In this document: positions 1 through 64,000 of the stretch, in pieces
How the letters are laid out: the number at the start of each line of letters is the position of its first letter
Numbering within the stretch: position 1 is the first letter of the stretch
NCBI GenBank assembly: GCA_963789955.1
Contig: CAWBMV010000015.1
Location: forward strand, 252,900 to 316,899
DNA: 64,000 nt
Direction of reading: 5' to 3'
DNA from: an uncultured Candidatus Rokubacteria bacterium
Lineage (GTDB): Bacteria; Methylomirabilota; Methylomirabilia; Rokubacteriales; CSP1-6
Program-made: the position numbers and the translations under genes
The notes under the pieces: generated by a model
Seen by the model: the letters and a program-made list of their open reading frames with translations, nothing else
Database searches by the model: none
What the model was told of the DNA's origin: nothing

Positions 1-901
1 GACGAAGAAGGCGGCGGGCACAACGGCGTGGTGTGGCTCCTCAAGGAGCATCGGGCGCTGATCGACGCCGAGCTGGCGATCAACGAGGGCGGCGGCGGGG
101 CGCTGCAGAAGGGACGGCGTGCGGTCAACAGCCTCCAGGCGAGTGAGAAGATCGTCCAGAGCTATCGGCTCGAGGTGACGAACCGCGGCGGGCACAGCTC
201 GTTGCCCGTCAAGGACAACGCGATCTGGCACCTCGCCGCCGGCCTGGCGCGGCTGGCCGATTTCGACTTCCCGGTCAACCTCGACGAGGTGAACCGGCAG
301 TTCTTCGAGCGCACGAGCGCGCAGATCGGCGGATCGCTCGGGGACGACTTCCGCGCGGTCGCGACCGGCAACCGTGATCCGGCGGTCGTGGCGCGGGTCG
401 CCGCGCTGGGCCCGGTGTTCAACTCGCGGCTGCGCACGACGTGCGTCCCGACGAGGCTCGAGGGCGGCCACGCCGACAACGCGCTGCCGCAGACGGCCCG
501 CGCCGTCGTGAACTGTCGCGTGCTTCCGAACGAGACGGAAGCAGGACGTGCGCCAGCAGCTCGTCCGCGCGCTCGCGAACGACAAGATCAAGGTGACGCC
601 GACCAACAAGTTCTTCCCGAGCCCGCCGTCGCCGCTCACGCCCGAGATCATGAGCGCGGTGGAACGCGTGACGCAGGCGCTGTGGCCCGGCGTTCCCGTC
701 GTGCCGACGATGTCGACCGGCGCCACCGACTCGAGATATCTGCGCTCCGCCGGCATTCCGGCCTACGGCACATCCGGGATGTTCGGCGAGGTCGACGACA
801 TCCGAGCACATGGTCGCGACGAGCGGCTGCTCGTGCGGTCGCTCTACGAGGGGCAGGAGTATCTCTATCGGCTCGTGAAGGTGCTCTCGTCCAAGCCGTA
901 G
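1..901 (+). CDS. M20/M25/M40 family metallopeptidase, 5'-truncated by window edge, one frameshift near 540
   Basis: Frame 1 reads DEEGG...NEGG...GGHSS...GGHADNALP; frame of ORF 548..901 continues MSTGATDSRYLR...AHGRDER, typical M20 motifs. Confidence 0.85.
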
Positions 902-971
902 ACACAGCGACGCCGGTCAACGCGCCTCGGCGCTGACCGGCGTCGGGAAACTCTCGGGGAAGGCCGCCGCG

Positions 972-1415
972 CTACTCGAGATCCAGCTCGTCGCGCTTCG
1001 GCCCGACCGTCTTCATCGTCTCGAACCCGTTCTCGACCATGTCGCAGTAGAGCTCGACCCGGTTACCGTCCGGATCGAAGAAATAGACGCTCCGGGTCAC
1101 GTTGTGCTCGGCGGTGCTGTCGAGCGGGATCCCCATTCGCTTGAGCTCTTTGTAGGCGGCCTTGAGCTCCTCGAAGTTGTCGAGGCGCCACGCGACGTGG
1201 TGCAGGCCCGGCTGAGTCTTCGCCGGCGGCTCGCCGGTCGCTTGCTGGAAGAGCGCCAGGTCGTGGTGCTCCTTGCCGAAGCTGAGGAACACGGCGCCGC
1301 GCTCGAGATTCTCGTGAGCCACCTTCAGGCCCAGGGTCTGCGTGTAGAAGTCCCGAGATTTCTCGGCATTTCGGACGTTCAGCACGACGTGACCGAGCCG
1401 CTTCGCCTGGATCAT
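972..1415 (-). CDS. VOC/glyoxalase family protein
   Basis: LGHVVLNV, HHDLAL, GLHHVAW, SVYFFDPDGNRVE motifs. Confidence 0.9.
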   Translation of the reverse strand: MIQAKRLGHVVLNVRNAEKSRDFYTQTLGLKVAHENLERGAVFLSFGKEHHDLALFQQATGEPPAKTQPGLHHVAWRLDNFEELKAAYKELKRMGIPLDSTAEHNVTRSVYFFDPDGNRVELYCDMVENGFETMKTVGPKRDELDLE

Positions 1416-1567
1416 GGTGTCCCTCCCCGGAGCACCGAGGGCGCTCCCGTGTACCCTCGCGCTTCGCTTACTTTACCGCGCTTTCGCCTCCGCTGCGCAA
1501 CCCCCGATTGCAGCGCGCCGCGAATTCTGGAACACGAGCGCCACTCTCGTGCCGGACGCACGCCAGC

Positions 1568-2680
1568 TCACGTGGCGCGAGAATCGGCCGCCACGACGAG
1601 GCGCTGGCGGCGCTCGACGCCGCCGCGCACGAGGGGAACCAGCTCGCGCCCGAACTCGATCGCGTCCTGGAGCGGGTCGAATCCGCGGATCAGCACGGTG
1701 CCGGCCCCGGCGTCGTAGTAGTCGAGCAAGGATTCGGCGACCTGCTCGGCGGTCCCGACCAGCGCCGTGGTGCTGCCGGCGGCTCCCGTGGCGGCGGCGA
1801 TCGCGGTCCAGAGGCGCTTGTCGTGCACCTCGCCCCGGCCGGCAAGATCGAGCAACCGCTGCGAGCCGATGCTCTGCGGCCGCGCCGGCGTCGTCGCACC
1901 GCCCCGCAGCTCGACGATGCGCTCGAGAATGCCGCGCGCGCGGGCCCAGGCTTTCTCTTCGGTCGCGCCGAGGATCGGACGCACCGACACGCTGAACCGC
2001 GGCGCGCGGCCTGGAGGCGCGGCGGCGCGTACCTCGGCGATCGACTGTCGGATGGCCGCGACCGGCTCACCCCAGAGCGCGTAGACGTCGCAGTGGCGCG
2101 CGCCGACCGCGAGTGCTGCGCCGGAGGCGCCGCCGAAGTAGATCGGAATCGCCGGCTGCTGCAGCGGCTTGACCTCGGAGAAGGCGCCGCGCACCCGGTA
2201 GAACTCGCCGTCGAAGTCGAATGGACGGCTGCTGGTCCAGGTGCGACGCAGGACTTCGAGATACTCGTCGGTCCGTCGGTAGCGGGCGTCGTGGTCGAGG
2301 AAGTCGCCGTCGCGCTGCTGCTCGACGTCGCTGCCGCCGGTGATGATGTGGAGCGCGATGCGGCCGCCGGTCAGGTGGTCGAGCGAGGCGGCTTTCCGCG
2401 CGGCGAGCGTCGGCGCGACGAACCCGGGGCGATGGGCGATGAGGAAGCCGAGCCGCGTCGTGGCCGCGGCGGCGTGCGCCGTGACCACGAAGCCGTCGGC
2501 GCCCGTCGAGCCGTAGCCGACCAGCACGCGGTCGAAGCCGCCTTCTTCGTGGATGCGGGCGAACTCCGCGATGAAGCGCGGATCGACGGCGCCGGTGATG
2601 ATCGACTTGCCGTAGATCTCCGACGCCAAGGTCGTCGAGATCATCCCGATGATTTCGATTCCGGAGCTCCGCACGGTCAC
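1568..2680 (-). CDS. LLM-class flavin-dependent monooxygenase (SsuD/alkanesulfonate monooxygenase-like)
   Basis: GFDRVL, FLIAHRPGF, PTLAARKAASLDHLTGGR, IYFGGAS, ALVGTAEQVA. Confidence 0.9.
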   Translation of the reverse strand: MTVRSSGIEIIGMISTTLASEIYGKSIITGAVDPRFIAEFARIHEEGGFDRVLVGYGSTGADGFVVTAHAAAATTRLGFLIAHRPGFVAPTLAARKAASLDHLTGGRIALHIITGGSDVEQQRDGDFLDHDARYRRTDEYLEVLRRTWTSSRPFDFDGEFYRVRGAFSEVKPLQQPAIPIYFGGASGAALAVGARHCDVYALWGEPVAAIRQSIAEVRAAAPPGRAPRFSVSVRPILGATEEKAWARARGILERIVELRGGATTPARPQSIGSQRLLDLAGRGEVHDKRLWTAIAAATGAAGSTTALVGTAEQVAESLLDYYDAGAGTVLIRGFDPLQDAIEFGRELVPLVRGGVERRQRLVVAADSRAT

Positions 2681-2687
2681 CTCCGCC

Positions 2688-3341
2688 TCAGGACCGACGC
2701 AGCTGCTCGAGGATCTTCACCGTGTCTGCCGGCTCCGGCCGGTGCGTGTAGTCCGGATCGGCGTTGACGGCACGGATGATGCCCTGACGATCGATGACGA
2801 ACCTGGCCGGAACGGGTAGGCGCCACGTACCGTCACCATTGCCGCGCGCCAGATCGATCCCGAACTTCGTGTAGATCTCGCGCAGGTCGTCGGGCAACGT
2901 GAAGACCAGGCCGTACGATTCGGCGACGCGATTGCCGAAGTCGCGCAGCATTGCGTAGGCGAATGCCTCCGCCTCTTGCGTCTCGCGCGGTGTCCGCGCC
3001 ACCTGGGGCGAGATGACCGCGAGGCTCGCGCCGGCGCCGGTGATCTCGGGCAGGGCACGCTGCAGAGCTGCCAGCTCTGCGTTGCAGTAGGGTCACCAGC
3101 GGCCGCGGTAGAAGGACAGGACGACCGGTCCACGGGCCCGCAGCTCGGCGAGGCTGACCTGGCGTCCGCCGGCGTCGGGGAGCGTAAAGTCCGGCGCCGG
3201 CTGACCGACCTTCGCGATTCGGCTCATGATCCCAGCAGCCCGAAGATCCTCGACGCTCCGCTCCATGATCACCCGCGCCTCGGCCGGGATCCGCGCCTTG
3301 GCCGCCTCGCGCAGCTTGTCGAGCTGGTCTTGCAACGTCAT
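2688..3341 (-). CDS. AhpC/TSA (peroxiredoxin-like, thioredoxin fold) protein with in-frame UGA, predicted selenoprotein (UPYC)
   Basis: ORFs 3093..3413 and 2688..3002 share a frame, separated only by TGA at 3093-3095 in FYRGRW-TGA-PYCNAEL, the first Cys position of the WCPYC motif; SD GAGGAGG before ATG 3341. Confidence 0.88.
3062..3080 (-). promoter_or_regulatory. Putative bacterial SECIS hairpin
   Basis: GCAGAGCT-GGC-AGCTCTGC: 8-bp perfect stem with G-containing loop, starting 12 nt after the UGA. Confidence 0.7.
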
Positions 3342-3397
3342 CGCGTCCTCCTCGAGACGATCAATCCGGACGTGGGCGACCGCGCGGTGAGAGGAAG

Positions 3398-3429
3398 ATG
3401 CCCCGCCGGCCAAGCGACCGGCGGGGCAT
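3398..3429 (-). terminator. Strong intergenic hairpin, terminator or stabiliser after the dioxygenase gene
   Basis: ATGCCCCGCCGG-N8-CCGGCGGGGCAT 12-bp perfect stem; only a weak pyrimidine tail. Confidence 0.5.
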
Positions 3430-3453
3430 TGGCGTCGACTCAGGAACCCGAAG

Positions 3454-4402
3454 CTACGCGATCACCCGATTGAGGAATCGCTCCGGCGGCCGCTCGCCCC
3501 ACTGAGAAACCAGTCCGTCGTCGGCCGAGATCAGGTTCGAGCCGTTCTTCGCGTTCAGCCGGTCGGTGTCGGACCAGTGCTCGTGCACGCGGCCCCACGG
3601 ATCGGACCAGTAGTCGTAGATCTGGCTGCCGAGCAGATGACGCCCGATTCCCCACATGTGCTCGTACTTGCCGAGCTTCTGCAGGTGCTCATGACCGGTG
3701 AACACGTCGTCGATGTCGGCCACCTCGAACGAGAAATGATTCAGGCCGGCGCGCTCGTTCCGGACGCAGAAGAACACGTGGTGGTCGACGTAGGTGGCGC
3801 CGCGATCGAGCCGGTTGAACGATCCGATGATGTTGTCCTTGCTCCCGGCGTAGACGTCGTCCGAACAGATGAAGCCGAGCGTGTCGCGGAACCAGCGGGC
3901 CGTCTCCACGACCTTCGGCGACGCCATGACCGCGTGACCGATCCGCTTGACCCGGGACGGGCCCAGATGGATCCGCATCACCTTGCCCGCGCGCTTGAGC
4001 CCTTCCGACCCGAGATTGAGGGGCTGCCGCTTCACGACGATCGGCTTGAGCTTCTTGATCCCGTACACCACCTCGATCTGGTAGCCGTTCGGCTCCTTCA
4101 GCCGCACGCGCTTGCCGCCGCCGGGCTCGTCGATGTCCTCGACGCCCGGAGGCGCCCGGGGCCTTGGCGACCTTCTTCAGATCGTCCAGGCTGGCCGCGT
4201 AGTAGGCGATACCCACGAAGCCGGGGTCGCCCTTCTCCGTGACATGAAGATGGTGAGGCGCATCGGTGCCCCGCATGTAGAGCGCGGTGTTCGTCCGGGC
4301 CGCCCGCACCATGCCGAAGTTGGTGAGGAACTCCTCCGCCGTATCGAGGTCCGGCGCCCGGAGCCGCCCGTATGCGAGATCGGTCACCTTGATGAGTGCC
4401 AT
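3454..4402 (-). CDS. Two-domain VOC extradiol dioxygenase-like protein (trihydroxytoluene oxygenase-like), frameshift near 4145
   Basis: N-half LRAPDLD..EEFLTNFG...LYMRG; C-half IGHAV, DHHVFF, HFSFEV, WGIGRHLLGSQIYDYWSDPWG. Confidence 0.8.
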
Positions 4403-4476
4403 CGCCTGTCCTCCTGTGTTCGGACGCTCGACATGCTAGACCACCGGCAATTCCAGGGCAAGAAGCGAGGGAGGAC

Positions 4477-4830
4477 TCAACGCCCCATGAGGCGATCGTA
4501 GGACGACGAGATCCGGTCGATCAGCTGCGGATCGACCGTCGTGGCGCCCACCGTGTTGAACTGCACGCGCACGCTTCCGTCGGCCTGCGTCTGTACCAGT
4601 CCGACCACTTGAATCCCACTGAGGTCGCCGCGCAAGGTCCCGGTCGAGCGGTCTTCCTGGTTGATCCGCACGCCCTGCTCCTGCATCGCGTTGCGCGCGG
4701 CGGACCACGAACGATCGAACGTCGAGACGGGAGCCGGCGCGTAGACACCCGGCGCCGTTTGGTAGTACGTGCAGCCGGCGAGCAGGCTCGTGCAGAGCCC
4801 CAGCGCGAGCCCGAGTCGAAGGGCGGTCAT
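4477..4830 (-). CDS. Small hypothetical lipoprotein
   Basis: MTALRLGLALGLCTSLLAGC signal with lipobox; in-frame tail of ORF 4477..5748. Confidence 0.6.
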   Translation of the reverse strand: MTALRLGLALGLCTSLLAGCTYYQTAPGVYAPAPVSTFDRSWSAARNAMQEQGVRINQEDRSTGTLRGDLSGIQVVGLVQTQADGSVRVQFNTVGATTVDPQLIDRISSSYDRLMGR

Positions 4831-5748
4831 TTCGCGGCTCGTTTCGGACGCGACTTTGGTCCACGTCTTGTCGGGGTTGTAGGTCTTCATCGCCTCCGCA
4901 ATCTGGGCGGTTCTCGGCCCGAGGTCCTTCTGATACACGATGCCGTCGTGGCTCACCATGAACGTCATGATGCCCGAGACGGCGTACGTGGCGGGGAACG
5001 CCACGAGCGCGAACCCGCCGATCATGTGCCCCTTGACGACATAGTCGTAGGCGCCGCCGGGCGCGGCGGGACCCTGCGAGAGCAGCGGGCGAAACAGGTA
5101 GCCGTTGTAGGGCGACCGCTTGCCGGGCTCGGGTCTCCTGTATCCCGCCGCCCTCGCCTCCGCGATGAGCGGGCCGATCGGGCTCTGCCTCTCTCCGGGC
5201 CGTGTCGGCCAGTAGAGACCATCCCGTTTGCCCTGGGTGCTCTCAAGACGCTGTGCGAACTCGAGCACGCCGGCGCCGCGGTCCCGTGAGTAGTATTCGC
5301 GCTGCGCGTCGACGTAGGCCAGGCACACCTGGATCGTGGCGAGCTCGTTTCGTCCGACCCGACGGTAGAGGATCTCGTCGTCGCCGGCGTCGGTATCCCA
5401 GAACCATCGCGGGCCGTCGGGCACGAGCGGGATGGGAAGCGGATAGTCATCGTCACCGACGTAGAGGACGACCTTGCCGCCGCCGCCCTCGAGCCGGTGC
5501 TTGCGATCGTAGGCCGTCACGAACCGCTGGAATCCCGCGCGATCGGCGACATTGTCACCAGACCAGACGATGGGGACCCCTTTGGGGCCGAGGATCTCGA
5601 CGATCGCTTTTCGGTCCTCGGCACGAAACGCCGCGACGAGCGCGTTGACGGCGTCGTCCAGGGACGCGAAGCTCTTCTGCCCGGCCGCGGCGAATACGGC
5701 GCCCTGCAGACCAACCACGAGCGCGAGCGCGATGCTCAGAGCCTTCAT
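4831..5748 (-). CDS. DUF2950 family exported protein (stop not seen; runs into the lipoprotein)
   Basis: SGD.VADR, PLPIPLV, RRVGRNEL, YVDAQREY, DGLYW, PYNGYLF, GGFALVAFPA.Y..SGIMTF, VYQKDLG; adjacent to DUF3300 as usual. Confidence 0.85.
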
Positions 5749-7194
5749 CGCCGCCCTCCGCCTCTCGAGCCACCGCCGCCGCCACCACCGCCGCCCCTCG
5801 AGCCACCACCGCCACCGCCGCCTCGGCTGCCACCGCCGCCGCCACCGCTGTAGCTGCTTCCGCCACCTCGGCTGCCGCCGCCGCTGTTGCCGCTCGCGCG
5901 TGAGGAGCTCACGCTGGACTGACCACGCTGGCTGTCGGCGCGCGTCTGGCTGCCTTGCCCCACGCCCTGGAACGCTCCGGACTCACGCCCGCCGCCGCCA
6001 CCTCCGCCCTCGCGAGTGCTTGCGCTCGGGCCGCGTTGCCCGGCTCCGGCCCCGCCTTCGCGAGTGCTGGCGCTCGGGCCGCCTCCGCGGCCCGCATCCT
6101 GACGGCCGCCCCCCTGATCGCCTCGGCCTTTGTAGGCGTCGCGCGTACCCGCCTGGGGACCGCTGGCGCGGTTGTACTTCTGCTGCGTGCCCTTGTCACG
6201 ATACTGGGCGCCCCCGCGATGCTCGGGATTGTGCTTGAACGAGTCCTTGCCGCCCTGGCCGCCGCTGCCTCGCTCGTTCTTGATCTGGGTGGCCTTGTCA
6301 CCACGATTGACGTTGTTGGTGAAGTTGTTGGTCTTGTTCACGTCGATGTCGACGTCACCGCCACCCCAGTTACAGCCGCCCCACACGGCCGCGCCAACTG
6401 CCATTCCGACGCCGAACGACAGCGCCGCTGCGCCCCACGGGTACGCGGGCGGGTACGGGTAGTAGGGCGGGTAGGCGGGCGGATAGGATCCGTACACGAC
6501 GGTCGGGTTGTAGGCCGGGACGTAGATCACCTGCGGATTTGCCGGCTCGATCTTGATGACGGTCTGCTCCGCCGGTTGTGGCGGCGCCGGCGGCTGACCC
6601 GCCGGCGGCGGAGGCGGCGGCGCGCTCTCGACCTGCTCGACGATCACCTTTTGCTGCTCGTTCGACTTCAGATTGCCCTGCGCCTGCGCCTTCGCGCGCA
6701 TGCGCTGGATAGCGTCCATGGTGTCCTTCCTCTGATCGAGGAAGGCGTCGCCGAGCTTCTGCATCCAGTCGATCTTCTCGTTCAAGATGTCCAGCGTCTG
6801 GGGAAAGCTGCAGAGCGACTTCACGCTGTCGTCCCAGTCGTACTTCTTGAGCTCCTCGTTGAGCGCCGTGGTCCTTGAGATTCGGCTTGGACTTCATCAA
6901 CCGCGCTGCCTGGATGACCTCGAGCGGGTACGTGGCCGCCATCAGCACCTGCGCCACGAGCGGATCCGGATAGAGCGCGATGGGCGCGACGATCGCTTCG
7001 AGCTCCTCCGGCTTGAACGGCTGAACGTCGTTGTCGCCGGGCTGGGCGGCCGGCGCCGGCTGTTGGGCCGGGGCCGGTGCCGTCTGCTGAGGCGCCGGAG
7101 GCTGCTGGGCCCGCGGAAGCGGCGGCGCGGCGAGCAGAATCGCGAGCGTGACCGGCACCGATCGGGCCGCAATGTTCTGGATCCGGCGTCTCAT
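5745..7194 (-). CDS. DUF3300 domain protein with Gly/Arg-rich tail, frameshift near 6870
   Basis: VAPIALYPDPLVAQVLMAATYPLEV, WDDSVKSL, LGDAFL, IEPANPQVIYVP.YNP..VYG. Confidence 0.88.
5752..5885 (-). repeat. Coding low-complexity repeat (GGGGGGSR)n
   Basis: Repeated ccaccgccgcc/cctcgag units encoding G6-7SR. Confidence 0.7.
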
Positions 7195-7216
7195 GTTTCC
7201 TCCGGTGCGCAGTCTA

Positions 7217-7781
7217 CTACCTTCCATAGGCGGGCCGCCGCGCGACCGCGTCCTTCATCCCCTTGAGTCGGAAGCCCAGGCCGATCATCAGGATTCCGAC
7301 CACGATCGCGAACGTGCCGATCAACCACAGCACCGCGAGCACCCCCGCGCCCGGCGCGGCGATGAGGACGACGCCGAAGAGCACGGTCACGCACCCCGTT
7401 CAGCGCGAGCAGCCACTCGTTCCTCAGCTCGCGACGCAGATGAAACGCCGCGATGATCTCGAAGACGCCGCGCACGATGGCCCACACCGCGATCACATAG
7501 AGGAGCGCAATCGCGGTGACCCCGGGCATGAGCAAGGTCACGGCGCCGGCAACGAGGCTCGCCAGACCAGCCAGGAAGACCGCCCACGAAAACCCCTCGC
7601 GCCGCCGCGCGAGCGCCCACAGGACCGCCAGGATCCCGTCGATGAAGAGATAGCCGCCGTAGAGGAGGACGAGGACCGCCAAGGTGAGTCCGGGCCAGAA
7701 GAACGTGCCGATTCCGAAGAGCACCGCGAAGACACCCCGCAGGACGATTGCCCACCAGTTCTGTGCCAGTGTGTGGAGCAT
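7217..7781 (-). CDS. HdeD/DUF308 family membrane protein, frameshift near 7395
   Basis: NWWAIVLRGVFAVLFG...WPG.T...LVLLYG, WAIVRGVFEIIAA..LR; several TM segments. Confidence 0.85.
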
Positions 7782-7990
7782 TGTCGCGCCTTTCCGCCCG
7801 TCAACGTCGGGCGTATCTCCGTGATGGGTCCGGTCGAGCCCCAGTCGTGCGCTCCAGAGAATCGGGGGGCCGCGACCGGCCAACAATGAGACCTTGGTCG
7901 GATGCCGGAGCGGCGTAGGACTTTGGTCCCACTATGCCGAACGGGCCGGCGCCGGTTCAATGCCCGGACAGAGGACGGGAGGTCTGACTC

Positions 7991-8803
7991 ATGGAACTCA
8001 AAGAGATGATGCAGGTCGCGATCGACGTCGGCACACGGTTCGGCATCCGCATCGTCGGGGCGATCGCGCTGTGGATCGTCGGACGGGCGGTCATCAATTT
8101 CTGCGGGCGACTGATCGACCGCGGACTGGTCAATCAGCACATCGACCCCACGCTCGGCCGCTACGTCAAGTCGACGGTGTCGATCGCGCTGAACGTCGTC
8201 CTGGTCATCGCGATCCTCGGAATCTTCGGCGTCGAGACCACCACCTTCGCGGCGGTGATCGCCGCCGCCGGCGTCGCGATCGGGATCGCCTGGGGCGGCA
8301 TGCTCGGCAACTTCGCGGCCGGCGTGTTCCTCGTGATCTTTCGCCCGTTCAAGACCGGCGATTTCGTCAGCGCGGGCGGCGTGACCGGGACCGTGCACGA
8401 GATCGGGATGTTCGCCAGCAGCATCGACACGCCCGACAACGTGCGGACCATCGTCGGCAACAACAAGATCGTCAGCGACACGATCCAGAACTTCTCGGCC
8501 AATCCCTACCGGCGCGTGGATCTCACGGCGCAGCTCGCCCACGGCGTGGACGCGAGGGACGCGGTCGCGATGCTGAAGGACCGGATGGCGAAGATCCCGA
8601 ACGTGCTGACGGAGCCCGCCCCCGACGTGGAGATCCTCCAGTTCACCCTGGCCGGCCCCGTGCTCGCCGTCCGGCCGTACTGCAACAACGCGCACTACTG
8701 GCAGGTCTACTTCGACACCAACCGGGTGATCCGCGACTCGTTCGCCTCGGCGCGGTATCCGGTGCCCGAGCAGCACGTCCGGGTCCAGAGCCCCGCCGGC
8801 TGA
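7991..8803 (+). CDS. mscS: Small-conductance mechanosensitive channel (MscS family)
   Basis: AAAGVAIGIA, NFAAGV, FRPFKTGDFV, GTVHEIG, RRVDL. Confidence 0.92.
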   Translation: MELKEMMQVAIDVGTRFGIRIVGAIALWIVGRAVINFCGRLIDRGLVNQHIDPTLGRYVKSTVSIALNVVLVIAILGIFGVETTTFAAVIAAAGVAIGIAWGGMLGNFAAGVFLVIFRPFKTGDFVSAGGVTGTVHEIGMFASSIDTPDNVRTIVGNNKIVSDTIQNFSANPYRRVDLTAQLAHGVDARDAVAMLKDRMAKIPNVLTEPAPDVEILQFTLAGPVLAVRPYCNNAHYWQVYFDTNRVIRDSFASARYPVPEQHVRVQSPAG

Positions 8804-8804
8804 T

Positions 8805-9512
8805 TCACTGCTGGCCGAGGTAGGCCTCGCGGATTCTCGCGTCGCGCGCGAGGTCCGACGGGGCGCCCTCGGCGACGATGCGCCCCTGCTCGAGGACGTA
8901 GGCGCGGGCGGCGATCGCGAAAGCCTGCACGATGTTCTGCTCGACCAGCAGGACCGCGACGCCCTCCGCGTGGATCGCGGCGACGACCTCGAACACCTGA
9001 TCGACGATCTGCGGCGCCAGACCGAGCGAGGGCTCGTCGAGCAGCAGGAGCCGCGGCATCGCCATCAGCGCGCGTCCGATCGCGACCATCTGCTGCTGAC
9101 CGCCCGAGAGCGAGCCGGCCAGCTGTCGCCGGCGCTCGCGCAAGATGGGGAAGGTCGCGTAGACGCGCTCGAGGCTCTGACTGCGCCGCGCGCGCGCCGC
9201 CGGCGCGTAGCAGCCGATCTCGAGATTTTCCTCCACCGTCATCGCCGCGAAGAGGCGGCGGCCTTCCGGGACCAGCGCGATCCCGTGGCTGCAGAGCGCG
9301 TGCGGCGGGACCGACGACAGATCGCGCTCGTCGAGCCGCACGCGTCCGGCGCGCACCGGCAGGAGGCCGGCGATCGCGTCGATGAGCGTGGTCTTCCCGG
9401 CGCCGTTGGGTCCCACGACGGTGACGAGCTCGCCGGCGCCGACGGCGAGCGACACGTCCCAGATCGCGACGGCATCGCCGTAGCCGACCTCGAGGCGCTC
9501 GACGTCAAGCAT
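8805..9512 (-). CDS. ABC transporter ATPase, LivF-like
   Basis: GPNGAGKT, VPEGRRLF, LSGGQQQM, LLLDEPSLGLAP. Confidence 0.93.
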   Translation of the reverse strand: MLDVERLEVGYGDAVAIWDVSLAVGAGELVTVVGPNGAGKTTLIDAIAGLLPVRAGRVRLDERDLSSVPPHALCSHGIALVPEGRRLFAAMTVEENLEIGCYAPAARARRSQSLERVYATFPILRERRRQLAGSLSGGQQQMVAIGRALMAMPRLLLLDEPSLGLAPQIVDQVFEVVAAIHAEGVAVLLVEQNIVQAFAIAARAYVLEQGRIVAEGAPSDLARDARIREAYLGQQ

Positions 9513-11241
9513 AGGCTTTCCCGAGATACGCGCGAACCACGTCCGGATCGCGCATGACCTGACGCGGCAGGCCTTCGGCGATGACCCGGCCGCCGCTCAG
9601 CACCACGACGCGATCGGCGAGGTCGAGCACGGCGCGCATGATGTGCTCGACGAAGACGACGGTGGTGCCGCGGTCGCGAATTCGGCGGACGAGGCTGAGC
9701 GCGGCCGTCATCTGCGCCGGCGTCAGGCCTGAGAGCACCTCGTCCAGCAGCACCAGCCTCGGCTCGGACGCGAGCGCGCGCGCGAGGTCGAGGAATTTTC
9801 GCTCGAGCAGGTTCAGCTCGCCCGGCAGCGCGTCGGCCTTGGCCTCGAGGCCGGTGAAGGCGAGCCAGGCGCGCGCCAGGCTTTGGCCGGTCGCGCGGCC
9901 GTGCCCGCCGCCGAACATGGCCGCGAGGGCGACGTTGTCGACGACCTTGAGCCGGCCGAACGAGCGCGGAATCTGATAGGTGCGAGCCACGCCGAGTCCG
10001 GCGATCCGATGCGCGCGCACGCGCGCGATGTCCTGGCCGTCGAGCACGACGCGGCCGCCGTCGGCCTGGTAGTAGCCGCTGACCACGTTGATCAGGGTCG
10101 ACTTGCCCGAGCCGTTCGGCCCGATGAGGCCCAGGATCTCGCCGGCGCGCACCTCGAGCGTCACGCCGGCGAGCGCCTGCAGACCGCGGAACGCCTTCTT
10201 CACGTCGGTGCAGCCCAGCAGCGCCATCGATTCGGTCCGTGCCGGCCGCACGGCGTGCAGCGCCACGACGGCGCTCGCCGGCGTCTCGACGAGGGGCGCC
10301 GCCCGGCGCCACGCGCGGCGCAGGCCTCCCGCGACGCCGTCGGGCAGGAAGACGATGACGATGATCAGGATCGCGCCGATCAGCGCGCGGTTCAGGACCG
10401 CGCGCTCGCCGCCGGTGAGGGACTGGGTCAGCGTGGTGACGATGACGGCGCCGAGCGCCGGGCCGTACCAGAAGCGCGTCCCGCCGAGCGCGGCCATCAT
10501 GATCGCGTCGACCGCGAGCCCGACCGCAAACGTCTCGGCCACGGTCACGTACGTCACGAACATCGCGTGGATCCCGCCGATCAGCCCGGCGATGAAGCAG
10601 CTCAGCGCGAAGGCCACGAGCTTGTAGCGATAGGTGGGGACGCCGAGCACTTCGGCGACATCCTCGTCGTCGCGAATCGCGAAGAGCCCCATGCCCCACC
10701 GGGAGCGGTAGATCGCGAGCGCGGCGACGGTCGAGAAGAACGCGACGGCGAGCGCCAGGTGATAGAGCGTCGTCGCCGGACCGCCGAAGAGCGCCGGCAC
10801 CGGGACCGCGGCCAGGAACACGCCGGGCCCGCCGTCGAGCCCCGTGTTGAGGGCGATCGTCGACAGCACGAACGTCACCGCGAGGGTCAGGAGGCCGAAG
10901 AGCTCGCCCCGCACGCCGCGGACGCGGAAGACGACGGCGGCGATCGCGCTCCCGAGGAGCGCGGCGACCAGCCCGGCCGCCGGCAGGGTCCACAGAAAGG
11001 GAACATTGAAGGCGGTCGCGAGGGTCGCCGTCGTGTAGACGCCGGCGCCGAAGAAGGCGGCGTGACCGAAGCTGAAGTAGCCGGCGTAGCCGCTCAGGAT
11101 GTTCCAGCTCGTCGCCAGCGACACCCAGAAGAACACGAGATAGAGGAACGATTCGTAGAAGGCCGGGAGCTTCAGCGCCGGCACGAGCGCCAGCGCCGCA
11201 CCCGCGACGACGAGTGGGACCGCCGGTGGGAGGCGAGACAC
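9505..11241 (-). CDS. Fused LivM-like permease / LivG-like ATPase
   Basis: GTG 11241; GYAGYFSFGHAAFFGAG permease half, then GPNGSGKST and LLDE in one frame. Confidence 0.88.
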   Translation of the reverse strand: MSRLPPAVPLVVAGAALALVPALKLPAFYESFLYLVFFWVSLATSWNILSGYAGYFSFGHAAFFGAGVYTTATLATAFNVPFLWTLPAAGLVAALLGSAIAAVVFRVRGVRGELFGLLTLAVTFVLSTIALNTGLDGGPGVFLAAVPVPALFGGPATTLYHLALAVAFFSTVAALAIYRSRWGMGLFAIRDDEDVAEVLGVPTYRYKLVAFALSCFIAGLIGGIHAMFVTYVTVAETFAVGLAVDAIMMAALGGTRFWYGPALGAVIVTTLTQSLTGGERAVLNRALIGAILIIVIVFLPDGVAGGLRRAWRRAAPLVETPASAVVALHAVRPARTESMALLGCTDVKKAFRGLQALAGVTLEVRAGEILGLIGPNGSGKSTLINVVSGYYQADGGRVVLDGQDIARVRAHRIAGLGVARTYQIPRSFGRLKVVDNVALAAMFGGGHGRATGQSLARAWLAFTGLEAKADALPGELNLLERKFLDLARALASEPRLVLLDEVLSGLTPAQMTAALSLVRRIRDRGTTVVFVEHIMRAVLDLADRVVVLSGGRVIAEGLPRQVMRDPDVVRAYLGKAYA

Positions 11242-11243
11242 GC

Positions 11244-12092
11244 TCAGAGCTCGGGTCGCAGCAACAAGATCAGGATCAGCAAGGTGAACGACACGAGGGG
11301 CGCCCAGCCTGGCGCGGTGACTGCCATCGTCAGCGCCTCGCTGGCGGCGATGAAGATCGAGGCGGCGAGCAGGCCGAGCGCGTTGCCCAGCCGGCCGATG
11401 ATGACGGCGGCGAACACGACGCCGATCCACGAGTAGATCTGCGACGGCGCCAGGGTGTGGTTGAGCGCGATGAAGAGGCCGGCGACGGCCGCGTACGCGG
11501 AGCTGAGGCCGGCCAGCAGCAGCGCCAGACGGCGGCGGTTCACCCCGAACGCGCTGGCCATCGGCCCGTCCTGCGCGCTCGCGCGCGCGGCCTTGCCGAG
11601 ATAGCTCCAGCGAAGCCACGCCCAGGTCGCCAGGGTCAGGGCCATCGCCGCGACGAACGCGAGGAGCCCGCCGAGCCCGACGAAGAACGGGCCGAGCTTC
11701 AGCGAGGTGCGCATGTACGGCGACTCGAGGCGCCGGAAGTCGGCGGTCCAGATCCACTGGATCAGGCTCTCGAGGATCACCGTGAGCCCGAAGGTCACGA
11801 TGAGCGACGTGAGCTCGTCGATCTTGAGGCGAAGGAATCCTTCTTCGAGCACGATGCCGACCACGAAGAATCCCGGCACGATCACGATCAAGGTGAGGAT
11901 CGGGTCGAGGCGGAGCGCGGTCGCGAGCTGGTAGGTGAGGTACGCCCCGAGGAATGCCAGCGCGAAGTTGGCCAGGTTGATGACGCGGAGCAGGCCCCAC
12001 GTCAGGCTGAGTCCGAGTCCGAGCAGCGCGTAGAGCCCGCCGGTGAAGAGCCCGGCGAGCAGCGACTGGCCGATCAGGTTCAGGCTGGGCAG
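11244..12092 (-). CDS. LivH-like ABC permease (start at CTG 12092 or an indel-damaged ATG)
   Basis: Frame extends 5' of the called ORF: LPSLNLIGQSLLAGLFTGGLYALLGLGLSLTWG..RVINLA. Confidence 0.85.
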   Translation of the reverse strand: MPSLNLIGQSLLAGLFTGGLYALLGLGLSLTWGLLRVINLANFALAFLGAYLTYQLATALRLDPILTLIVIVPGFFVVGIVLEEGFLRLKIDELTSLIVTFGLTVILESLIQWIWTADFRRLESPYMRTSLKLGPFFVGLGGLLAFVAAMALTLATWAWLRWSYLGKAARASAQDGPMASAFGVNRRRLALLLAGLSSAYAAVAGLFIALNHTLAPSQIYSWIGVVFAAVIIGRLGNALGLLAASIFIAASEALTMAVTAPGWAPLVSFTLLILILLLRPEL

Positions 12093-12117
12093 TGCGCGGC
12101 GCTCCCCTCGGCGCTCC

Positions 12118-12648
12118 TCACGTGGAGTAGAGAGGCAATCGCTGACCCGGCGGCAAGCTGGCGACCGCGTCCTCCAAGGTGCGCGCCTGGCGCCACTCGC
12201 TCGCGGGCCGCACGTAGCCGTTCGTGCCGACCTGGTCGATGCCCCAGTAGACCTCGAGGTTGTTGCCGTCGGGGTCCTGGAACTCGACGGCGATCTGACA
12301 GCCGGCGCGCCGGCGTCCCTCGAAGACGATCGGCACGCTGTGCTTGCGCAGCCACGCCCGCGCGCGGAACACCTCGTCGAGTGTCGCCACCTCGAAGGCG
12401 AAGTGGTTCAGGCTGCTCGGATCGCTCTGCCGGGCGCCGCCGACCAGCGCGACGCCGTGGTGGTCGGCGTTGCAGCGCATGAAGACCATCCCGCCGGGTA
12501 CCATGCTGTCGGGATAGCGATCGCTGATCGCGAGGCCGAGCACCTCGGTGTAGAAGCGCACGGAGCGCTCGATGTCGGTGACGTTGAGCACCACGTGGCC
12601 GAGCTTGCGCAGCTGAAACTGGAGCGGAGCGTCCGATGGGTCCGCCAT
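12118..12648 (-). CDS. VOC/glyoxalase family protein
   Basis: LGHVVLNVTD, DHHGVAL, LNHFAFEV, FQDPDGNNLE; SD AGGAGG. Confidence 0.9.
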   Translation of the reverse strand: MADPSDAPLQFQLRKLGHVVLNVTDIERSVRFYTEVLGLAISDRYPDSMVPGGMVFMRCNADHHGVALVGGARQSDPSSLNHFAFEVATLDEVFRARAWLRKHSVPIVFEGRRRAGCQIAVEFQDPDGNNLEVYWGIDQVGTNGYVRPASEWRQARTLEDAVASLPPGQRLPLYST

Positions 12649-12668
12649 GCGCGTCCTCCTTGGTCTCG

Positions 12669-13379
12669 CTACTCCGTCGCCAGCACGCGCCGCCGCTCCC
12701 GGTGATAGTCGGAGAGCTTGAGGTTGGCGGACGTGATCGTCTGAGTCTCCGCCGCCACGCGGGCGACGTCCTTGCCCGGGATCATCACGTAGAGCTCGTC
12801 CTCGCCGAGATCGGTGTAGACCCGATTGCCCACGCAGCCCGTGCTCGCGATCACGCCCTGAGCGAGCGACGCGGGCAGGGCCATGCACGTGGGACGTCCC
12901 AGAAGCGGCGCGGGCGCCGCGATCCCGGCGCGCAGCGCGGCCTCTTGCAAGAGCATCACGCGGCCGGGCCGACCGGCCACGAGCACCACGTCCGGATCGA
13001 CCGGTGCGTCGGCGAGCGGCGCGTAGATCACGACACCCGGCGTCTGGGGCAAGCGCGCAATCCCCGGAACTTCCTCCATCTTCAGATAGCCGAGCTCGGT
13101 CATCAGCCCGAGCGTCTGCGGGAGCTCGGCGGCGCGATCGGGCGGCAAGGGGAGATTGTGCGTGTAGCTGCCGATCGGACAGTTGTGGTGATCGGCCGGC
13201 ACCGTGTAGAAGGTTCGCTCAGCGGCGGCCAGCCGCCAGAAGCTGCAGCCCGAGGGCTCGGTGCCGCTGAATTTCGCGACGCCCGGGGGCGGGGAGGAAC
13301 GGAACGCGACGGCCACGGGCCGCCGCTGCAGGCCGAGAGCTCCGGTGAGCTGCCGCTCGATAGCACGATAGTCGATCAT
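12669..13379 (-). CDS. DUF169 family protein
   Basis: L...PVAVAF, GCSFW, CPIGS, PDVV, GRPTC, GCVGNR Cys pattern. Confidence 0.8.
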   Translation of the reverse strand: MIDYRAIERQLTGALGLQRRPVAVAFRSSPPPGVAKFSGTEPSGCSFWRLAAAERTFYTVPADHHNCPIGSYTHNLPLPPDRAAELPQTLGLMTELGYLKMEEVPGIARLPQTPGVVIYAPLADAPVDPDVVLVAGRPGRVMLLQEAALRAGIAAPAPLLGRPTCMALPASLAQGVIASTGCVGNRVYTDLGEDELYVMIPGKDVARVAAETQTITSANLKLSDYHRERRRVLATE

Positions 13380-13534
13380 CGCAGGCCTCTGATCCTGAGT
13401 CGGGGTTGAGGATTCGTCCGGCCGGCACGTGCCGTCACCTCCCTGCGAGATGGCGGCCGAACACCGGGCACTATACTGCGGTGCGCGAGCTCAAACCAGC
13501 GAGCCGGCGTGAAGTGAGCGGGACACGGACGGAG

Positions 13535-13566
13535 AAAAAACTAGAGGGGGCCGAGCAGGCCCCCTC
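13535..13566 (-). terminator. Rho-independent terminator
   Basis: Minus strand GAGGGGGCC-TGCTC-GGCCCCCTC then TAGTTTTTT, just after the 13603 stop. Confidence 0.8.
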
Positions 13567-13602
13567 CGGGAGATCTGCCGATCTACCTGCGTGGGGTCGA
13601 AT

Positions 13603-13923
13603 CTATCCGGCCTGCGGCGGCATGGGCGGGGCCGGCGGCGTCATGCCGCTCGGGATCCAGAGCCAGTAGTACGGCGTGGCTCGGCCGTCACCGTAGAGCT
13701 GCCAGCGTCCCTCGGGATACACGACCCGATCCGACGGAACGGCCGGCGCCACGGTCGTTGCCGGCGGAACCACGACCGTCGCAGGCGCAGGGGCCGGCGT
13801 CGGCGCCATGACGACCGGGCTCGGCGTGGACCGTTCGACTTCTTTGCTCCGATATACACAGCCTCCCGGCGCTGCCAGGAGTATCGGCGCGACCACGATT
13901 GCTCGGACGGCGCGAGTGCTCAT
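13603..13923 (-). CDS. Small Pro-rich exported protein or lipoprotein
   Basis: SD GAGGGAG, hydrophobic N-terminus then GGC, C-terminal YPEGRWQLYGDG...YYWLWIP. Confidence 0.65.
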   Translation of the reverse strand: MSTRAVRAIVVAPILLAAPGGCVYRSKEVERSTPSPVVMAPTPAPAPATVVVPPATTVAPAVPSDRVVYPEGRWQLYGDGRATPYYWLWIPSGMTPPAPPMPPQAG

Positions 13924-14060
13924 GTCTGCTCCCTCCTCATCGACATCAGCACGCGCGTTTTTGCGTATCCGGTATCTACCTGCTGCTGCTTTAGTCCGGC
14001 GGAGTCGATCGCTTCGCGCTACCATCCCGCGTGAGTCATAGCCAGGAGAGGAGACCTTCG

Positions 14061-14378
14061 ATGCTTGCGATCTGGGTGAAAGTGCGCGTGAAGGCGGATC
14101 AGAAGAAGCGGTTCCTAGAGGCGATCGAGATCGATGCGCTCGGCTCGGAGCGAGACGAGCCGGGTTGCCTGCAGTTCAACGTGCTCCAGGACGACCAGGA
14201 CGAGAACGTCTACTACTTCTACGAGGTCTACAAGGACATGGCGGCACTCGAGGCCCATCGGGCGGCGCCGCACTACGCGACGTGGCGCGCCGCGGCCGAT
14301 ACCCTGGACGGGCCGACCGCCCCGACGCGGTGCAAGACCGTGTTCCCGGCTGACCGCGCCTATTGGGGGAAGATGTAG
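14061..14378 (+). CDS. Antibiotic biosynthesis monooxygenase (ABM/LsrG-like) protein
   Basis: SERDEPGCLQFNV, YEVYKD..ALEAHR..PHY. Confidence 0.88.
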   Translation: MLAIWVKVRVKADQKKRFLEAIEIDALGSERDEPGCLQFNVLQDDQDENVYYFYEVYKDMAALEAHRAAPHYATWRAAADTLDGPTAPTRCKTVFPADRAYWGKM

Positions 14379-14546
14379 CGGCCCGAGCGTCAGCTCGAGC
14401 GCTGGTTCGCTGTCCGCTGGACGTCGCTGCTGTCACCGCTCGATCACCCCACCCGGGGTGTCCGGTGATGCGGCGACGTGTCGAATCACGCAGTTCGAGC
14501 GCGCGGTAGGCGTGGCGCGCGGTTTGCTTATGCGGATTTACGAGTA

Positions 14547-15608
14547 ATGGCGTCGATGCTATCAGACCGTCTGTTCGGGCTCTTCTCGTCGGACCTGGCG
14601 ATCGACCTGGGGACGGCCAATACCCTCGTGTTCGTCCAGGGACGGGGCATCGTCCTCAACGAGCCGTCGATCATCGCGATCCGCAAGACCGACAACGAAG
14701 TGATCGGCGTTGGCCACGAGGCGAAGGCGATGCTCGGCCGAACGCCGGAGAACATCCAGGCGCTGCGCCCGCTGAAGGATGGCGTCATCGCCGACTTCGA
14801 CGTGACCGAGCGGATGCTGCAGTACTTCATCGAGCGGGCGCGCCAGATTTCTTCCGGACGAAAGCACGCCTGGGTCCTCGACCGGCCGCGGGTCATCGTC
14901 GGCGTGCCCTCGGGAATCACCCAGGTCGAGAAGCGCGCGGTCCGCGACGCCGCGCTTCAGGCCGGCGCGCGCGACGTCTATCTGATCGAGGAGCCGACGG
15001 CGGCGGCCATCGGCGCCGGGCTGCCGATTCACGAGCCCGGTGGGCACCTGATCGTCGACATCGGCGGCGGGACCACCGAGGTCGCGGTCATCTCCATGTC
15101 CGGCACGGTGTACTGCAACTCGGTGAGGATTGCCGGCGACGAGATGGACGAGGCGATCATCCAGCACATCAGGAAGCACTACCGGCTCCTGGTGGGTGAG
15201 CGGCGCGCCGAAGAGATCAAGATCGCGCTCGGCTCGGCCCATCCCGAGGCGCTGGAGCGGAGCTCGATCGAGGTCAAGGGCCGCGATCTCGTCGACGGCG
15301 TACCGAAGACGCTCGTCATCACCGACGAGGAGATCCGCGAGGCGCTGCGCGAGCCCGTGATGACGATCGTCGAGACGGTCAGGACGTGCCTCGAGCGGAC
15401 GCCGCCGGAGCTGGCGGCCGACATCATCGAGAAGGGCGTGGTGCTGACGGGTGGCGGCGCGCTGCTGCGCGGGATGGACTGGCTACTGCAGCACGTGACT
15501 CAGCTGCCCGTCCGCGTCGCCGACGATCCGTTGAGCTGCGCCGCGCGCGGGGCCGGCCGGGCGCTCGACGATCTCGAGCTCCTGAAAAAAGTCGCGATTC
15601 CCGCCTGA
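14547..15608 (+). CDS. mreB: Rod shape-determining actin homolog MreB
   Basis: [52 protein letters not shown]. Confidence 0.95.
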
Positions 15609-15612
15609 CGCC

Positions 15613-16397
15613 TTAGTCGACGCCGAAGTCGTAGACCCGGCCGGACGCGCCGGCGGCCATGCCGTAGGTGAGCACGAAGCCGTATTCGCCCGGCTTCAGC
15701 GGCTCCTTGGGCGTCAACTTGTAGAGGCCACGCGCGTCCTTCTCCGAGGCCTCCATGTCCACCCGGTCCTCGCTACGGACACCGTACTTGACCGAGCCAC
15801 CGAACGGCGCGAACGACCCGCTGGAGATTTTGAGGTTCCGATCGTCGTGGTCGCTGCCGGGCTTTAGCCGTACGAGCGGCGCGTCGTTCGCGGACCACGT
15901 GCTGTAGAAGACCGGCTTCTTGTCCGCGATCCGGTACTGGGCCTTCCGTCCTCTGAGGACCAGCTCGCTCTTGGAGTCGAAGAACCCGCTGCTGAACTCC
16001 AGGGAGGCGTTGGCGGGGACGAGCTCGACGGACTTCCCGCCGACCAGATAGACGATGGTTTCCCTCGCCGCGGCCGGGGCCGCTGCCGCAGCGGGCGCCG
16101 CGGGCGCGGCGGCGGCCGGTGCCGTCGTGGCGGACCCTGCGTTGACGGCGGCCTCGATGACCTGGTCGGACAGGCCGGCGTTCTTGAGCCCGATGATCCC
16201 TTGGTGCTCACGTCGAACTTCGTCTGGCTCGAGCGAATCTTCGAGATGATGATCGAGTCCGAGAGCCCGGCCTTCTTCAAGGCCACGAGCGACTCGTTCG
16301 TGAGCACTTCCTGCGCCGTGAGCGAGGTGGCGCTGAAGAGGGTGAGCGCGGCCACCGCGAGCACGAGCGTGTGCCGAAGTCGTTGCGAGCCGATCAT
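15613..16397 (-). CDS. Hypothetical exported protein, frameshift near 16200
   Basis: Signal peptide, LTNESLVALKKAGLSDSIIISKI; other frame ends YKLTPKEPLKPGEYGFV...VYDFGVD with TAA 15613. Confidence 0.7.
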
Positions 16398-16462
16398 GAG
16401 CCGATCCTCCAGGTCTCGTTTACTGTAGCTGGCTTCCGCGAGCGTTGTCGTCGGCGAGGGCT

Positions 16463-16492
16463 GTTATAGGGCGCGGTCTCGCTTGCTGTCAA
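16463..16492 (-). promoter_or_regulatory. sigma70-type promoter
   Basis: TTGACA-N18-TATAAC upstream of 16397. Confidence 0.6.
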
Positions 16493-17391
16493 GCAAGAGC
16501 ACCGACGTGCCGCGCGTCTCGCACGTGGGCCAGGGCCAGGCCGGCGCCGACCGAGACGAGCCCGAGCACCGCCGGCAGGGAGACGGGCTCGCCGAGCAGC
16601 CAGACCCCGAGCGCGGCCGCGGTGACCGGGCTCAGCGCCAGGAAGGCGGTGACCTGCGTCGGCGGCGCGTGGCTCAGCGCCCAAAGCCAGAGGTAGTAGC
16701 CGCCGCCGCTGCTGAAGCCGATGAACGCCACCGCCAGCCAGCCGCCGGGCGTGAAGTCCGGCCGCGAGGCGAACAGGCCCTCGCCGGCCGCCAGCGGCGT
16801 GAGAAAGACGACCGAGGCGAGCATCGCGAAGGCGCTCACCGGCAAGGTCGGATAGCGCTCCAGATACGGCCGGTAGAGGACGCTGCAGACGGCCCCGCTC
16901 AAGGCGCTCGCGAACACCGCCAGCTCACCGAGCCACATCGGGTCGCCCGCGCCGCGACTGAGCGTCTTCTCACCGAGCGCCAGGCCGACGCCGAGGATAG
17001 TGAGCAAGACGCCCGTCATCTTCGCGGGGGTCAGCCGCTCGCGTCCGAGCGCGGCCGCCACGAGCGAGGTCAGCAAGGGGAACGTGGCGAAGATCAGGGC
17101 CGCGCGCGCCGAGGGGACGGAGCGCAGTCCGTAGTTGAGCAGCGCGATCAGGACGCCGAACTGGGTGATGCCGAGCAGCGCGATCGGCACCAGATCGCGG
17201 GGCGCGAGCCGCACGCGGGATCGGCTCAGGACCACCGCCGGCAGCAGGCAGCAGACGCCGATGCAATAGCGCAGCAGCGCGAGAGACGCGGGGCCGGCCT
17301 GGTCGACGACGAGGCGCGTGGCCACCATGGCCGCGCCCACCTGGATGCCGGTGGCCGCGGCCGCGGCGGCGGGCCAGACACGGCTCGTCAC
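16489..17391 (-). CDS. DMT/EamA family transporter
   Basis: GTG 17391 overlaps upstream stop; about 10 TM segments, ALLRY, LGRERLT, LGEPVS. Confidence 0.88.
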   Translation of the reverse strand: MTSRVWPAAAAAATGIQVGAAMVATRLVVDQAGPASLALLRYCIGVCCLLPAVVLSRSRVRLAPRDLVPIALLGITQFGVLIALLNYGLRSVPSARAALIFATFPLLTSLVAAALGRERLTPAKMTGVLLTILGVGLALGEKTLSRGAGDPMWLGELAVFASALSGAVCSVLYRPYLERYPTLPVSAFAMLASVVFLTPLAAGEGLFASRPDFTPGGWLAVAFIGFSSGGGYYLWLWALSHAPPTQVTAFLALSPVTAAALGVWLLGEPVSLPAVLGLVSVGAGLALAHVRDARHVGALA

Positions 17392-18317
17392 AGCGCGAGC
17401 TCCCACGTCTCGCCCACGAGCTCGCGCCCGAAGCTTCGGTGCTTCTCGTGGTGGACCCGCCGGAACCCGGCCGCCTGATAGAGGCGCCGGGCGGCGCGCA
17501 GCACGCTGTTGGTCCACAACGTGATCGTCCGGTAGCCCGCCTGGCGGGCGAAGCGCACGCACTCGGTCACCAGGCGCTCGCCGATGCCGAGCCCGCGCGC
17601 CTTGGGCTCGACCAGGAGCAGACGCAGCTGCGCCACCGAGCGCGACCGGCGCACCAGGAAGACCGAGCCCACGATCTCTCCGTCCTTCTCGGCGATCCAG
17701 CAGCGCTCGCGCCGCGGGTCGTAGCGCTCGACGAACTTCGCCACGACGCCGGCGACGAGCGACTCGAACCGCTCGTCGAAGCCGTACTCCTGCGCGTACA
17801 GCGCCCCGTGGCGATGGACGACCCAGCCCATGTCGCCCGGCTGGTGGGGACGCAAGACGTACGACGCCTTCGACTCGGGCGCGCCGCCCAGCAGCGTCTC
17901 GATGGTTCGCATCGCGTCGATCAACCGGCGCTGCTCGGCGGGACCGAGCCGCGCCAGCAACCCGCCGATGTCCTGGCGCGATCGCCCGTCGAGCGGCGCG
18001 AACGCGGCGCGGCCCCGCGCGGTCAGCGCCAGATGACTCTGGCGGCCGTCGGACTTGGACCGGGTCCGGGTGAGCAGCCGGCGCCGCTCGAAGCCGCGGA
18101 GGATGCGGCTCAGGTAGCCCGCGTCGAGCGCCAGCTCGCGCGCCAGCTCGGTCGCCGACGGCCGCTCGCGGTGCGCCAGCTCGTACAGCACCCGCGCCTC
18201 GGTCAGCGAGAACGGCGTCTCGAGATAGCTCTCGCCGAGGAGGCCGATCTGCTTGGTGTAGAACCGGTTGAAGCGACGCACGATCGCGATCCGCTGCTCC
18301 GTCTCGGTCTGCGGCAT
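17388..18317 (-). CDS. Bifunctional MarR-type HTH regulator / GNAT acetyltransferase
   Basis: RRFNRFYT, SLTEARVLYELA, LDAGYLSRIL; GDMGWVV.RHG.LY, LRLLLVEP.ARGLGIG. Confidence 0.92.
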   Translation of the reverse strand: MPQTETEQRIAIVRRFNRFYTKQIGLLGESYLETPFSLTEARVLYELAHRERPSATELARELALDAGYLSRILRGFERRRLLTRTRSKSDGRQSHLALTARGRAAFAPLDGRSRQDIGGLLARLGPAEQRRLIDAMRTIETLLGGAPESKASYVLRPHQPGDMGWVVHRHGALYAQEYGFDERFESLVAGVVAKFVERYDPRRERCWIAEKDGEIVGSVFLVRRSRSVAQLRLLLVEPKARGLGIGERLVTECVRFARQAGYRTITLWTNSVLRAARRLYQAAGFRRVHHEKHRSFGRELVGETWELAL

Positions 18318-18319
18318 GA

Positions 18320-18353
18320 TTGCCATAGTCAAGTATCAGATTGATTCTGTCAA
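18320..18353 (-). promoter_or_regulatory. Promoter/operator of MarR-GNAT
   Basis: TTGACA-N17-GACTAT-N7-ATG with two imperfect TTGAC-N3-(A/G)(T/G)CAA palindromes. Confidence 0.5.
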
Positions 18354-18425
18354 TGTCACCCGCCATGCCTTGACCGGAGGGGTCGACGCGTGGTACCCCG
18401 TGCTGCATCAGAGGAGGACCGAGCG

Positions 18426-19853
18426 ATGCTGGATCTCGTGATTCGCGGGGGCGACGTGGTGACGCCGCAGGGCGTCGGCCGGTGGGACGTGGCCGTCGAA
18501 GGGGAGCGCATCGTCGCCCTCGGCTTGCCCGAGCACGGGCTGCAGGCCGGACGGGTGATCGACGCCACCGGCAAGATCGTCGTGCCCGGCGGCATCGAGC
18601 CCCACACGCACCTGGCGCACGCCATCTCGATGCAGCCCGAGGAGAACCTCTCGACGCTCGGCCCGGAGGAAGACACGCGCGGGATGGTCTTCGGCGGGAC
18701 GACCACCCACGTCGACTTCTGCTTCGTGAGGCCGGGCACGGATGTGCAGCAGGTGATCGAGACGCGCGCCGCGCGCTGGAAGGGCAACTCGTACGCGGAT
18801 TACTCCTTCCACGTGACGCTCCAGGGGGTCCTGCCCATCAAGCTCTTCGACCAGCTGCCGGAGGCGGTCCAGGCGGGCTTCCCGAGCTTCAAGGTGTTCA
18901 CGGTCGACGTGCTGCCGCCGCATCCCAAGCGCCACCCCTATCGGCTCGACTACGGGCGCATCCAGCTGGCGATGGAGAAGATCGCGCCGCACAACGGGAT
19001 CATGGTGGTGCACGCCGAGGACCACGACATCGTGCAGTTCATGTACGAGAAGTTCCGCGAGGAGAAGCAGACCGACGGCTGGCTCCTGCCGCTCGTGCAC
19101 AACAAGCTCTCCGAGAAGCTCGCGTTTCGCCGCACGATCCAGCTGGCCGCGCACACCGGCGCCGGCGTCTACTTCGTGCACACGTCGGCCCGCGAGGGCG
19201 TGGAGGCCGTCGCCGAGGCGCGCGCCGGGGGCTATCCGATCTACGCGGAGACCTTGCACCACTACGCGTGCTTCAACGCCGAGGACTACAAGAGCCCGCG
19301 CGGGTTCTGCTATCACACGTATCCGTCGCTCAAGTATCCCGAAGACCAGGCGGCGCTCTGGAACGGGCTCGTGCGCGACGGCATCTCGACGACGGCGACC
19401 GACGAGTTCCCGACGTCGCTGGACGTGAAGCTCCGCGGCCAGGACCTCGAGAACGTGACGGGCGGCAACCTCGGCGCCGAGGCGCGCATGGGGATCGTCT
19501 ACTCCGAAGGCGTCGTGAAGCGGAAGATGCCGCTCGAGCGCTTCGCGGATGTCACCGCCACGAATGCCGCGAAGATCCTCGGCCTCTACCCCAAGAAGGG
19601 CGTCATCGCGCCCGGCAGCGACGCCGACATCGCGATCATCGATCCGGCGATCAAGAAGACACTGGCGCGCGAAGATTTCCACGTCAGCGACTACAGCCCC
19701 TGGGAAGGCTGGGCGATCCAGGGCTGGCCGGTGACGACGATCCTGCGCGGGCGGGTGGTCGTGGAGAATCGGCGCATGGTCTCCGACAGTCGCGACGGCA
19801 AGCTCGTGGCGCGCAAGATCTCGCCCGAGGTGCTGCGCCGCCCGGCCTGTTGA
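18426..19853 (+). CDS. Dihydropyrimidinase/hydantoinase-like amidohydrolase
   Basis: PGGIEPHTH, FKVF, VHAED, VHTS, TDE, GSDADI metal-ligand motifs. Confidence 0.88.
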   Translation: MLDLVIRGGDVVTPQGVGRWDVAVEGERIVALGLPEHGLQAGRVIDATGKIVVPGGIEPHTHLAHAISMQPEENLSTLGPEEDTRGMVFGGTTTHVDFCFVRPGTDVQQVIETRAARWKGNSYADYSFHVTLQGVLPIKLFDQLPEAVQAGFPSFKVFTVDVLPPHPKRHPYRLDYGRIQLAMEKIAPHNGIMVVHAEDHDIVQFMYEKFREEKQTDGWLLPLVHNKLSEKLAFRRTIQLAAHTGAGVYFVHTSAREGVEAVAEARAGGYPIYAETLHHYACFNAEDYKSPRGFCYHTYPSLKYPEDQAALWNGLVRDGISTTATDEFPTSLDVKLRGQDLENVTGGNLGAEARMGIVYSEGVVKRKMPLERFADVTATNAAKILGLYPKKGVIAPGSDADIAIIDPAIKKTLAREDFHVSDYSPWEGWAIQGWPVTTILRGRVVVENRRMVSDSRDGKLVARKISPEVLRRPAC

Positions 19854-19875
19854 GAACTCGGGCGCGGATCGCGCG

Positions 19876-20064
19876 GTGAGGGAGCTGACCGCCGAACAGG
19901 TCGGCGCGCTGGCGGCGGCGCTCGATCTGCCCGTCACGCCCGAGGACGTGACGGAGGTGACCCATCGGCTCAACGCGCTGATCGAAGCGCTGGCCCCGCT
20001 GGCCGGGTTGCCGCTGGAGACGGTCGAGCCCGTCCCCGGCTTCGGCGACCCGTCTCCTTCGTGA
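19876..20064 (+). CDS. Small GatC/AtzG-like amidase partner
   Basis: 62 aa, LTAEQVGALAAALDL...L...EP, directly before an amidase. Confidence 0.65.
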   Translation: MRELTAEQVGALAAALDLPVTPEDVTEVTHRLNALIEALAPLAGLPLETVEPVPGFGDPSPS

Positions 20065-20094
20065 CCGCAGGTCGCGGATGACCGCGAGTCGGGT

Positions 20095-21525
20095 ATGACG
20101 GCCGATCGGGCCGACGTCGCGTTTCTGGGCGTCCGGCGGCTCGCCGCTCTCGTGCGCGAGCGTAAGGCGTCGCCGGTCGAGATCACTCGGGTCTTCCTCG
20201 AGCGCATCGAGCGGCTCGATTCCCGGCTCCGGGCCTACATCACGGTGCTCCCGGACGCGGCGCTCGCCGCGGCGAGCCGGGCGGAAACCGCCGTGATGCG
20301 CGGCGAGACCTTGGGCCCGCTCCACGGGGTTCCCTACGCGGTGAAGGATCAATTCGACACCGCCGGCGTCCGCACGACGTCGGGCTCACGGATCCTCGAA
20401 AATCACGTGCCGGTCGAGGACGCGACGACGATCTCGCGCCTGAACGCGGCGGGCGGCGTCCTGCTGGGCAAGCTGAACCTGACCGAGTTCGCCCTCGGTG
20501 GCACGCAGCAATTTCCGTTCGGCCAGCCGCGGAACCCGTGGAATCTCGACCACGATCCCGGCGGCTCTTCGTCGGGCTCGGGTATCGCGGTCGCCGCCGG
20601 CCTCTGCGCCGCGTCGCTCGGCGAGGACACCGGCGGCTCGGTGCGGTCACCCGCGTCGTTCTGCGGCGTCGTCGGGCTTCGCCCGACGTGGAGCCGTGTG
20701 TCCCGGCACGGCTCGTTTCCGCTGAGCTGGTCGATGGACACTCCCGGCCCGCTCGCCCGAACCGTCGAAGACGCGGCGTGCTTGCTCCAGGCGATCGCGG
20801 GATACGACGCCAGGGATCCGCTCTCGAGCCGCGTCCCGGTGCCGGACTACACGCGGGCGCTCGCCGGCGGAGTGCGGGGGCTTCGCATCGGGATCATCCG
20901 CGAGCTGACCGTCGGCCCTGAGACCGACGGCGAGGTGAGGGAGGCCGTCGTCGAGGCGGCGCGGCGACTCGAGCAGCTGGGCGCCGTCACCGAGGAGATC
21001 TCATTGCGCCTCGTCCCGCTGGCCGGCGCGATCTTCATGGCGCTGGCCGACTCCGACGGCGCCGGCGTGCACTACGGCTGGCTCCGCACGCGCGCGGCTG
21101 ACTACGATCAGGGGACGCGCCGCCGCCTCCTGACCGCCAGCCTGATTCCGGCGGCGATCCAGCAGCGGGCGGCGCGGGCGCGCGCGCTGCTCCGCGCCGA
21201 GATGCTCGACGCGTTCGCGCGTCACGATCTGCTCCTGTGCCCGACCGCGCACCAGGCGGCCCCGCCCATCGCCGCCGCGCGCGGCGTCATCACGAGCCGG
21301 CACGAAGTGGCCGGGCGCTTCTTCACGCGGCGCTCCTACGTGACCCCCGCCGCGCTCGCCGGGCTACCGGCGATCGCCGTGCCGTGTGGTTTCACCCGAT
21401 CGGGAATGCCGCTGAGCCTGCAGCTGATCGCGCGTCACTTCGACGAAGCCACGTTGCTTCGCGCGGCGCACACGTACGAGCAGCAGTGCGAATGGTGGAC
21501 GCGGCGACCGCCCGAAGCGAGCTGA
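20095..21525 (+). CDS. Amidase signature family protein
   Basis: GPLHGVPYAVKD, GGSSSGSG, DTGGSVRSPA triad motifs. Confidence 0.93.
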   Translation: MTADRADVAFLGVRRLAALVRERKASPVEITRVFLERIERLDSRLRAYITVLPDAALAAASRAETAVMRGETLGPLHGVPYAVKDQFDTAGVRTTSGSRILENHVPVEDATTISRLNAAGGVLLGKLNLTEFALGGTQQFPFGQPRNPWNLDHDPGGSSSGSGIAVAAGLCAASLGEDTGGSVRSPASFCGVVGLRPTWSRVSRHGSFPLSWSMDTPGPLARTVEDAACLLQAIAGYDARDPLSSRVPVPDYTRALAGGVRGLRIGIIRELTVGPETDGEVREAVVEAARRLEQLGAVTEEISLRLVPLAGAIFMALADSDGAGVHYGWLRTRAADYDQGTRRRLLTASLIPAAIQQRAARARALLRAEMLDAFARHDLLLCPTAHQAAPPIAAARGVITSRHEVAGRFFTRRSYVTPAALAGLPAIAVPCGFTRSGMPLSLQLIARHFDEATLLRAAHTYEQQCEWWTRRPPEAS

Positions 21526-21544
21526 GAGGAGCGAGCCAGCGTCC

Positions 21545-23494
21545 TCAGGCGGTGGCGGCGGGGAGCTCGACGATGAAGGCGGCGCCGCCTTCCGGGCGGT
21601 TGACGGCCTTCAGCGATCCCTGGTGCTGCTCGACGATGGAATAGGAGACCCAGAGGCCGAGCCCCGTGCCCTCGCCGGGCGCCTTCGTCGTGGTGAAGGC
21701 CTCGAAGATGCGTGGCAGCACGTTGGGATGGATGCCGGGGCCGGAGTCGAGCACTTCCAGGCGAACGTTCGGCCCGCCGGGCTCGGACAGCCGCACGATG
21801 ATCTCGCGCTCGCCCTTGTGGTTGGCCATCGCCTGGTGCGCGTTCTGGACGAGATTGAGGAGCACCTGCTGGATCTGACCCTCGTCGGCCAGGACCGGCC
21901 GAACGTCCCCGAAGTCGGTGACGACCTTCACGCTGTCTCGCCGGAACTGGTGGGCTTTGAGCTCGACCACCCACTGGATCTGATCCTCGAGACGGCAGGG
22001 ATGCCGCTCGGCGGAGTGCCCGCTGGTGAACCGCAACAGGTTCTGGAGCATCTGCGCCGCGCGCGACGTCTCCTGCACGATCGTGTGCAACCGCTCGCGG
22101 CTCTTCGCGGGACCGTCCGAGCCCATGAGCAGGAGCTCCGCCTGCCCGAGGATCGCGGTCAGGCGATTGCGCGTCTCGTGCGCGAGACCGGCCGCGAGCT
22201 TGCCCACGGTCGAGAGCTTGTCGCCCTCGATGAGCTGAGCCTCGGCCGACTTGAGATCGTCGAGCTGGCGCCGTGTCGCCGAGTAGAGCTGCGCGTTCTG
22301 CAGGGCGAGACCGATCTGGTTGGCGCACGCCTCGACGAGCGCGATCTCGGATTCGGTGAACGCCTCGGGCGTGCGGCGGCCGAGCGAGAGCGCGCCGAGG
22401 ATCCGTCCCCGGCTGTGGATCGGCACGCACACGAAGGCGTGGATCCCTTCCTGGGTGACGGCCGCCCGCGCCGCCGGGAGCAGATCGACGGACTCGCTGA
22501 CGTGCGCCCAGTGCAAGGTCTTGCCGGTGGCGGCCACGCCGCCGATGAGCCCTTGCCCGGTCGGGAGCACGCGATTGATCTCGCGCAGCCGCGGCCGCAG
22601 GCCCCGGTCGCCGCGCAGGTGCAGGGTCGTGCCGTCCGCCGACAGCAGGTGCAGGCTCGAGATCTCGTGGCCGGTGACGTGCGTGAGCGCGTCGAGCGCG
22701 ATGCGCAGGACCTCGTCGACGTCCAGGGTGGCGCTGATCGCCTCGCCGATGCGGTGCAGGATGCGCACGTGCGACTCGACGTCGACGGTCGGCGCGCCGA
22801 CCGATCGTCGGACGAACTCGCCGAGCTCCTGGAGTCGCTCGTCGCTGTGGTCCTTGAAGGCGAACGCGTAGCCCTCGTCGTCGGCGCGCACGAGGATCGA
22901 CGGAACCTCGAGCTGCGTGTCGCTCTCGGGCAAGGTGATCGAGAGCGTCGCGACGCCGCCGGAGCGGCGCGCGCCGTTCGCGCGCACCTTGATGCCGGAG
23001 GCGCTGAGGTTGACCGAGGTGGATTCCCACACGTCGCCGCTCTGCTCGCGGATCTGGACCGGCAGCGAGAGCATGGCCCGCGGCGCCCGCCGCCGCTCGG
23101 AGTCGACCTCGTCGACCTTCGGCTTGCGCGGCGCTTTCGCCGGTGTCTCGAAGCACGCCAGGGCCTCTTGCAGGCGACGGAGCGCGACGGGCTTGCCGAT
23201 GAAATCGAAGGCACCCGCCCGCATGGCCTCCTGCGCCTGGCTTTCGGTCGCGCGTCCAGAGATGACGAGGATCGGGACGCGCAGGTCGCGGACCGTCTCG
23301 AGCTTCATGAAGTCGAGCCCGCTCATGCCGGGCAGGCACACGTCGAGGAGAACCGCATCCGGGCGTTCAGCGCTGAGTGTGTCGAGCGCCGTTTCGGCCG
23401 TGTGGGCGATGACGGGCTCGTGGCCGATCTCGTGGAGGAACTCCCCGAAGACCTCGCAGACCGCCTGATCGTCGTCGATGACCAATACGCGCAT
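21545..23494 (-). CDS. Hybrid histidine kinase REC-PilZ-GAF-HisKA-HATPase
   Basis: VIDDD/LLDV.LPG/KP receiver; RRAPR and NLSASG PilZ motifs; GAF; AHETRN, NLVQNA, DSGPG, GTGLGL. Confidence 0.88.
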   Translation of the reverse strand: MRVLVIDDDQAVCEVFGEFLHEIGHEPVIAHTAETALDTLSAERPDAVLLDVCLPGMSGLDFMKLETVRDLRVPILVISGRATESQAQEAMRAGAFDFIGKPVALRRLQEALACFETPAKAPRKPKVDEVDSERRRAPRAMLSLPVQIREQSGDVWESTSVNLSASGIKVRANGARRSGGVATLSITLPESDTQLEVPSILVRADDEGYAFAFKDHSDERLQELGEFVRRSVGAPTVDVESHVRILHRIGEAISATLDVDEVLRIALDALTHVTGHEISSLHLLSADGTTLHLRGDRGLRPRLREINRVLPTGQGLIGGVAATGKTLHWAHVSESVDLLPAARAAVTQEGIHAFVCVPIHSRGRILGALSLGRRTPEAFTESEIALVEACANQIGLALQNAQLYSATRRQLDDLKSAEAQLIEGDKLSTVGKLAAGLAHETRNRLTAILGQAELLLMGSDGPAKSRERLHTIVQETSRAAQMLQNLLRFTSGHSAERHPCRLEDQIQWVVELKAHQFRRDSVKVVTDFGDVRPVLADEGQIQQVLLNLVQNAHQAMANHKGEREIIVRLSEPGGPNVRLEVLDSGPGIHPNVLPRIFEAFTTTKAPGEGTGLGLWVSYSIVEQHQGSLKAVNRPEGGAAFIVELPAATA

Positions 23495-23526
23495 AGGGTT
23501 CGCCGTGAACGGCTACCCCTTCTTCC

Positions 23527-23542
23527 AGCAATCGGCGTACCA
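23527..23542 (-). promoter_or_regulatory. sigma54 -24/-12 promoter
   Basis: TGGTACGCCGATTGCT, GG-N10-GC spacing, 32 nt upstream of the kinase ATG. Confidence 0.65.
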
Positions 23543-23673
23543 CTGGTAAGAGATTGGTAAGTGGCTATTAAATATGCTGATTCCAGAAATTCCAACGCGC
23601 TAAACGTGGATGATCCGGGCTCAGCGCTGGGAGATTCCTGGCCGTTCGGAGCGGATCAGGGCGACGAGCCAGA

Positions 23674-24462
23674 TCAGAACGCGGTCGGACGAAGCCCCAT
23701 CGGGAGCGCGATCTTGTAGTACGAGCCGAGGAATCCTTCCCACCACGCCTGCCGCTCGCCGCCGCGAGCCACCTCGGAGAAGAGGCGCAGGCTGTCGTCC
23801 TGCCACTGCTGGATCGTCTCGAGATTGCCCGGGTCGTCCTCGATCAGCGCCTTCACCAGGGCGCGGCCGTAGCTGATGTGGCGGGTCTCGTCGCGAATGC
23901 GCGCTCGATGGTTCACCGCCGACAGGACGTCGCCGCGCGCCTCGGCGCCGTCCGCCAGGACCGTGAACGTGCCCGGCCCCGCGGCGCCCTCGGCGACGAA
24001 GTTGCCCTTCACGAGGATCTCGATGGAGTCCTCGAGCTCGAGCAGGTGGCGGAAGAAACGGCAGGTCGTTCCCGGCGACTCCCACGCGGCGAGCCAGTCG
24101 CGCTCGGGGATGCCGGCCCGCTCGAACACCTCGCGATCCATCTCCAGATGGCGCTGCTCGTCGGCCAGCTGGAACAGCGCCGACTTCTTCAGCTCGTCGA
24201 ACGGGGCGTTGGCGGCGGCGGTCGCGACGTAGTGTGTCGCGGACAGCTCGGAATAGTAGTTGTTGGCGAACTGGTCGACGGCGTTCTCGAGATAGCGCGG
24301 GCTGACGTTCTTGTAGTTCAGGGTGTCGTCGGGGATGCTCGCACGCTCGGCGAGATACCGCTCGCGCTCGCGAGCCTGCATGCTGACGTAGCGCTCCCAG
24401 CTGAGATTCGCCGGGTCGCTGAACAACGCCGTGTTCTTGAGGACGAGCCGCTTGCGCGCCAT
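23674..24462 (-). CDS. Ferritin-like di-iron protein resembling a truncated soluble di-iron monooxygenase alpha subunit (262 aa)
   Basis: SD GAGGAGG plus ATG 24462; E72, DEQRH, E158, DETRH ligand set. Confidence 0.8.
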   Translation of the reverse strand: MARKRLVLKNTALFSDPANLSWERYVSMQARERERYLAERASIPDDTLNYKNVSPRYLENAVDQFANNYYSELSATHYVATAAANAPFDELKKSALFQLADEQRHLEMDREVFERAGIPERDWLAAWESPGTTCRFFRHLLELEDSIEILVKGNFVAEGAAGPGTFTVLADGAEARGDVLSAVNHRARIRDETRHISYGRALVKALIEDDPGNLETIQQWQDDSLRLFSEVARGGERQAWWEGFLGSYYKIALPMGLRPTAF

Positions 24463-24481
24463 CGCGCCTCCTCTATATGCG

Positions 24482-25530
24482 TTATGGCGCCCGGGCCCGC
24501 GCTCCATCGAGTAGGGCTGCCAGCGCACGAGCGTGCTCCGCTCGAGGACCGACGGATTCACGCAGCTCCGCGGCCAGCGGCCGCCGAGCACGAGCGCGAT
24601 CTCCTGACCGACCCGACGCTTGCGCACGGGATCGAACCTCGCGGACGCGGAGGCCACGTGCGGCGTCAGGATGACGTTGTCCATCTTCAGGAGCGGATTG
24701 TTGTTGTCGGGCGGCTCCTGCTCGAGCACGTCGAGGCCGGCCGCGGCGATCCAGCCTTCCTTCAGCGCCTTGATGAGCGCCGGCTCGTCGGTCGTCGGGC
24801 CGCGCCCGGTGCTGATGAAGAGCGCCTCTGGCTTCATGAGCCGGAAGTGGTGCTCCGTCATCAGATGGTGGGCGTCGGCGGTCGCCGGCGCGTGCATCGA
24901 GACGATGTCCGAGCGCTGCAGCAGCTCGGTGAGGTTCACGGGCTCGACGCCGTACTGACTGACGACCAGCTCCTCGACGTACGGATCGTACGCGAGGATG
25001 TGGAACCCGAAGGCGCGCGCCCGCACCGCGACCGCGCGAGCCACGTGGCCGAAGGCGATGAGACCGAGGGTCTGGCCCATCAGGCGCGGGAACTGGGACA
25101 GGATCGGCCGGCCCTCCGCCCAGCGTCCGTCGCGGACCATCCGGTCCATCGTCGTGAGGCGGCGATACGTGGCCAGGATCAGCATCATGGCGTGGTCGGC
25201 GACTTCCTCGATGAACGTGTCGGGCACATTGGTGACCGGGATGCCGCGGGCCGTCGCCGCGTCGACGTCGACCGAGTCGACGCCCACGCTGCCGAGTGAG
25301 ATCACCTTGCACCGCTCGAGCCCGTCGATCATGCGCTTGGTGATACGGCGTCCCTTCGCGTAGAGGGCGTCCGCGTCACGCGCTTCCTTGACGAACTCCT
25401 CGTCGGTCTTGGCCGCGATCTCGACGATCTCGGCGTCGATCGGCGCGAGGGCCTCCATCTCGAGCTTGTAGCCCGCGCCGGGCACCGCATAGCTTGCACC
25501 GCTCGGGGTGACCACCTTGAACTTCGCCAC
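24482..25530 (-). CDS. D-isomer 2-hydroxyacid dehydrogenase (CtBP/SerA-like)
   Basis: VGVDSVD, VTNVPD, EVADHA, SMHAP, TGRG, GLDVLEQEP, LTPHVA; reads through into next gene, nearest TAA (24482) is out of frame. Confidence 0.9.
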
Positions 25531-25784
25531 GCTCGTCTCCTCCTCAGTCGTCTTCGGTCTCGGCTTCTGGTCGGCCCGACCGGCCGTCCTGCGCTCGCGC
25601 ATTGTCGCACAGGCCGCAGCCGCGCGGTGGCCGCCAATCCCTGGCGTCCCGGGCCCGATCATCGCACATTCCCGCGCGCCGGGCGCGCGCACTGCGCGGC
25701 TTGCGTGGTTTCCGACTCTTGCCCTAGTATTTCGCCCATACTGTGCGGTACCAGACTGACGGGGCCCGAACCCTCCGGAGGACC

Positions 25785-26993
25785 ATGCTCATGATCAAAC
25801 GCATCATCGCGATCGCCGCCGTCGCGCTCGCCCTCGGCATCAGCTCGGCGCAGGCGCAGGAAGTGAAGGTCGGCGTCGCCCTGCCGTACACGGGGATCGG
25901 CGCCGAGTTCGCCCAGCTGGTCGACCGTGGGATGGAGCTCTACCTCAAGCTCAACGCCGACAAGGTGAAGCCGTACAAGATCACCATGATCCGGCGCGAC
26001 GTGAAGGATCCGAGCGGCGCCAACGCGAAGATCGCGGTGCAGGAGCTCCTGACCCAGGACAACGTCGACGTCCTGGCCGGCTGGATCTACTCGCCGAACG
26101 CGATCGCGTCCGCGCCGATCGTCAGCGCGGGCAAGAAGCTCGCGGTGATCATGAACGCCGGCACCGCGCACATCACCAACCTGTCGCCGTACTACGTCCG
26201 CACCTCGTTCAGCATGTGGCACGCCGGCTATGCGCTCGGCGAAGCGTCGGCGAAGATCCTCAACGCCAAGACGGCGGTCGTCGGCTACACCGATTTTCCG
26301 CCCGGCAAGGACAGCCTCGCCGCGTTCAAGCGGAGCTTCGAGGCCAACGGCGGCAAGGTGATCGACGAGATTCCGATGGGCGGCGCCGGCGCGGTGCCTG
26401 ACTTCACGCCGTTCTTCCAGCGCGCCAAGGACAAGAAGCCGGACCTGTTCTTCGTCTTCGTCCCGGCCGGCGACCACGCGGCCGCGGTGGTGAAGACCTA
26501 CGCGGCGCTCGGCATGCGGGAGGCCGGTATCAGGCTGATCGGCCCCGGCGACATCACCCAGGACACGAAGCTCCAGGCGATGGGCTCGGCCGCGGTCGGC
26601 CTGATCACGATGCACCACTACCACGCCGATCTCGACAACCCCGAGAACAAGCGCTTCGTGGAGGCGTGGAAGAAGGAGTATGGCGCCAGCACCACGCCCG
26701 ACTTCATGGCGGTGGGCGGCTACGACGGCATGGCGGCGATCGTGCACGTCACCCAGGCGCTGAAGGGCAAGATCGAGGTCGACGCCGCGCTCGAAGCCCT
26801 CAAAGGGTGGAGGTTCGCGAGCCCGCGCGGCCCGATCATGATCGATCCCGTCACGCGCGACATCGTCATGAACGAGTACCTGTCCGAGGCGGTGATGAAG
26901 GATGGCCGCGTCTACCAGAAGGTGATCGGCAAGATCGACGGGGTCAAGGACGCCTGCAAGGAGCAGAAGATCGGTCCGTGCGCGCCGAAGTGA
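25785..26993 (+). CDS. ABC substrate-binding protein (LivK/Peripla_BP_6 type, aromatic-acid-binding-like)
   Basis: Signal peptide, LPYTG, SPNA, MNAGT, PDFTPF.QR, SPRGP..IDP.TRDIV. Confidence 0.9.
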   Translation: MLMIKRIIAIAAVALALGISSAQAQEVKVGVALPYTGIGAEFAQLVDRGMELYLKLNADKVKPYKITMIRRDVKDPSGANAKIAVQELLTQDNVDVLAGWIYSPNAIASAPIVSAGKKLAVIMNAGTAHITNLSPYYVRTSFSMWHAGYALGEASAKILNAKTAVVGYTDFPPGKDSLAAFKRSFEANGGKVIDEIPMGGAGAVPDFTPFFQRAKDKKPDLFFVFVPAGDHAAAVVKTYAALGMREAGIRLIGPGDITQDTKLQAMGSAAVGLITMHHYHADLDNPENKRFVEAWKKEYGASTTPDFMAVGGYDGMAAIVHVTQALKGKIEVDAALEALKGWRFASPRGPIMIDPVTRDIVMNEYLSEAVMKDGRVYQKVIGKIDGVKDACKEQKIGPCAPK

Positions 26994-26995
26994 GG

Positions 26996-27184
26996 TGCGC
27001 GCTGCAGGCCGTCGCGGGGCTGGGGCCCCGCCGGCCGAGGCGCGCCTATAAATCCGGATGCGCGCTGCAGGCCGTCGCGGGGCTGGGGCCCCAGCGGCCG
27101 AGGCGCGCCTATAAATCCGGATGCGCGCTGCAGGCCGTCGCGGGGCTGGGGCCCTGCCGGCCGAGGCGCGCCTATAAATCCAGG
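26996..27184 (+). repeat. Three tandem 63-bp palindromic intergenic repeats
   Basis: Units start at 26996, 27059, 27122: TGCGCGCTGCAGGCCGTCGCGGGGCTGGGGCCC-NNC-CGGCCGAGGCGCGCCTATAAATCC (unit 2 has CAG at the variable site). Confidence 0.95.
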
Positions 27185-27206
27185 TGAGCGTCCGCACGAC
27201 GCGCCC

Positions 27207-28083
27207 GTGATCTTCGGGGATCGACGTCGCCAGCATGGTCCTCGGCGGCGTGGCCGCCGGCATGGTGCTGTTCATCGTGTCGGTCGGGCTGTCGGTGACG
27301 ATGGGCTTGATGGGCTTCGTCAATCTGGCCCACGGCGGCTTCGCGATGCTCGGGGGGTACGTGATCGCGCACGCGATGAAGCACTGGGGCCTGGGCTTCG
27401 CGCCGGCGCTCGTGATCGGATTCGTCGTCATCGCCGCCCTGAGTGCTGTGCTGGAGCGGCTGCTCTACTCGCGGCTCTACCGGGCGACCGAGCTCGATCA
27501 GGTGCTCTTCACGATCGGCCTCGTCTTCGTGATGATCGCGTCGGTCACCGTGCTCGTCGGGCCCGAGAACCAGCCATTGATGCTGCCGGCGTTTCTTCGC
27601 GGCCAGATCAATCTCGGGATCACGCAGTACCGCACCTACAGCGTCTTTCTCATCGTGGTCGGGATCCTGATCGTGAGCGGGCTCTGGCTCGTGTTCGAGC
27701 GGACCCGGATGGGCGCCCAGATCCGCGCCGCCGTCGACAACCGGCGCATGGCCGAGTCGCTCGGCATCAATATCCGGCGCCTGTTCACCTTGACCTTCGC
27801 CTTCGGCGGCGGCATGGCGGCGCTCGGCGGCGGGCTCGGCGCCGAATTTCTGGGCCTCGATCCCCAGTACGCGCTGAAGTACCTCGTCTACTTCCTGATC
27901 GTCGTCGCCGTCGGCGGCCTCGGCCGGGTCACCGGCGTCTTCTACGCCGCGCTGCTGATCGGCGTGCTCGACTTCGCGCTCAAGAAGTATGTGCCGTCGG
28001 GCGGCACGGCGTTCATCTACGCGCTCACGATCCTCCTCTTGCTCTGGCGGCCGCAGGGCCTCTTCGGCACCAAGAGCACGTGA
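27207..28083 (+). CDS. LivH-like permease (likely GTG 27207 with an extra G in GGGG; intact frame from 27235)
   Basis: GLSVTMGLMGFVNLAHG, RAAVDN..MA..LGIN, VVAVGGLG. Confidence 0.9.
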
Positions 28084-29096
28084 CGCGGTCGGCGGTCAGC
28101 TGGGTCGATCATCCGGCGGCGGTCGCGCTGGCCGGCCGCCACCGTCTGCGCGCGTGGGAGCCGATTCCCTGGCTCCTGGCCCTCGCGTTCTACTTCGTGT
28201 TCCCGAAGTATCTCGGGTTCGGCACCGAGCTCCTGATCACGATCCTCTTCGCGCTCTCGCTCGATCTCGTCCTGGGCTACGCGGGGATCGTCACCCTCGG
28301 TCAGGCGGCCTTTTTCGGCGCCGGCGCCTACACGGTCGGCATGCTGGCGAAGCGCGGAATCTGGAACGAGCCGATCACGGGCCTGATCCTCGCGGCGGCG
28401 GTCGCGGCGATCGTGGGTCTCGGATCGGGGCTCGTGCTCCTGCGCACCGGAGGGCTGACCCTGCTCATGCTCACGTTGTGCACGATGGCGCTCCTCGAGG
28501 AGGCCGCCAATCTCGCGCACGACTACACCGGCGGCTTCGACGGTCTCGACAGCCTGCAGATCACGCCGGTGCTCGGCATGTTCGAGTTCAATCCGCTCTA
28601 TCCAAAGACCCAGTACCTCTACGCCCTCTCGGTGCTCTTCGTCTGCTTCGTGTTCGTGCGGACGCTCGTCTACTCGCCATTCGGCCAGAGCTTGACGGGA
28701 ATTCGTGAGAACAGCCTGCGCATGCACGCGGTCGGCGCGCCCGTTCGCCGGCGCCTCGTTCTCTGTTACGCGCTTTCGGCGGCCATCGCCGGCGTGGCCG
28801 GCGGCGTCTGGGCGCAGGCCAACGCCTACGTGAACCTCGGCACCCTGGGCCTCGACCGCGCGGCCACCGTGCTGATCATTCTGGTCCTCGGCGGCTACGG
28901 CCGGCTGTACGGAGCGTTCGTCGGCGCGGTCGCTTACGTGGCTCTGTCGCACTTTCTCTCGAAGATCTATCCCACGGCGTGGCAGCTCGGACTCGGGCTC
29001 CTGCTCGTCGTCATCGCCCTGTTCGCGCGCAACGGGATCCTGGGAATCATCGAGGCCGCGGCCCGTCGACTGCGGCCGCCGCGCGCGACATCGTGA
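28080..29096 (+). CDS. LivM-like permease
   Basis: LDLVLGYAGIVTLGQAAFFG.GAY, TGGFDG, SPFG..L.GIREN. Confidence 0.9.
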   Translation: MTRSAVSWVDHPAAVALAGRHRLRAWEPIPWLLALAFYFVFPKYLGFGTELLITILFALSLDLVLGYAGIVTLGQAAFFGAGAYTVGMLAKRGIWNEPITGLILAAAVAAIVGLGSGLVLLRTGGLTLLMLTLCTMALLEEAANLAHDYTGGFDGLDSLQITPVLGMFEFNPLYPKTQYLYALSVLFVCFVFVRTLVYSPFGQSLTGIRENSLRMHAVGAPVRRRLVLCYALSAAIAGVAGGVWAQANAYVNLGTLGLDRAATVLIILVLGGYGRLYGAFVGAVAYVALSHFLSKIYPTAWQLGLGLLLVVIALFARNGILGIIEAAARRLRPPRATS

Positions 29097-29848
29097 CCAC
29101 GCCGCTTCTCGAGACGCGCGCGCTGTGCCGGAACTTCGGCGCGCTGGCCGCCGCGCGTGACATCGACTTCCGGCTCGAGGCCGGCGCCCGGCACGCGCTG
29201 ATCGGCCCGAACGGCGCCGGCAAGACCACGTTCGTCAACCTGCTCACCGGCGTCATCCCGCCCACGTCGGGGGCGATCTTGATGAAGGGGCGCGACATCA
29301 CGGGGGTCGATCAGGCGCAGCGGGTCAAGCTCGGCATCGCCCGGACCTTTCAGATCAACCGCCTGTTCCGCCGGCTCTCCGTTCTGGAAAACGTCTATAT
29401 CGCGGTGGCCGAGCGCGTCGGCGCCGCGCCGTCGATGTTCCAGCCGGCCGGCACGCGCCGCGACGTGGTCGAAGAGTCGATGCAGCTGCTCGAAACGCTC
29501 AAGCTCACCGCCGACGCGAGCCGCCGGATCTCCGAGCTTCCCTACGGCCGGCAGCGGCTGGTCGAGCTGGCCATCGCGCTCGGCTTGACGCCCGAGATCC
29601 TGCTGCTCGACGAGCCGGCGGCCGGCGTGCCCAGCGCCGAGAGCCACATCATCCTCGACGCGATCGACGGGTTGCCGCGGGACATCGGGGTCCTCATCAT
29701 CGACCACGATATGGATCTCGTGTTCCGGTTCGCCCAGCGCATCACCGTGCTGGTGAGCGGCGCCGTCTTCGCGACGGGGACGCCGCGCGAGATCGGCGCC
29801 GACGCGAACGTCCGGGCGGTCTATCTCGGTCAGGCCAGCCATGGCTGA
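29093..29848 (+). CDS. LivG-like ATPase
   Basis: GPNGAGKTT, ARTFQ, LPYG.QR, LLDEPAAG. Confidence 0.92.
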   Translation: MTTPLLETRALCRNFGALAAARDIDFRLEAGARHALIGPNGAGKTTFVNLLTGVIPPTSGAILMKGRDITGVDQAQRVKLGIARTFQINRLFRRLSVLENVYIAVAERVGAAPSMFQPAGTRRDVVEESMQLLETLKLTADASRRISELPYGRQRLVELAIALGLTPEILLLDEPAAGVPSAESHIILDAIDGLPRDIGVLIIDHDMDLVFRFAQRITVLVSGAVFATGTPREIGADANVRAVYLGQASHG

Positions 29849-30542
29849 GGCGCTGGTCCTGCGTCACGTCTCGGCGGGCTACGGCGAGACGGTCGTGCTC
29901 GAGGACATCAACCTGACGCTGGCACGAGGCGAGAGTCTCAGCGTGATCGGACGCAACGGCGTCGGCAAGACGACCTTGCTGGCGACGGTGATGGGCCACA
30001 CGACCCTGCATCAGGGCGAGGTGTTGCTCGGCGGCGCGCGCCTCGATCGCCTCCCGACCTTTCGCCGCGCCCGGGGTGGCATCGGCTGGGTTCCGCAAGA
30101 GCGCGAGATCTTCCCGTCGCTCACCGTGCGCGAGAACCTGACGATCGGCGCCCGGCCGGGGCACTGGACCCAGGAGCGGGTGTTCGATCTGTTCCCGAAC
30201 CTGGGCGCACGGCTCTCGAACATGGGAAACCAGCTTTCGGGCGGCGAGCAGCAGATGCTCTCGATCGCGCGCGCGCTTCTGACGAATCCATCGGTACTGC
30301 TCATGGACGAGCCGACGGAAGGGCTGGCGCCGGTGATCGTCGAAGCGCTCGCGACGGTGCTGTTACGGCTGCGCGGCGAGGGCGCGCTCTCGATCGTGCT
30401 CGTCGAGCAGAACAGCCGGGTCGCCCTCGCCTTCTCCTCGCGGACCGTCGTCATGGACAAGGGGCGTATCGTCTACGACGGCGAATCGGCCGCGCTCAGC
30501 ACCGACTCAGAACGACTCGCAGCGCTCATCGGCGTCACGTAG
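29841..30542 (+). CDS. LivF-like ATPase
   Basis: GRNGVGKTT, LSGGEQQM, MDEPTEGLAP. Confidence 0.92.
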   Translation: MAEALVLRHVSAGYGETVVLEDINLTLARGESLSVIGRNGVGKTTLLATVMGHTTLHQGEVLLGGARLDRLPTFRRARGGIGWVPQEREIFPSLTVRENLTIGARPGHWTQERVFDLFPNLGARLSNMGNQLSGGEQQMLSIARALLTNPSVLLMDEPTEGLAPVIVEALATVLLRLRGEGALSIVLVEQNSRVALAFSSRTVVMDKGRIVYDGESAALSTDSERLAALIGVT

Positions 30543-30549
30543 GCTGCTC

Positions 30550-33214
30550 GTGGCGGAGCATGCGACGAAGGTCCCATCGACGTACGACGCCGGGACCGGC
30601 TATCTCCTGAAGCATCCTCGTGATGAAACGCTGGCTCGGAGAACCGCTGTTACACTTCCTGGTCGGCGGCGGCGTCCCGTTCGCCGTCTACGTCTGGCTC
30701 AATCCCTCCACGCCCGCGGCCGGTCCCGGCCCTGGGCAGGTTCGTATCGCGGGCCGGCACCCCTGAGGTTCTCTCTCCTCGGGCTTTCGCTTGCGGCTCT
30801 CGCCCTGTTCGTTTCGTTCTCCCTCGGCGACGCGGAAGGGCAAGGATCGCCGACGACGACGGTGCCGGCGGCGCCGTCTCCGGCGCCCGCCTCGGGCGCG
30901 ATCCCGGTCGCGGACGTCGCGACGCGAGCCGCGCAGATGCCGGAGCTCCTCCGCACCCTGACCGAGCCGCTGGCCGAGAACGCCGAGAGCGAGACGATCC
31001 GGAGGCGCCTGCACGAGGCGCGCGCGCAGGTCGAGCTCGAGCTGGCCGACGCGGAGACGACGCTGCGCAGCCACCCGAGCCTCGACGTGATCCAGCTACA
31101 GCAACAACTCTGGCAGCAGCGACACCTTCAGACGAGCGCGTGGCTCGGCGCCCTCACGCGGCGAGCGACGCTCTTGCAGGACACGCTGCATCGTCTGGCC
31201 GAGATCAAGAAGACGTGGCGCCAAACACGGGAGGCCTCGGTGGCGTCCGGCGCACCGGCGGCGATCCTCGTCCAGGTCGACGCGGCGCTCGCCGGTATCG
31301 AGGCGGCGGAGGCGCCGCTCATCGCCCAGCGCAACGCCGTCCTGGATCTTCAAAGCGCCGTGGCGAAAGAGGTCGCACGATCCGCCGACGTGCTGTCGCA
31401 ATTCACCCAGGCTCAGCAGCAAGCCATGGGGGGAATCCTGGCGCGGGACAGTCCGCCCATCTGGGGCGCGGAGGCGTGGAGGACCGCGCGCGGCGCCCTG
31501 CGGGACCGCCTCCGCGAGCTCGCCGTGGCCCGCCGCGCCGACGTCGTACGGTACGCCACTGACCCGTCGGGGGGACTGCCGCTACACGTCGCGGTCCTCG
31601 TGGCGCTGGTGGCCATGTTCCTCGCCGCACGTCGTCAGGTTCGCCGATTCAACGCGTCCGGCACCAACGAGCTCGCCGGGGTCACCATATTCGATCGCCC
31701 ATACGCCGCGGCGCTGGCTCTCACCTTGCTCTTCGTGTCTGCGCCAATCTCGACGGTCCCTCAGAGCCTGCGGCAACTATCCGAGGTGCTGGTGCTCGTG
31801 CCGGTCATCCGGCTGATACGGCCGGCGATCGCGCCCCGTCTGGTGATCCCGGCCTATGCGCTGGCGCTCCTCTTTGCTGTCGACAGTTTCCGACAGGCGA
31901 TTGCCGGTGTGCCCGTGCTCGAGCAGGCTCTCCTCGCCCTGGAAATGATGGCGGGCGCGGCCGTGCTCACTCAGTCGCTGAGATTCGGAGCGCTGGCCGC
32001 CACGGACGCGGAGACCGAGCGGCTGCGCACGTTCCGGATCGGCGCGGGCCTCGTCCTGTTCGTGCTCGCCGTAGGGCTGGCAGCCGGGGCCGCGGGCTAC
32101 ATGCGTCTGGCGCGGCTGCTGGCCTCCGGGCTTTTCGGCGGCGGCGCCCTGGCGCTGACGCTCTACGCGTGCGTCCGTGTGGTCGGGGGCCTGACGGCCG
32201 TCGCCCTGCGTGTGTGGCCGCTGCGCCTCCTGCGGATGGTGCAACACCATGGCGATCTCCTGGAACGCCGCGCATCACTTATCTGGCTCTGGCTCGCGAT
32301 CACGACCTGGGTCGCCCGCGTCCTGGACTACGCCGGTCTCTTCCAGCCGGCGCTGTCGTTCGTGCAGGCGGTGCTGGCTGCCAGGGTCGGCCGCGGCGCG
32401 ATCAGCTTCTCGGCGGGCGACGTGCTCGAGTTCGTTCTCACCGTGTGGCTGGCCTATCTCGGTCTCGGCGTTCCTCCGCTTCGTGCTGCAAGAGGACGTC
32501 TATCCACGCACGCAGATGACGCGCGGCATCTCCTACGCCGTCTCGAGCCTCTTGAACTACGTCATCCTCACCCTCGGGTTCTTGCTGGCCCTGGGCGCGA
32601 TCGGACTCGACCTCACCAAAGCGACTATCCTGGCCGGCGCCTTCGGTGTTGGCCTCGGGTTCGGTCTGCAGAGCATCGTCAACAATTTCGTCTCCGGGCT
32701 CATCCTTCTCTTCGAGCGGCCGATCCGCGTCGGCGACATCGTGGAAGTGGGTGATCTCCAGGGCGAGGTCTCCCGGATCGGGATCCGGGCGAGCACGGTG
32801 CGCACCTATCAGGGAGCCGACATTGTCGTCCCCAATGCGCAGCTCGTCGCGGAACGGGTGACCAACTGGACGGCCTCTGACCGCCGGCGTCGCATCGACA
32901 TTCCCGTGGGCGTCGACTACGGGAGCGCGCCCGAGAAGGTCATCGAGGTGCTGGAGGCGGTGGCCGGTGCGCATCCCGAGATCCTGAAGCAGCCGCTGCC
33001 TCAGGCGGTCTTGATCAGGTTCGGTGACAGCGGGATCAACTTCGAGCTTCGAGCCTGGACGAATCATATCGAGCGGTGGATCACGATCCAGACCGAGCTG
33101 GCGGTACGCGTCTATGCGGCGCTGCGCGCAGCCGGCATGACCTTCCCATTTCCGCAGCGCGAGGTCCGGTTCCTCAACGAGGCTCCGGATAGGCCGCGAG
33201 GGAGCGCCCCGTGA
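30550..33214 (+). CDS. Large MscS/MscK-like channel with periplasmic helical region; start uncertain, frameshift near 32460
   Basis: Helical N-terminus, many TMs, then GVGLGFGLQ.IVNNFVSG.ILLFERPI.VGD, IGIRAS, FPFPQR. Confidence 0.85.
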
Positions 33215-34565
33215 CCATCGGCCGACTGATCTTCCTGAAGGCGCTGTGTCTCCTGGTCGCTGCGTGCGCGTCCCCGGTCTTCGCGGTCCGCGCCGATCCG
33301 ACGACCGTCTACCACGAGCTGAACCGCGGTGCCATCGCCTCGGGCGAGTTGAGCTGGCCCACGCGCAACGTGCTCCGCGAGCGTGGCTTACTCGAGGAGT
33401 TCGAGAAGCGCCCCGAGGCCGCCCTCGCCGACTTGCATCGAGCGATGGTCGCGGCGCGAGGTGACGTCGACGTGCTCTTCGCCCTGGCCGAGCTGTCCTT
33501 TCTGCACGGGCGGGCAGCCGCGAAGCGCGAATACCACCTGGCGTCAGCCGTCTATGCCTGGGCGTTCCTGTTCCCGGAAGGGCTCCAGGGCGCTCCGGGC
33601 CGCTTCGATCCGCGCCTGCGCATGGCAGCCGATATCTACGACCTGGCCGTCGTCTCCGGTTTCGCGTCGCAGGACGGGACGGACGTCGTGCCGGCGGCGG
33701 GCACGTTCGAGCTGCCCTTCGGGCGTCTCGAGGTGAGCTTCGATCGCGCCGCCCTGCGCGCCGGGGACCGGGAGCTCTATGCGTTCGTCCCGACCTCCGA
33801 GCTCGAGGTGCGAGGGCTCGGGATGCGTTATCGCCGGCCGGGACTCGGTGCTTCGCTCGCCGCCGCCACCCGCCCTATCGACCCGGCGCGGCCAGGCCAG
33901 GACATGGTGGCCCCAAAGTGCAGGTGACCGCGCTCCTTCGTATCCCACAGGCCCGTCGCGTCCTTGTGGAGTCCCAGCCGCTCACGGCCGCGCTCGAGCT
34001 CTACCTGGCCTGGGACGCGGAGGCCGTCTCGATCGCCGGGGAGCGCGTCCCGCTGGAGGCGGATCCCACGGCGGCGCTCGCGCATTGCTCCAGAACGCGA
34101 TGTTCGTGAAGCCCCTTCCTGAAGTCTCGCGCGTGGTGTTCATCTGTACCCCGCACCGCGGGAGCTTCGTGGCCGGACGCACGATCATCGAAGACGCGGT
34201 CCGGTTCCTGCTGAACCCGCCGTTGCCCGTCTCGAGCCTCGCCCTCGACATCGCCCGGAACTCCGGCGCCGCCCGGAGCCCATTCGTTCCCTCGGCGATC
34301 GACAACATGTCACCGCATAGCAACTACATCAAGCGCTCTGGAGAACATCCCGGTGGCGTCGGACGTCACCGTCAACTCGATCATCGCCGTCGATACCGAC
34401 GGACCGGTCACGCAGGGCAACGACGGCGTGGTGCAGTACTCGAGCGCCCACATCGAACCGGTGGAGTCGGAGCTGGTGGTCAGGTCGGGTCACTCCGCGG
34501 AGGGCAACCCGCATACGATCGAGGAGGTGCGGCGCATCCTCCGCAAGCAAGCGGGACTGGAGTGA
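33211..34565 (+). pseudogene. Alpha/beta-hydrolase lipoprotein with internal deletion (paralog of 45230..47110)
   Basis: Collinear with paralog, but jumps from ADPTAALA to LL..MFV.P near 34082, losing VFVHG and GHSQGG. Confidence 0.75.
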
Positions 34566-34577
34566 CGCGTTACCGTC

Positions 34578-35366
34578 TCATCGGACGTCTCGATTCATGC
34601 TCTCGCGCAGGTCGGTCAGCGCCTGGTCGAAGGCGTCCACCCGCACCAGGCCCAGACGCGGGTACTCGATGTCGAGGATGACGAAGATCGCGACCGCCAT
34701 GACGAGCGCGAACCCGAGCATGTGCAGTCGGCTGCGCAGGGTGCTGCCGACCATGCCGAAGCCCGCCATCAAGGACGCCGCGAGCGCCATGCCGAACAGC
34801 ATCACGAAGACGATCCTTGGCGGGTGCATCTGCGTCACCATGGTTCGTGTCGTCGTGATGTCGATCATCGCGTTCAGCGCGGGGAGCAGCAGCAGCGGCG
34901 CCACCAGCGCGCGCTCCGGCTCGATCGCTTCGACCGCCTGGCGCCAGATTTGTCTCTGTAATTCGTTGGACCTGGCCAGCGATGCTCGGGCCGCCGCAAG
35001 GTCCGGCAGCTTCCGGTACGTCTCGATACGCGAGTCGAGGTAGCTCCGAAAGCTTTCTCGCAGCGCGGGCCGAGCATCAGGCGGCAGCAGGTCGAGCCGG
35101 AGATAGGCCGTACCGATGTCGTTGGTCTCCTCGACGACCAGCTGCCGTCGCGCGTCGAATCGGGTGGCGGCTCCGGAGAAGGTGAAGGCGATGAGCAGCC
35201 CTAGCACGGCGAAGACGGCCCCATCGACCGCGCCGATGCCCTCCGCCGCGGCGGCGGAATCGTCGTGCGATCGCCGGATGCCGGCTCGCCGGCCGATCTC
35301 GAGGAAGAGCAACATGCCCAGAAACAGCGCGAACGTGACTGCAAAGACGGTAACCGTGTGACCCAT
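34578..35366 (-). CDS. DUF4239/bestrophin-like membrane protein
   Basis: LGLLIAFTFS.A..RFD.RR, E.NDIGTAYLR, ILDIEYPR.G. Confidence 0.8.
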   Translation of the reverse strand: MGHTVTVFAVTFALFLGMLLFLEIGRRAGIRRSHDDSAAAAEGIGAVDGAVFAVLGLLIAFTFSGAATRFDARRQLVVEETNDIGTAYLRLDLLPPDARPALRESFRSYLDSRIETYRKLPDLAAARASLARSNELQRQIWRQAVEAIEPERALVAPLLLLPALNAMIDITTTRTMVTQMHPPRIVFVMLFGMALAASLMAGFGMVGSTLRSRLHMLGFALVMAVAIFVILDIEYPRLGLVRVDAFDQALTDLRESMNRDVR

Positions 35367-35396
35367 AGAGGGTTCCTCCGCGAGAGTGGGTGAGGC

Positions 35397-35419
35397 TTCT
35401 GGGACCGATGGTCCCAGAA
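35397..35419. promoter_or_regulatory. Perfect inverted repeat (operator or hairpin)
   Basis: TTCTGGGACC-GAT-GGTCCCAGAA. Confidence 0.45.
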
Positions 35420-35444
35420 ATCGAAAAGTCTCTAGGCCGGAATA

Positions 35445-38400
35445 CTATCGCGGAGGCGAGGGGCCATGAATCTTCCGGTCGGCAAGGTCGCTGAGGAGTG
35501 CCGTGGCATCTCTGAGGTCTCTCGTGTCGAATCCTTCCGTGAAAGAAGCATAGAACGAGCGCAGACGCTTACGCTCCTCTTGAGCCGCGGGCTGCCGCAT
35601 TCCCAGGCGGGCCAGGCTCATCGCGCTCCTGAGCGCCAGGGAGGCTGCGGCTTGTTCCTGGGCAATCTCCAGTGCGCGACGGAAACACTTTCGAGCAGCC
35701 TTGTGCTCCTTCACCGTCGGTGCCTTTCCAAGCAGCAGCTCGCCTTTGAGTCGCCACAGCTCGGCGGCGTAGAAGCATTCCGCGGTCGTGTCGGCGAGCG
35801 CGATCCCTTCCTCGGCTCGTTGTAACGCCTCGTCCCAGCGGCCGGCGCGCGCGTACGCCATGGCGATGAAGGCGAGCATCAGGGGGTGATGTGCCGCCCG
35901 GTGACCGAGCGATGCTCGATCAAACCGGCGAGCATCTCGGGCAGACCGCGCTCGACATCACCTTGCTCGGCCCGCGCGGCCGCCCCCAAGAAGCGGCTCA
36001 AGGCGGCAAAATGACTGAAATCGTTGGCGGCGCTTATCTGCGCCGCGCGTGCGGCCAGATCGGCGGCCGTGTCCCAGCGCCTGCAGAGCAACTCCAGAAT
36101 CGCCCAATGAACCAAAGCGGACGCGATGCTGAACGGTTGTCGGCTGTCCTCGGCGAACGCGAGACCCCGCCCGGCGAGCGTGCGCGCCTCATCTGGGCGG
36201 CCCAGAAACCATAGCGTGAGGCCGCATATCGCCAGCCCGGGGATCAGCGGTTGGACGCCATACATCCCCGCACGCATCGCAATCGGTTGTCGCTCGATCT
36301 CATTCAGAAAGTGCGTGAGGATCCGCGCCGCCGCCCGGAAGTTGCCCTTCCAGAACTCCGTCCGGCCACGCGCCAGCTCCGCCCTGAGGCTGAACTCCGC
36401 CGTCTGATGTCGCGTGGCGATGCGGGCAAGCTCGTCGGCGCTCCGCGTGGCCCCGTCGAGCTCAGAGGCGACCATCTGCGCGTACCAGACCGACTGGACG
36501 ATCTCGAACAGTTGTTGCGCGTCGCCGACATTTGCGCAGAGCTTGCCGGCGCGTTCGTAGTTTTCGCCGACTTCGGCGGAGGCGTAGCCTCGCATGAAGT
36601 TCAGCGGCACCCCCAGGAGCAGGCGAAGCTCCAGTTCCAGACGGTCGCGGTCGGGGGTCTCGGGTAACCGCGCGAGCAGGGCGAGGGCGGTCTTTCCGTA
36701 TGCGACAGCCTCCCGGTACGCGAAGCGCTGGTGCGCGCGCGCCATGCAGACGCGCAGATATTTGACCGCGCGCGCATCGTCGCCGCTCCGTTCGAAATGG
36801 GCGGACAGCTCGGAAGCGACCTCGTCCAGACGGTCACCGAATCTGGCCTCGAGCGCCTCGCCGATAATCTGATGTAGCCGCCGCCGCCGCCCGTCGGGGA
36901 TCTGCTCATAGATCACTTGATGGTGCAACGCGTGGGCAAAGTCGTAGCGCCCGGCCACGGCGCTGTTCGCGTCCGGGCCGGCCGCATGAAGAAACAGATG
37001 CGACCTGACCATGTGCTGGGCCGATGCCTCGACGCTCTCGACATCACGAGCGAGGGCCCGGGCCACGGTCCACGGCGCGAAGCTCAGGCCGGCCACGCTC
37101 GCCGCCTCCAGAATCGCGCGTTCATCGGCGGTCAAGCTCTGGAACTGCGCGGCGAACATTTCCACGAGGTCGTTTGGCACCGCGAGGTTCGATCGGTCCT
37201 TGGCGACGTTCACCACCCAGCCATCGTGCGTCGACGTCAGTTGGCCGCGCCGGATGAGCTCCTCGACGATGGCCACGACGAACAGCGGGTTGCCATCCGT
37301 GCGTTCGTGTACCAGGGCCGCGAGATCTTGGGCGGGAGCGCCGAACCGGCGCCGCAGATATTCACTGACGTTCGCGACCGACAGGTAATCAAGGGCCAGA
37401 TCGATGCAGCGCCGGTGGGCTCGGAGCGTGCGCCTGACCTCACGAATCGGATGGTCTCGAGTGCTGGCCTCGGCGGGCCGGTACGTCCCGATGATGAGCA
37501 ACCGGGCCGGGTCGCGCCGCTCCGCGATGAACGACAAGAAGTCGGTGGTGGCGTGATCGCTCCAGTGCAGATCCTCGAGCACGAGAACGACGGTCGAGTC
37601 GGCCGCCATCGACTCCAAAAAGGCGCCGATCTCGCGGAGCATGCGTTGAGGCGCGGCAGCGAAGGCGGCGCCGTTGAGGGGTGGCGGCTCGCCGTCGGCC
37701 AAGAGCTTAGGGATCTGCGCGTACCAGCACGGCGCGATGCGCCGCAACCGCGGGACCAGCGCTGCGTCGAGCGATGAACTCAGCACGCGCTCGAGCGCCT
37801 CCAGCACCGGCAAGTACGGCTCCCGCTGTCCATGTTGCTGAATGCACCGGCCGTGAAGGAAGCAGATGCTGGGATCGCGTATCGCCGCGGCACGGACGAA
37901 CTCGTCCGTGAGGGTTGTCTTGCCAATACCGGCCTCGCCCGTGACGAAGACGATCTGCCGCTCACCCTGATCCGCAAGGCACAGGCACTCGTCGAGCCTG
38001 TTCAGCTCCAGCTGTCTGCCGACAAACGCGACTGCCGGCTCGCTTCGGCCTAAGACGAGCGTCGACGGCGAGCTACCGCCGGCGAAGGCGGTGTCGCGTG
38101 TCGTGTTCTCGAGCCCCCTGAGTTTCGCGATGAATCGAAATCCGCGTCCGTGGACCGTTTCGATGAGGCGCGGTGCTCGCGGATTGTCTCCGAGAGTCCG
38201 CCGAAGTTCGGCGATCACCTTGGTCAAGGCGTCGTCCGACACTGCGGTGTCTGGCCAGATCTCGCGGTGAAGGGTCTCCTTGGCGACGAGAAACCCCGGC
38301 TGCGCGACGAGGCAACAGAGCACGTCCCACGACTTGGGCCGGAGCGGAATTTCACGCTCTCCGCGCCACAGCCGATGACGGGCGATATCGAGGTGAAAGG

Positions 38401-38449
38401 CGTCAAACGCCACCTCGTGCGCGGGGGCGAGCGTCCACGGCTTTGTCAT
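35445..38449 (-). CDS. wHTH (OmpR/CadC-type) - AAA ATPase - TPR transcriptional regulator, frameshift near 35880
   Basis: LRPK, ELRRTLGD....RLIETVHGRGFRF; FVGR..EL, GEAGIGKT, LEDLHWSD, GNPLF; C-terminal AELWRLKGE...FTEGFDT.DL. Confidence 0.9.
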
Positions 38450-38485
38450 CGGCGAGGAATTACCACAGAACGCTATCCGCACCTA

Positions 38486-38524
38486 GTCGGCAAAAGGTCG
38501 GAGAAATGTCGGCCAAAGGTCAGG
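38486..38524. promoter_or_regulatory. Four 11-bp-phased direct repeats, candidate wHTH binding site
   Basis: GTCGGCAAAAG-GTCGGAGAAAT-GTCGGCCAAAG-GTCAGG. Confidence 0.7.
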
Positions 38525-38566
38525 ACTCGCGGCATGGTCATCGTCGAAACTCGTCGACGGTAACCG

Positions 38567-38812
38567 ATGGAAGACAAGCGTGCAAGGGACCCGTCAGTGT
38601 CACCGCCGGAGGCTCCGGAGCTGCCGACGGACAGAGCTTTCGTGGTCCAGCTGAGCCGCGAAAGCGGCCACCGGCCCGAGCCATTCATCGGTCGCGTGGA
38701 GCATCTGGCAACCGGCCGCCGCGTCAGGTTCGACGGCCTCGTGGACTTTCAGGCGGCAGTGATTCGGCTCCTCATTGAGGCAAAGCGAGCATCGGAACAT
38801 GACGGGGCTTAG
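38567..38812 (+). CDS. Small hypothetical protein
   Basis: 81 aa with RAFVVQL...GRVEHLATG...F, divergent from the regulator. Confidence 0.65.
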   Translation: MEDKRARDPSVSPPEAPELPTDRAFVVQLSRESGHRPEPFIGRVEHLATGRRVRFDGLVDFQAAVIRLLIEAKRASEHDGA

Positions 38813-38883
38813 CTGCGCGGAGGCGGGACCGTTGGCGGCGGGCCGCCACTTCGATGGCACCACCTATAGAAGGAGTCGGGGAA

Positions 38884-39140
38884 ATGAGCACCCTCAAAGT
38901 GATGAAGGACGTGCGACCACTTGCTCTTCAGCCGCCCGGGTGTCGACTTTCAGGTATGGGTTGCCGACGGAGCCCGGCCTCTTGCCGCGCAAGTATGTCG
39001 TCACCGACACGAGTACGCCTGCGCGGCTGAGCTTCACAACGGTCATGAGCGATTGGAACGTGGCCCCGGCCGCGCCAGATACACGGTTCGTCCTCACGCC
39101 GCCCCAGGGGGCCAAGCCGATCACGTTCCTGCAAGCTTGA
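38884..39140 (+). pseudogene. DUF2092-like periplasmic protein remnant
   Basis: SD AGGAG and ATG 38884, then out of frame CDHLLFSRPGVDFQVWV...LPRKYVVT...SDWN...F...PP.GA..I, a C-terminal part only. Confidence 0.65.
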
Positions 39141-39184
39141 TCGAACCGCTGCCTCCAGCCGCTGACCGGCAGCCGAGGACACAC

Positions 39185-39662
39185 ATGAACATGATACGGA
39201 AGATTGCAGTGGTGACCACCGGCCTCGTCGGGATGCTCATCACCGAGGTGCCGCTCATGCCCGTGCAACTGGTGCCCGACGCGCATGCGATCCTCGGCGT
39301 TCGCCGCAGGACAGCCGTCGTGGTAGGGGCAACAGTCGCACGCATCGGATGAAAAACAGATTGTCCAGGCCCAACAGCAGACGGCCGCGGCTCAGCAGCA
39401 GGCCGCTGCGTCGCAGCAGCAGGCCGCCGCCGCGAAGCAGGAGACGGCCGATGCCAAGCAACAGGTTGCTGCAGCACCGCCCGCTCCGCCGCCGTCCGCC
39501 GCTGGGAATCCGCTGCCCCTGGGCACTGTGGTTGCGGCCCTCCCCGCGGGTTGCACGTCGACCCCGGTCGGTGGCGTGGAGTACTACTACTGCGGCGGGA
39601 ACTTCTATCGCGCGGTGTTTCAGGGGAACAGCCTCGTGTACGTGACGGCCCAGCCAAAATGA
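39185..39662 (+). CDS. Hypothetical exported Gln/Ala-rich protein, frameshift near 39335
   Basis: RRRTAVVVG, then QAQQQTAAAQQQ..., C-terminal LPAGC...GGVEYYYCGGNFYRAVFQG..LVYV. Confidence 0.65.
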
Positions 39663-39723
39663 AGAGAGGGCAGGCAAGACAATCTCGGCTCGCGTCACCG
39701 CGCGTCGGCGAGGAAGTGAGCTC

Positions 39724-42240
39724 ATGAAGAGAAAGATCGTCTTGCCCGCGGCACTCCGTCGTCGCCGCCGGTGGTGGTGATCGTGGCCTTTGCGGTCCCG
39801 ATCACCGTCGGCGGAAAAGGCGGTGCACCGCAGCCTGGCTCGGCAGACTATGCCGTGCCGCTCGCGTCGACGGCACTCCCGCCGGTGCCGCCGAAGTTCG
39901 CCGGCGAGATCAAGCCGGTCGAGAAGGATTCGAAAGCCTGGTGGCCGCCGACGATCGTGCCGCCCAAGGGCGCGCCCAACGTACTGCTCATCATGACCGA
40001 CGACGTCGGGTTCGGCGCCCCGAGCACGTTCGGCGGCGTCATCCCGACGCCCGCGCTCGACCGAATCGCGCAGGCCGGGCTGCGCTACACGCGCTTCCAC
40101 ACGACCGCGCTCTGCTCGCCGACGCGCGCCGCTCTCCTCACCGGGCGCAACCACCACTCGGCGGGCTTCGGCGTGATCTCGGAGATGTCCACCGGCTTTC
40201 CCGGCTACGACAGCATCATCGGCACGGGATTCGGCGACGATCGGCCGGATTCTGGTCGAGAACGGCTACGCGACCTCGTGGTTTGGCAAGAACCACAACA
40301 CCCCGGCATTCGAGGCGAGCCAGGCCGGCCCGTTCAACCAGTGGCCGATCGGCATGGGCTTCGACTACTTCTACGGCTTCGTCGGCGGCGACACCAGCCA
40401 GTGGCAGCCCAACCTCTTCCGCGGCACGACGCCGATCTACCCGTATGTCGGCAACCCGAAGTGGAACCTGACCACCGCGATGGCGGACGACGCGATCGCG
40501 CACATCAAGCGACTGAACGAGACCGCGCCCGACAAGCCGTTCCTCGTCCACTACACGCCCGGCGGCACGCACGCGCCGCACCACCCGACGCCGGAGTGGA
40601 TCGCGAAGTTCAGAGGGCAACGTTCGTCGATGGGCTGGAACCAGCTCCGCGAGCAGATCTTCGCGAACCAGAAGAAGCTCGGGGTGATCCCGCAGGACGC
40701 GGTGCTGACGCCGTGGCCCGCAGAGCTCAAGAAGTGGGACGAGCTCTCGGCCGACGAAAAGAAGATGTTCGAGCGCCAAGTCGAGGTCTACGCCGCCTAC
40801 CTCGCCTACACCGACTACGAGATCGGCCGAGTGATCCAGGCGGTCGAGGACATGGGCAAGCTCGACAACACGCTCGATCATCTACATCAGCGGCGACAAC
40901 GGCTCGAGCGCCGAGGGCTCGCCGGTCGGCACGCCGAACGAGGTCGCCGCAGTTCAACAGCGTCGAAGTGCCGGTCGCCGACCAGCTGAAGTATTTCTAC
41001 GACGCCTGGGGCTCGGAGCGCACCTACAACCACATGGCGGTCGGCTGGACCTGGGCCTTCTCGACACGCCGTACAAGTGGACCAAGCAGGTCGCCTCGCA
41101 TTTCGGCGGCACGCGCAACGGCATGGCGATCGCCTGGCCCGCGCGCATCAAGGACGCGGGCGGCATCCGCAACCAGTTCCACCACGTGATCGACGTCGTG
41201 CCGACGATCCTCGAGGCGGCCGGTGTCGCCGCGCCGGCCACCGTCGACGGCATCTCGCAGAAGCCGATCGAGGGCGTGAGCATGGTCTACTCGTGGGACA
41301 AGGCCAACGCGAACGCGCCGTCCGCGCGCAAGACTCAATACTTCGAGATGTTCGGCAACCGCGGCATCTACCACGACGGTTGGTATGCGAACACACGCCC
41401 GATCAGCCCGCCGTGGAACCTCGGCGGCCACCCCGCCGACCGACGTGATGCAACGCCTACAAGTGGGAGCTCTACGACCTGTCGAAGGACTGGACGCAGG
41501 CGAATGACCTCGCCGCGTCCAACCCGACCAAGCTCAAGGAGATGCAGGAGCTCTTCCTCGAGGAGGCCGCCAAGTATCAGGTGTTCCCGCTCGACAACTC
41601 ACTCGCCTCACGCATGGTCGCGCCGCGGCCGAGCCTCGCGGCCGGAAGGACCGAATTCACCTATCTCCGTCCGCTGACGGGCATCCCGATGGGCGACGCG
41701 CCGCAGCTCCTCGGCACGTCGTACCGCATCCGCGCCGAGATCGAGGTGCCGCAGGGCGGCGCCGAAGGCATGCTCGTGACACAGGGGGGCCGGTTCGGAG
41801 GCTGGGGCTTCTACCTGCTGAAGGGCAAGCCGGTCTACGTCTGGAACCTGCTCGACTTGAAACGCGTGCGCTGGGAAGGCGCCGAGGCGCTCGCGCCCGG
41901 CAAGCACGTGCTCGAGTTCGACTTCAAGTACGACGGCCTCGGGTTCGCCACCTTGGCGTTCAACAACACGAGCGGCATCGGTCGCAGTGGCACCGGCGTC
42001 CTCAAGGTCGACGGCAAGGTGGTGGCGACCCAGAAGATGGAGCGGACGATCCCGATAACGCTCCAGTGGGACGAGACCTTCGACGTCGGCTCCGACACCG
42101 GCACGCCGGTGGAGGACCGGGACTACCAGGTGCCGTTCCGCTTCAACGGCCGGCTCGCGAAGCTCACGCTCTCGCTCGACCGGCCGAAGCTCACGCCGAC
42201 GGACGAGCAGCGCCTGATGAAGACCACCCGGCGCGACTAG
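39724..42240 (+). CDS. Arylsulfatase (Cys-type), several frameshifts
   Basis: [48 protein letters not shown]-terminal GGRFGG and ETFDVG.D. Confidence 0.9.
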
Positions 42241-42242
42241 GA

Positions 42243-44730
42243 ATGAAGATCATGAAGAGTAAATTCGTTCTCCCCGCGGTGGTCGCCGCCGTGGTGGTAG
42301 CCGTGCTCGTCGCCGTCCTGGTGCCGGTGCCGGTCGGCGGGCAGGCGGGCGTGGTGAAGCCCGGCTCGCCTGCGTACACGGCGCCGGTGACCGGGAACGT
42401 GCTGCCGCCGCCGGAGCCGAAGTTCGGCGGCGTTGTCAACCGGACCGCCGTCGGCTCGAAGCCCTGGTGGCCGCCGCGGACGGTACCCCCCAAGGGCGCG
42501 CCCAACGTGCTGCTCATCCTGCTCGACGACGCCGGCTACGGATCCGAGAGCACGTTCGGCGGGACGATCCCGACGCCGAGCATGGACAAGCTCGCCCAGC
42601 AGGGGTTGCGCTACACGCGCTTCCACTCGGCGTCGCTGTGCTCGCCGACGCGCGCCGCGCTCATCACCGGACGCAACCACCACTCGGTCCATTTCGGCAT
42701 CGTCGCCGAAGGGGCGACCGGGTTTCCCGGCTACGACTCGATCGTCAAGAAGGACACCGCGACGCTCGGCACAATTCTGAGAGACAACGGGTACAGCACG
42801 TCCTGGTTCGGCAAGAACCACAACGTCTCTGGCTGGATGCACACGCAGGCTGGGCCGTTCGACCAGTGGCCGGTCGGCATGGGCTTCGAGTACTTCTACG
42901 GCTTCCTCGGCGGTGACGCGAGCCAGTGGCAGCCGAACCTCACCCGCAACACGACGCTGATCGCTCCCTACGAGGGCAACCCGGGCTGGAACCTCATCAC
43001 CGCGATGGCCGACGAGGCGATCGACTACATGCATCGCCTGAACGCCATCGCCCCGGACAAGCCATTTCTCGTCTACTACGCGCCCGGCGCGACGCACGCG
43101 CCGCACCACCCGCCCAGGGAATGGGTCGAGAAGTTCAAGGGCAAGTTCGACCACGGCTGGAACGAGGAGCGCGAGCGAATCCTGGCCAACCAGAAGCGCC
43201 TGGGCGTCATTCCGCCGAACGCGAAGCTGACCGCGTGGCCGGACAGCGTGCCGAAGTGGGACACGTTCAGCAAGGAAGAGCAGAGGATGCTCGCGCGCCA
43301 GGCCGAAGTCTACGCCGGCTACATGGCCTATTCGGACTACGAGATCGGCCGCGTGATCCAGACGGTCGAGGACCTGGGCAAGCGTGACAACACGCTGATC
43401 ATCTACATCGGCGGCGACAACGGCGCGAGCCCGGAGGGCACCACGCTCGGCACGCCGAACGAGTTCGCCACCTTCAACAGCGTCATGGTCCCGCTGAAGG
43501 ACCAGATGAAGAATTACGACGACTGGGGCTCGGACAAGACGTTCCCGCACTACGCGGTCGGCTGGGCGTGGGCGTTCGGCACCCCCTTCAAGTGGACCAA
43601 GCAGGTCGCCTCCCACTTCGGCGGCACGCGCCAGGGCATGGTGATCTCGTGGCCGGCGCGGATCAAGGACGTCGGCGGCATCCGCAACCAGTTCCATCAC
43701 GTGATCGACATCGTGCCGACGATCCTCGAGGCGGCCGGCATCAAGGCGCCCGAGACGGTCGACGGCGTGCCGCAGCGACCGATGGACGGCGTCAGCATGG
43801 TCTACACCTTCGACACGGCGAACGCGAACGCGCCGTCGACGCGCAAGACCCAGTACTTCGAGATGCTCGCGATGCGCGGCATCTACCACGAGGGCTGGAT
43901 GGCCTCGACGACGCCGCCCGTGCTGCCGTGGGCGGCATTCGAGGGCCTGCCGCAGAACGCGCCCAAGGACATCCTGAACGGTTACACGTGGGAGCTGTAC
44001 AAGCTGGACGACGATCCCACGCAGGCCAACGACATCGCGGCGAAGAACCCGCAGAAGCTCGCCGAGATGCAGAAGGTCTTCATGCAGGAGGCCGTGAAGT
44101 ACCAGGTCCTGCCGCTCGACAACCGCTCACTGTCACGCTTTCTCGAGCCGAAGCCGAGCGCGAGTGGCGGGCGCACCCGGTTCGTCTATACCGGCGAGCT
44201 CGCGAACACGCCGAAGGGCGGCGCACCGAGCTTCCTCGACCGGTCTTACACGATCACGGCCGAGGTGGAGATTCCCCAGGGCGGCGCCGAAGGGATGCTC
44301 GTGACCGACGGCGGGCGCTTCGGTGGCATCGGCTTCTATCTTCTCAAGGGCAAGCCGGTCTTCGTCTACAACTACGTCAACATCGAGCGATTCCGCTGGG
44401 AGGGCAAGGACGCGCTCGCGCCGGGCAAGCACATCGCTCGTCTTCGACTTCGAGTACGACGGGATCGGCTTCGGACTCGGCGGACGCGGCACGCTGAAGG
44501 TGGACGGCAAAACGGCCGACTCGAAGCGGCTCGCGCAGACCCTCAAGTTCATGTTCCCGGAGGACGAGACCTTCGACGTGGGCGTCGATACACGCACGCC
44601 GATCGACGACCGCGACTACCAGGTGCCGTTCCGTTTCACCGGCAAGCTCAACAAGCTGACGGTGGAGGAGGGGCCGATCAGGGGCACGCTCGCGCAGATT
44701 CTCGAGTTCAAGTGGAAAACCCGGGACTGA
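42243..44730 (+). CDS. Arylsulfatase (Cys-type), tandem paralog, frameshift near 44435
   Basis: [45 protein letters not shown]. Confidence 0.92.
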
Positions 44731-44819
44731 ATGAAGGGGGGACGCCAGGAAAGTGCAATGAGCCGGTTGTCCCAGTCACCGCGCGCGCGCCAAGCATCGC
44801 TCGAGCTCGCACCGCTGCC

Positions 44820-45233
44820 GTGAACACCGCGCCTCTCATCAGCGCGCGAAACGTGCTGCTGTTCTCCCTCGTCGCGGAGGGCGCCACGGGCCTCGTCGTC
44901 GCGCTGGCGCCGGGCCTCGTCGCGCAGTTGCTCTTCGACTCCGGCGTTGCGGGCGTAGGCGCGGTGTATGGCCGCCTGCTTGGAATGAGCTTGATCGCGC
45001 TGGTGATCGCCTGCTGGCCGAGCGCGGATGCTGTCCAGCGCCCGGCCCTGCATGCGATTCTCGCCTACAACCTGCTGGCGGCGCTGTATATCACCTGGCT
45101 CGGGGCGGCGCAGCGCCACGCCGGGATTCTGCTGTGGCCGGCGGTTGCGGAGCACACGCTCGTGGCGCTGCTCCTGGCGACACGAATGCGCAACGCCGGG
45201 TCGGCGATGGCCGCGCGCAAGACCGGCGCATGA
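44820..45233 (+). CDS. Hypothetical 4-TM membrane protein
   Basis: E.ATGL, YN, LWPAV..H hydrophobic segments; start approximate. Confidence 0.65.
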   Translation: MNTAPLISARNVLLFSLVAEGATGLVVALAPGLVAQLLFDSGVAGVGAVYGRLLGMSLIALVIACWPSADAVQRPALHAILAYNLLAALYITWLGAAQRHAGILLWPAVAEHTLVALLLATRMRNAGSAMAARKTGA

Positions 45234-47110
45234 AGAGCCGACCAACTTCGGGCCTCGCGCTGAGGGACCGTCTCGTCACCATCGGCCGACTGATCGTCCT
45301 GGCAGCTCTCTGCTTCTTCGTGGCGGCCTGTGCCGCCCCGGTCAGCGCGGTTCGCGTCGATGCCAAGACCGTCTACCACGAGCTTTCCCGCAGCGCCGTC
45401 GTCTCCGGCGAGCCGAGCTGGCCGACCCGCAACGTGCTTCTCGAACGCGGACTGCTCGAAGAATTCGCCGAGCGTCCCGAGACCGCGCTCGGCGACTTGC
45501 ATCGCGAGATGATCGCGGCGAGCGGCGATATCGACACGCTCTTCGCGCTGGCCGAGCTGTCCTTCCTGCACGCGCAGGCGACCGCCAAGCGCGACTATTA
45601 TCTGGCGGCCGCCGTCTATGCCTGGGCCTGTCTGTTTCCAGAGGGATCCGGTCGCGCCGTGGAACGCTTCGACCCCCGCCTGCGGATGGCGGCCGACCTC
45701 TACGACTGGGCGCTCGCCTCCGGCTTCGCGTCGGACGATCGTTCGCAGGTCGTCCCTGCGGGCGGTACGTTCGACCTGCCCTTCGGACGCATCGACGTGA
45801 GTTTTGATCGCAACGCCCTGCGCGTCGGAGATCGGGAGCTGTTCGAGTTCACCCCGACGTCGGAGCTGGACGTGCGGGGACTCGCGATGCGCTATCGCCG
45901 GCCGGGTCTCGGTACCCCGCTCGCGGTGGCCACTCGCCCGGTCGACGCGGCACGCACAGGCCGGGACATGGTGGCGCCGCGGCTCAAGGTGTTGGTGACC
46001 GCGCTGCTTCGGATCCCGAACGCCCGGCGGGCCCTCGTGCAGTCGCAACCGCTCGCGGCCACACTCGAGATCCACCTGGCCTGGGACGCCGAGTCCGTCT
46101 CAATCGCCGGCGAGCAGATCCGGCTCGAGGCCGATCCCACCGCGGCCCTCGCGCTCTCGTTCACCGGCATTCCGATCGTGGAGGTCGAAATGTTCGGGTT
46201 GCTGGGGCGCATCTCGGGGAAGCTCGCGAACCGTCCCCCGCTCATCTCCACGACGCCGTACAAGCCGGGACTGATTCCAGTCGTGTTCGTGCACGGCACC
46301 GAATCGAGCGTGCTCCGATGGGCGGAGATGTACAATCGCCTCCTCGCCGATCCCGAGATCCGCCAGCGCTACCAGTTCTGGTTCTTCCAGTACGATTCGG
46401 GCAACCCCATCGCGCTGTCCTCGCTCCGTCTACGCGAGGCGCTGAGCGCAGCGCTCGCTCGACTCGATCCCGAGGGTAAGGACCCGGCCCTGCGCCAGAT
46501 GCTCCTCATCGGGCACAGTCAGGGCGGCTTGCTCGTCAAGATGCAGGTCATCGATAGCGGAGACCGACTCTGGAACGCCGCCAGCCGAAAGCCGATCGCG
46601 GAGCTGGAGCTGAGACCGGAAAATCGCGACCTGCTCCGGCGCGGCATGTTCGTCGAACCCGTGCCGCAGGTCTCGCGAGTCGTGTTTATCTGCACGCCGC
46701 ACCGGGGTAGCTTCGTGGCCGGGCGCCAGCGCATCGCGTACGTTGTCCGGTGGCTCCTGAACCCCCCGCTGCCACTCACCGGGCTGTCCGCTGATATCGC
46801 CAGGAACCCCGGCGCCGCGACAAGCCCCTTCATTCCCTCAGCCGTCGACAACATGTCGCCGGGCAGCCACTTCATCGGCGCCCTGCAGGAGATTCCAGTC
46901 GCAGCGTCCGTCAAGGTGAACTCGATCATCGCCGTCGCGGGGGACGGGCCGAAGGAGCAGGGGGATGACGGCGTGGTGAAGTACTCGAGCGCTCATATCG
47001 AGCCGGTGGAGTCCGAGCTCGTCGTCAAGTCGAGTCACTCCACGCAAGGCAATCCGCACACGATCGAGGAGGTGCGCCGCATCCTGCGTGTGCACGCGGG
47101 GCTGAAGTGA
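45230..47110 (+). CDS. Alpha/beta-hydrolase (lipase/esterase) lipoprotein
   Basis: Lipobox VAAC, PVVFVHG, GHSQGG, TPHRGS, DGVV.Y.SAH, terminal His. Confidence 0.88.
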   Translation: MKSRPTSGLALRDRLVTIGRLIVLAALCFFVAACAAPVSAVRVDAKTVYHELSRSAVVSGEPSWPTRNVLLERGLLEEFAERPETALGDLHREMIAASGDIDTLFALAELSFLHAQATAKRDYYLAAAVYAWACLFPEGSGRAVERFDPRLRMAADLYDWALASGFASDDRSQVVPAGGTFDLPFGRIDVSFDRNALRVGDRELFEFTPTSELDVRGLAMRYRRPGLGTPLAVATRPVDAARTGRDMVAPRLKVLVTALLRIPNARRALVQSQPLAATLEIHLAWDAESVSIAGEQIRLEADPTAALALSFTGIPIVEVEMFGLLGRISGKLANRPPLISTTPYKPGLIPVVFVHGTESSVLRWAEMYNRLLADPEIRQRYQFWFFQYDSGNPIALSSLRLREALSAALARLDPEGKDPALRQMLLIGHSQGGLLVKMQVIDSGDRLWNAASRKPIAELELRPENRDLLRRGMFVEPVPQVSRVVFICTPHRGSFVAGRQRIAYVVRWLLNPPLPLTGLSADIARNPGAATSPFIPSAVDNMSPGSHFIGALQEIPVAASVKVNSIIAVAGDGPKEQGDDGVVKYSSAHIEPVESELVVKSSHSTQGNPHTIEEVRRILRVHAGLK

Positions 47111-47139
47111 AGCTCGCCATCGAACAGAAAGGAATTCCG

Positions 47140-47721
47140 ATGCGTTCGAAGCGAAACGGACTTTTCTTGCTGGTCGCTCTGAGCAGTCTCTGTGGTGTTG
47201 GCGCGGCGCACGGCAAAGAATGCCTGAACGTCAGCTTCCCCGACCAGACGACCGTCGGTGGCCATGCCTTGACGCTCAACGGCCTGGGCCTCCGCCAGGC
47301 GACGATCCTGAGGGTGAACGTCTACGTTGCCGGGCTCTACGTCACAAAACCTTCGCCGGATCCCAACGGGATTCTCGGGGCGCCCGGTACCAAGCAGCTC
47401 ATTCTCCATTTTGTGCGTGATGTTGGGCGCTCCGATTTGAACAAGGCCTGGGATGAAGGGTTCGAGGTGAACGCGAAGACACAACTCGCGGCCCTCAAGG
47501 AGCGCATCGAGAAGCTCAAGAGCGTGATGACGGATATGAAGACAGGCGAGCGGCTGAGTTTCACCCACAATCCGGGCAGTCTCCTGGTCGATGTCGGCGG
47601 GGCCACAAAGGGCACCATCGAAGGGGATGATTTCGCCAAAGCGTTCTTCTCGATCTGGCTCGGCGCCCATCCGCCGAACTCGAGCCTGAAGGCGGGGCTT
47701 CTCGGCGGGTCGTGCGGGTGA
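47140..47721 (+). CDS. Chalcone isomerase-like (fatty-acid-binding) exported protein
   Basis: [21 protein letters not shown]....LK.GLLG. Confidence 0.85.
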
Positions 47722-47774
47722 GGCGGCCGAAGGGTAAACTCTCTGCAGAAATCCTCATTGCGGAGGCGAGAGGC

Positions 47775-48670
47775 ATGGGTCTTCTGGACGGCAAGGTCGC
47801 GGTCGTGACGGGAGCGGGCAGCGGAATCGGGCGCGGGGTGGCGCTGGGCCTGGCCGCCGCCGGCGCCAGTGTGGTGGTGAATGACTACGGCGTGACGGTC
47901 GACGGCCGTGATCCGTCGAACGCGCGCGCGCTCGGAGTCGTCAAGGAGATCGAAGCGAATGGTGGTCGGGCGGTCGCGAACGCCGACAGCGTGGCCACGA
48001 TGGCCGGCGGTCAGGCGATGGTCGACGCCGCGGTGAACTACCTTCGGCGATCTCCACATCGTGGTCTGCTGCGCGGGCATCCTGAAGGAGCGGATGATCT
48101 TCAACATGAGCGAGGAGGAGTGGGACTCCGTCGTGGCCGTTCACCTGAAGGGCCACTTCACGGTCATGCGGCCGGCCACGCGCCACATGCGCGAGCACAA
48201 GTACGGTCGCATCGTCACGTTCACGTCCACCGCGGGCCTCGAGGGCAGCCCGGGCCAGCCGAACTACTCGGCGGCCAAGGAAGGGATCGTGGGCTTGACG
48301 CGCTCGACGGCGCTCGCGATGGCCAAGTACGGCGTGACCGTGAACTGCATCTCGCCGACCGCCGAGACGCGCATGACGGAGCGGCTGCCCGACGGCCGTC
48401 GGGCGCAGGCGGCGGCACCCGCCCGAGGCGATCGCGCCGGTCGTCGCGTTTCTCGCGAGCGATCGCGCCGCTCACATCACGGGACAGATCCTGCACGTCC
48501 GCGGCAACCAGGTGTCGCTGTGGTCGCATCCGGCGCCGATCCGCGCGATCACGAGCCGCGAGGGGTGGACACCGGAGGGGATTGCGGACGTCTACGACTC
48601 GGCCCTCGGTCAGGATCGCTTGCGGCGCATCGACGCGCTCGGGATCACGTGGCCGCCTCGTAGCGCGTAG
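47775..48670 (+). CDS. SDR family oxidoreductase, two frameshifts
   Basis: [30 protein letters not shown]. Confidence 0.88.
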
Positions 48671-48674
48671 GCCC

Positions 48675-49628
48675 TTACTGCGGTCTTGGCTCCTCGTCCA
48701 GGGCGCGCAGGCAGGTTTCGGCGTCGGCGCGACCCAGGGCGAGGGCTCGGGCGATCGCGTCGGAGTCGAACTCCAGAGGACGCAGCCTGAGCGGCGCTGA
48801 CGGCGTGAGGATCTGGACGTCGGTGGTCGGATGCTTCAGACGCGCAAGCTCGACGTCGCGGTTGATCTGGTGCAGCATCGCGGTCTCGAACGCCTCCTCC
48901 ATCGACCGGCTGAAGGTCGTCGGCCGCGTGCCGTGCTCGTCCGCCGAGTAGCTCAGCACGACCAGCGCCCTCTCCACCGGCGCCGCCTCGAGCGCTTCGA
49001 GCACCGGCGCGCGGCCGGTGAGACCGCCGTCGACGAGGAGGGCGCCGTCGATGTCGACCGCCGGGAAGAGACCGGGAACGGCGGTCGCGGCCACGAGGGC
49101 GTCCACCGTCACGGTCTGATTGTCGAAGACGCGCGGCGCGCGCCGCGTGAGATCGGTCGCCATCACCACGAGTCCGATGGACGAGCCGCGAATCCGCTCG
49201 AGCTCGACCGTCGCCGTGATCAGCTCGCGCAACGGCCGGGGGTCCAGGAGCGACGTGGTGTTCCTCAGCGCCCGCAAGGTCAGCCAGCCCGGGAGCAGCC
49301 CCGCGAAGAACGTGGGCGCGCGCATCGCGTAGACCTGGTCCTGGGTGATCGCGCGCCACGTGGCTTCGAGCCGGTCCGCTCGGCCGGCCACGACCATCGC
49401 GGCGGTCAGGGCGCCGGCTGACGAGCCCGCGACGAGGCGAATCGGCAGCCCGTGCTCGGCGAGCGCCGCGACGGCGCCCGCCTCATAGGCGCCCTTCGCG
49501 CCGCCGCCCGACAGGACCAGGGTCGTCGGCAAGTCGCGGCCCGTCGTGATCGGGATACAGGTGGCGAGCGCACTGGGCGGCGCCGCGAGCGCCAGAACGA
49601 TCAGCGCGATGGCGGCGCGTCTTTTCAA
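48675..49628 (-). CDS. Patatin-like phospholipase with signal peptide
   Basis: GGGAKG, GSSAG, DGG motifs. Confidence 0.9.
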
Positions 49629-49638
49629 CAGGTGAGTC

Positions 49639-51006
49639 TCAAGGCGCGAGCAGGGCGGTCAGCGAGCCGACGTCGTCGAGCGAGTCGATCTCCTCGACGA
49701 CATCGATGATCTTCCTGGCGCCGGCGTCGCCGAGAACGGGCCCGGCGAGGCTCACGAACTTGGCCGTGATCTCGTCGCGCGGCACCGGGCTCAGCGCGTC
49801 ACCCCGAACCACCGATGTCGTCCGCTCGAACGACTTGCCGCCGCGGAGCACGAGCCGCACGTGCGCGGTCGGAGCATCCGCGCGCCGCGGTGTCATGTCG
49901 GAGCTCGTACGGATCTCGACTCGCTGCGCGAGCGCGCGGATGCGCTCGTCGGCGAGCGCCTGCGAGTCGAAGGCCGACGGATCGGTTCGCCCGAGGACGA
50001 GCCCGGCCGCGACGGCCCACGGGATCGAGAACCGGGCGGCGAGCGAGCTGGCGGGAGCCGGCGCGCCCATCCGCACCGCGAAGGGAATCGTGACGATCTC
50101 CACTTTCTCGATGTCGTTGCCCGAGAGGCGATAGGCGCTCCGGAGCGCCATGACCGCGTCGAGCGCGAAGTGATTGAATCGGCAACACGCGTGCAGCTTG
50201 AAGTAGTTCTGCTCGATCCGGTATGACCCGCGCCCGCCGCCGGGCGCGCGAGCTCCTCGATCCCGGCGACGGCGAGCTCCGGCTCGAATCGCTCGGCGAG
50301 AATGCTGCCGTAGACGTCCGACGGCGCGTCGCCGAGGCCCGTGAACCCGCAGCGCTCGAGCTCGACGGCCAGGATTCCCTGGAACGCCGAACGGCCGGGA
50401 TACAGATTGCGAATGGTCGCGCCGTCCAGCGCCGGCGTCCACGTATTCGCCGGGCTCATCGACGCGGCGAGGTTCATGGCCGCGCGAACCGTCTGACGCC
50501 GGCGCGCCCCCGAGCTTCGCGACGGCGACCGCGGTGCTGATCGTGCCCCACGTGCCGTGCGAGTGGACGTTTGGCCGCACGGTCGTCGCGCCGCCGATCC
50601 GCGAGCCGACTTCGTAGCCGGCGACCACGCTCTCGAGCAGCCGCCGCCCGTCGAGGCGGCGCTCCTCGGCGACGGCGAGCGCGCCCGGAACGACGTGGAT
50701 CGCGGGATGGCCGCCGCCGAGGCGGCTGCCCTCGTCGACCTCGAGCGCGACGCCCGCGGTGGCGTTCGTCAGCGCCGCCCAGAACGCGTCGGCTTTTCCG
50801 CGATGGCCGAGCAAGGTCGCGCCGCCGCTCGGCGACCGCCCCGCGGCGAGTCGCGCGAGCTCGCCGTTCTCGGGCATGGCGCTGCCGGCCACGATGGCGC
50901 CGAGCGTGTCGAGCAGCACGAGCTTGGCGGCCGCCACCGTCGACCTTGGCAGCGCGTCGAAACGTGTCGCGGCGACGAAGGCCGCGAGCCGATCCAGATA
51001 GTCCAC
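49639..51006 (-). CDS. MmgE/PrpD family protein (two compensating frameshifts)
   Basis: LLDTLG, NATAG, HP, GYEV, HGTWG, FKLHACC, ARFSIP. Confidence 0.88.
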   Translation of the reverse strand: MDYLDRLAAFVAATRFDALPRSTVAAAKLVLLDTLGAIVAGSAMPENGELARLAAGRSPSGGATLLGHRGKADAFWAALTNATAGVALEVDEGSRLGGGHPAIHVVPGALAVAEERRLDGRRLLESVVAGYEVGSRIGGATTVRPNVHSHGTWGTISTAVAVAKLGGAPASDGSRGHEPRRVDEPGEYVDAGAGRRDHSQSVSRPFGVPGNPGRRARALRVHGPRRRAVGRLRQHSRRAIRAGARRRRDRGARAPGGGRGSYRIEQNYFKLHACCRFNHFALDAVMALRSAYRLSGNDIEKVEIVTIPFAVRMGAPAPASSLAARFSIPWAVAAGLVLGRTDPSAFDSQALADERIRALAQRVEIRTSSDMTPRRADAPTAHVRLVLRGGKSFERTTSVVRGDALSPVPRDEITAKFVSLAGPVLGDAGARKIIDVVEEIDSLDDVGSLTALLAP

Positions 51007-51020
51007 GGGATCCGCGCCGC

Positions 51021-52439
51021 TCAGGCGACGGCGCCGGCGATCGGCGGGGTCGGGCCGCGGCGGGGCAGGAACCGGCCGTATCCCGGCTTCTGCTCGAGCT
51101 CTCCTGACGGGTTGAGCATCACCTGGCCGCGCACGAGCGTCATCCACGCGCGGCCGCGCATCTTCCAGTCCTCGTAGGGCGTGAAGCCCGCGATCCCCAG
51201 ATGCTGCGACTGCTGGATCTTCCACTCGGGTGTCGGATCCCAGATCGTCAGGTCGGCATCGGCGCCGGGCCGGATCACGCCCTTCTGCGGCCAGAGCCCG
51301 AAGACCCGCGCGGGATTCTCGGCCATCACGCGCGCCAGCCACGTCGGCGGAAGCCCCCGCTTCACGACGCCTTCGTTCCAGGCCAGGGGCGCGAGCGTTT
51401 CGAGCGACGGCGCGCCGAACGGGATCGGCTTGCCCTGCGCGTCGACGAAGATGTTCGTCCGGCCCGGCTCCTTCGCCGCCGGCACGCGCGGCGAATGATC
51501 GCTCGCGAGATTGGCGATGAATCCCTGTGCCGACCCTTCCCAGAGCGCCGCGCGGTCCGGTCCGTCGGCCGGGCGGAGCGGCGGGCCGATCTTGGCGAAC
51601 GGGCCGAGACGCTCCATCTCCTTGTCGGTCAGGAGCAGGTACTGGGGACAGGTCTCGCACCAGACGCGCTGGCCCTCGGCCTGAGCGCGCTTGATGCGCT
51701 CGAGGCCGAGCCGCGTCGACAGATGCACGACGTAGACGGGGCAGCCGGTCAGCCGTCCGATCAGGATGGCGCGGTTGATCGCCTCTTCTTCCGTCCAGTC
51801 CGGACAGGTCGCCGGGAAATCGGTCGGCTTGGTGCGGCCCTCGGTGATCGCCTTGTCCTCGAGGTAGCAGAGCACGTCGCCGTTCTCGCAGTGCAGCTGG
51901 CAGAGGCCGCCGAGCTCCGCGAGCTTCTCCATCGTCTGGGCGATGAACTGGTCGGACACCATCCGGTTGCCGCGCTTCTTGTAGGTCATGAAGAGCTTGA
52001 TCGACGAGACGCCCATGCGGAACGCTTCGGGGATGCCCTCGAGGATGTACGGCTCGTGGTTGAGGATGAAGTGGAAGCCGAAGTCCAGGACGGACAGCGA
52101 TTCAGCCTCCTCACGTAGCCGCGCGGTCGCCTTGGGCAAGGTCTCGCCCGGCTCGTAGGTGACGAACGGCAGGAGCGTCGTCAGCCCCGTGCGCGCCGCG
52201 GCGAGCGGCGCCGTGCGCCAGTCGTCGTATTCCGGGCCGATGTGCAGGTGGCAGTCGATGAGCCCGGGCAGCACCAGCTTGCCGGAGGCGTCGATCACGC
52301 GGTCGGCTTTCGGCAGGAGCGAATCGGGACCGATCGCGACGATCTTGTCGCCACGGATCGCCACCGCCGCCTCGACGATATCCGTGCTGGTGACGACGCG
52401 ACCCCCGCGAACGACGACGTCGACGCCGGAGGCGCTCAT
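51021..52439 (-). CDS. Hydantoinase/dihydropyrimidinase-like amidohydrolase
   Basis: DCHLH, IKLFMTY, LHCENG, VVHLS, ETCPQYL, PPLR, SDHSP. Confidence 0.9.
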   Translation of the reverse strand: MSASGVDVVVRGGRVVTSTDIVEAAVAIRGDKIVAIGPDSLLPKADRVIDASGKLVLPGLIDCHLHIGPEYDDWRTAPLAAARTGLTTLLPFVTYEPGETLPKATARLREEAESLSVLDFGFHFILNHEPYILEGIPEAFRMGVSSIKLFMTYKKRGNRMVSDQFIAQTMEKLAELGGLCQLHCENGDVLCYLEDKAITEGRTKPTDFPATCPDWTEEEAINRAILIGRLTGCPVYVVHLSTRLGLERIKRAQAEGQRVWCETCPQYLLLTDKEMERLGPFAKIGPPLRPADGPDRAALWEGSAQGFIANLASDHSPRVPAAKEPGRTNIFVDAQGKPIPFGAPSLETLAPLAWNEGVVKRGLPPTWLARVMAENPARVFGLWPQKGVIRPGADADLTIWDPTPEWKIQQSQHLGIAGFTPYEDWKMRGRAWMTLVRGQVMLNPSGELEQKPGYGRFLPRRGPTPPIAGAVA

Positions 52440-53320
52440 CGATGCGGCTCCTTCTCGGTCACGGGTTTGAGCATCTCGCCGTAGTGCTGCGGCTGTCGGC
52501 GTCCGAGGAAGTTCCAGCGCTTGCGGAGCGGCGCCATCTGGTCGAAGTCGATCCGCGCCACGATGAGCTCGTCGCCCCGCGTCGCCGCCTTCGCGAGCAC
52601 CTGACCCTGGGGATCGATGATGCACGAGCCGGCGATCAGCTCGACGCCGTCCTCGATGCCGGCCTTGGCGACGCCGACCACGAAGCAGAGGTTCGCGTAG
52701 GCGCCGGCGCGCATGCAGAGCTCGTTGAGGTCGAGCGCCAGCGCCGAGATGGGCGTGTTGTAGCCGATCAGGATGATCTCGGCGCCCTGCAGGGCGAGCG
52801 CGCGATAGCTCTCCGGATAGCGGCGATCCTGGCAGATCGCGACGCCGACCTTCGCGCCGACCGCGTCGAACACGCGATAGCCCGTGTCGCCGTGGGCGAA
52901 GTAGTAGGGCTCGTAGACCTGCGCGAAGCCGTCGGCCGCCTTCGTGCCGGGCAGGTGGATCTTGCGGAACGTGCCGCAGAGGCGCCCGTCGCGATCGGTG
53001 AGGAGCGCGGTGTTGAAGTACTTGCCGTCCGCCTTCTCGCAGAAGCCCACGTGCACGGCGACGCGCGCGGCGGCGGCGCGCCGCAGCAGCGGCTCGAGCG
53101 CCTTCGGCGGCACCTCGGTCTCGAAGAACTGGTCGAAGTCGGCGCGGATCCGCTTGGGAAAGTAGGTCGTCAGCGCCATTTCCGGATACACGATGAGCTC
53201 GACGCCATCGCGCGCGGCCGCTTCGAGAAGGGCCAGCATCCGATCGACGATCGCCTCACGCGGTGTGCCGTCCTGGTTGGGACCCATCTGAGCGGCGGCG
53301 ACCTTCAGATAGCGGGGCAT
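52436..53320 (-). CDS. N-carbamoyl-D-amino acid hydrolase-like nitrilase-family enzyme
   Basis: PEMALTTYFP, RKIHLPG, ICQDRRYPE, GYNTP, AKAG.E. Confidence 0.85.
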   Translation of the reverse strand: MPRYLKVAAAQMGPNQDGTPREAIVDRMLALLEAAARDGVELIVYPEMALTTYFPKRIRADFDQFFETEVPPKALEPLLRRAAAARVAVHVGFCEKADGKYFNTALLTDRDGRLCGTFRKIHLPGTKAADGFAQVYEPYYFAHGDTGYRVFDAVGAKVGVAICQDRRYPESYRALALQGAEIILIGYNTPISALALDLNELCMRAGAYANLCFVVGVAKAGIEDGVELIAGSCIIDPQGQVLAKAATRGDELIVARIDFDQMAPLRKRWNFLGRRQPQHYGEMLKPVTEKEPHR

Positions 53321-53550
53321 CGCGATCCTCCTCTGGTGCGATCAAGCCGTCATTCTACCGGAGCGCGGATCGGAACGTGCGATCACATGTAGGCGGTTGC
53401 ACCGAAATGTGCAGGCGCTTTCACCATCGACGCGAAATCGCGGAGGCTGCGCCGCATCGCCCGCGGGTGTCGGCCGAGAAACCGACGAAAGATCGTGGAC
53501 CTCGCGAGCGCGCCTCACCGGCGCGCGCCGTTCGCTCGACGCGAAGTCCG

Positions 53551-53565
53551 TGGCACACATCTTGC
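53551..53565 (+). promoter_or_regulatory. sigma54 -24/-12 promoter
   Basis: TGGCACACATCTTGC matches TGGCAC-N5-TTGC. Confidence 0.75.
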
Positions 53566-53606
53566 CCCTCGCGCAGGCGGATACGAGTTCCTCAAGAGGA
53601 GGCCGA

Positions 53607-54065
53607 ATGAAAATCTGGCGCGGGTGGCTCCCGGTTCTGACTGCGGCAAGCGTCCTGGTGACGCTGGTGCACGCCGATGCGGCGCATCTCAAGGAGAGTG
53701 CGCGGAAGCACAAGATCCTCTACCAGCTCGACGACGCGGGTGTCGACAAGGCGAAGTTCGTCCTGGGCAATATCCGCAACCACGTTTCCGGAGTCGGCGG
53801 CTGGCAGAACATCGAAGCCCTCGAGCTCGTGGTCTTCGGCCCGGCGCTGAAGTCTTTTGTCCAGGGCTCGATGGATCCGGCGCTGATGCAGATGCTGGAT
53901 GCGCTGCAGCTGCAAGGCATGACGTTCGGCGCATGCGGGAACACGATGAAGAATTTCAGCATCACGGCGGAGCAGCTGCCGCCCAAGTCTCTGATTCTGC
54001 CGCAGGGCGGAGTCGTCCGGATCATGGAGCTCCAGGAGCAGGGCTACATCTATATGCGGCCGTGA
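53607..54065 (+). CDS. DsrE/DsrF-like exported protein
   Basis: Signal peptide, LGNIRNH, VVFGPAL, FGACGNTM, GVV.IMELQEQGY.YMRP. Confidence 0.85.
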   Translation: MKIWRGWLPVLTAASVLVTLVHADAAHLKESARKHKILYQLDDAGVDKAKFVLGNIRNHVSGVGGWQNIEALELVVFGPALKSFVQGSMDPALMQMLDALQLQGMTFGACGNTMKNFSITAEQLPPKSLILPQGGVVRIMELQEQGYIYMRP

Positions 54066-54088
54066 CCGACATCATTGGAGGACCGACG

Positions 54089-54934
54089 ATGCGTAGAGCG
54101 CTACGGGCGATTTCGATCGTGTGCGTCGCGATCTGGTCGGCGGCTCCGGCCGCCGTGCTCGCTCATCCACACGGAGACGAGCCGATCACCTTCGGCATCG
54201 CGCCGCAGCAGGAGCCGGAGAAGGTCCGCGAGATGTGGCAGCCCTTCTTCCGCTATCTCGAGCGGGAGGTGGGCCACCGGTTCGCCTTCGAGACCGCGCC
54301 GTCGATCGAGGAGTTTCAGCAGCGTGTCCTCGAAGGGCGCTACGACATCTGGTGGGGTAACCCGCTGACGTACATCCAGGCGAGCAAGCGGCTCGGCTAC
54401 GTGGCGATCGCGCGCGACACGACCCGGATCGCCGGTCTGCTGGTCGTGCTCAAAGAGGACGGGGTCAAGTCGCCGAAGGAGCTGGCCGGCAAGAAGATCG
54501 CCTACTCGGCGCCCGATGCCATCGGGGGAACGCTGCTCGTGCAGAACTATCTGGCCCGCGTCGGAGTCGCGCCGGACCAGGTCGAGACCCTCTACACGGG
54601 CTCACACCAATCGGCCTACCGCGCGGTTCTCGACGGCAAGGCGGCGGCCGCCGGCGGTGTCCCGCGGAGCTTCAACGCGCTCGATCCGGCCCAGCGCGAG
54701 AAATTGGTCGTGCTCGCGCGCACCGAAGAAGTCGCGCCGCAGCCGTTCGCGGTTCATCCGCGGCTGTATCGGAGCTACGTCACGAAGATCCAGCGGGCGC
54801 TCCTGAAGCTCAACTGGGCTCCGGAGGGCAAGGAGATCCTCACGTCGATTCAGTACAAGGAGATCGTCGTCTCCAACGATTTCGACTACGACATCCACCG
54901 CGACGTCGCGCAGCGGCTGAAGATTCCCTATTGA
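54089..54934 (+). CDS. PhnD-like periplasmic binding protein (no adjacent transporter)
   Basis: FGIAPQ, W.P...YL, NPLTY, L.GKKIAY, GSH...AVL.G. Confidence 0.85.
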   Translation: MRRALRAISIVCVAIWSAAPAAVLAHPHGDEPITFGIAPQQEPEKVREMWQPFFRYLEREVGHRFAFETAPSIEEFQQRVLEGRYDIWWGNPLTYIQASKRLGYVAIARDTTRIAGLLVVLKEDGVKSPKELAGKKIAYSAPDAIGGTLLVQNYLARVGVAPDQVETLYTGSHQSAYRAVLDGKAAAAGGVPRSFNALDPAQREKLVVLARTEEVAPQPFAVHPRLYRSYVTKIQRALLKLNWAPEGKEILTSIQYKEIVVSNDFDYDIHRDVAQRLKIPY

Positions 54935-54991
54935 GTCGCCGTCGGGGATGGGAGCCAACGCGGTCGCCCAGGGGCTCTCATGGAGGGTGAC

Positions 54992-57095
54992 GTGAGCGCG
55001 CACGCTCGTGTCGGACAGCGGGTTCGGCAATCGCTACCGCATCGTGCGCGAGCTGGGATCCGGCGCCTTCGGGACCGTCTGTCTCGCCGAAGACGAGACG
55101 ACCGCCCAGCGAGTCGCGATTCGATTCCTGCCGCGCGAGCTCGCCGCGAAGCCGAATGTCGTCAGGGCGGTCCAGGGCCGGGCCGGCCGATCACGACCGG
55201 GGCGTCGGCCCACCCGGGACTGGTCCGCGTTCTGGAATTCGGGGAAGCCGAGCCCGGCGAGCCCTTCGCCGTCATGGAGCTCGTCGAGGGCCGGCGCCTG
55301 AGCGACATCATGTCCGAGGGCAAGACGCTCGACCTCGCCACCGCGCGACGCTGGGCGCTCGACCTCGGCGCCTCCGTCGAGGCGATCCACAACATGGGGC
55401 TCGTCCACGGCGGCCTCCGTCCCCGCAACGTGATGATCCTCGCGGACGGCTACGTGAAGCTGATGGACGTCGAGCTGATCGGCTTGCTGGAGGGACCCAC
55501 GCCGCAGAGCGTGCTCGACGCGAGCCCGGCGGAGTATCTCGCGCCCGAGCAGATCCGTCGAGAGCCGGTCACCGAGAAGACAAACGTCTATGCGCTCGGA
55601 TCGATCATCTACGAAATGTTCTCTGGAGCGCCGCCGTTCCGCGCGCGCGAACCGGGACGGCGTCATCGCCAAGCAGCTCACCGCGCCGCCGCCTCCCGTG
55701 GGCCGACGGCGCGCCGTGCCGCCTTCGACCGAGCGCATCGTCATGCAGGCGCTGGAGAAGGATCCCGAGCTCAGGCCCTGGGTGCCCGAGATGCTCAATG
55801 GTCTCTGGGGGGAGACGAAGGCTCCGGCGATCCGCGATTGGAAGCGCCCCGCCATGATCAGGGGTGGCGTCGCGTTCGCTGCCGCCTTGCTCGCCGTCTT
55901 CGGGGCGTGGACGCTGCTCGGATCGCGGTCGTCGGCTCGCGCCACCGCGCCGCGAGCGGAGCAGGCGGCGGCCGGCACGCCGCGGAGCACGGGCTCGCCG
56001 GTGAGTGCGGCGCCGGCATCGGCGCGCGTGGATCCATGGTCCGGCCGCCGGCGCCGGTCACGGTGTCCTCGCCCGCGCCGACGATCGCCACGTCCGCGCC
56101 AGAGCCGCCGGCCGCGAAGGTGCCGTCGGAGACGGCGAAGGCGCTGCCACCGACTGCGCCGACTCCGGCCAAAGCGGTCGCGATCTCGTCCGCGAGTCCC
56201 GGTTCGGCATCGGCCGTCGAGGTGCAGCCGCACCGGCGAACATATCGGGTGGGCTGGCTGGACTCGGGCCGCGCCACGGCTCCCTATCAGGAGCTCGTCA
56301 AACAGGCCCTCGTCGGGTATCCGCGCGACGTCGCGTTCGAGTACCGATCGGCCGACGGACAAACCGCTCGGCTCCAGGAATTCGCGGCCGAGCTCGCGCA
56401 GCTCAAGGTCGATCTCGTGCTCGCTGTCGGAAACCCCGCGATCCGGGCGGCCAAGCAGGCGACGAGCACGATCCCGATCGTCATGGTCGGCTCGGACGCG
56501 GCGAGCGACGAATCCAGCGCGAACGTCACGGGCGTCACCTATTCGACGGCGGAGTTGGCCCGCAGCTGGCTGAGCCTCCTGAAGGAGATCCGCGCGCCGC
56601 TCGGGCGCGTCGCCGTCGTGTACGGCGCCGACCCCGCGAGTCGCGCGGATCTTATGAGCCTGCAGACCGCGGCTGCGAGTGCGGGAGTGAAGATCCAGTT
56701 GTCCGCAATTCAGGACGGAGACGTCCCGGGCGGCTTGTTCGCGGCGCCGACCGGCCGAGCGGCCGGAGGCGATCATCGTTCCGGGAGGTCAGCCGGCCCT
56801 GGTGCAGCTCCCACGGATCGTCGATCTCGTGGGCCGGGCCCGGGTGCCGGCGATCTACGGCTCCAGCGAGTTCGTGGAGGCCGGCGGACTGCTCGCGTAC
56901 GGGCCGAGCACCTCCGCGATGTACCGCCGCGCCGGCTCCTATATCGGCAAGATCCTCGGCCCCACGAATCCGCGCGACCTGCCCATAGAACATCCGTCCC
57001 GGTTCGAGCTCGTCGTCAATCTCAAGACGGCGCGGGCGCTGGGGCTCACGCTGCCGCAATCGCTGGTTCTTCGAGCCGACCGCGTCCTGCAGTGA
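54992..57095 (+). CDS. Hanks-type pseudokinase - TM - Pro-rich linker - ABC_sub_bind domain, reconstructed across about 5 frameshifts
   Basis: RYRIVRELGSGAFGTV, VAIR, HGGLRPRN, DVE, YLAPEQ, PPF, LEKDP..R; TM GGVAFAAALLAVFGAW; ATSTIPIV, GGLLAYGP, FELVVNLKTARALGLT.P. Confidence 0.72.
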
Positions 57096-57109
57096 GGCGC
57101 TGGCGCTCG

Positions 57110-57802
57110 CTACTCCGCCGCCAGGCGATAGCCGACACCCGGCTCGGTCAGCAGATATCGCGGACGAGCCGGCTCGGCTTCGAGCTTGTGGCGCAGGTGA
57201 GCCATGTAGACGCGGACGTAGTGGGCCTGCTCCGTGTGCGACGGCCCCCAGACCTCGCGAAGCAGCTGCTGATGCGTGACGACCTTTCCCGCATGATGAA
57301 CCAGTGTCGTCAGGAGCTTGTACTCGATGGGCGTCAGGCGGACTTGCTTCTCGCCGACCAGCACCTGGCGGTGCAGGAGATCGACGCGGAGCTCTCCGAC
57401 CTTGAAGACGGCGTCGTCCCCCTCGTGCGACGCGCCAGCCGTGTGTCGAAGCGCCACGCGGATTCGCGCCAGCAATTCGCCCGCGCTGAACGGCTTGCTC
57501 ACGTAGTCGTCGGCGCCCGCGTCGAGCGCCGCGACTTTGTCGCGTTCCTGGCCACGGGCCGAGAGCACGATGATCGGGACACTGGACCACTCGCGGACCC
57601 GGCGGATGACGTCGATGCCGTCCATGTCGGGTAACCCGAGGTCGACGATGACGACGTCGGGCTGCCGTGAGCCCACCTCCACAACGCCGTCGGTGCCCGT
57701 GCTCGCCTCGAAGAGCCGATAGCCCTGGCCGGCCAGCGTGGCCCGCAAGAAGCGCCGGATCGGCGGCTCGTCCTCGATGAGGACGACGACAGGCTCAGGC
57801 AT
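57110..57802 (-). CDS. kdpE: Response regulator KdpE
   Basis: DLGLPDMDG, ALDAGADDY..KPF, LRHKLE..PARPRYLLTEPGVGYR. Confidence 0.95.
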   Translation of the reverse strand: MPEPVVVLIEDEPPIRRFLRATLAGQGYRLFEASTGTDGVVEVGSRQPDVVIVDLGLPDMDGIDVIRRVREWSSVPIIVLSARGQERDKVAALDAGADDYVSKPFSAGELLARIRVALRHTAGASHEGDDAVFKVGELRVDLLHRQVLVGEKQVRLTPIEYKLLTTLVHHAGKVVTHQQLLREVWGPSHTEQAHYVRVYMAHLRHKLEAEPARPRYLLTEPGVGYRLAAE

Positions 57803-60479
57803 CGGCGGGCACCGCCGCCGGTGGCGTGCCGGCCAACGGGAGCGTGAAGAGGAACGCCACGCCGCCCTCGGGCAGGTTCTGCGCCCAGATGTGCCCACCG
57901 TGGGCCTTGACGATCGCTTGACAGATCGCGAGACCCAGACCGGCCCCTCGGCCTTCAGTGGGCTTGCCCCGATAGAACTTTTCGAACACTTTGTCTTCCT
58001 CGCCGCGCGGCACGCCCGGGCCGCGGTCGGCGATTTCGACGGTGACGGCGACGTCGGTCGCCGTCGCGATGATCCGGATCGGGCTCGCGCGAGGCGTGTA
58101 CTTGATCGCGTTGTCGAGCAGGTTGATCAGCACCTGCTCGATGAGCACGTCGTCGATCGGCACCAGGGGCAGGTCCGGTGGCACATTGGTGTCCACGCGA
58201 CGGTCGGCGAGCTGATTGCCGAGACGGCTCAGGGCGGCGCCGATGACTTCTTCGAGCGGATGCCACTCCGTCCGGAGCTGGAGAGCGCCGGACTCCAAAC
58301 GCGTCATCTCGAGCAGGTTCTGGACGAGCCGGGCGAGCCGATCGGCCTCTTCACGCACCGACTCGAGAAGATCCTGACGCGTCTGGGCGTCGAGCCGGGT
58401 GCCATTCTCCAAGATCGTGCTGGCGGCCCCGGTGATCGTGGCGAGCGGCGTCCGGAGGTCGTGCGAGACCGAGCTGAGCAGGGAATTGCGAAGGCGCTCG
58501 GTCTCGATCCGCACCTCCGCGTGCTGGGCCTCGTCGGCGAGCTGCGCCCGCTCGATGGCCAGGGCCGTCTGGTTGGCGAAGGTCTCGAGCTGATGGAGCT
58601 GGTCCGGCGCGTCGAGCGCGTGCCGGTCGGCGGGACGAACGCCGAGAACGCCGACGGGCCCGCGCGGCGCCTGGAGCGGCAAGTAGAGCGCCGAGGCGCC
58701 CGGGAGGGTGGCGGTGCCCAGACCGGCCGCCTGGTGGTGCTCGTGGACCCATCGTGCGACGCCCAGCTCGTTGGCGTCCAGGGTGAACTGCGCGCCGCTC
58801 CAGGGGGTGAGACTGGTCGACGCGTCGGGCAAGAGCACGACCACCTGGCTGCGAAAGACCTCGCTGATGTGGCGCGCGGCGATCGTCAACAACGGGTCCA
58901 CACCGCGTGTGCTCGCCAGCTCACGGCTCATGGCGTAGAGCGCCGCCGTTCGCTCTTCGCGCTGGCTGGCCGAGACCGCCTGGGCGCGGATACGCGTGGC
59001 AAGCCCGCTGATCACGATCCCCACGAGCAGCATCACCAGGAAGGTGAACAGGTAGCGAACGTCGGAGACCGCGAACGTGAAGACGGGCGGTACGAAGAAA
59101 AAATCGAGGGCGGCGACGCTCAGGACGGAGGCCATCAGCGACGGGCCCCGGCCGTAGCGGGTCGCGACCACGACGATCCCGAGCAGATACACCATGACGA
59201 GATTGGCGAGCTCGAAGAACGGGAGCGTGAGCCAGGCGATGCCGCTGGCGAGGGCCACGACGGTGGTCGCCCAGCCGTAGGCCGGCCAGTCGGTCGGAAT
59301 CGTTCGGCGCCGTACGGGCGCGATGGCGGCGGCGTCCTCACGCTCGCCGCTGATGACATCGATATCGATGTCGCCGCTGCCCCGGACGAGCGCGTCGACG
59401 ATCGAGCCGAGGAGAATGCGCCGCCAGAGCGGACGGCGAGGCTTGCCGACGACGATCTTCGACACGTTGCGAGCGCGTGCGAAGGCGAGGAGCGCTTCGC
59501 TCATCTTCTGTCCGGGCAGCGTGGCGGTCTCGGCGCCGAGCTGTTCAGCCAGGCGCAGGGTCTGGGTGACGCGATCGCGGACCTCGGCCGGGAGCCGGAG
59601 CTGCGCCGGTGTTTCGACGTAGGCGGCGATCCACGGAGCGCCGAGCCGATCCGCCATCCGCTTGGCGGCCCGGATGAGCCTGGCCGACTCCGGCCCGGGG
59701 CTGACGCACACCAGGAGTCGCTCGGCGGTGGGCCAGACCTTCCCGATCGCGTGCTCGTGCATGTAGACACGCATCTGCGCGTCCACCCGCTCGGCGGTCC
59801 GACGCAGCGCGAGCTCACGCAGCGCGATCAGGTTGCCCTTGCGGAAGAAGTTCCGGACAGCCTCCTGGGCCTGGTCCGGCATGTAGACCTTGCCGTCCTT
59901 GAAGCGCTCCAGCAGATCGTCGGGAGGCAAGTCGATCAGCTCGACCTCGTCGGCCTGCTCGAATACCGAATCCGGCACGGTCTCGCGCACCACGACGCCG
60001 GTGATCTTCGCGACGACGTCGTTGAGGCTCTCGAGGTGCTGCACGTTGACGGTCGTGTACACGTTGATGCCGGAGTCGAGGAGCTCGAGCACGTCCTGCC
60101 ACCGCTTGGCGTGGCGGGACCCGGGCGCGTTCGTGTGCGCCAGCTCGTCGACGAGAATCAGGCCGGGTCGGCGGGCGAGCGCTCCGTCGAGATCGAACTC
60201 GCGCAGCGTCGTGCCGCGGTATTCGACGAGCCGCGGTGGAAGGACCTCGAGCCCGCTGAGCAGCGCCTCGGTCTCGGCGCGCCCGTGGGTCTCGACGTAG
60301 CCCACGACGACGTCGACGCCGTCGGCGCGTTGCTCGCGCGCGGCTTCGAGCATGGCGTACGTCTTGCCGACGCCTGCGGCCGCGCCGAAGAACGTCTTGA
60401 GCTTGCCGCGACCCCGACGCGCTTCCTCTTCCTTCACGCGTGCCAAGAGCGCGTCGGGATCGGGCCGCTCCGGGTTCAC
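57795..60479 (-). CDS. kdpD: Sensor histidine kinase KdpD
   Basis: RPDPDALL, G.AAGVGKTYAML, VDELAHTN, Usp domain, 4 TM, GAF, SHDLRTPL. Confidence 0.96.
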   Translation of the reverse strand: MNPERPDPDALLARVKEEEARRGRGKLKTFFGAAAGVGKTYAMLEAAREQRADGVDVVVGYVETHGRAETEALLSGLEVLPPRLVEYRGTTLREFDLDGALARRPGLILVDELAHTNAPGSRHAKRWQDVLELLDSGINVYTTVNVQHLESLNDVVAKITGVVVRETVPDSVFEQADEVELIDLPPDDLLERFKDGKVYMPDQAQEAVRNFFRKGNLIALRELALRRTAERVDAQMRVYMHEHAIGKVWPTAERLLVCVSPGPESARLIRAAKRMADRLGAPWIAAYVETPAQLRLPAEVRDRVTQTLRLAEQLGAETATLPGQKMSEALLAFARARNVSKIVVGKPRRPLWRRILLGSIVDALVRGSGDIDIDVISGEREDAAAIAPVRRRTIPTDWPAYGWATTVVALASGIAWLTLPFFELANLVMVYLLGIVVVATRYGRGPSLMASVLSVAALDFFFVPPVFTFAVSDVRYLFTFLVMLLVGIVISGLATRIRAQAVSASQREERTAALYAMSRELASTRGVDPLLTIAARHISEVFRSQVVVLLPDASTSLTPWSGAQFTLDANELGVARWVHEHHQAAGLGTATLPGASALYLPLQAPRGPVGVLGVRPADRHALDAPDQLHQLETFANQTALAIERAQLADEAQHAEVRIETERLRNSLLSSVSHDLRTPLATITGAASTILENGTRLDAQTRQDLLESVREEADRLARLVQNLLEMTRLESGALQLRTEWHPLEEVIGAALSRLGNQLADRRVDTNVPPDLPLVPIDDVLIEQVLINLLDNAIKYTPRASPIRIIATATDVAVTVEIADRGPGVPRGEEDKVFEKFYRGKPTEGRGAGLGLAICQAIVKAHGGHIWAQNLPEGGVAFLFTLPLAGTPPAAVPADA

Positions 60480-60531
60480 GGCCTTAGTGTAGCTCGTGTC
60501 GCTCCGCCACACGCGATTGCCGGCGACTCTT

Positions 60532-61800
60532 CTATCCCTTCACTCCGGACGCGGCGACGTAGAGCCTCACCAGCGGTTTCATGGACAGGGCCTGGACCAA
60601 GATGGAGAACACGACCACGAAATAGGTCATGACCAGGAGGACATCGGCTTGCCGAGCGGGCAGGTGATCCCGAAGGACGAGCGCGAGAGCCACCGCGAGC
60701 CCTCCACGCAGACCGCCCCAGGTGAGGAGCTTCACGGTGTGAGGGGCCGGCGAGGTCACCGCGCGGACCAGCCGGATGGACAGCCCAGTAGCGACGAATC
60801 GAGCCAGGAGTGCCGCCGGGATGGCCAGGACGCCTGCCACGACGTACTCGCGACGAACCGTCAACGCGAGCACCTCGAGCCCGAGGAGAACGAAGAGGAG
60901 CGCGTTGAGGACTTCGTCGATGAGCTCCCAGAACGTGTCGAGATGCTGGCGCGTGCGATCGGACATCGCGAAGGCCCGGCCCTGATTGCCCACCAGTAGA
61001 CCCGCGGTGACCGTCGTGATGGCCGCCGACAGGCGCAGGTGCTCGGCCCACGCGTAGCCCGCCGTCACCAGGGCCAGGGAGATGAGGATCTCGACCTGAT
61101 AGTTGTCGATGCGCTTCAACATCACGTAAGCCAGCAGGCCCAGCAGGAGTCCCAGCGCGGCCCCGCCCAGCACTTCCCGGATAACGAGCACGAGCAGACC
61201 GAGCGCGAGACCACCGTCGTCCGGCATGGGTCGTCCGCCAAACTGGAGAAGGGCGACAAAGACGACCACGCCTACGCAGTCGTTGAAGAGCGACTCGCCG
61301 GCGATCTGTACTTCGAGGTGCCGCGGCGCCCCGAGCGACTTCAGCATGCCCAGGACCGCGATGGGATCGGTCGGAGAGATGAGGGCTCCGAAGAGCAGGC
61401 AATGAAACGGTGTCAGGCCGAGCCCCAGCCAGCGGGTGAACAGCCAGCAGAACCCCCCGACGATGACCGTCGACAGGAGGGTGCCGAGGACCGCCAGGAC
61501 CCCGATGCTGACCCGGTGCTCGCGCAGATCGCCGAACTCGATGTGGAGAGCCCCGGCGAAGAGCAGGAAGCCGAGCGCCCCGTGCAGCAGGAGCTGGTCG
61601 AAGTCGATGGCGGCGAGGAGGCGCTCGGCGTCCACCTTGATCGGCGGGTAGGCGAACGACAGGGCGATGAGCGCCAGGGACAGCGCGAGCCCCATGGCCA
61701 TGACGGCGACCGTGATGGGGAGCCGGACGTAGCGGTCGTTGACCCAGCCGAACGTCGCGGCGAGGACCATCAGCACCGCCAGCACGTCGAAGATCGCCAT
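60532..61800 (-). CDS. CPA1 family Na+(K+)/H+ antiporter (NhaP-like)
   Basis: LLFAGALH, GALISPTDPIAV, GESLFND, WGGLRG. Confidence 0.92.
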   Translation of the reverse strand: MAIFDVLAVLMVLAATFGWVNDRYVRLPITVAVMAMGLALSLALIALSFAYPPIKVDAERLLAAIDFDQLLLHGALGFLLFAGALHIEFGDLREHRVSIGVLAVLGTLLSTVIVGGFCWLFTRWLGLGLTPFHCLLFGALISPTDPIAVLGMLKSLGAPRHLEVQIAGESLFNDCVGVVVFVALLQFGGRPMPDDGGLALGLLVLVIREVLGGAALGLLLGLLAYVMLKRIDNYQVEILISLALVTAGYAWAEHLRLSAAITTVTAGLLVGNQGRAFAMSDRTRQHLDTFWELIDEVLNALLFVLLGLEVLALTVRREYVVAGVLAIPAALLARFVATGLSIRLVRAVTSPAPHTVKLLTWGGLRGGLAVALALVLRDHLPARQADVLLVMTYFVVVFSILVQALSMKPLVRLYVAASGVKG

Positions 61801-61957
61801 GACGCCTCGTCGAGCGAGGACAGTAGCACACGGGCGCTACCGATCCGGACGTGACCCACGCGCGCCACGACTGGATGCTGATGCGCGGCCTCGGGAACGG
61901 TCGAGTCGTCGGCGCCCTCAGCTGCATGCCAGTGTTACCCTCGGGCTGGGAATCGGC

Positions 61958-63253
61958 ATGGCCACCACGGATCGCATCAAGCCCGGGTCTCCCCGGTTCG
62001 TCAGCCTTCTCACCAAGAACACCTTCGGCCTGGTGCTGGCCGGGGGCCGCGGCTCACGCCTCAAGCACCTTACCGACTGGCGGGCCAAACCGGCCGTGCC
62101 CTTCGGGGGCAAGTTCCGGATCATCGACTTCGTGCTGTCGAACTGCGTGAACTCCGGCGTCCGGCAGATCGGGGTGGCCACCCAGTACAAGTCGCACAGC
62201 CTCATCCGCCACATCCAGCGGGGCTGGAGCTTCCTCTCCGGCCAGTTCCAGGAGTTCCTCGAGCTGCTGCCCGCCCAGCAGCGGCTCGAGGAGGTGTGGT
62301 ATCGGGGGACCGCCGATGCCGTGTGGCAGAACCTCGACATCCTGAGCGACAACAAACCTGACTTCGTCCTGATCCTGGCCGGTGACCACGTCTACAAGAT
62401 GGACTACGGCAGGATGCTGGCCGCCCACGTGGCCATGGGCGCCGACGTGACGGTGGCCTGCCTCGAGGTGCCTATCGCGGACGCCCGTGGCTTCGGGGTG
62501 ATCGGTGTCGACGAGCAGAGGCGGGTGGTGGAGTTTCAGGAGAAGCCGGAGCAACCGAAGAGCCTGCCCGGCACCCCCGACCGCGCCCTGGCCAGCATGG
62601 GCATCTATGCCTTCTCTACCGACGTTCTCTACCGCGAGCTGGCGCGGGACGCCGTGGATCCCGCGTCGAGCCACGACTTCGGCCGGGACGTGATTCCCTC
62701 TCTAGTCCCCCGCGTGCGCGTGGTCGCGCACTCCTTCGCGGAGAGCTGCGTCGACGTGAGGCACGGCGTTCCGTACTGGCGTGACGTGGGCACGCTCGAC
62801 GCCTACTGGGAAGCGAACATTGAGCTGACGCGGGTGACTCCGGACCTGAACCTCTACGACAAGGACTGGCCCATCTGGACGTACCAGGAGCAGCTACCCC
62901 CGGCCAAGTTCGTTTTCGACGAGGACGATCGGCGGGGCATGGCCGTGGACTCGCTCGTGTCAGGCGGCTGCGTGGTCAGCGGAGCGACGCTGCGCCGCAC
63001 CCTGCTCTTCTCCAACGTCACCGTGGAGAACTACAGCAGGCTGGAGGACTCCGTGATCCTGCCCGACGTCGTGGTGGGCCGCCACGTCCGCCTGCGCCGG
63101 GTGATCGTGGACAAGGGCGCCACTCTGCCCGACGGATTTCAAGCGGGTATCGACCCCGACGCGGACCGCGCGCGAGGCTTTCTTGTCACCGACGGTGGTA
63201 TCACCCTCATCACCCCCGACATGCTCGGCCAGCACATCCACGAGGTCCGCTGA
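61958..63253 (+). CDS. glgC: Glucose-1-phosphate adenylyltransferase
   Basis: LAGGRGSRL, RAKPAVPFGG, GTADAV, AGDHVYKMDY, ASMGIY, YWRDVG. Confidence 0.97.
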   Translation: MATTDRIKPGSPRFVSLLTKNTFGLVLAGGRGSRLKHLTDWRAKPAVPFGGKFRIIDFVLSNCVNSGVRQIGVATQYKSHSLIRHIQRGWSFLSGQFQEFLELLPAQQRLEEVWYRGTADAVWQNLDILSDNKPDFVLILAGDHVYKMDYGRMLAAHVAMGADVTVACLEVPIADARGFGVIGVDEQRRVVEFQEKPEQPKSLPGTPDRALASMGIYAFSTDVLYRELARDAVDPASSHDFGRDVIPSLVPRVRVVAHSFAESCVDVRHGVPYWRDVGTLDAYWEANIELTRVTPDLNLYDKDWPIWTYQEQLPPAKFVFDEDDRRGMAVDSLVSGGCVVSGATLRRTLLFSNVTVENYSRLEDSVILPDVVVGRHVRLRRVIVDKGATLPDGFQAGIDPDADRARGFLVTDGGITLITPDMLGQHIHEVR

Positions 63254-63483
63254 CGTTGTGGCGGGTCAGCCACCTCAACGTGATCACCGACGCGGCGGCG
63301 CGCGAGACGCTCGCTGATCAGCGGTTCCATCACACTGCGAAAGATTCCGACCAGCACCTGCTCGGTCATCAGGTGGGTGAGCAGCAGGGGTGTGTCACTA
63401 GCTGGCATCACGCTCGCGGAGGCGGGCGGGCCACTGACCGTCGGTAGCTCTGGAGGCGGCCGGGAGGTGGAAGGGAGCCCGAC

Positions 63484-63579
63484 ATGAACTTGGTGATATG
63501 GTTGCCCGCGATGTTCCTGGTAGGCCTCATCGGCATGGGGCTTTGTCTGGCATTCGTGATCGCGTGCGAGAAGATCTGA
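63484..63579 (+). CDS. 31-aa hydrophobic peptide upstream of kdpF
   Basis: SD GGGAG; MNLVIWLPAMFLVGLIGMGLCLAFVIACEKI. Confidence 0.7.
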   Translation: MNLVIWLPAMFLVGLIGMGLCLAFVIACEKI

Positions 63580-63583
63580 CGCC

Positions 63584-63664
63584 GTGATCTACGTCACGGT
63601 CGTCGTCACCGCGCTCGTCTTGATCTACCTGTTCGCCGCTCTTATTCGGCCGGAACGGTTCTAG
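63584..63664 (+). CDS. kdpF: K+-transporting ATPase subunit F
   Basis: MIYVTVVVTALVLIYLFAALIRPERF with the YL..AL.RPE.F signature. Confidence 0.92.
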   Translation: MIYVTVVVTALVLIYLFAALIRPERF

Positions 63665-63672
63665 GTCCTCCC

Positions 63673-64000
63673 ATGTGGTTTCTCCCTCTTCTGATCCTGG
63701 CGACCGCGATGGCTCTGTCGATTCCCTTGAGTCGCTATGCGGCCTTCGTCATGGAGGGCAAGTACGCGCCGCCGGGTGTGCTGCGCTGGTTCGAGCAGCG
63801 CCTCGACACCGGGCCTCAGGACTGGAAGCGATATACGGTCTCGTTGCTCGTCTTCAACATGGCGCTCTTCGCCTTCGGGTTCGTCGTCCTGGCCCTGCAA
63901 CCGCTCATGCCGTTGAACCCGCTCGGGCGGGGCATGCTGGCGCCGACCACGATCTTCCACAGCGTCATCTCGTTTATGACCAACACCGACCTCCAGCACT
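63673..64000 (+). CDS. kdpA: K+-transporting ATPase subunit A, partial
   Basis: Q.WK.Y...LL.FN, LQ..MPLNP, ISFMTNTDLQH. Confidence 0.93.
   Translation, partial: MWFLPLLILATAMALSIPLSRYAAFVMEGKYAPPGVLRWFEQRLDTGPQDWKRYTVSLLVFNMALFAFGFVVLALQPLMPLNPLGRGMLAPTTIFHSVISFMTNTDLQH

Follow-up and report, generated by a model that had tools for sequence, protein, structure and literature searches.

The window, that is, the whole stretch of 64,000 nucleotides that was analyzed, carries at 23674..24462 on the minus strand a gene for a minimal diiron protein (P0002) resembling the hydroxylases of soluble diiron monooxygenases (SDIMO). The open reading frame runs from 24462 to 23674 and encodes 262 aa followed by a stop. 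As the initial annotation had described, it has its own Shine-Dalgarno sequence and carries the ligands E72, E102, H105, E158, E192 and H195 as well as a Gly-Pro at positions 162-163. The pairs D101-E102, D191-E192 and G162-P163 are present beside the six ligands, and D109 and R188 are family-invariant. The Shine-Dalgarno-like octamer AGAGGAGG (24467..24474, minus strand), as read from the sequence, lies 4 nt 5' of the ATG. The GC3 of the gene is 0.92, and its dN/dS is 0.07-0.18 in seven pairs with relatives.

Immediately upstream, in the same orientation, lies a gene of the D-2-hydroxyacid dehydrogenase family (24482..25530, minus strand; PF02826/PF00389), which is 348 aa long in relatives. 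Two extra bases in the assembly, at 24487 and 24490, shift the frame so that the dehydrogenase stop (24482-24484) is not read, and the gene, having no in-frame stop, runs into the diiron ORF as a 672-aa frame. This read-through was found in 1 of the 74 loci holding both genes, the source window alone, and the extra bases are missing from the contigs of close strains in all three covering runs. Most probably, then, the read-through is either peculiar to the strain or an error of the assembly. Contigs of two RNA runs cover the diiron gene partly and one joins it to the dehydrogenase, although contigs cannot show transcription. Downstream, a hybrid sensor kinase (21545..23494, minus strand; receiver-PilZ-GAF-HisKA-HATPase), whose receiver-PilZ-GAF-kinase domain order is unusual, is a conserved neighbor only in the clade of the window. 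On the plus strand, a divergent gene encodes an ABC solute-binding protein (25743..26993; PF13458), followed by ABC permease and ATPase genes (27235..30542, plus strand) assigned by means of the ORF list and comparison with an ortholog, the first permease (27235-28083, plus strand) matching PF02653. Between them, at 26996-27181, a GC-rich palindromic element is present in three tandem 63-nt copies that are 95% alike. It has about 93 matches of at least 30 nt in the genome and looks like a REP-type repeat of the genus; some relatives have it between their dehydrogenase and diiron genes and others do not. No match to a sigma-70 promoter or a terminator was found within 23400-25900.

A protein search returned 334 clusters at E ≤ 0.001, 120 of them listed. 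Among the 162 family proteins aligned, 145 are 261-264 aa long and all are within 240-303 aa; each of the six diiron ligands is retained in 160-162 of them and R188 is Arg in 161. Within the taxonomic family of the source organism (order Rokubacteriales), 37 of the 159 genomes have the gene, including 17/17 of the source genus, while a sample of 201 genomes of the phylum gave 29 strong matches, all in the source family and with one gene per genome (one of them split). Hosts of the close relatives are labelled Rokubacteria or Methylomirabilota. The diiron gene is thus a real, conserved Rokubacteriales gene family and not a fragment. One family member (L029:5278-5937, on G147:C29) aligns as two separate parts, the roughly 40 residues that should connect them being absent, and is either a broken copy or an assembly fault. 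The label 'phenol hydroxylase P3', given to some copies by automatic annotation, is misleading.

Beyond the close relatives, a search of 1.8 billion representatives found seven more-distant short proteins of 259-326 aa with 25-39% identity. Members of two of these clusters are labelled Eremiobacteraeota and Actinomycetota. In one cluster, of 19 members, 14 of the 15 listed are 282 aa long and the other is 296 aa. Scans of genomes and of metagenomes for distant short relatives (one each) returned close relatives alone, and plasmid searches gave full-length alpha subunits only, among the matches listed.

The homology to SDIMO alpha subunits proposed in the initial annotation, for a stand-alone protein of about half the length, is supported by domain matches, profiles and fold. 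PF02332 scores 54.3 bits on the protein against a cut-off of 24.4, and it was the only one of the families compared to pass: the AurF family (PF11583) gives 18.1 bits against a cut-off of 29.6, MiaE-like is likewise below its cut-off, and the R2lox model NF006200 reaches 19.6 bits against 194. At E 0.01, PF02332 matches 16/16 family members and the AurF Pfam 4/16. The profile of the family matches the phenol hydroxylase alpha (2e-26), ToMO alpha (6e-19) and ToMO beta (6e-13), and more weakly R2lox (9e-11), MmoX (2e-7) and a VlmB homolog (7e-4). In comparisons with the AlphaFold model (pLDDT 93.9), the top four structural matches are SDIMO chains with Z of 23.2-25.9, and the Foldseek list consists of SDIMO chains throughout. 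The phenol hydroxylase beta (Z 25.9, rmsd 2.4, 255 aligned), ToMO beta (25.9) and MmoY (23.3) come first, with MmoX at Z 23.2 (rmsd 2.9, 255 aligned) and T4MO alpha at 20.8. The best non-SDIMO fold is the VlmB homolog (Z 21.4, rmsd 2.9, 241 aligned), followed by R2lox (19.9, rmsd 3.0, 234 aligned), PaaA (16.0) and AurF (13.9). R2lox, AurF or PaaA, any of which the initial annotation had named as a possible better structural match, are therefore surpassed by SDIMO alpha and beta chains. By these matches and the predicted model, the protein belongs with the SDIMO hydroxylases before R2lox, VlmB, PaaA and AurF.

The protein shares with SDIMO alphas (PhN/DmpN, TouA, TmoA and MmoX), its best sequence matches, the six ligands at the same spacing (E, DExxH, E, DExxH within the PF02332 domain), the GD and GLRP motifs and the DP..L...Y...Q N-terminal helix. 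The BMM hydroxylase fold is present in the predicted model. However, identity to the alphas is about 20%, and with about 262 aa against 470-550 aa, the short protein lacks the N-terminal arm and the C-terminal domain of about 190 residues that belong to a full-length alpha. It matches approximately residues 39-313 of the 501-aa T4MO alpha, plus nearly the whole beta core. With the SDIMO betas (PhL/DmpL, TouE, TmoE and MmoY) it has an equal fold extent, the top Z of 25.9 and a profile E of 4e-25, but canonical betas lost their iron ligands whereas the short protein retains all six and is the sole PF02332 gene of its genome. It is, in short, an alpha-like active site within a beta-sized chain.

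The other ferritin-like families resemble it less. R2lox has a Mn/Fe cofactor, a fatty-acid ligand and a Tyr-Val crosslink; both are stand-alone ferritin-like dimetal proteins of similar size, but the sequence match to R2lox is much weaker than that to SDIMO alphas. VlmB, a diiron oxygenase of azoxy biosynthesis (PMC11705231), and AurF/CmlI are single-gene diiron oxygenases and hence a precedent for the absence of beta and coupling subunits. The identity to them is 12-17% (12% to VlmB by structure), and the sequence is nearer to SDIMO alpha. Members of the VlmB family would be expected in azoxy clusters containing VlmO. PaaA is a ferritin-like diiron oxygenase too, but with a profile match probability of 12% from a thin profile; PF05138 (PaaA/PaaC) is not among the Pfam matches of the diiron protein at E 0.1, and it matches four other places of the source genome, where PaaA-like genes are separate. 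A different ferritin-like family of about 330-350 aa (L117:2817-3863, L114:2634-3620 and C17:145347-146567 of the source genome) matches the AurF Pfam, keeps its ligands intact and resembles the group-6 alphas in its helix-E motif, and no close solved relative of it was found.

The active site departs from that of the alphas in a consistent way. The conserved Thr-Asn of helix E and Gln/Glu of helix F, T201/N202/Q228 in T4MO numbering (TmoA), occur in 20, 20 and 21 of the 21 alphas, respectively, against 0/12 short proteins; the Gly-Pro noted earlier at the catalytic Thr-Asn position was thus borne out, with the whole triad replaced in all 12 members. The equivalent residues of sMMO are T213/N214/E240, which are described as being repositioned by the coupling protein, in a cavity gated by L110, F188 and T213 (PMC13045389). 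Conversely, position 188 (T4MO I227) is Arg in 12/12 short proteins and 0/21 alphas, and position 109 (T4MO Q141) is Asp in 12/12 against 4/21 alphas. In R2, Ile234 is described as lying in the O2 pocket with Phe208 and Phe212, and as aligned with an Ile/Val of MMOH (PMC5623701). Position 188 lies four residues before the fifth ligand, like Ile234 in R2. From the numbering of the R2 ligand E238, Ile234 presumably corresponds to position 188 of the diiron protein, and positions 68, 109 and 185 are taken by us, from SDIMO numbering, as pocket-lining. The invariant R188/D109 pair would therefore occupy pocket positions, and the pocket, with N68, D109, H185 and R188, appears from the alignment to be polar. 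Such polarity, together with the fixed Arg, points to an anionic or polar substrate.

An SDIMO hydroxylase is defined as alpha2beta2(gamma2) with a separate beta subunit in the 2025 SDIMO review (PMC11825192). No beta, gamma, coupling protein, Rieske or FNR-type reductase gene was found within the 64-kb window, in agreement with the absence of beta, gamma and coupling genes initially reported, and for these three the result extends to the source genome (87% complete). There PF02332 matches once, while a control plasmid yields both alpha and beta genes. The six-frame source genome was also searched with own profiles of betas (17 sequences), coupling proteins (12) and gamma subunits (6): the beta profile matches only the diiron ORF, and the gamma and coupling profiles match nothing. 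The coupling protein family PF02406 was found in 0/201 genomes of the phylum (control 2/2), in which just five other PF02332 matches occur, all weak, the two that were scanned scoring better to AurF and the other three having no identification by Pfam. Since the source genome is just 87% complete, it is the absence across genomes that carries the weight. The loss of the triad fits the loss of the coupling gene, and both together are coherent. Genes for a separate beta subunit and a coupling protein were not found in the genomes searched, and the protein has neither the length of a full alpha nor the triad of an SDIMO; it fails SDIMO membership on these four features, yet it most likely works like a stripped-down SDIMO.

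Two other explanations can be weighed against these data. One takes the gene as the remnant of an alpha gene in decay, or as the mere C-terminal domain of a dehydrogenase fusion, for which the 672-aa frame of the window would speak. Since the read-through is confined to one locus of 74 and lengths are uniform under purifying selection, this was refuted at the family level and is extremely improbable; a search for longer forms among 4425 candidates (460-2000 aa) gave none either, which is weak evidence, and the homologs are equally short, not the full-length subunits considered in the initial annotation as a refuting case. The other takes it as an ordinary SDIMO alpha whose partners are unlinked or too divergent for detection, and the incompleteness of the source genome leaves some room for them. 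The profile searches, the absence of PF02406 from the phylum sample and the scarcity of other PF02332 matches are contrary to this, as is the lack of both the triad, which is linked to the effector, and the C-terminal residues; it is largely refuted and very unlikely to be correct.

Phylogeny was studied on 55 sequences and 222 columns by maximum likelihood, with FastTree agreeing. The tree was built without methanotroph MmoX, group 7, R2lox and VlmB sequences and leaving out loci L158 and L159, and its SDIMO group labels are our own, assigned with the help of annotation and operon order. The short family forms one clade (99.9/100) outside the sampled alphas; the 21 alphas form one clade without it (97.5/98), and so do the 17 betas (96.9/99). 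The branching order of short, alpha and beta lineages is weak (83.5/68), with short plus alpha or a three-way split being favored. In the AU test (5000 replicates, fast searches), none of six constrained placements was rejected (p 0.086-0.53), and those tolerated include nesting beside group 1, group 2 and the divergent alphas. Consequently, the family may be a reduced alpha or may stem from a homodimer preceding the duplication, and the 'ancestral-like' character suggested in the initial annotation is not established. The protein being a homodimeric survivor from at or before alpha/beta specialization, oxygenating with ferredoxin and reductase alone, is unlikely though not far-fetched; if true, the family would supply the simple model that has been missing for the origin of alpha-beta hydroxylases and coupling proteins.

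The tree contains two further groups of interest. P0176 (327 aa) groups with the betas while retaining the six iron ligands, and from its sequence it is a candidate for a beta still binding iron. P0169, P0171, P0173, P0177, P0180 and P0184 are divergent full-length alphas with their own clade (89.3/90) outside the sampled groups 1-6 and with clusters that include Mycolicibacterium and a Bathyarchaeia-labelled record; they possibly represent an unclassified SDIMO group.

The quaternary structure was predicted with two copies and four irons. The pair score was 0.86 against 0.00 for the best control; the mark applied to it is reached by 20/30 solved homodimers and 1/23 single chains, and is roughly applicable here. 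Prediction runs had at least 97% of contacts in common with pLDDT of at least 92. The predicted interface comprises residues 21-33, 73-86 and 89-107, taking in the N-terminal DP..Y...Q helix that is common to alphas and some betas, and its conservation (0.89) is not above that elsewhere (0.88). The protein is thus predicted to be a homodimer, although the pass may be owed to likeness with solved alpha-beta or R2-type dimers.

Relatives of a second group, with 78-84% identity, have two redox genes next to the diiron gene: one for a 2Fe-2S/FAD/NAD reductase and one for a thioredoxin-like ferredoxin fused to a Rieske domain, the best solved match of this domain being the T4MO ferredoxin (2e-14). 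The diiron gene and this reductase are both present in 12/159 genomes, and within 6 kb of each other in 6 of those 12. These six loci belong to three genera, four of them in one genus, with divergent or convergent layout and the diiron gene on the strand opposite to the cassette in 6/6. A reductase of the SDIMO operon kind is adjoining but on the opposite strand in 6/37 genomes, and no match to it was found in 25/37, including all 17 of the source genus. In the family tree, linkage appears more than once, on several branches, with weak deep support.

The reductase occurs without the diiron gene in 40/52 genomes, and the overlap expected if both were independent (37 × 52/159, about 12) equals the 12 observed, so that the cassette is not dedicated to the diiron gene. 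Twenty cassette loci from genomes in which the cassette is not beside the diiron gene showed no family member and varied neighbors. A dedicated reductase cassette as a rule of the family was rejected on these grounds. The two-gene cassette (for example, L101:5173-5871 and L118:5109-6161), whose reductase is present in 52/159 family genomes, mostly without such an oxygenase beside it, possibly serves unlinked oxygenases in general as an electron shuttle.

In the source genus (g1), PF00175 (FNR-type NAD-binding domain) is found in 1/17 genomes against 11/14 control genomes, while a PF14759 reductase is present in 16/17. The source genome has 19 Rieske matches, one of its Rieske ferredoxins being followed directly by a PF14759 reductase (the pair at C1:429153-430684), and PF00268 (class I RNR beta) was not found in it. 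With no linked FNR-type reductase but with this pair available, electron supply in trans appears plausible in the source genus on gene content. Since redox partners adjoin the gene in six relatives, the protein is probably a hydroxylase dependent on ferredoxin and reductase and not a self-sufficient protein. Of the 'single-subunit oxygenase' proposed initially, the part on beta, gamma and coupling subunits stood, while the predicted homodimer and the adjoining redox partners speak against a single, self-sufficient chain.

Gene neighborhoods differ between the two clades. In that of the window, within the flank fetched, the dehydrogenase is present in the locus of 56/63 tips and the binding protein in 44/63, with no linked reductase (0/63). 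In five tips, a PtmU3-like amidohydrolase-fold gene is inserted upstream of the dehydrogenase (L037:2371-3537; also L004 and L007), with PtmU3, a diiron hydroxylase, as its best solved match. Neighbors in the second clade are zinc dehydrogenases, a family-5 ABC system and luciferase-like genes. Amidase, dihydropyrimidinase-like and cyclase genes also occur at the loci, and no biosynthetic cluster was found around those examined. In both clades, the genes point to uptake and breakdown of small organics. The closest solved relatives of the binding protein of the window are 4EY3/4EYG/4EYK (E 6e-86), which are listed with p-hydroxybenzoate and vanillate (PMC10443332, supplement table). A hydroxybenzoate-type acid imported by the adjoining ABC transporter is our tentative best guess for the substrate, a doubtful one because it comes from one transporter and one Arg. 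The initial idea of substrates imported by the divergent transporter gains from the likeness to hydroxybenzoate binders but, since the neighbors differ, the link is valid for one clade only.

Taken together, the evidence argues for a homodimeric, effector-independent diiron oxygenase acting on a polar or anionic substrate, perhaps hydroxybenzoate, a model-based reading to which we assign a probability of about 0.6; iron binding, electron donors, O2 activation and substrate are inferred. In the proposed mechanism, the gene would encode a BMM hydroxylase pared down to its diiron four-helix core and the helices beside it, with neither the N-terminal arm nor the C-terminal domain, and two copies would most likely associate via residues 21-33, 73-86 and 89-107, replacing the alpha-beta pair. 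The diiron site would be reduced by a ferredoxin, in some relatives by way of the adjoining reductase and thioredoxin-like/Rieske fusion, and in the source genus by way of an unlinked Rieske ferredoxin and glutathione-reductase-type reductase. O2 would then bind to the reduced site and one oxygen atom would go into a small substrate, with a coupling protein playing no part.

Two other functions were considered for the same fold. The protein might not be an oxygenase but a diiron or Mn/Fe protein for R2lox-like oxidation, reduction of O2, peroxide or NO, or iron handling, in which the buried Arg-Asp pair would be structural, closing the pocket. The loss of the conserved Thr could mean the loss of SDIMO-type O2 chemistry, and the whole Thr/Asn/Gln triad is gone; the missing dedicated reductase in 25/37 genomes, the core-gene-like presence in all genomes of the genus and the nearness of the R2lox fold (Z 19.9; 9e-11) agree with such a role. 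Against this, NF006200 falls far below its cut-off, uptake and catabolic genes are neighbors in both clades and the reductase/Rieske cassette is linked on several branches, even if deep support is weak, so that a non-oxygenase is unlikely. Alternatively, a single-component N-oxygenase or oxidase like AurF, CmlI or VlmB, acting on an aminobenzoate or an N-heterocycle, would perform oxidation of an amine, arylamine or hydrazine, or desaturation, rather than C-H hydroxylation. The VlmB homolog as the best non-SDIMO fold, VlmB-like clusters near a distant member in Atlas (0.92), the amidase, dihydropyrimidinase-like and cyclase neighbors, and an Arg suited to a carboxylate-bearing substrate are in line with it. 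The extra His ligand of AurF would lie four residues before the last Glu, where the diiron protein has R188. This difference, if the AurF position is so placed, the AurF Pfam scoring below its cut-off and in only a quarter of the members, the AurF Z of just 13.9 and the absence of a biosynthetic cluster from the examined loci make N-oxygenation, like the other oxidations named, rather unlikely. The effector-independent homodimeric oxygenase is the preferred reading.

As regards earlier work, the seven groups of the 2025 SDIMO review are all multicomponent, and only matches covering more than 80% of a reference alpha were retained there (PMC11825192); a half-size family would drop out of such a filter. 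The terms 'Rokubacteria', 'Methylomirabil', 'truncated' and 'orphan' do not occur in the main text of that review (PMC11825192). A study of 60 Rokubacteriales genomes reports no methane monooxygenase genes and discusses copper enzymes (PMC8780371). No description of the half-size family was found in the literature that could be searched, which excludes subscription papers such as earlier reviews of SDIMO evolution. Hence, this is a real, conserved and apparently undescribed half-size lineage of the SDIMO-hydroxylase fold, but it is not a new category, since other ferritin-like families already include diiron oxygenases encoded by a single gene.

A natural 30-kDa version without beta, gamma, coupling protein and triad would allow a direct test of the purpose of those parts, and the short family offers a small scaffold for diiron oxidation chemistry. 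It also bears on the origin of alpha and beta subunits from a homodimer. For the organisms themselves, it adds a likely oxidative step to the abundant uncultured Rokubacteria of soil.
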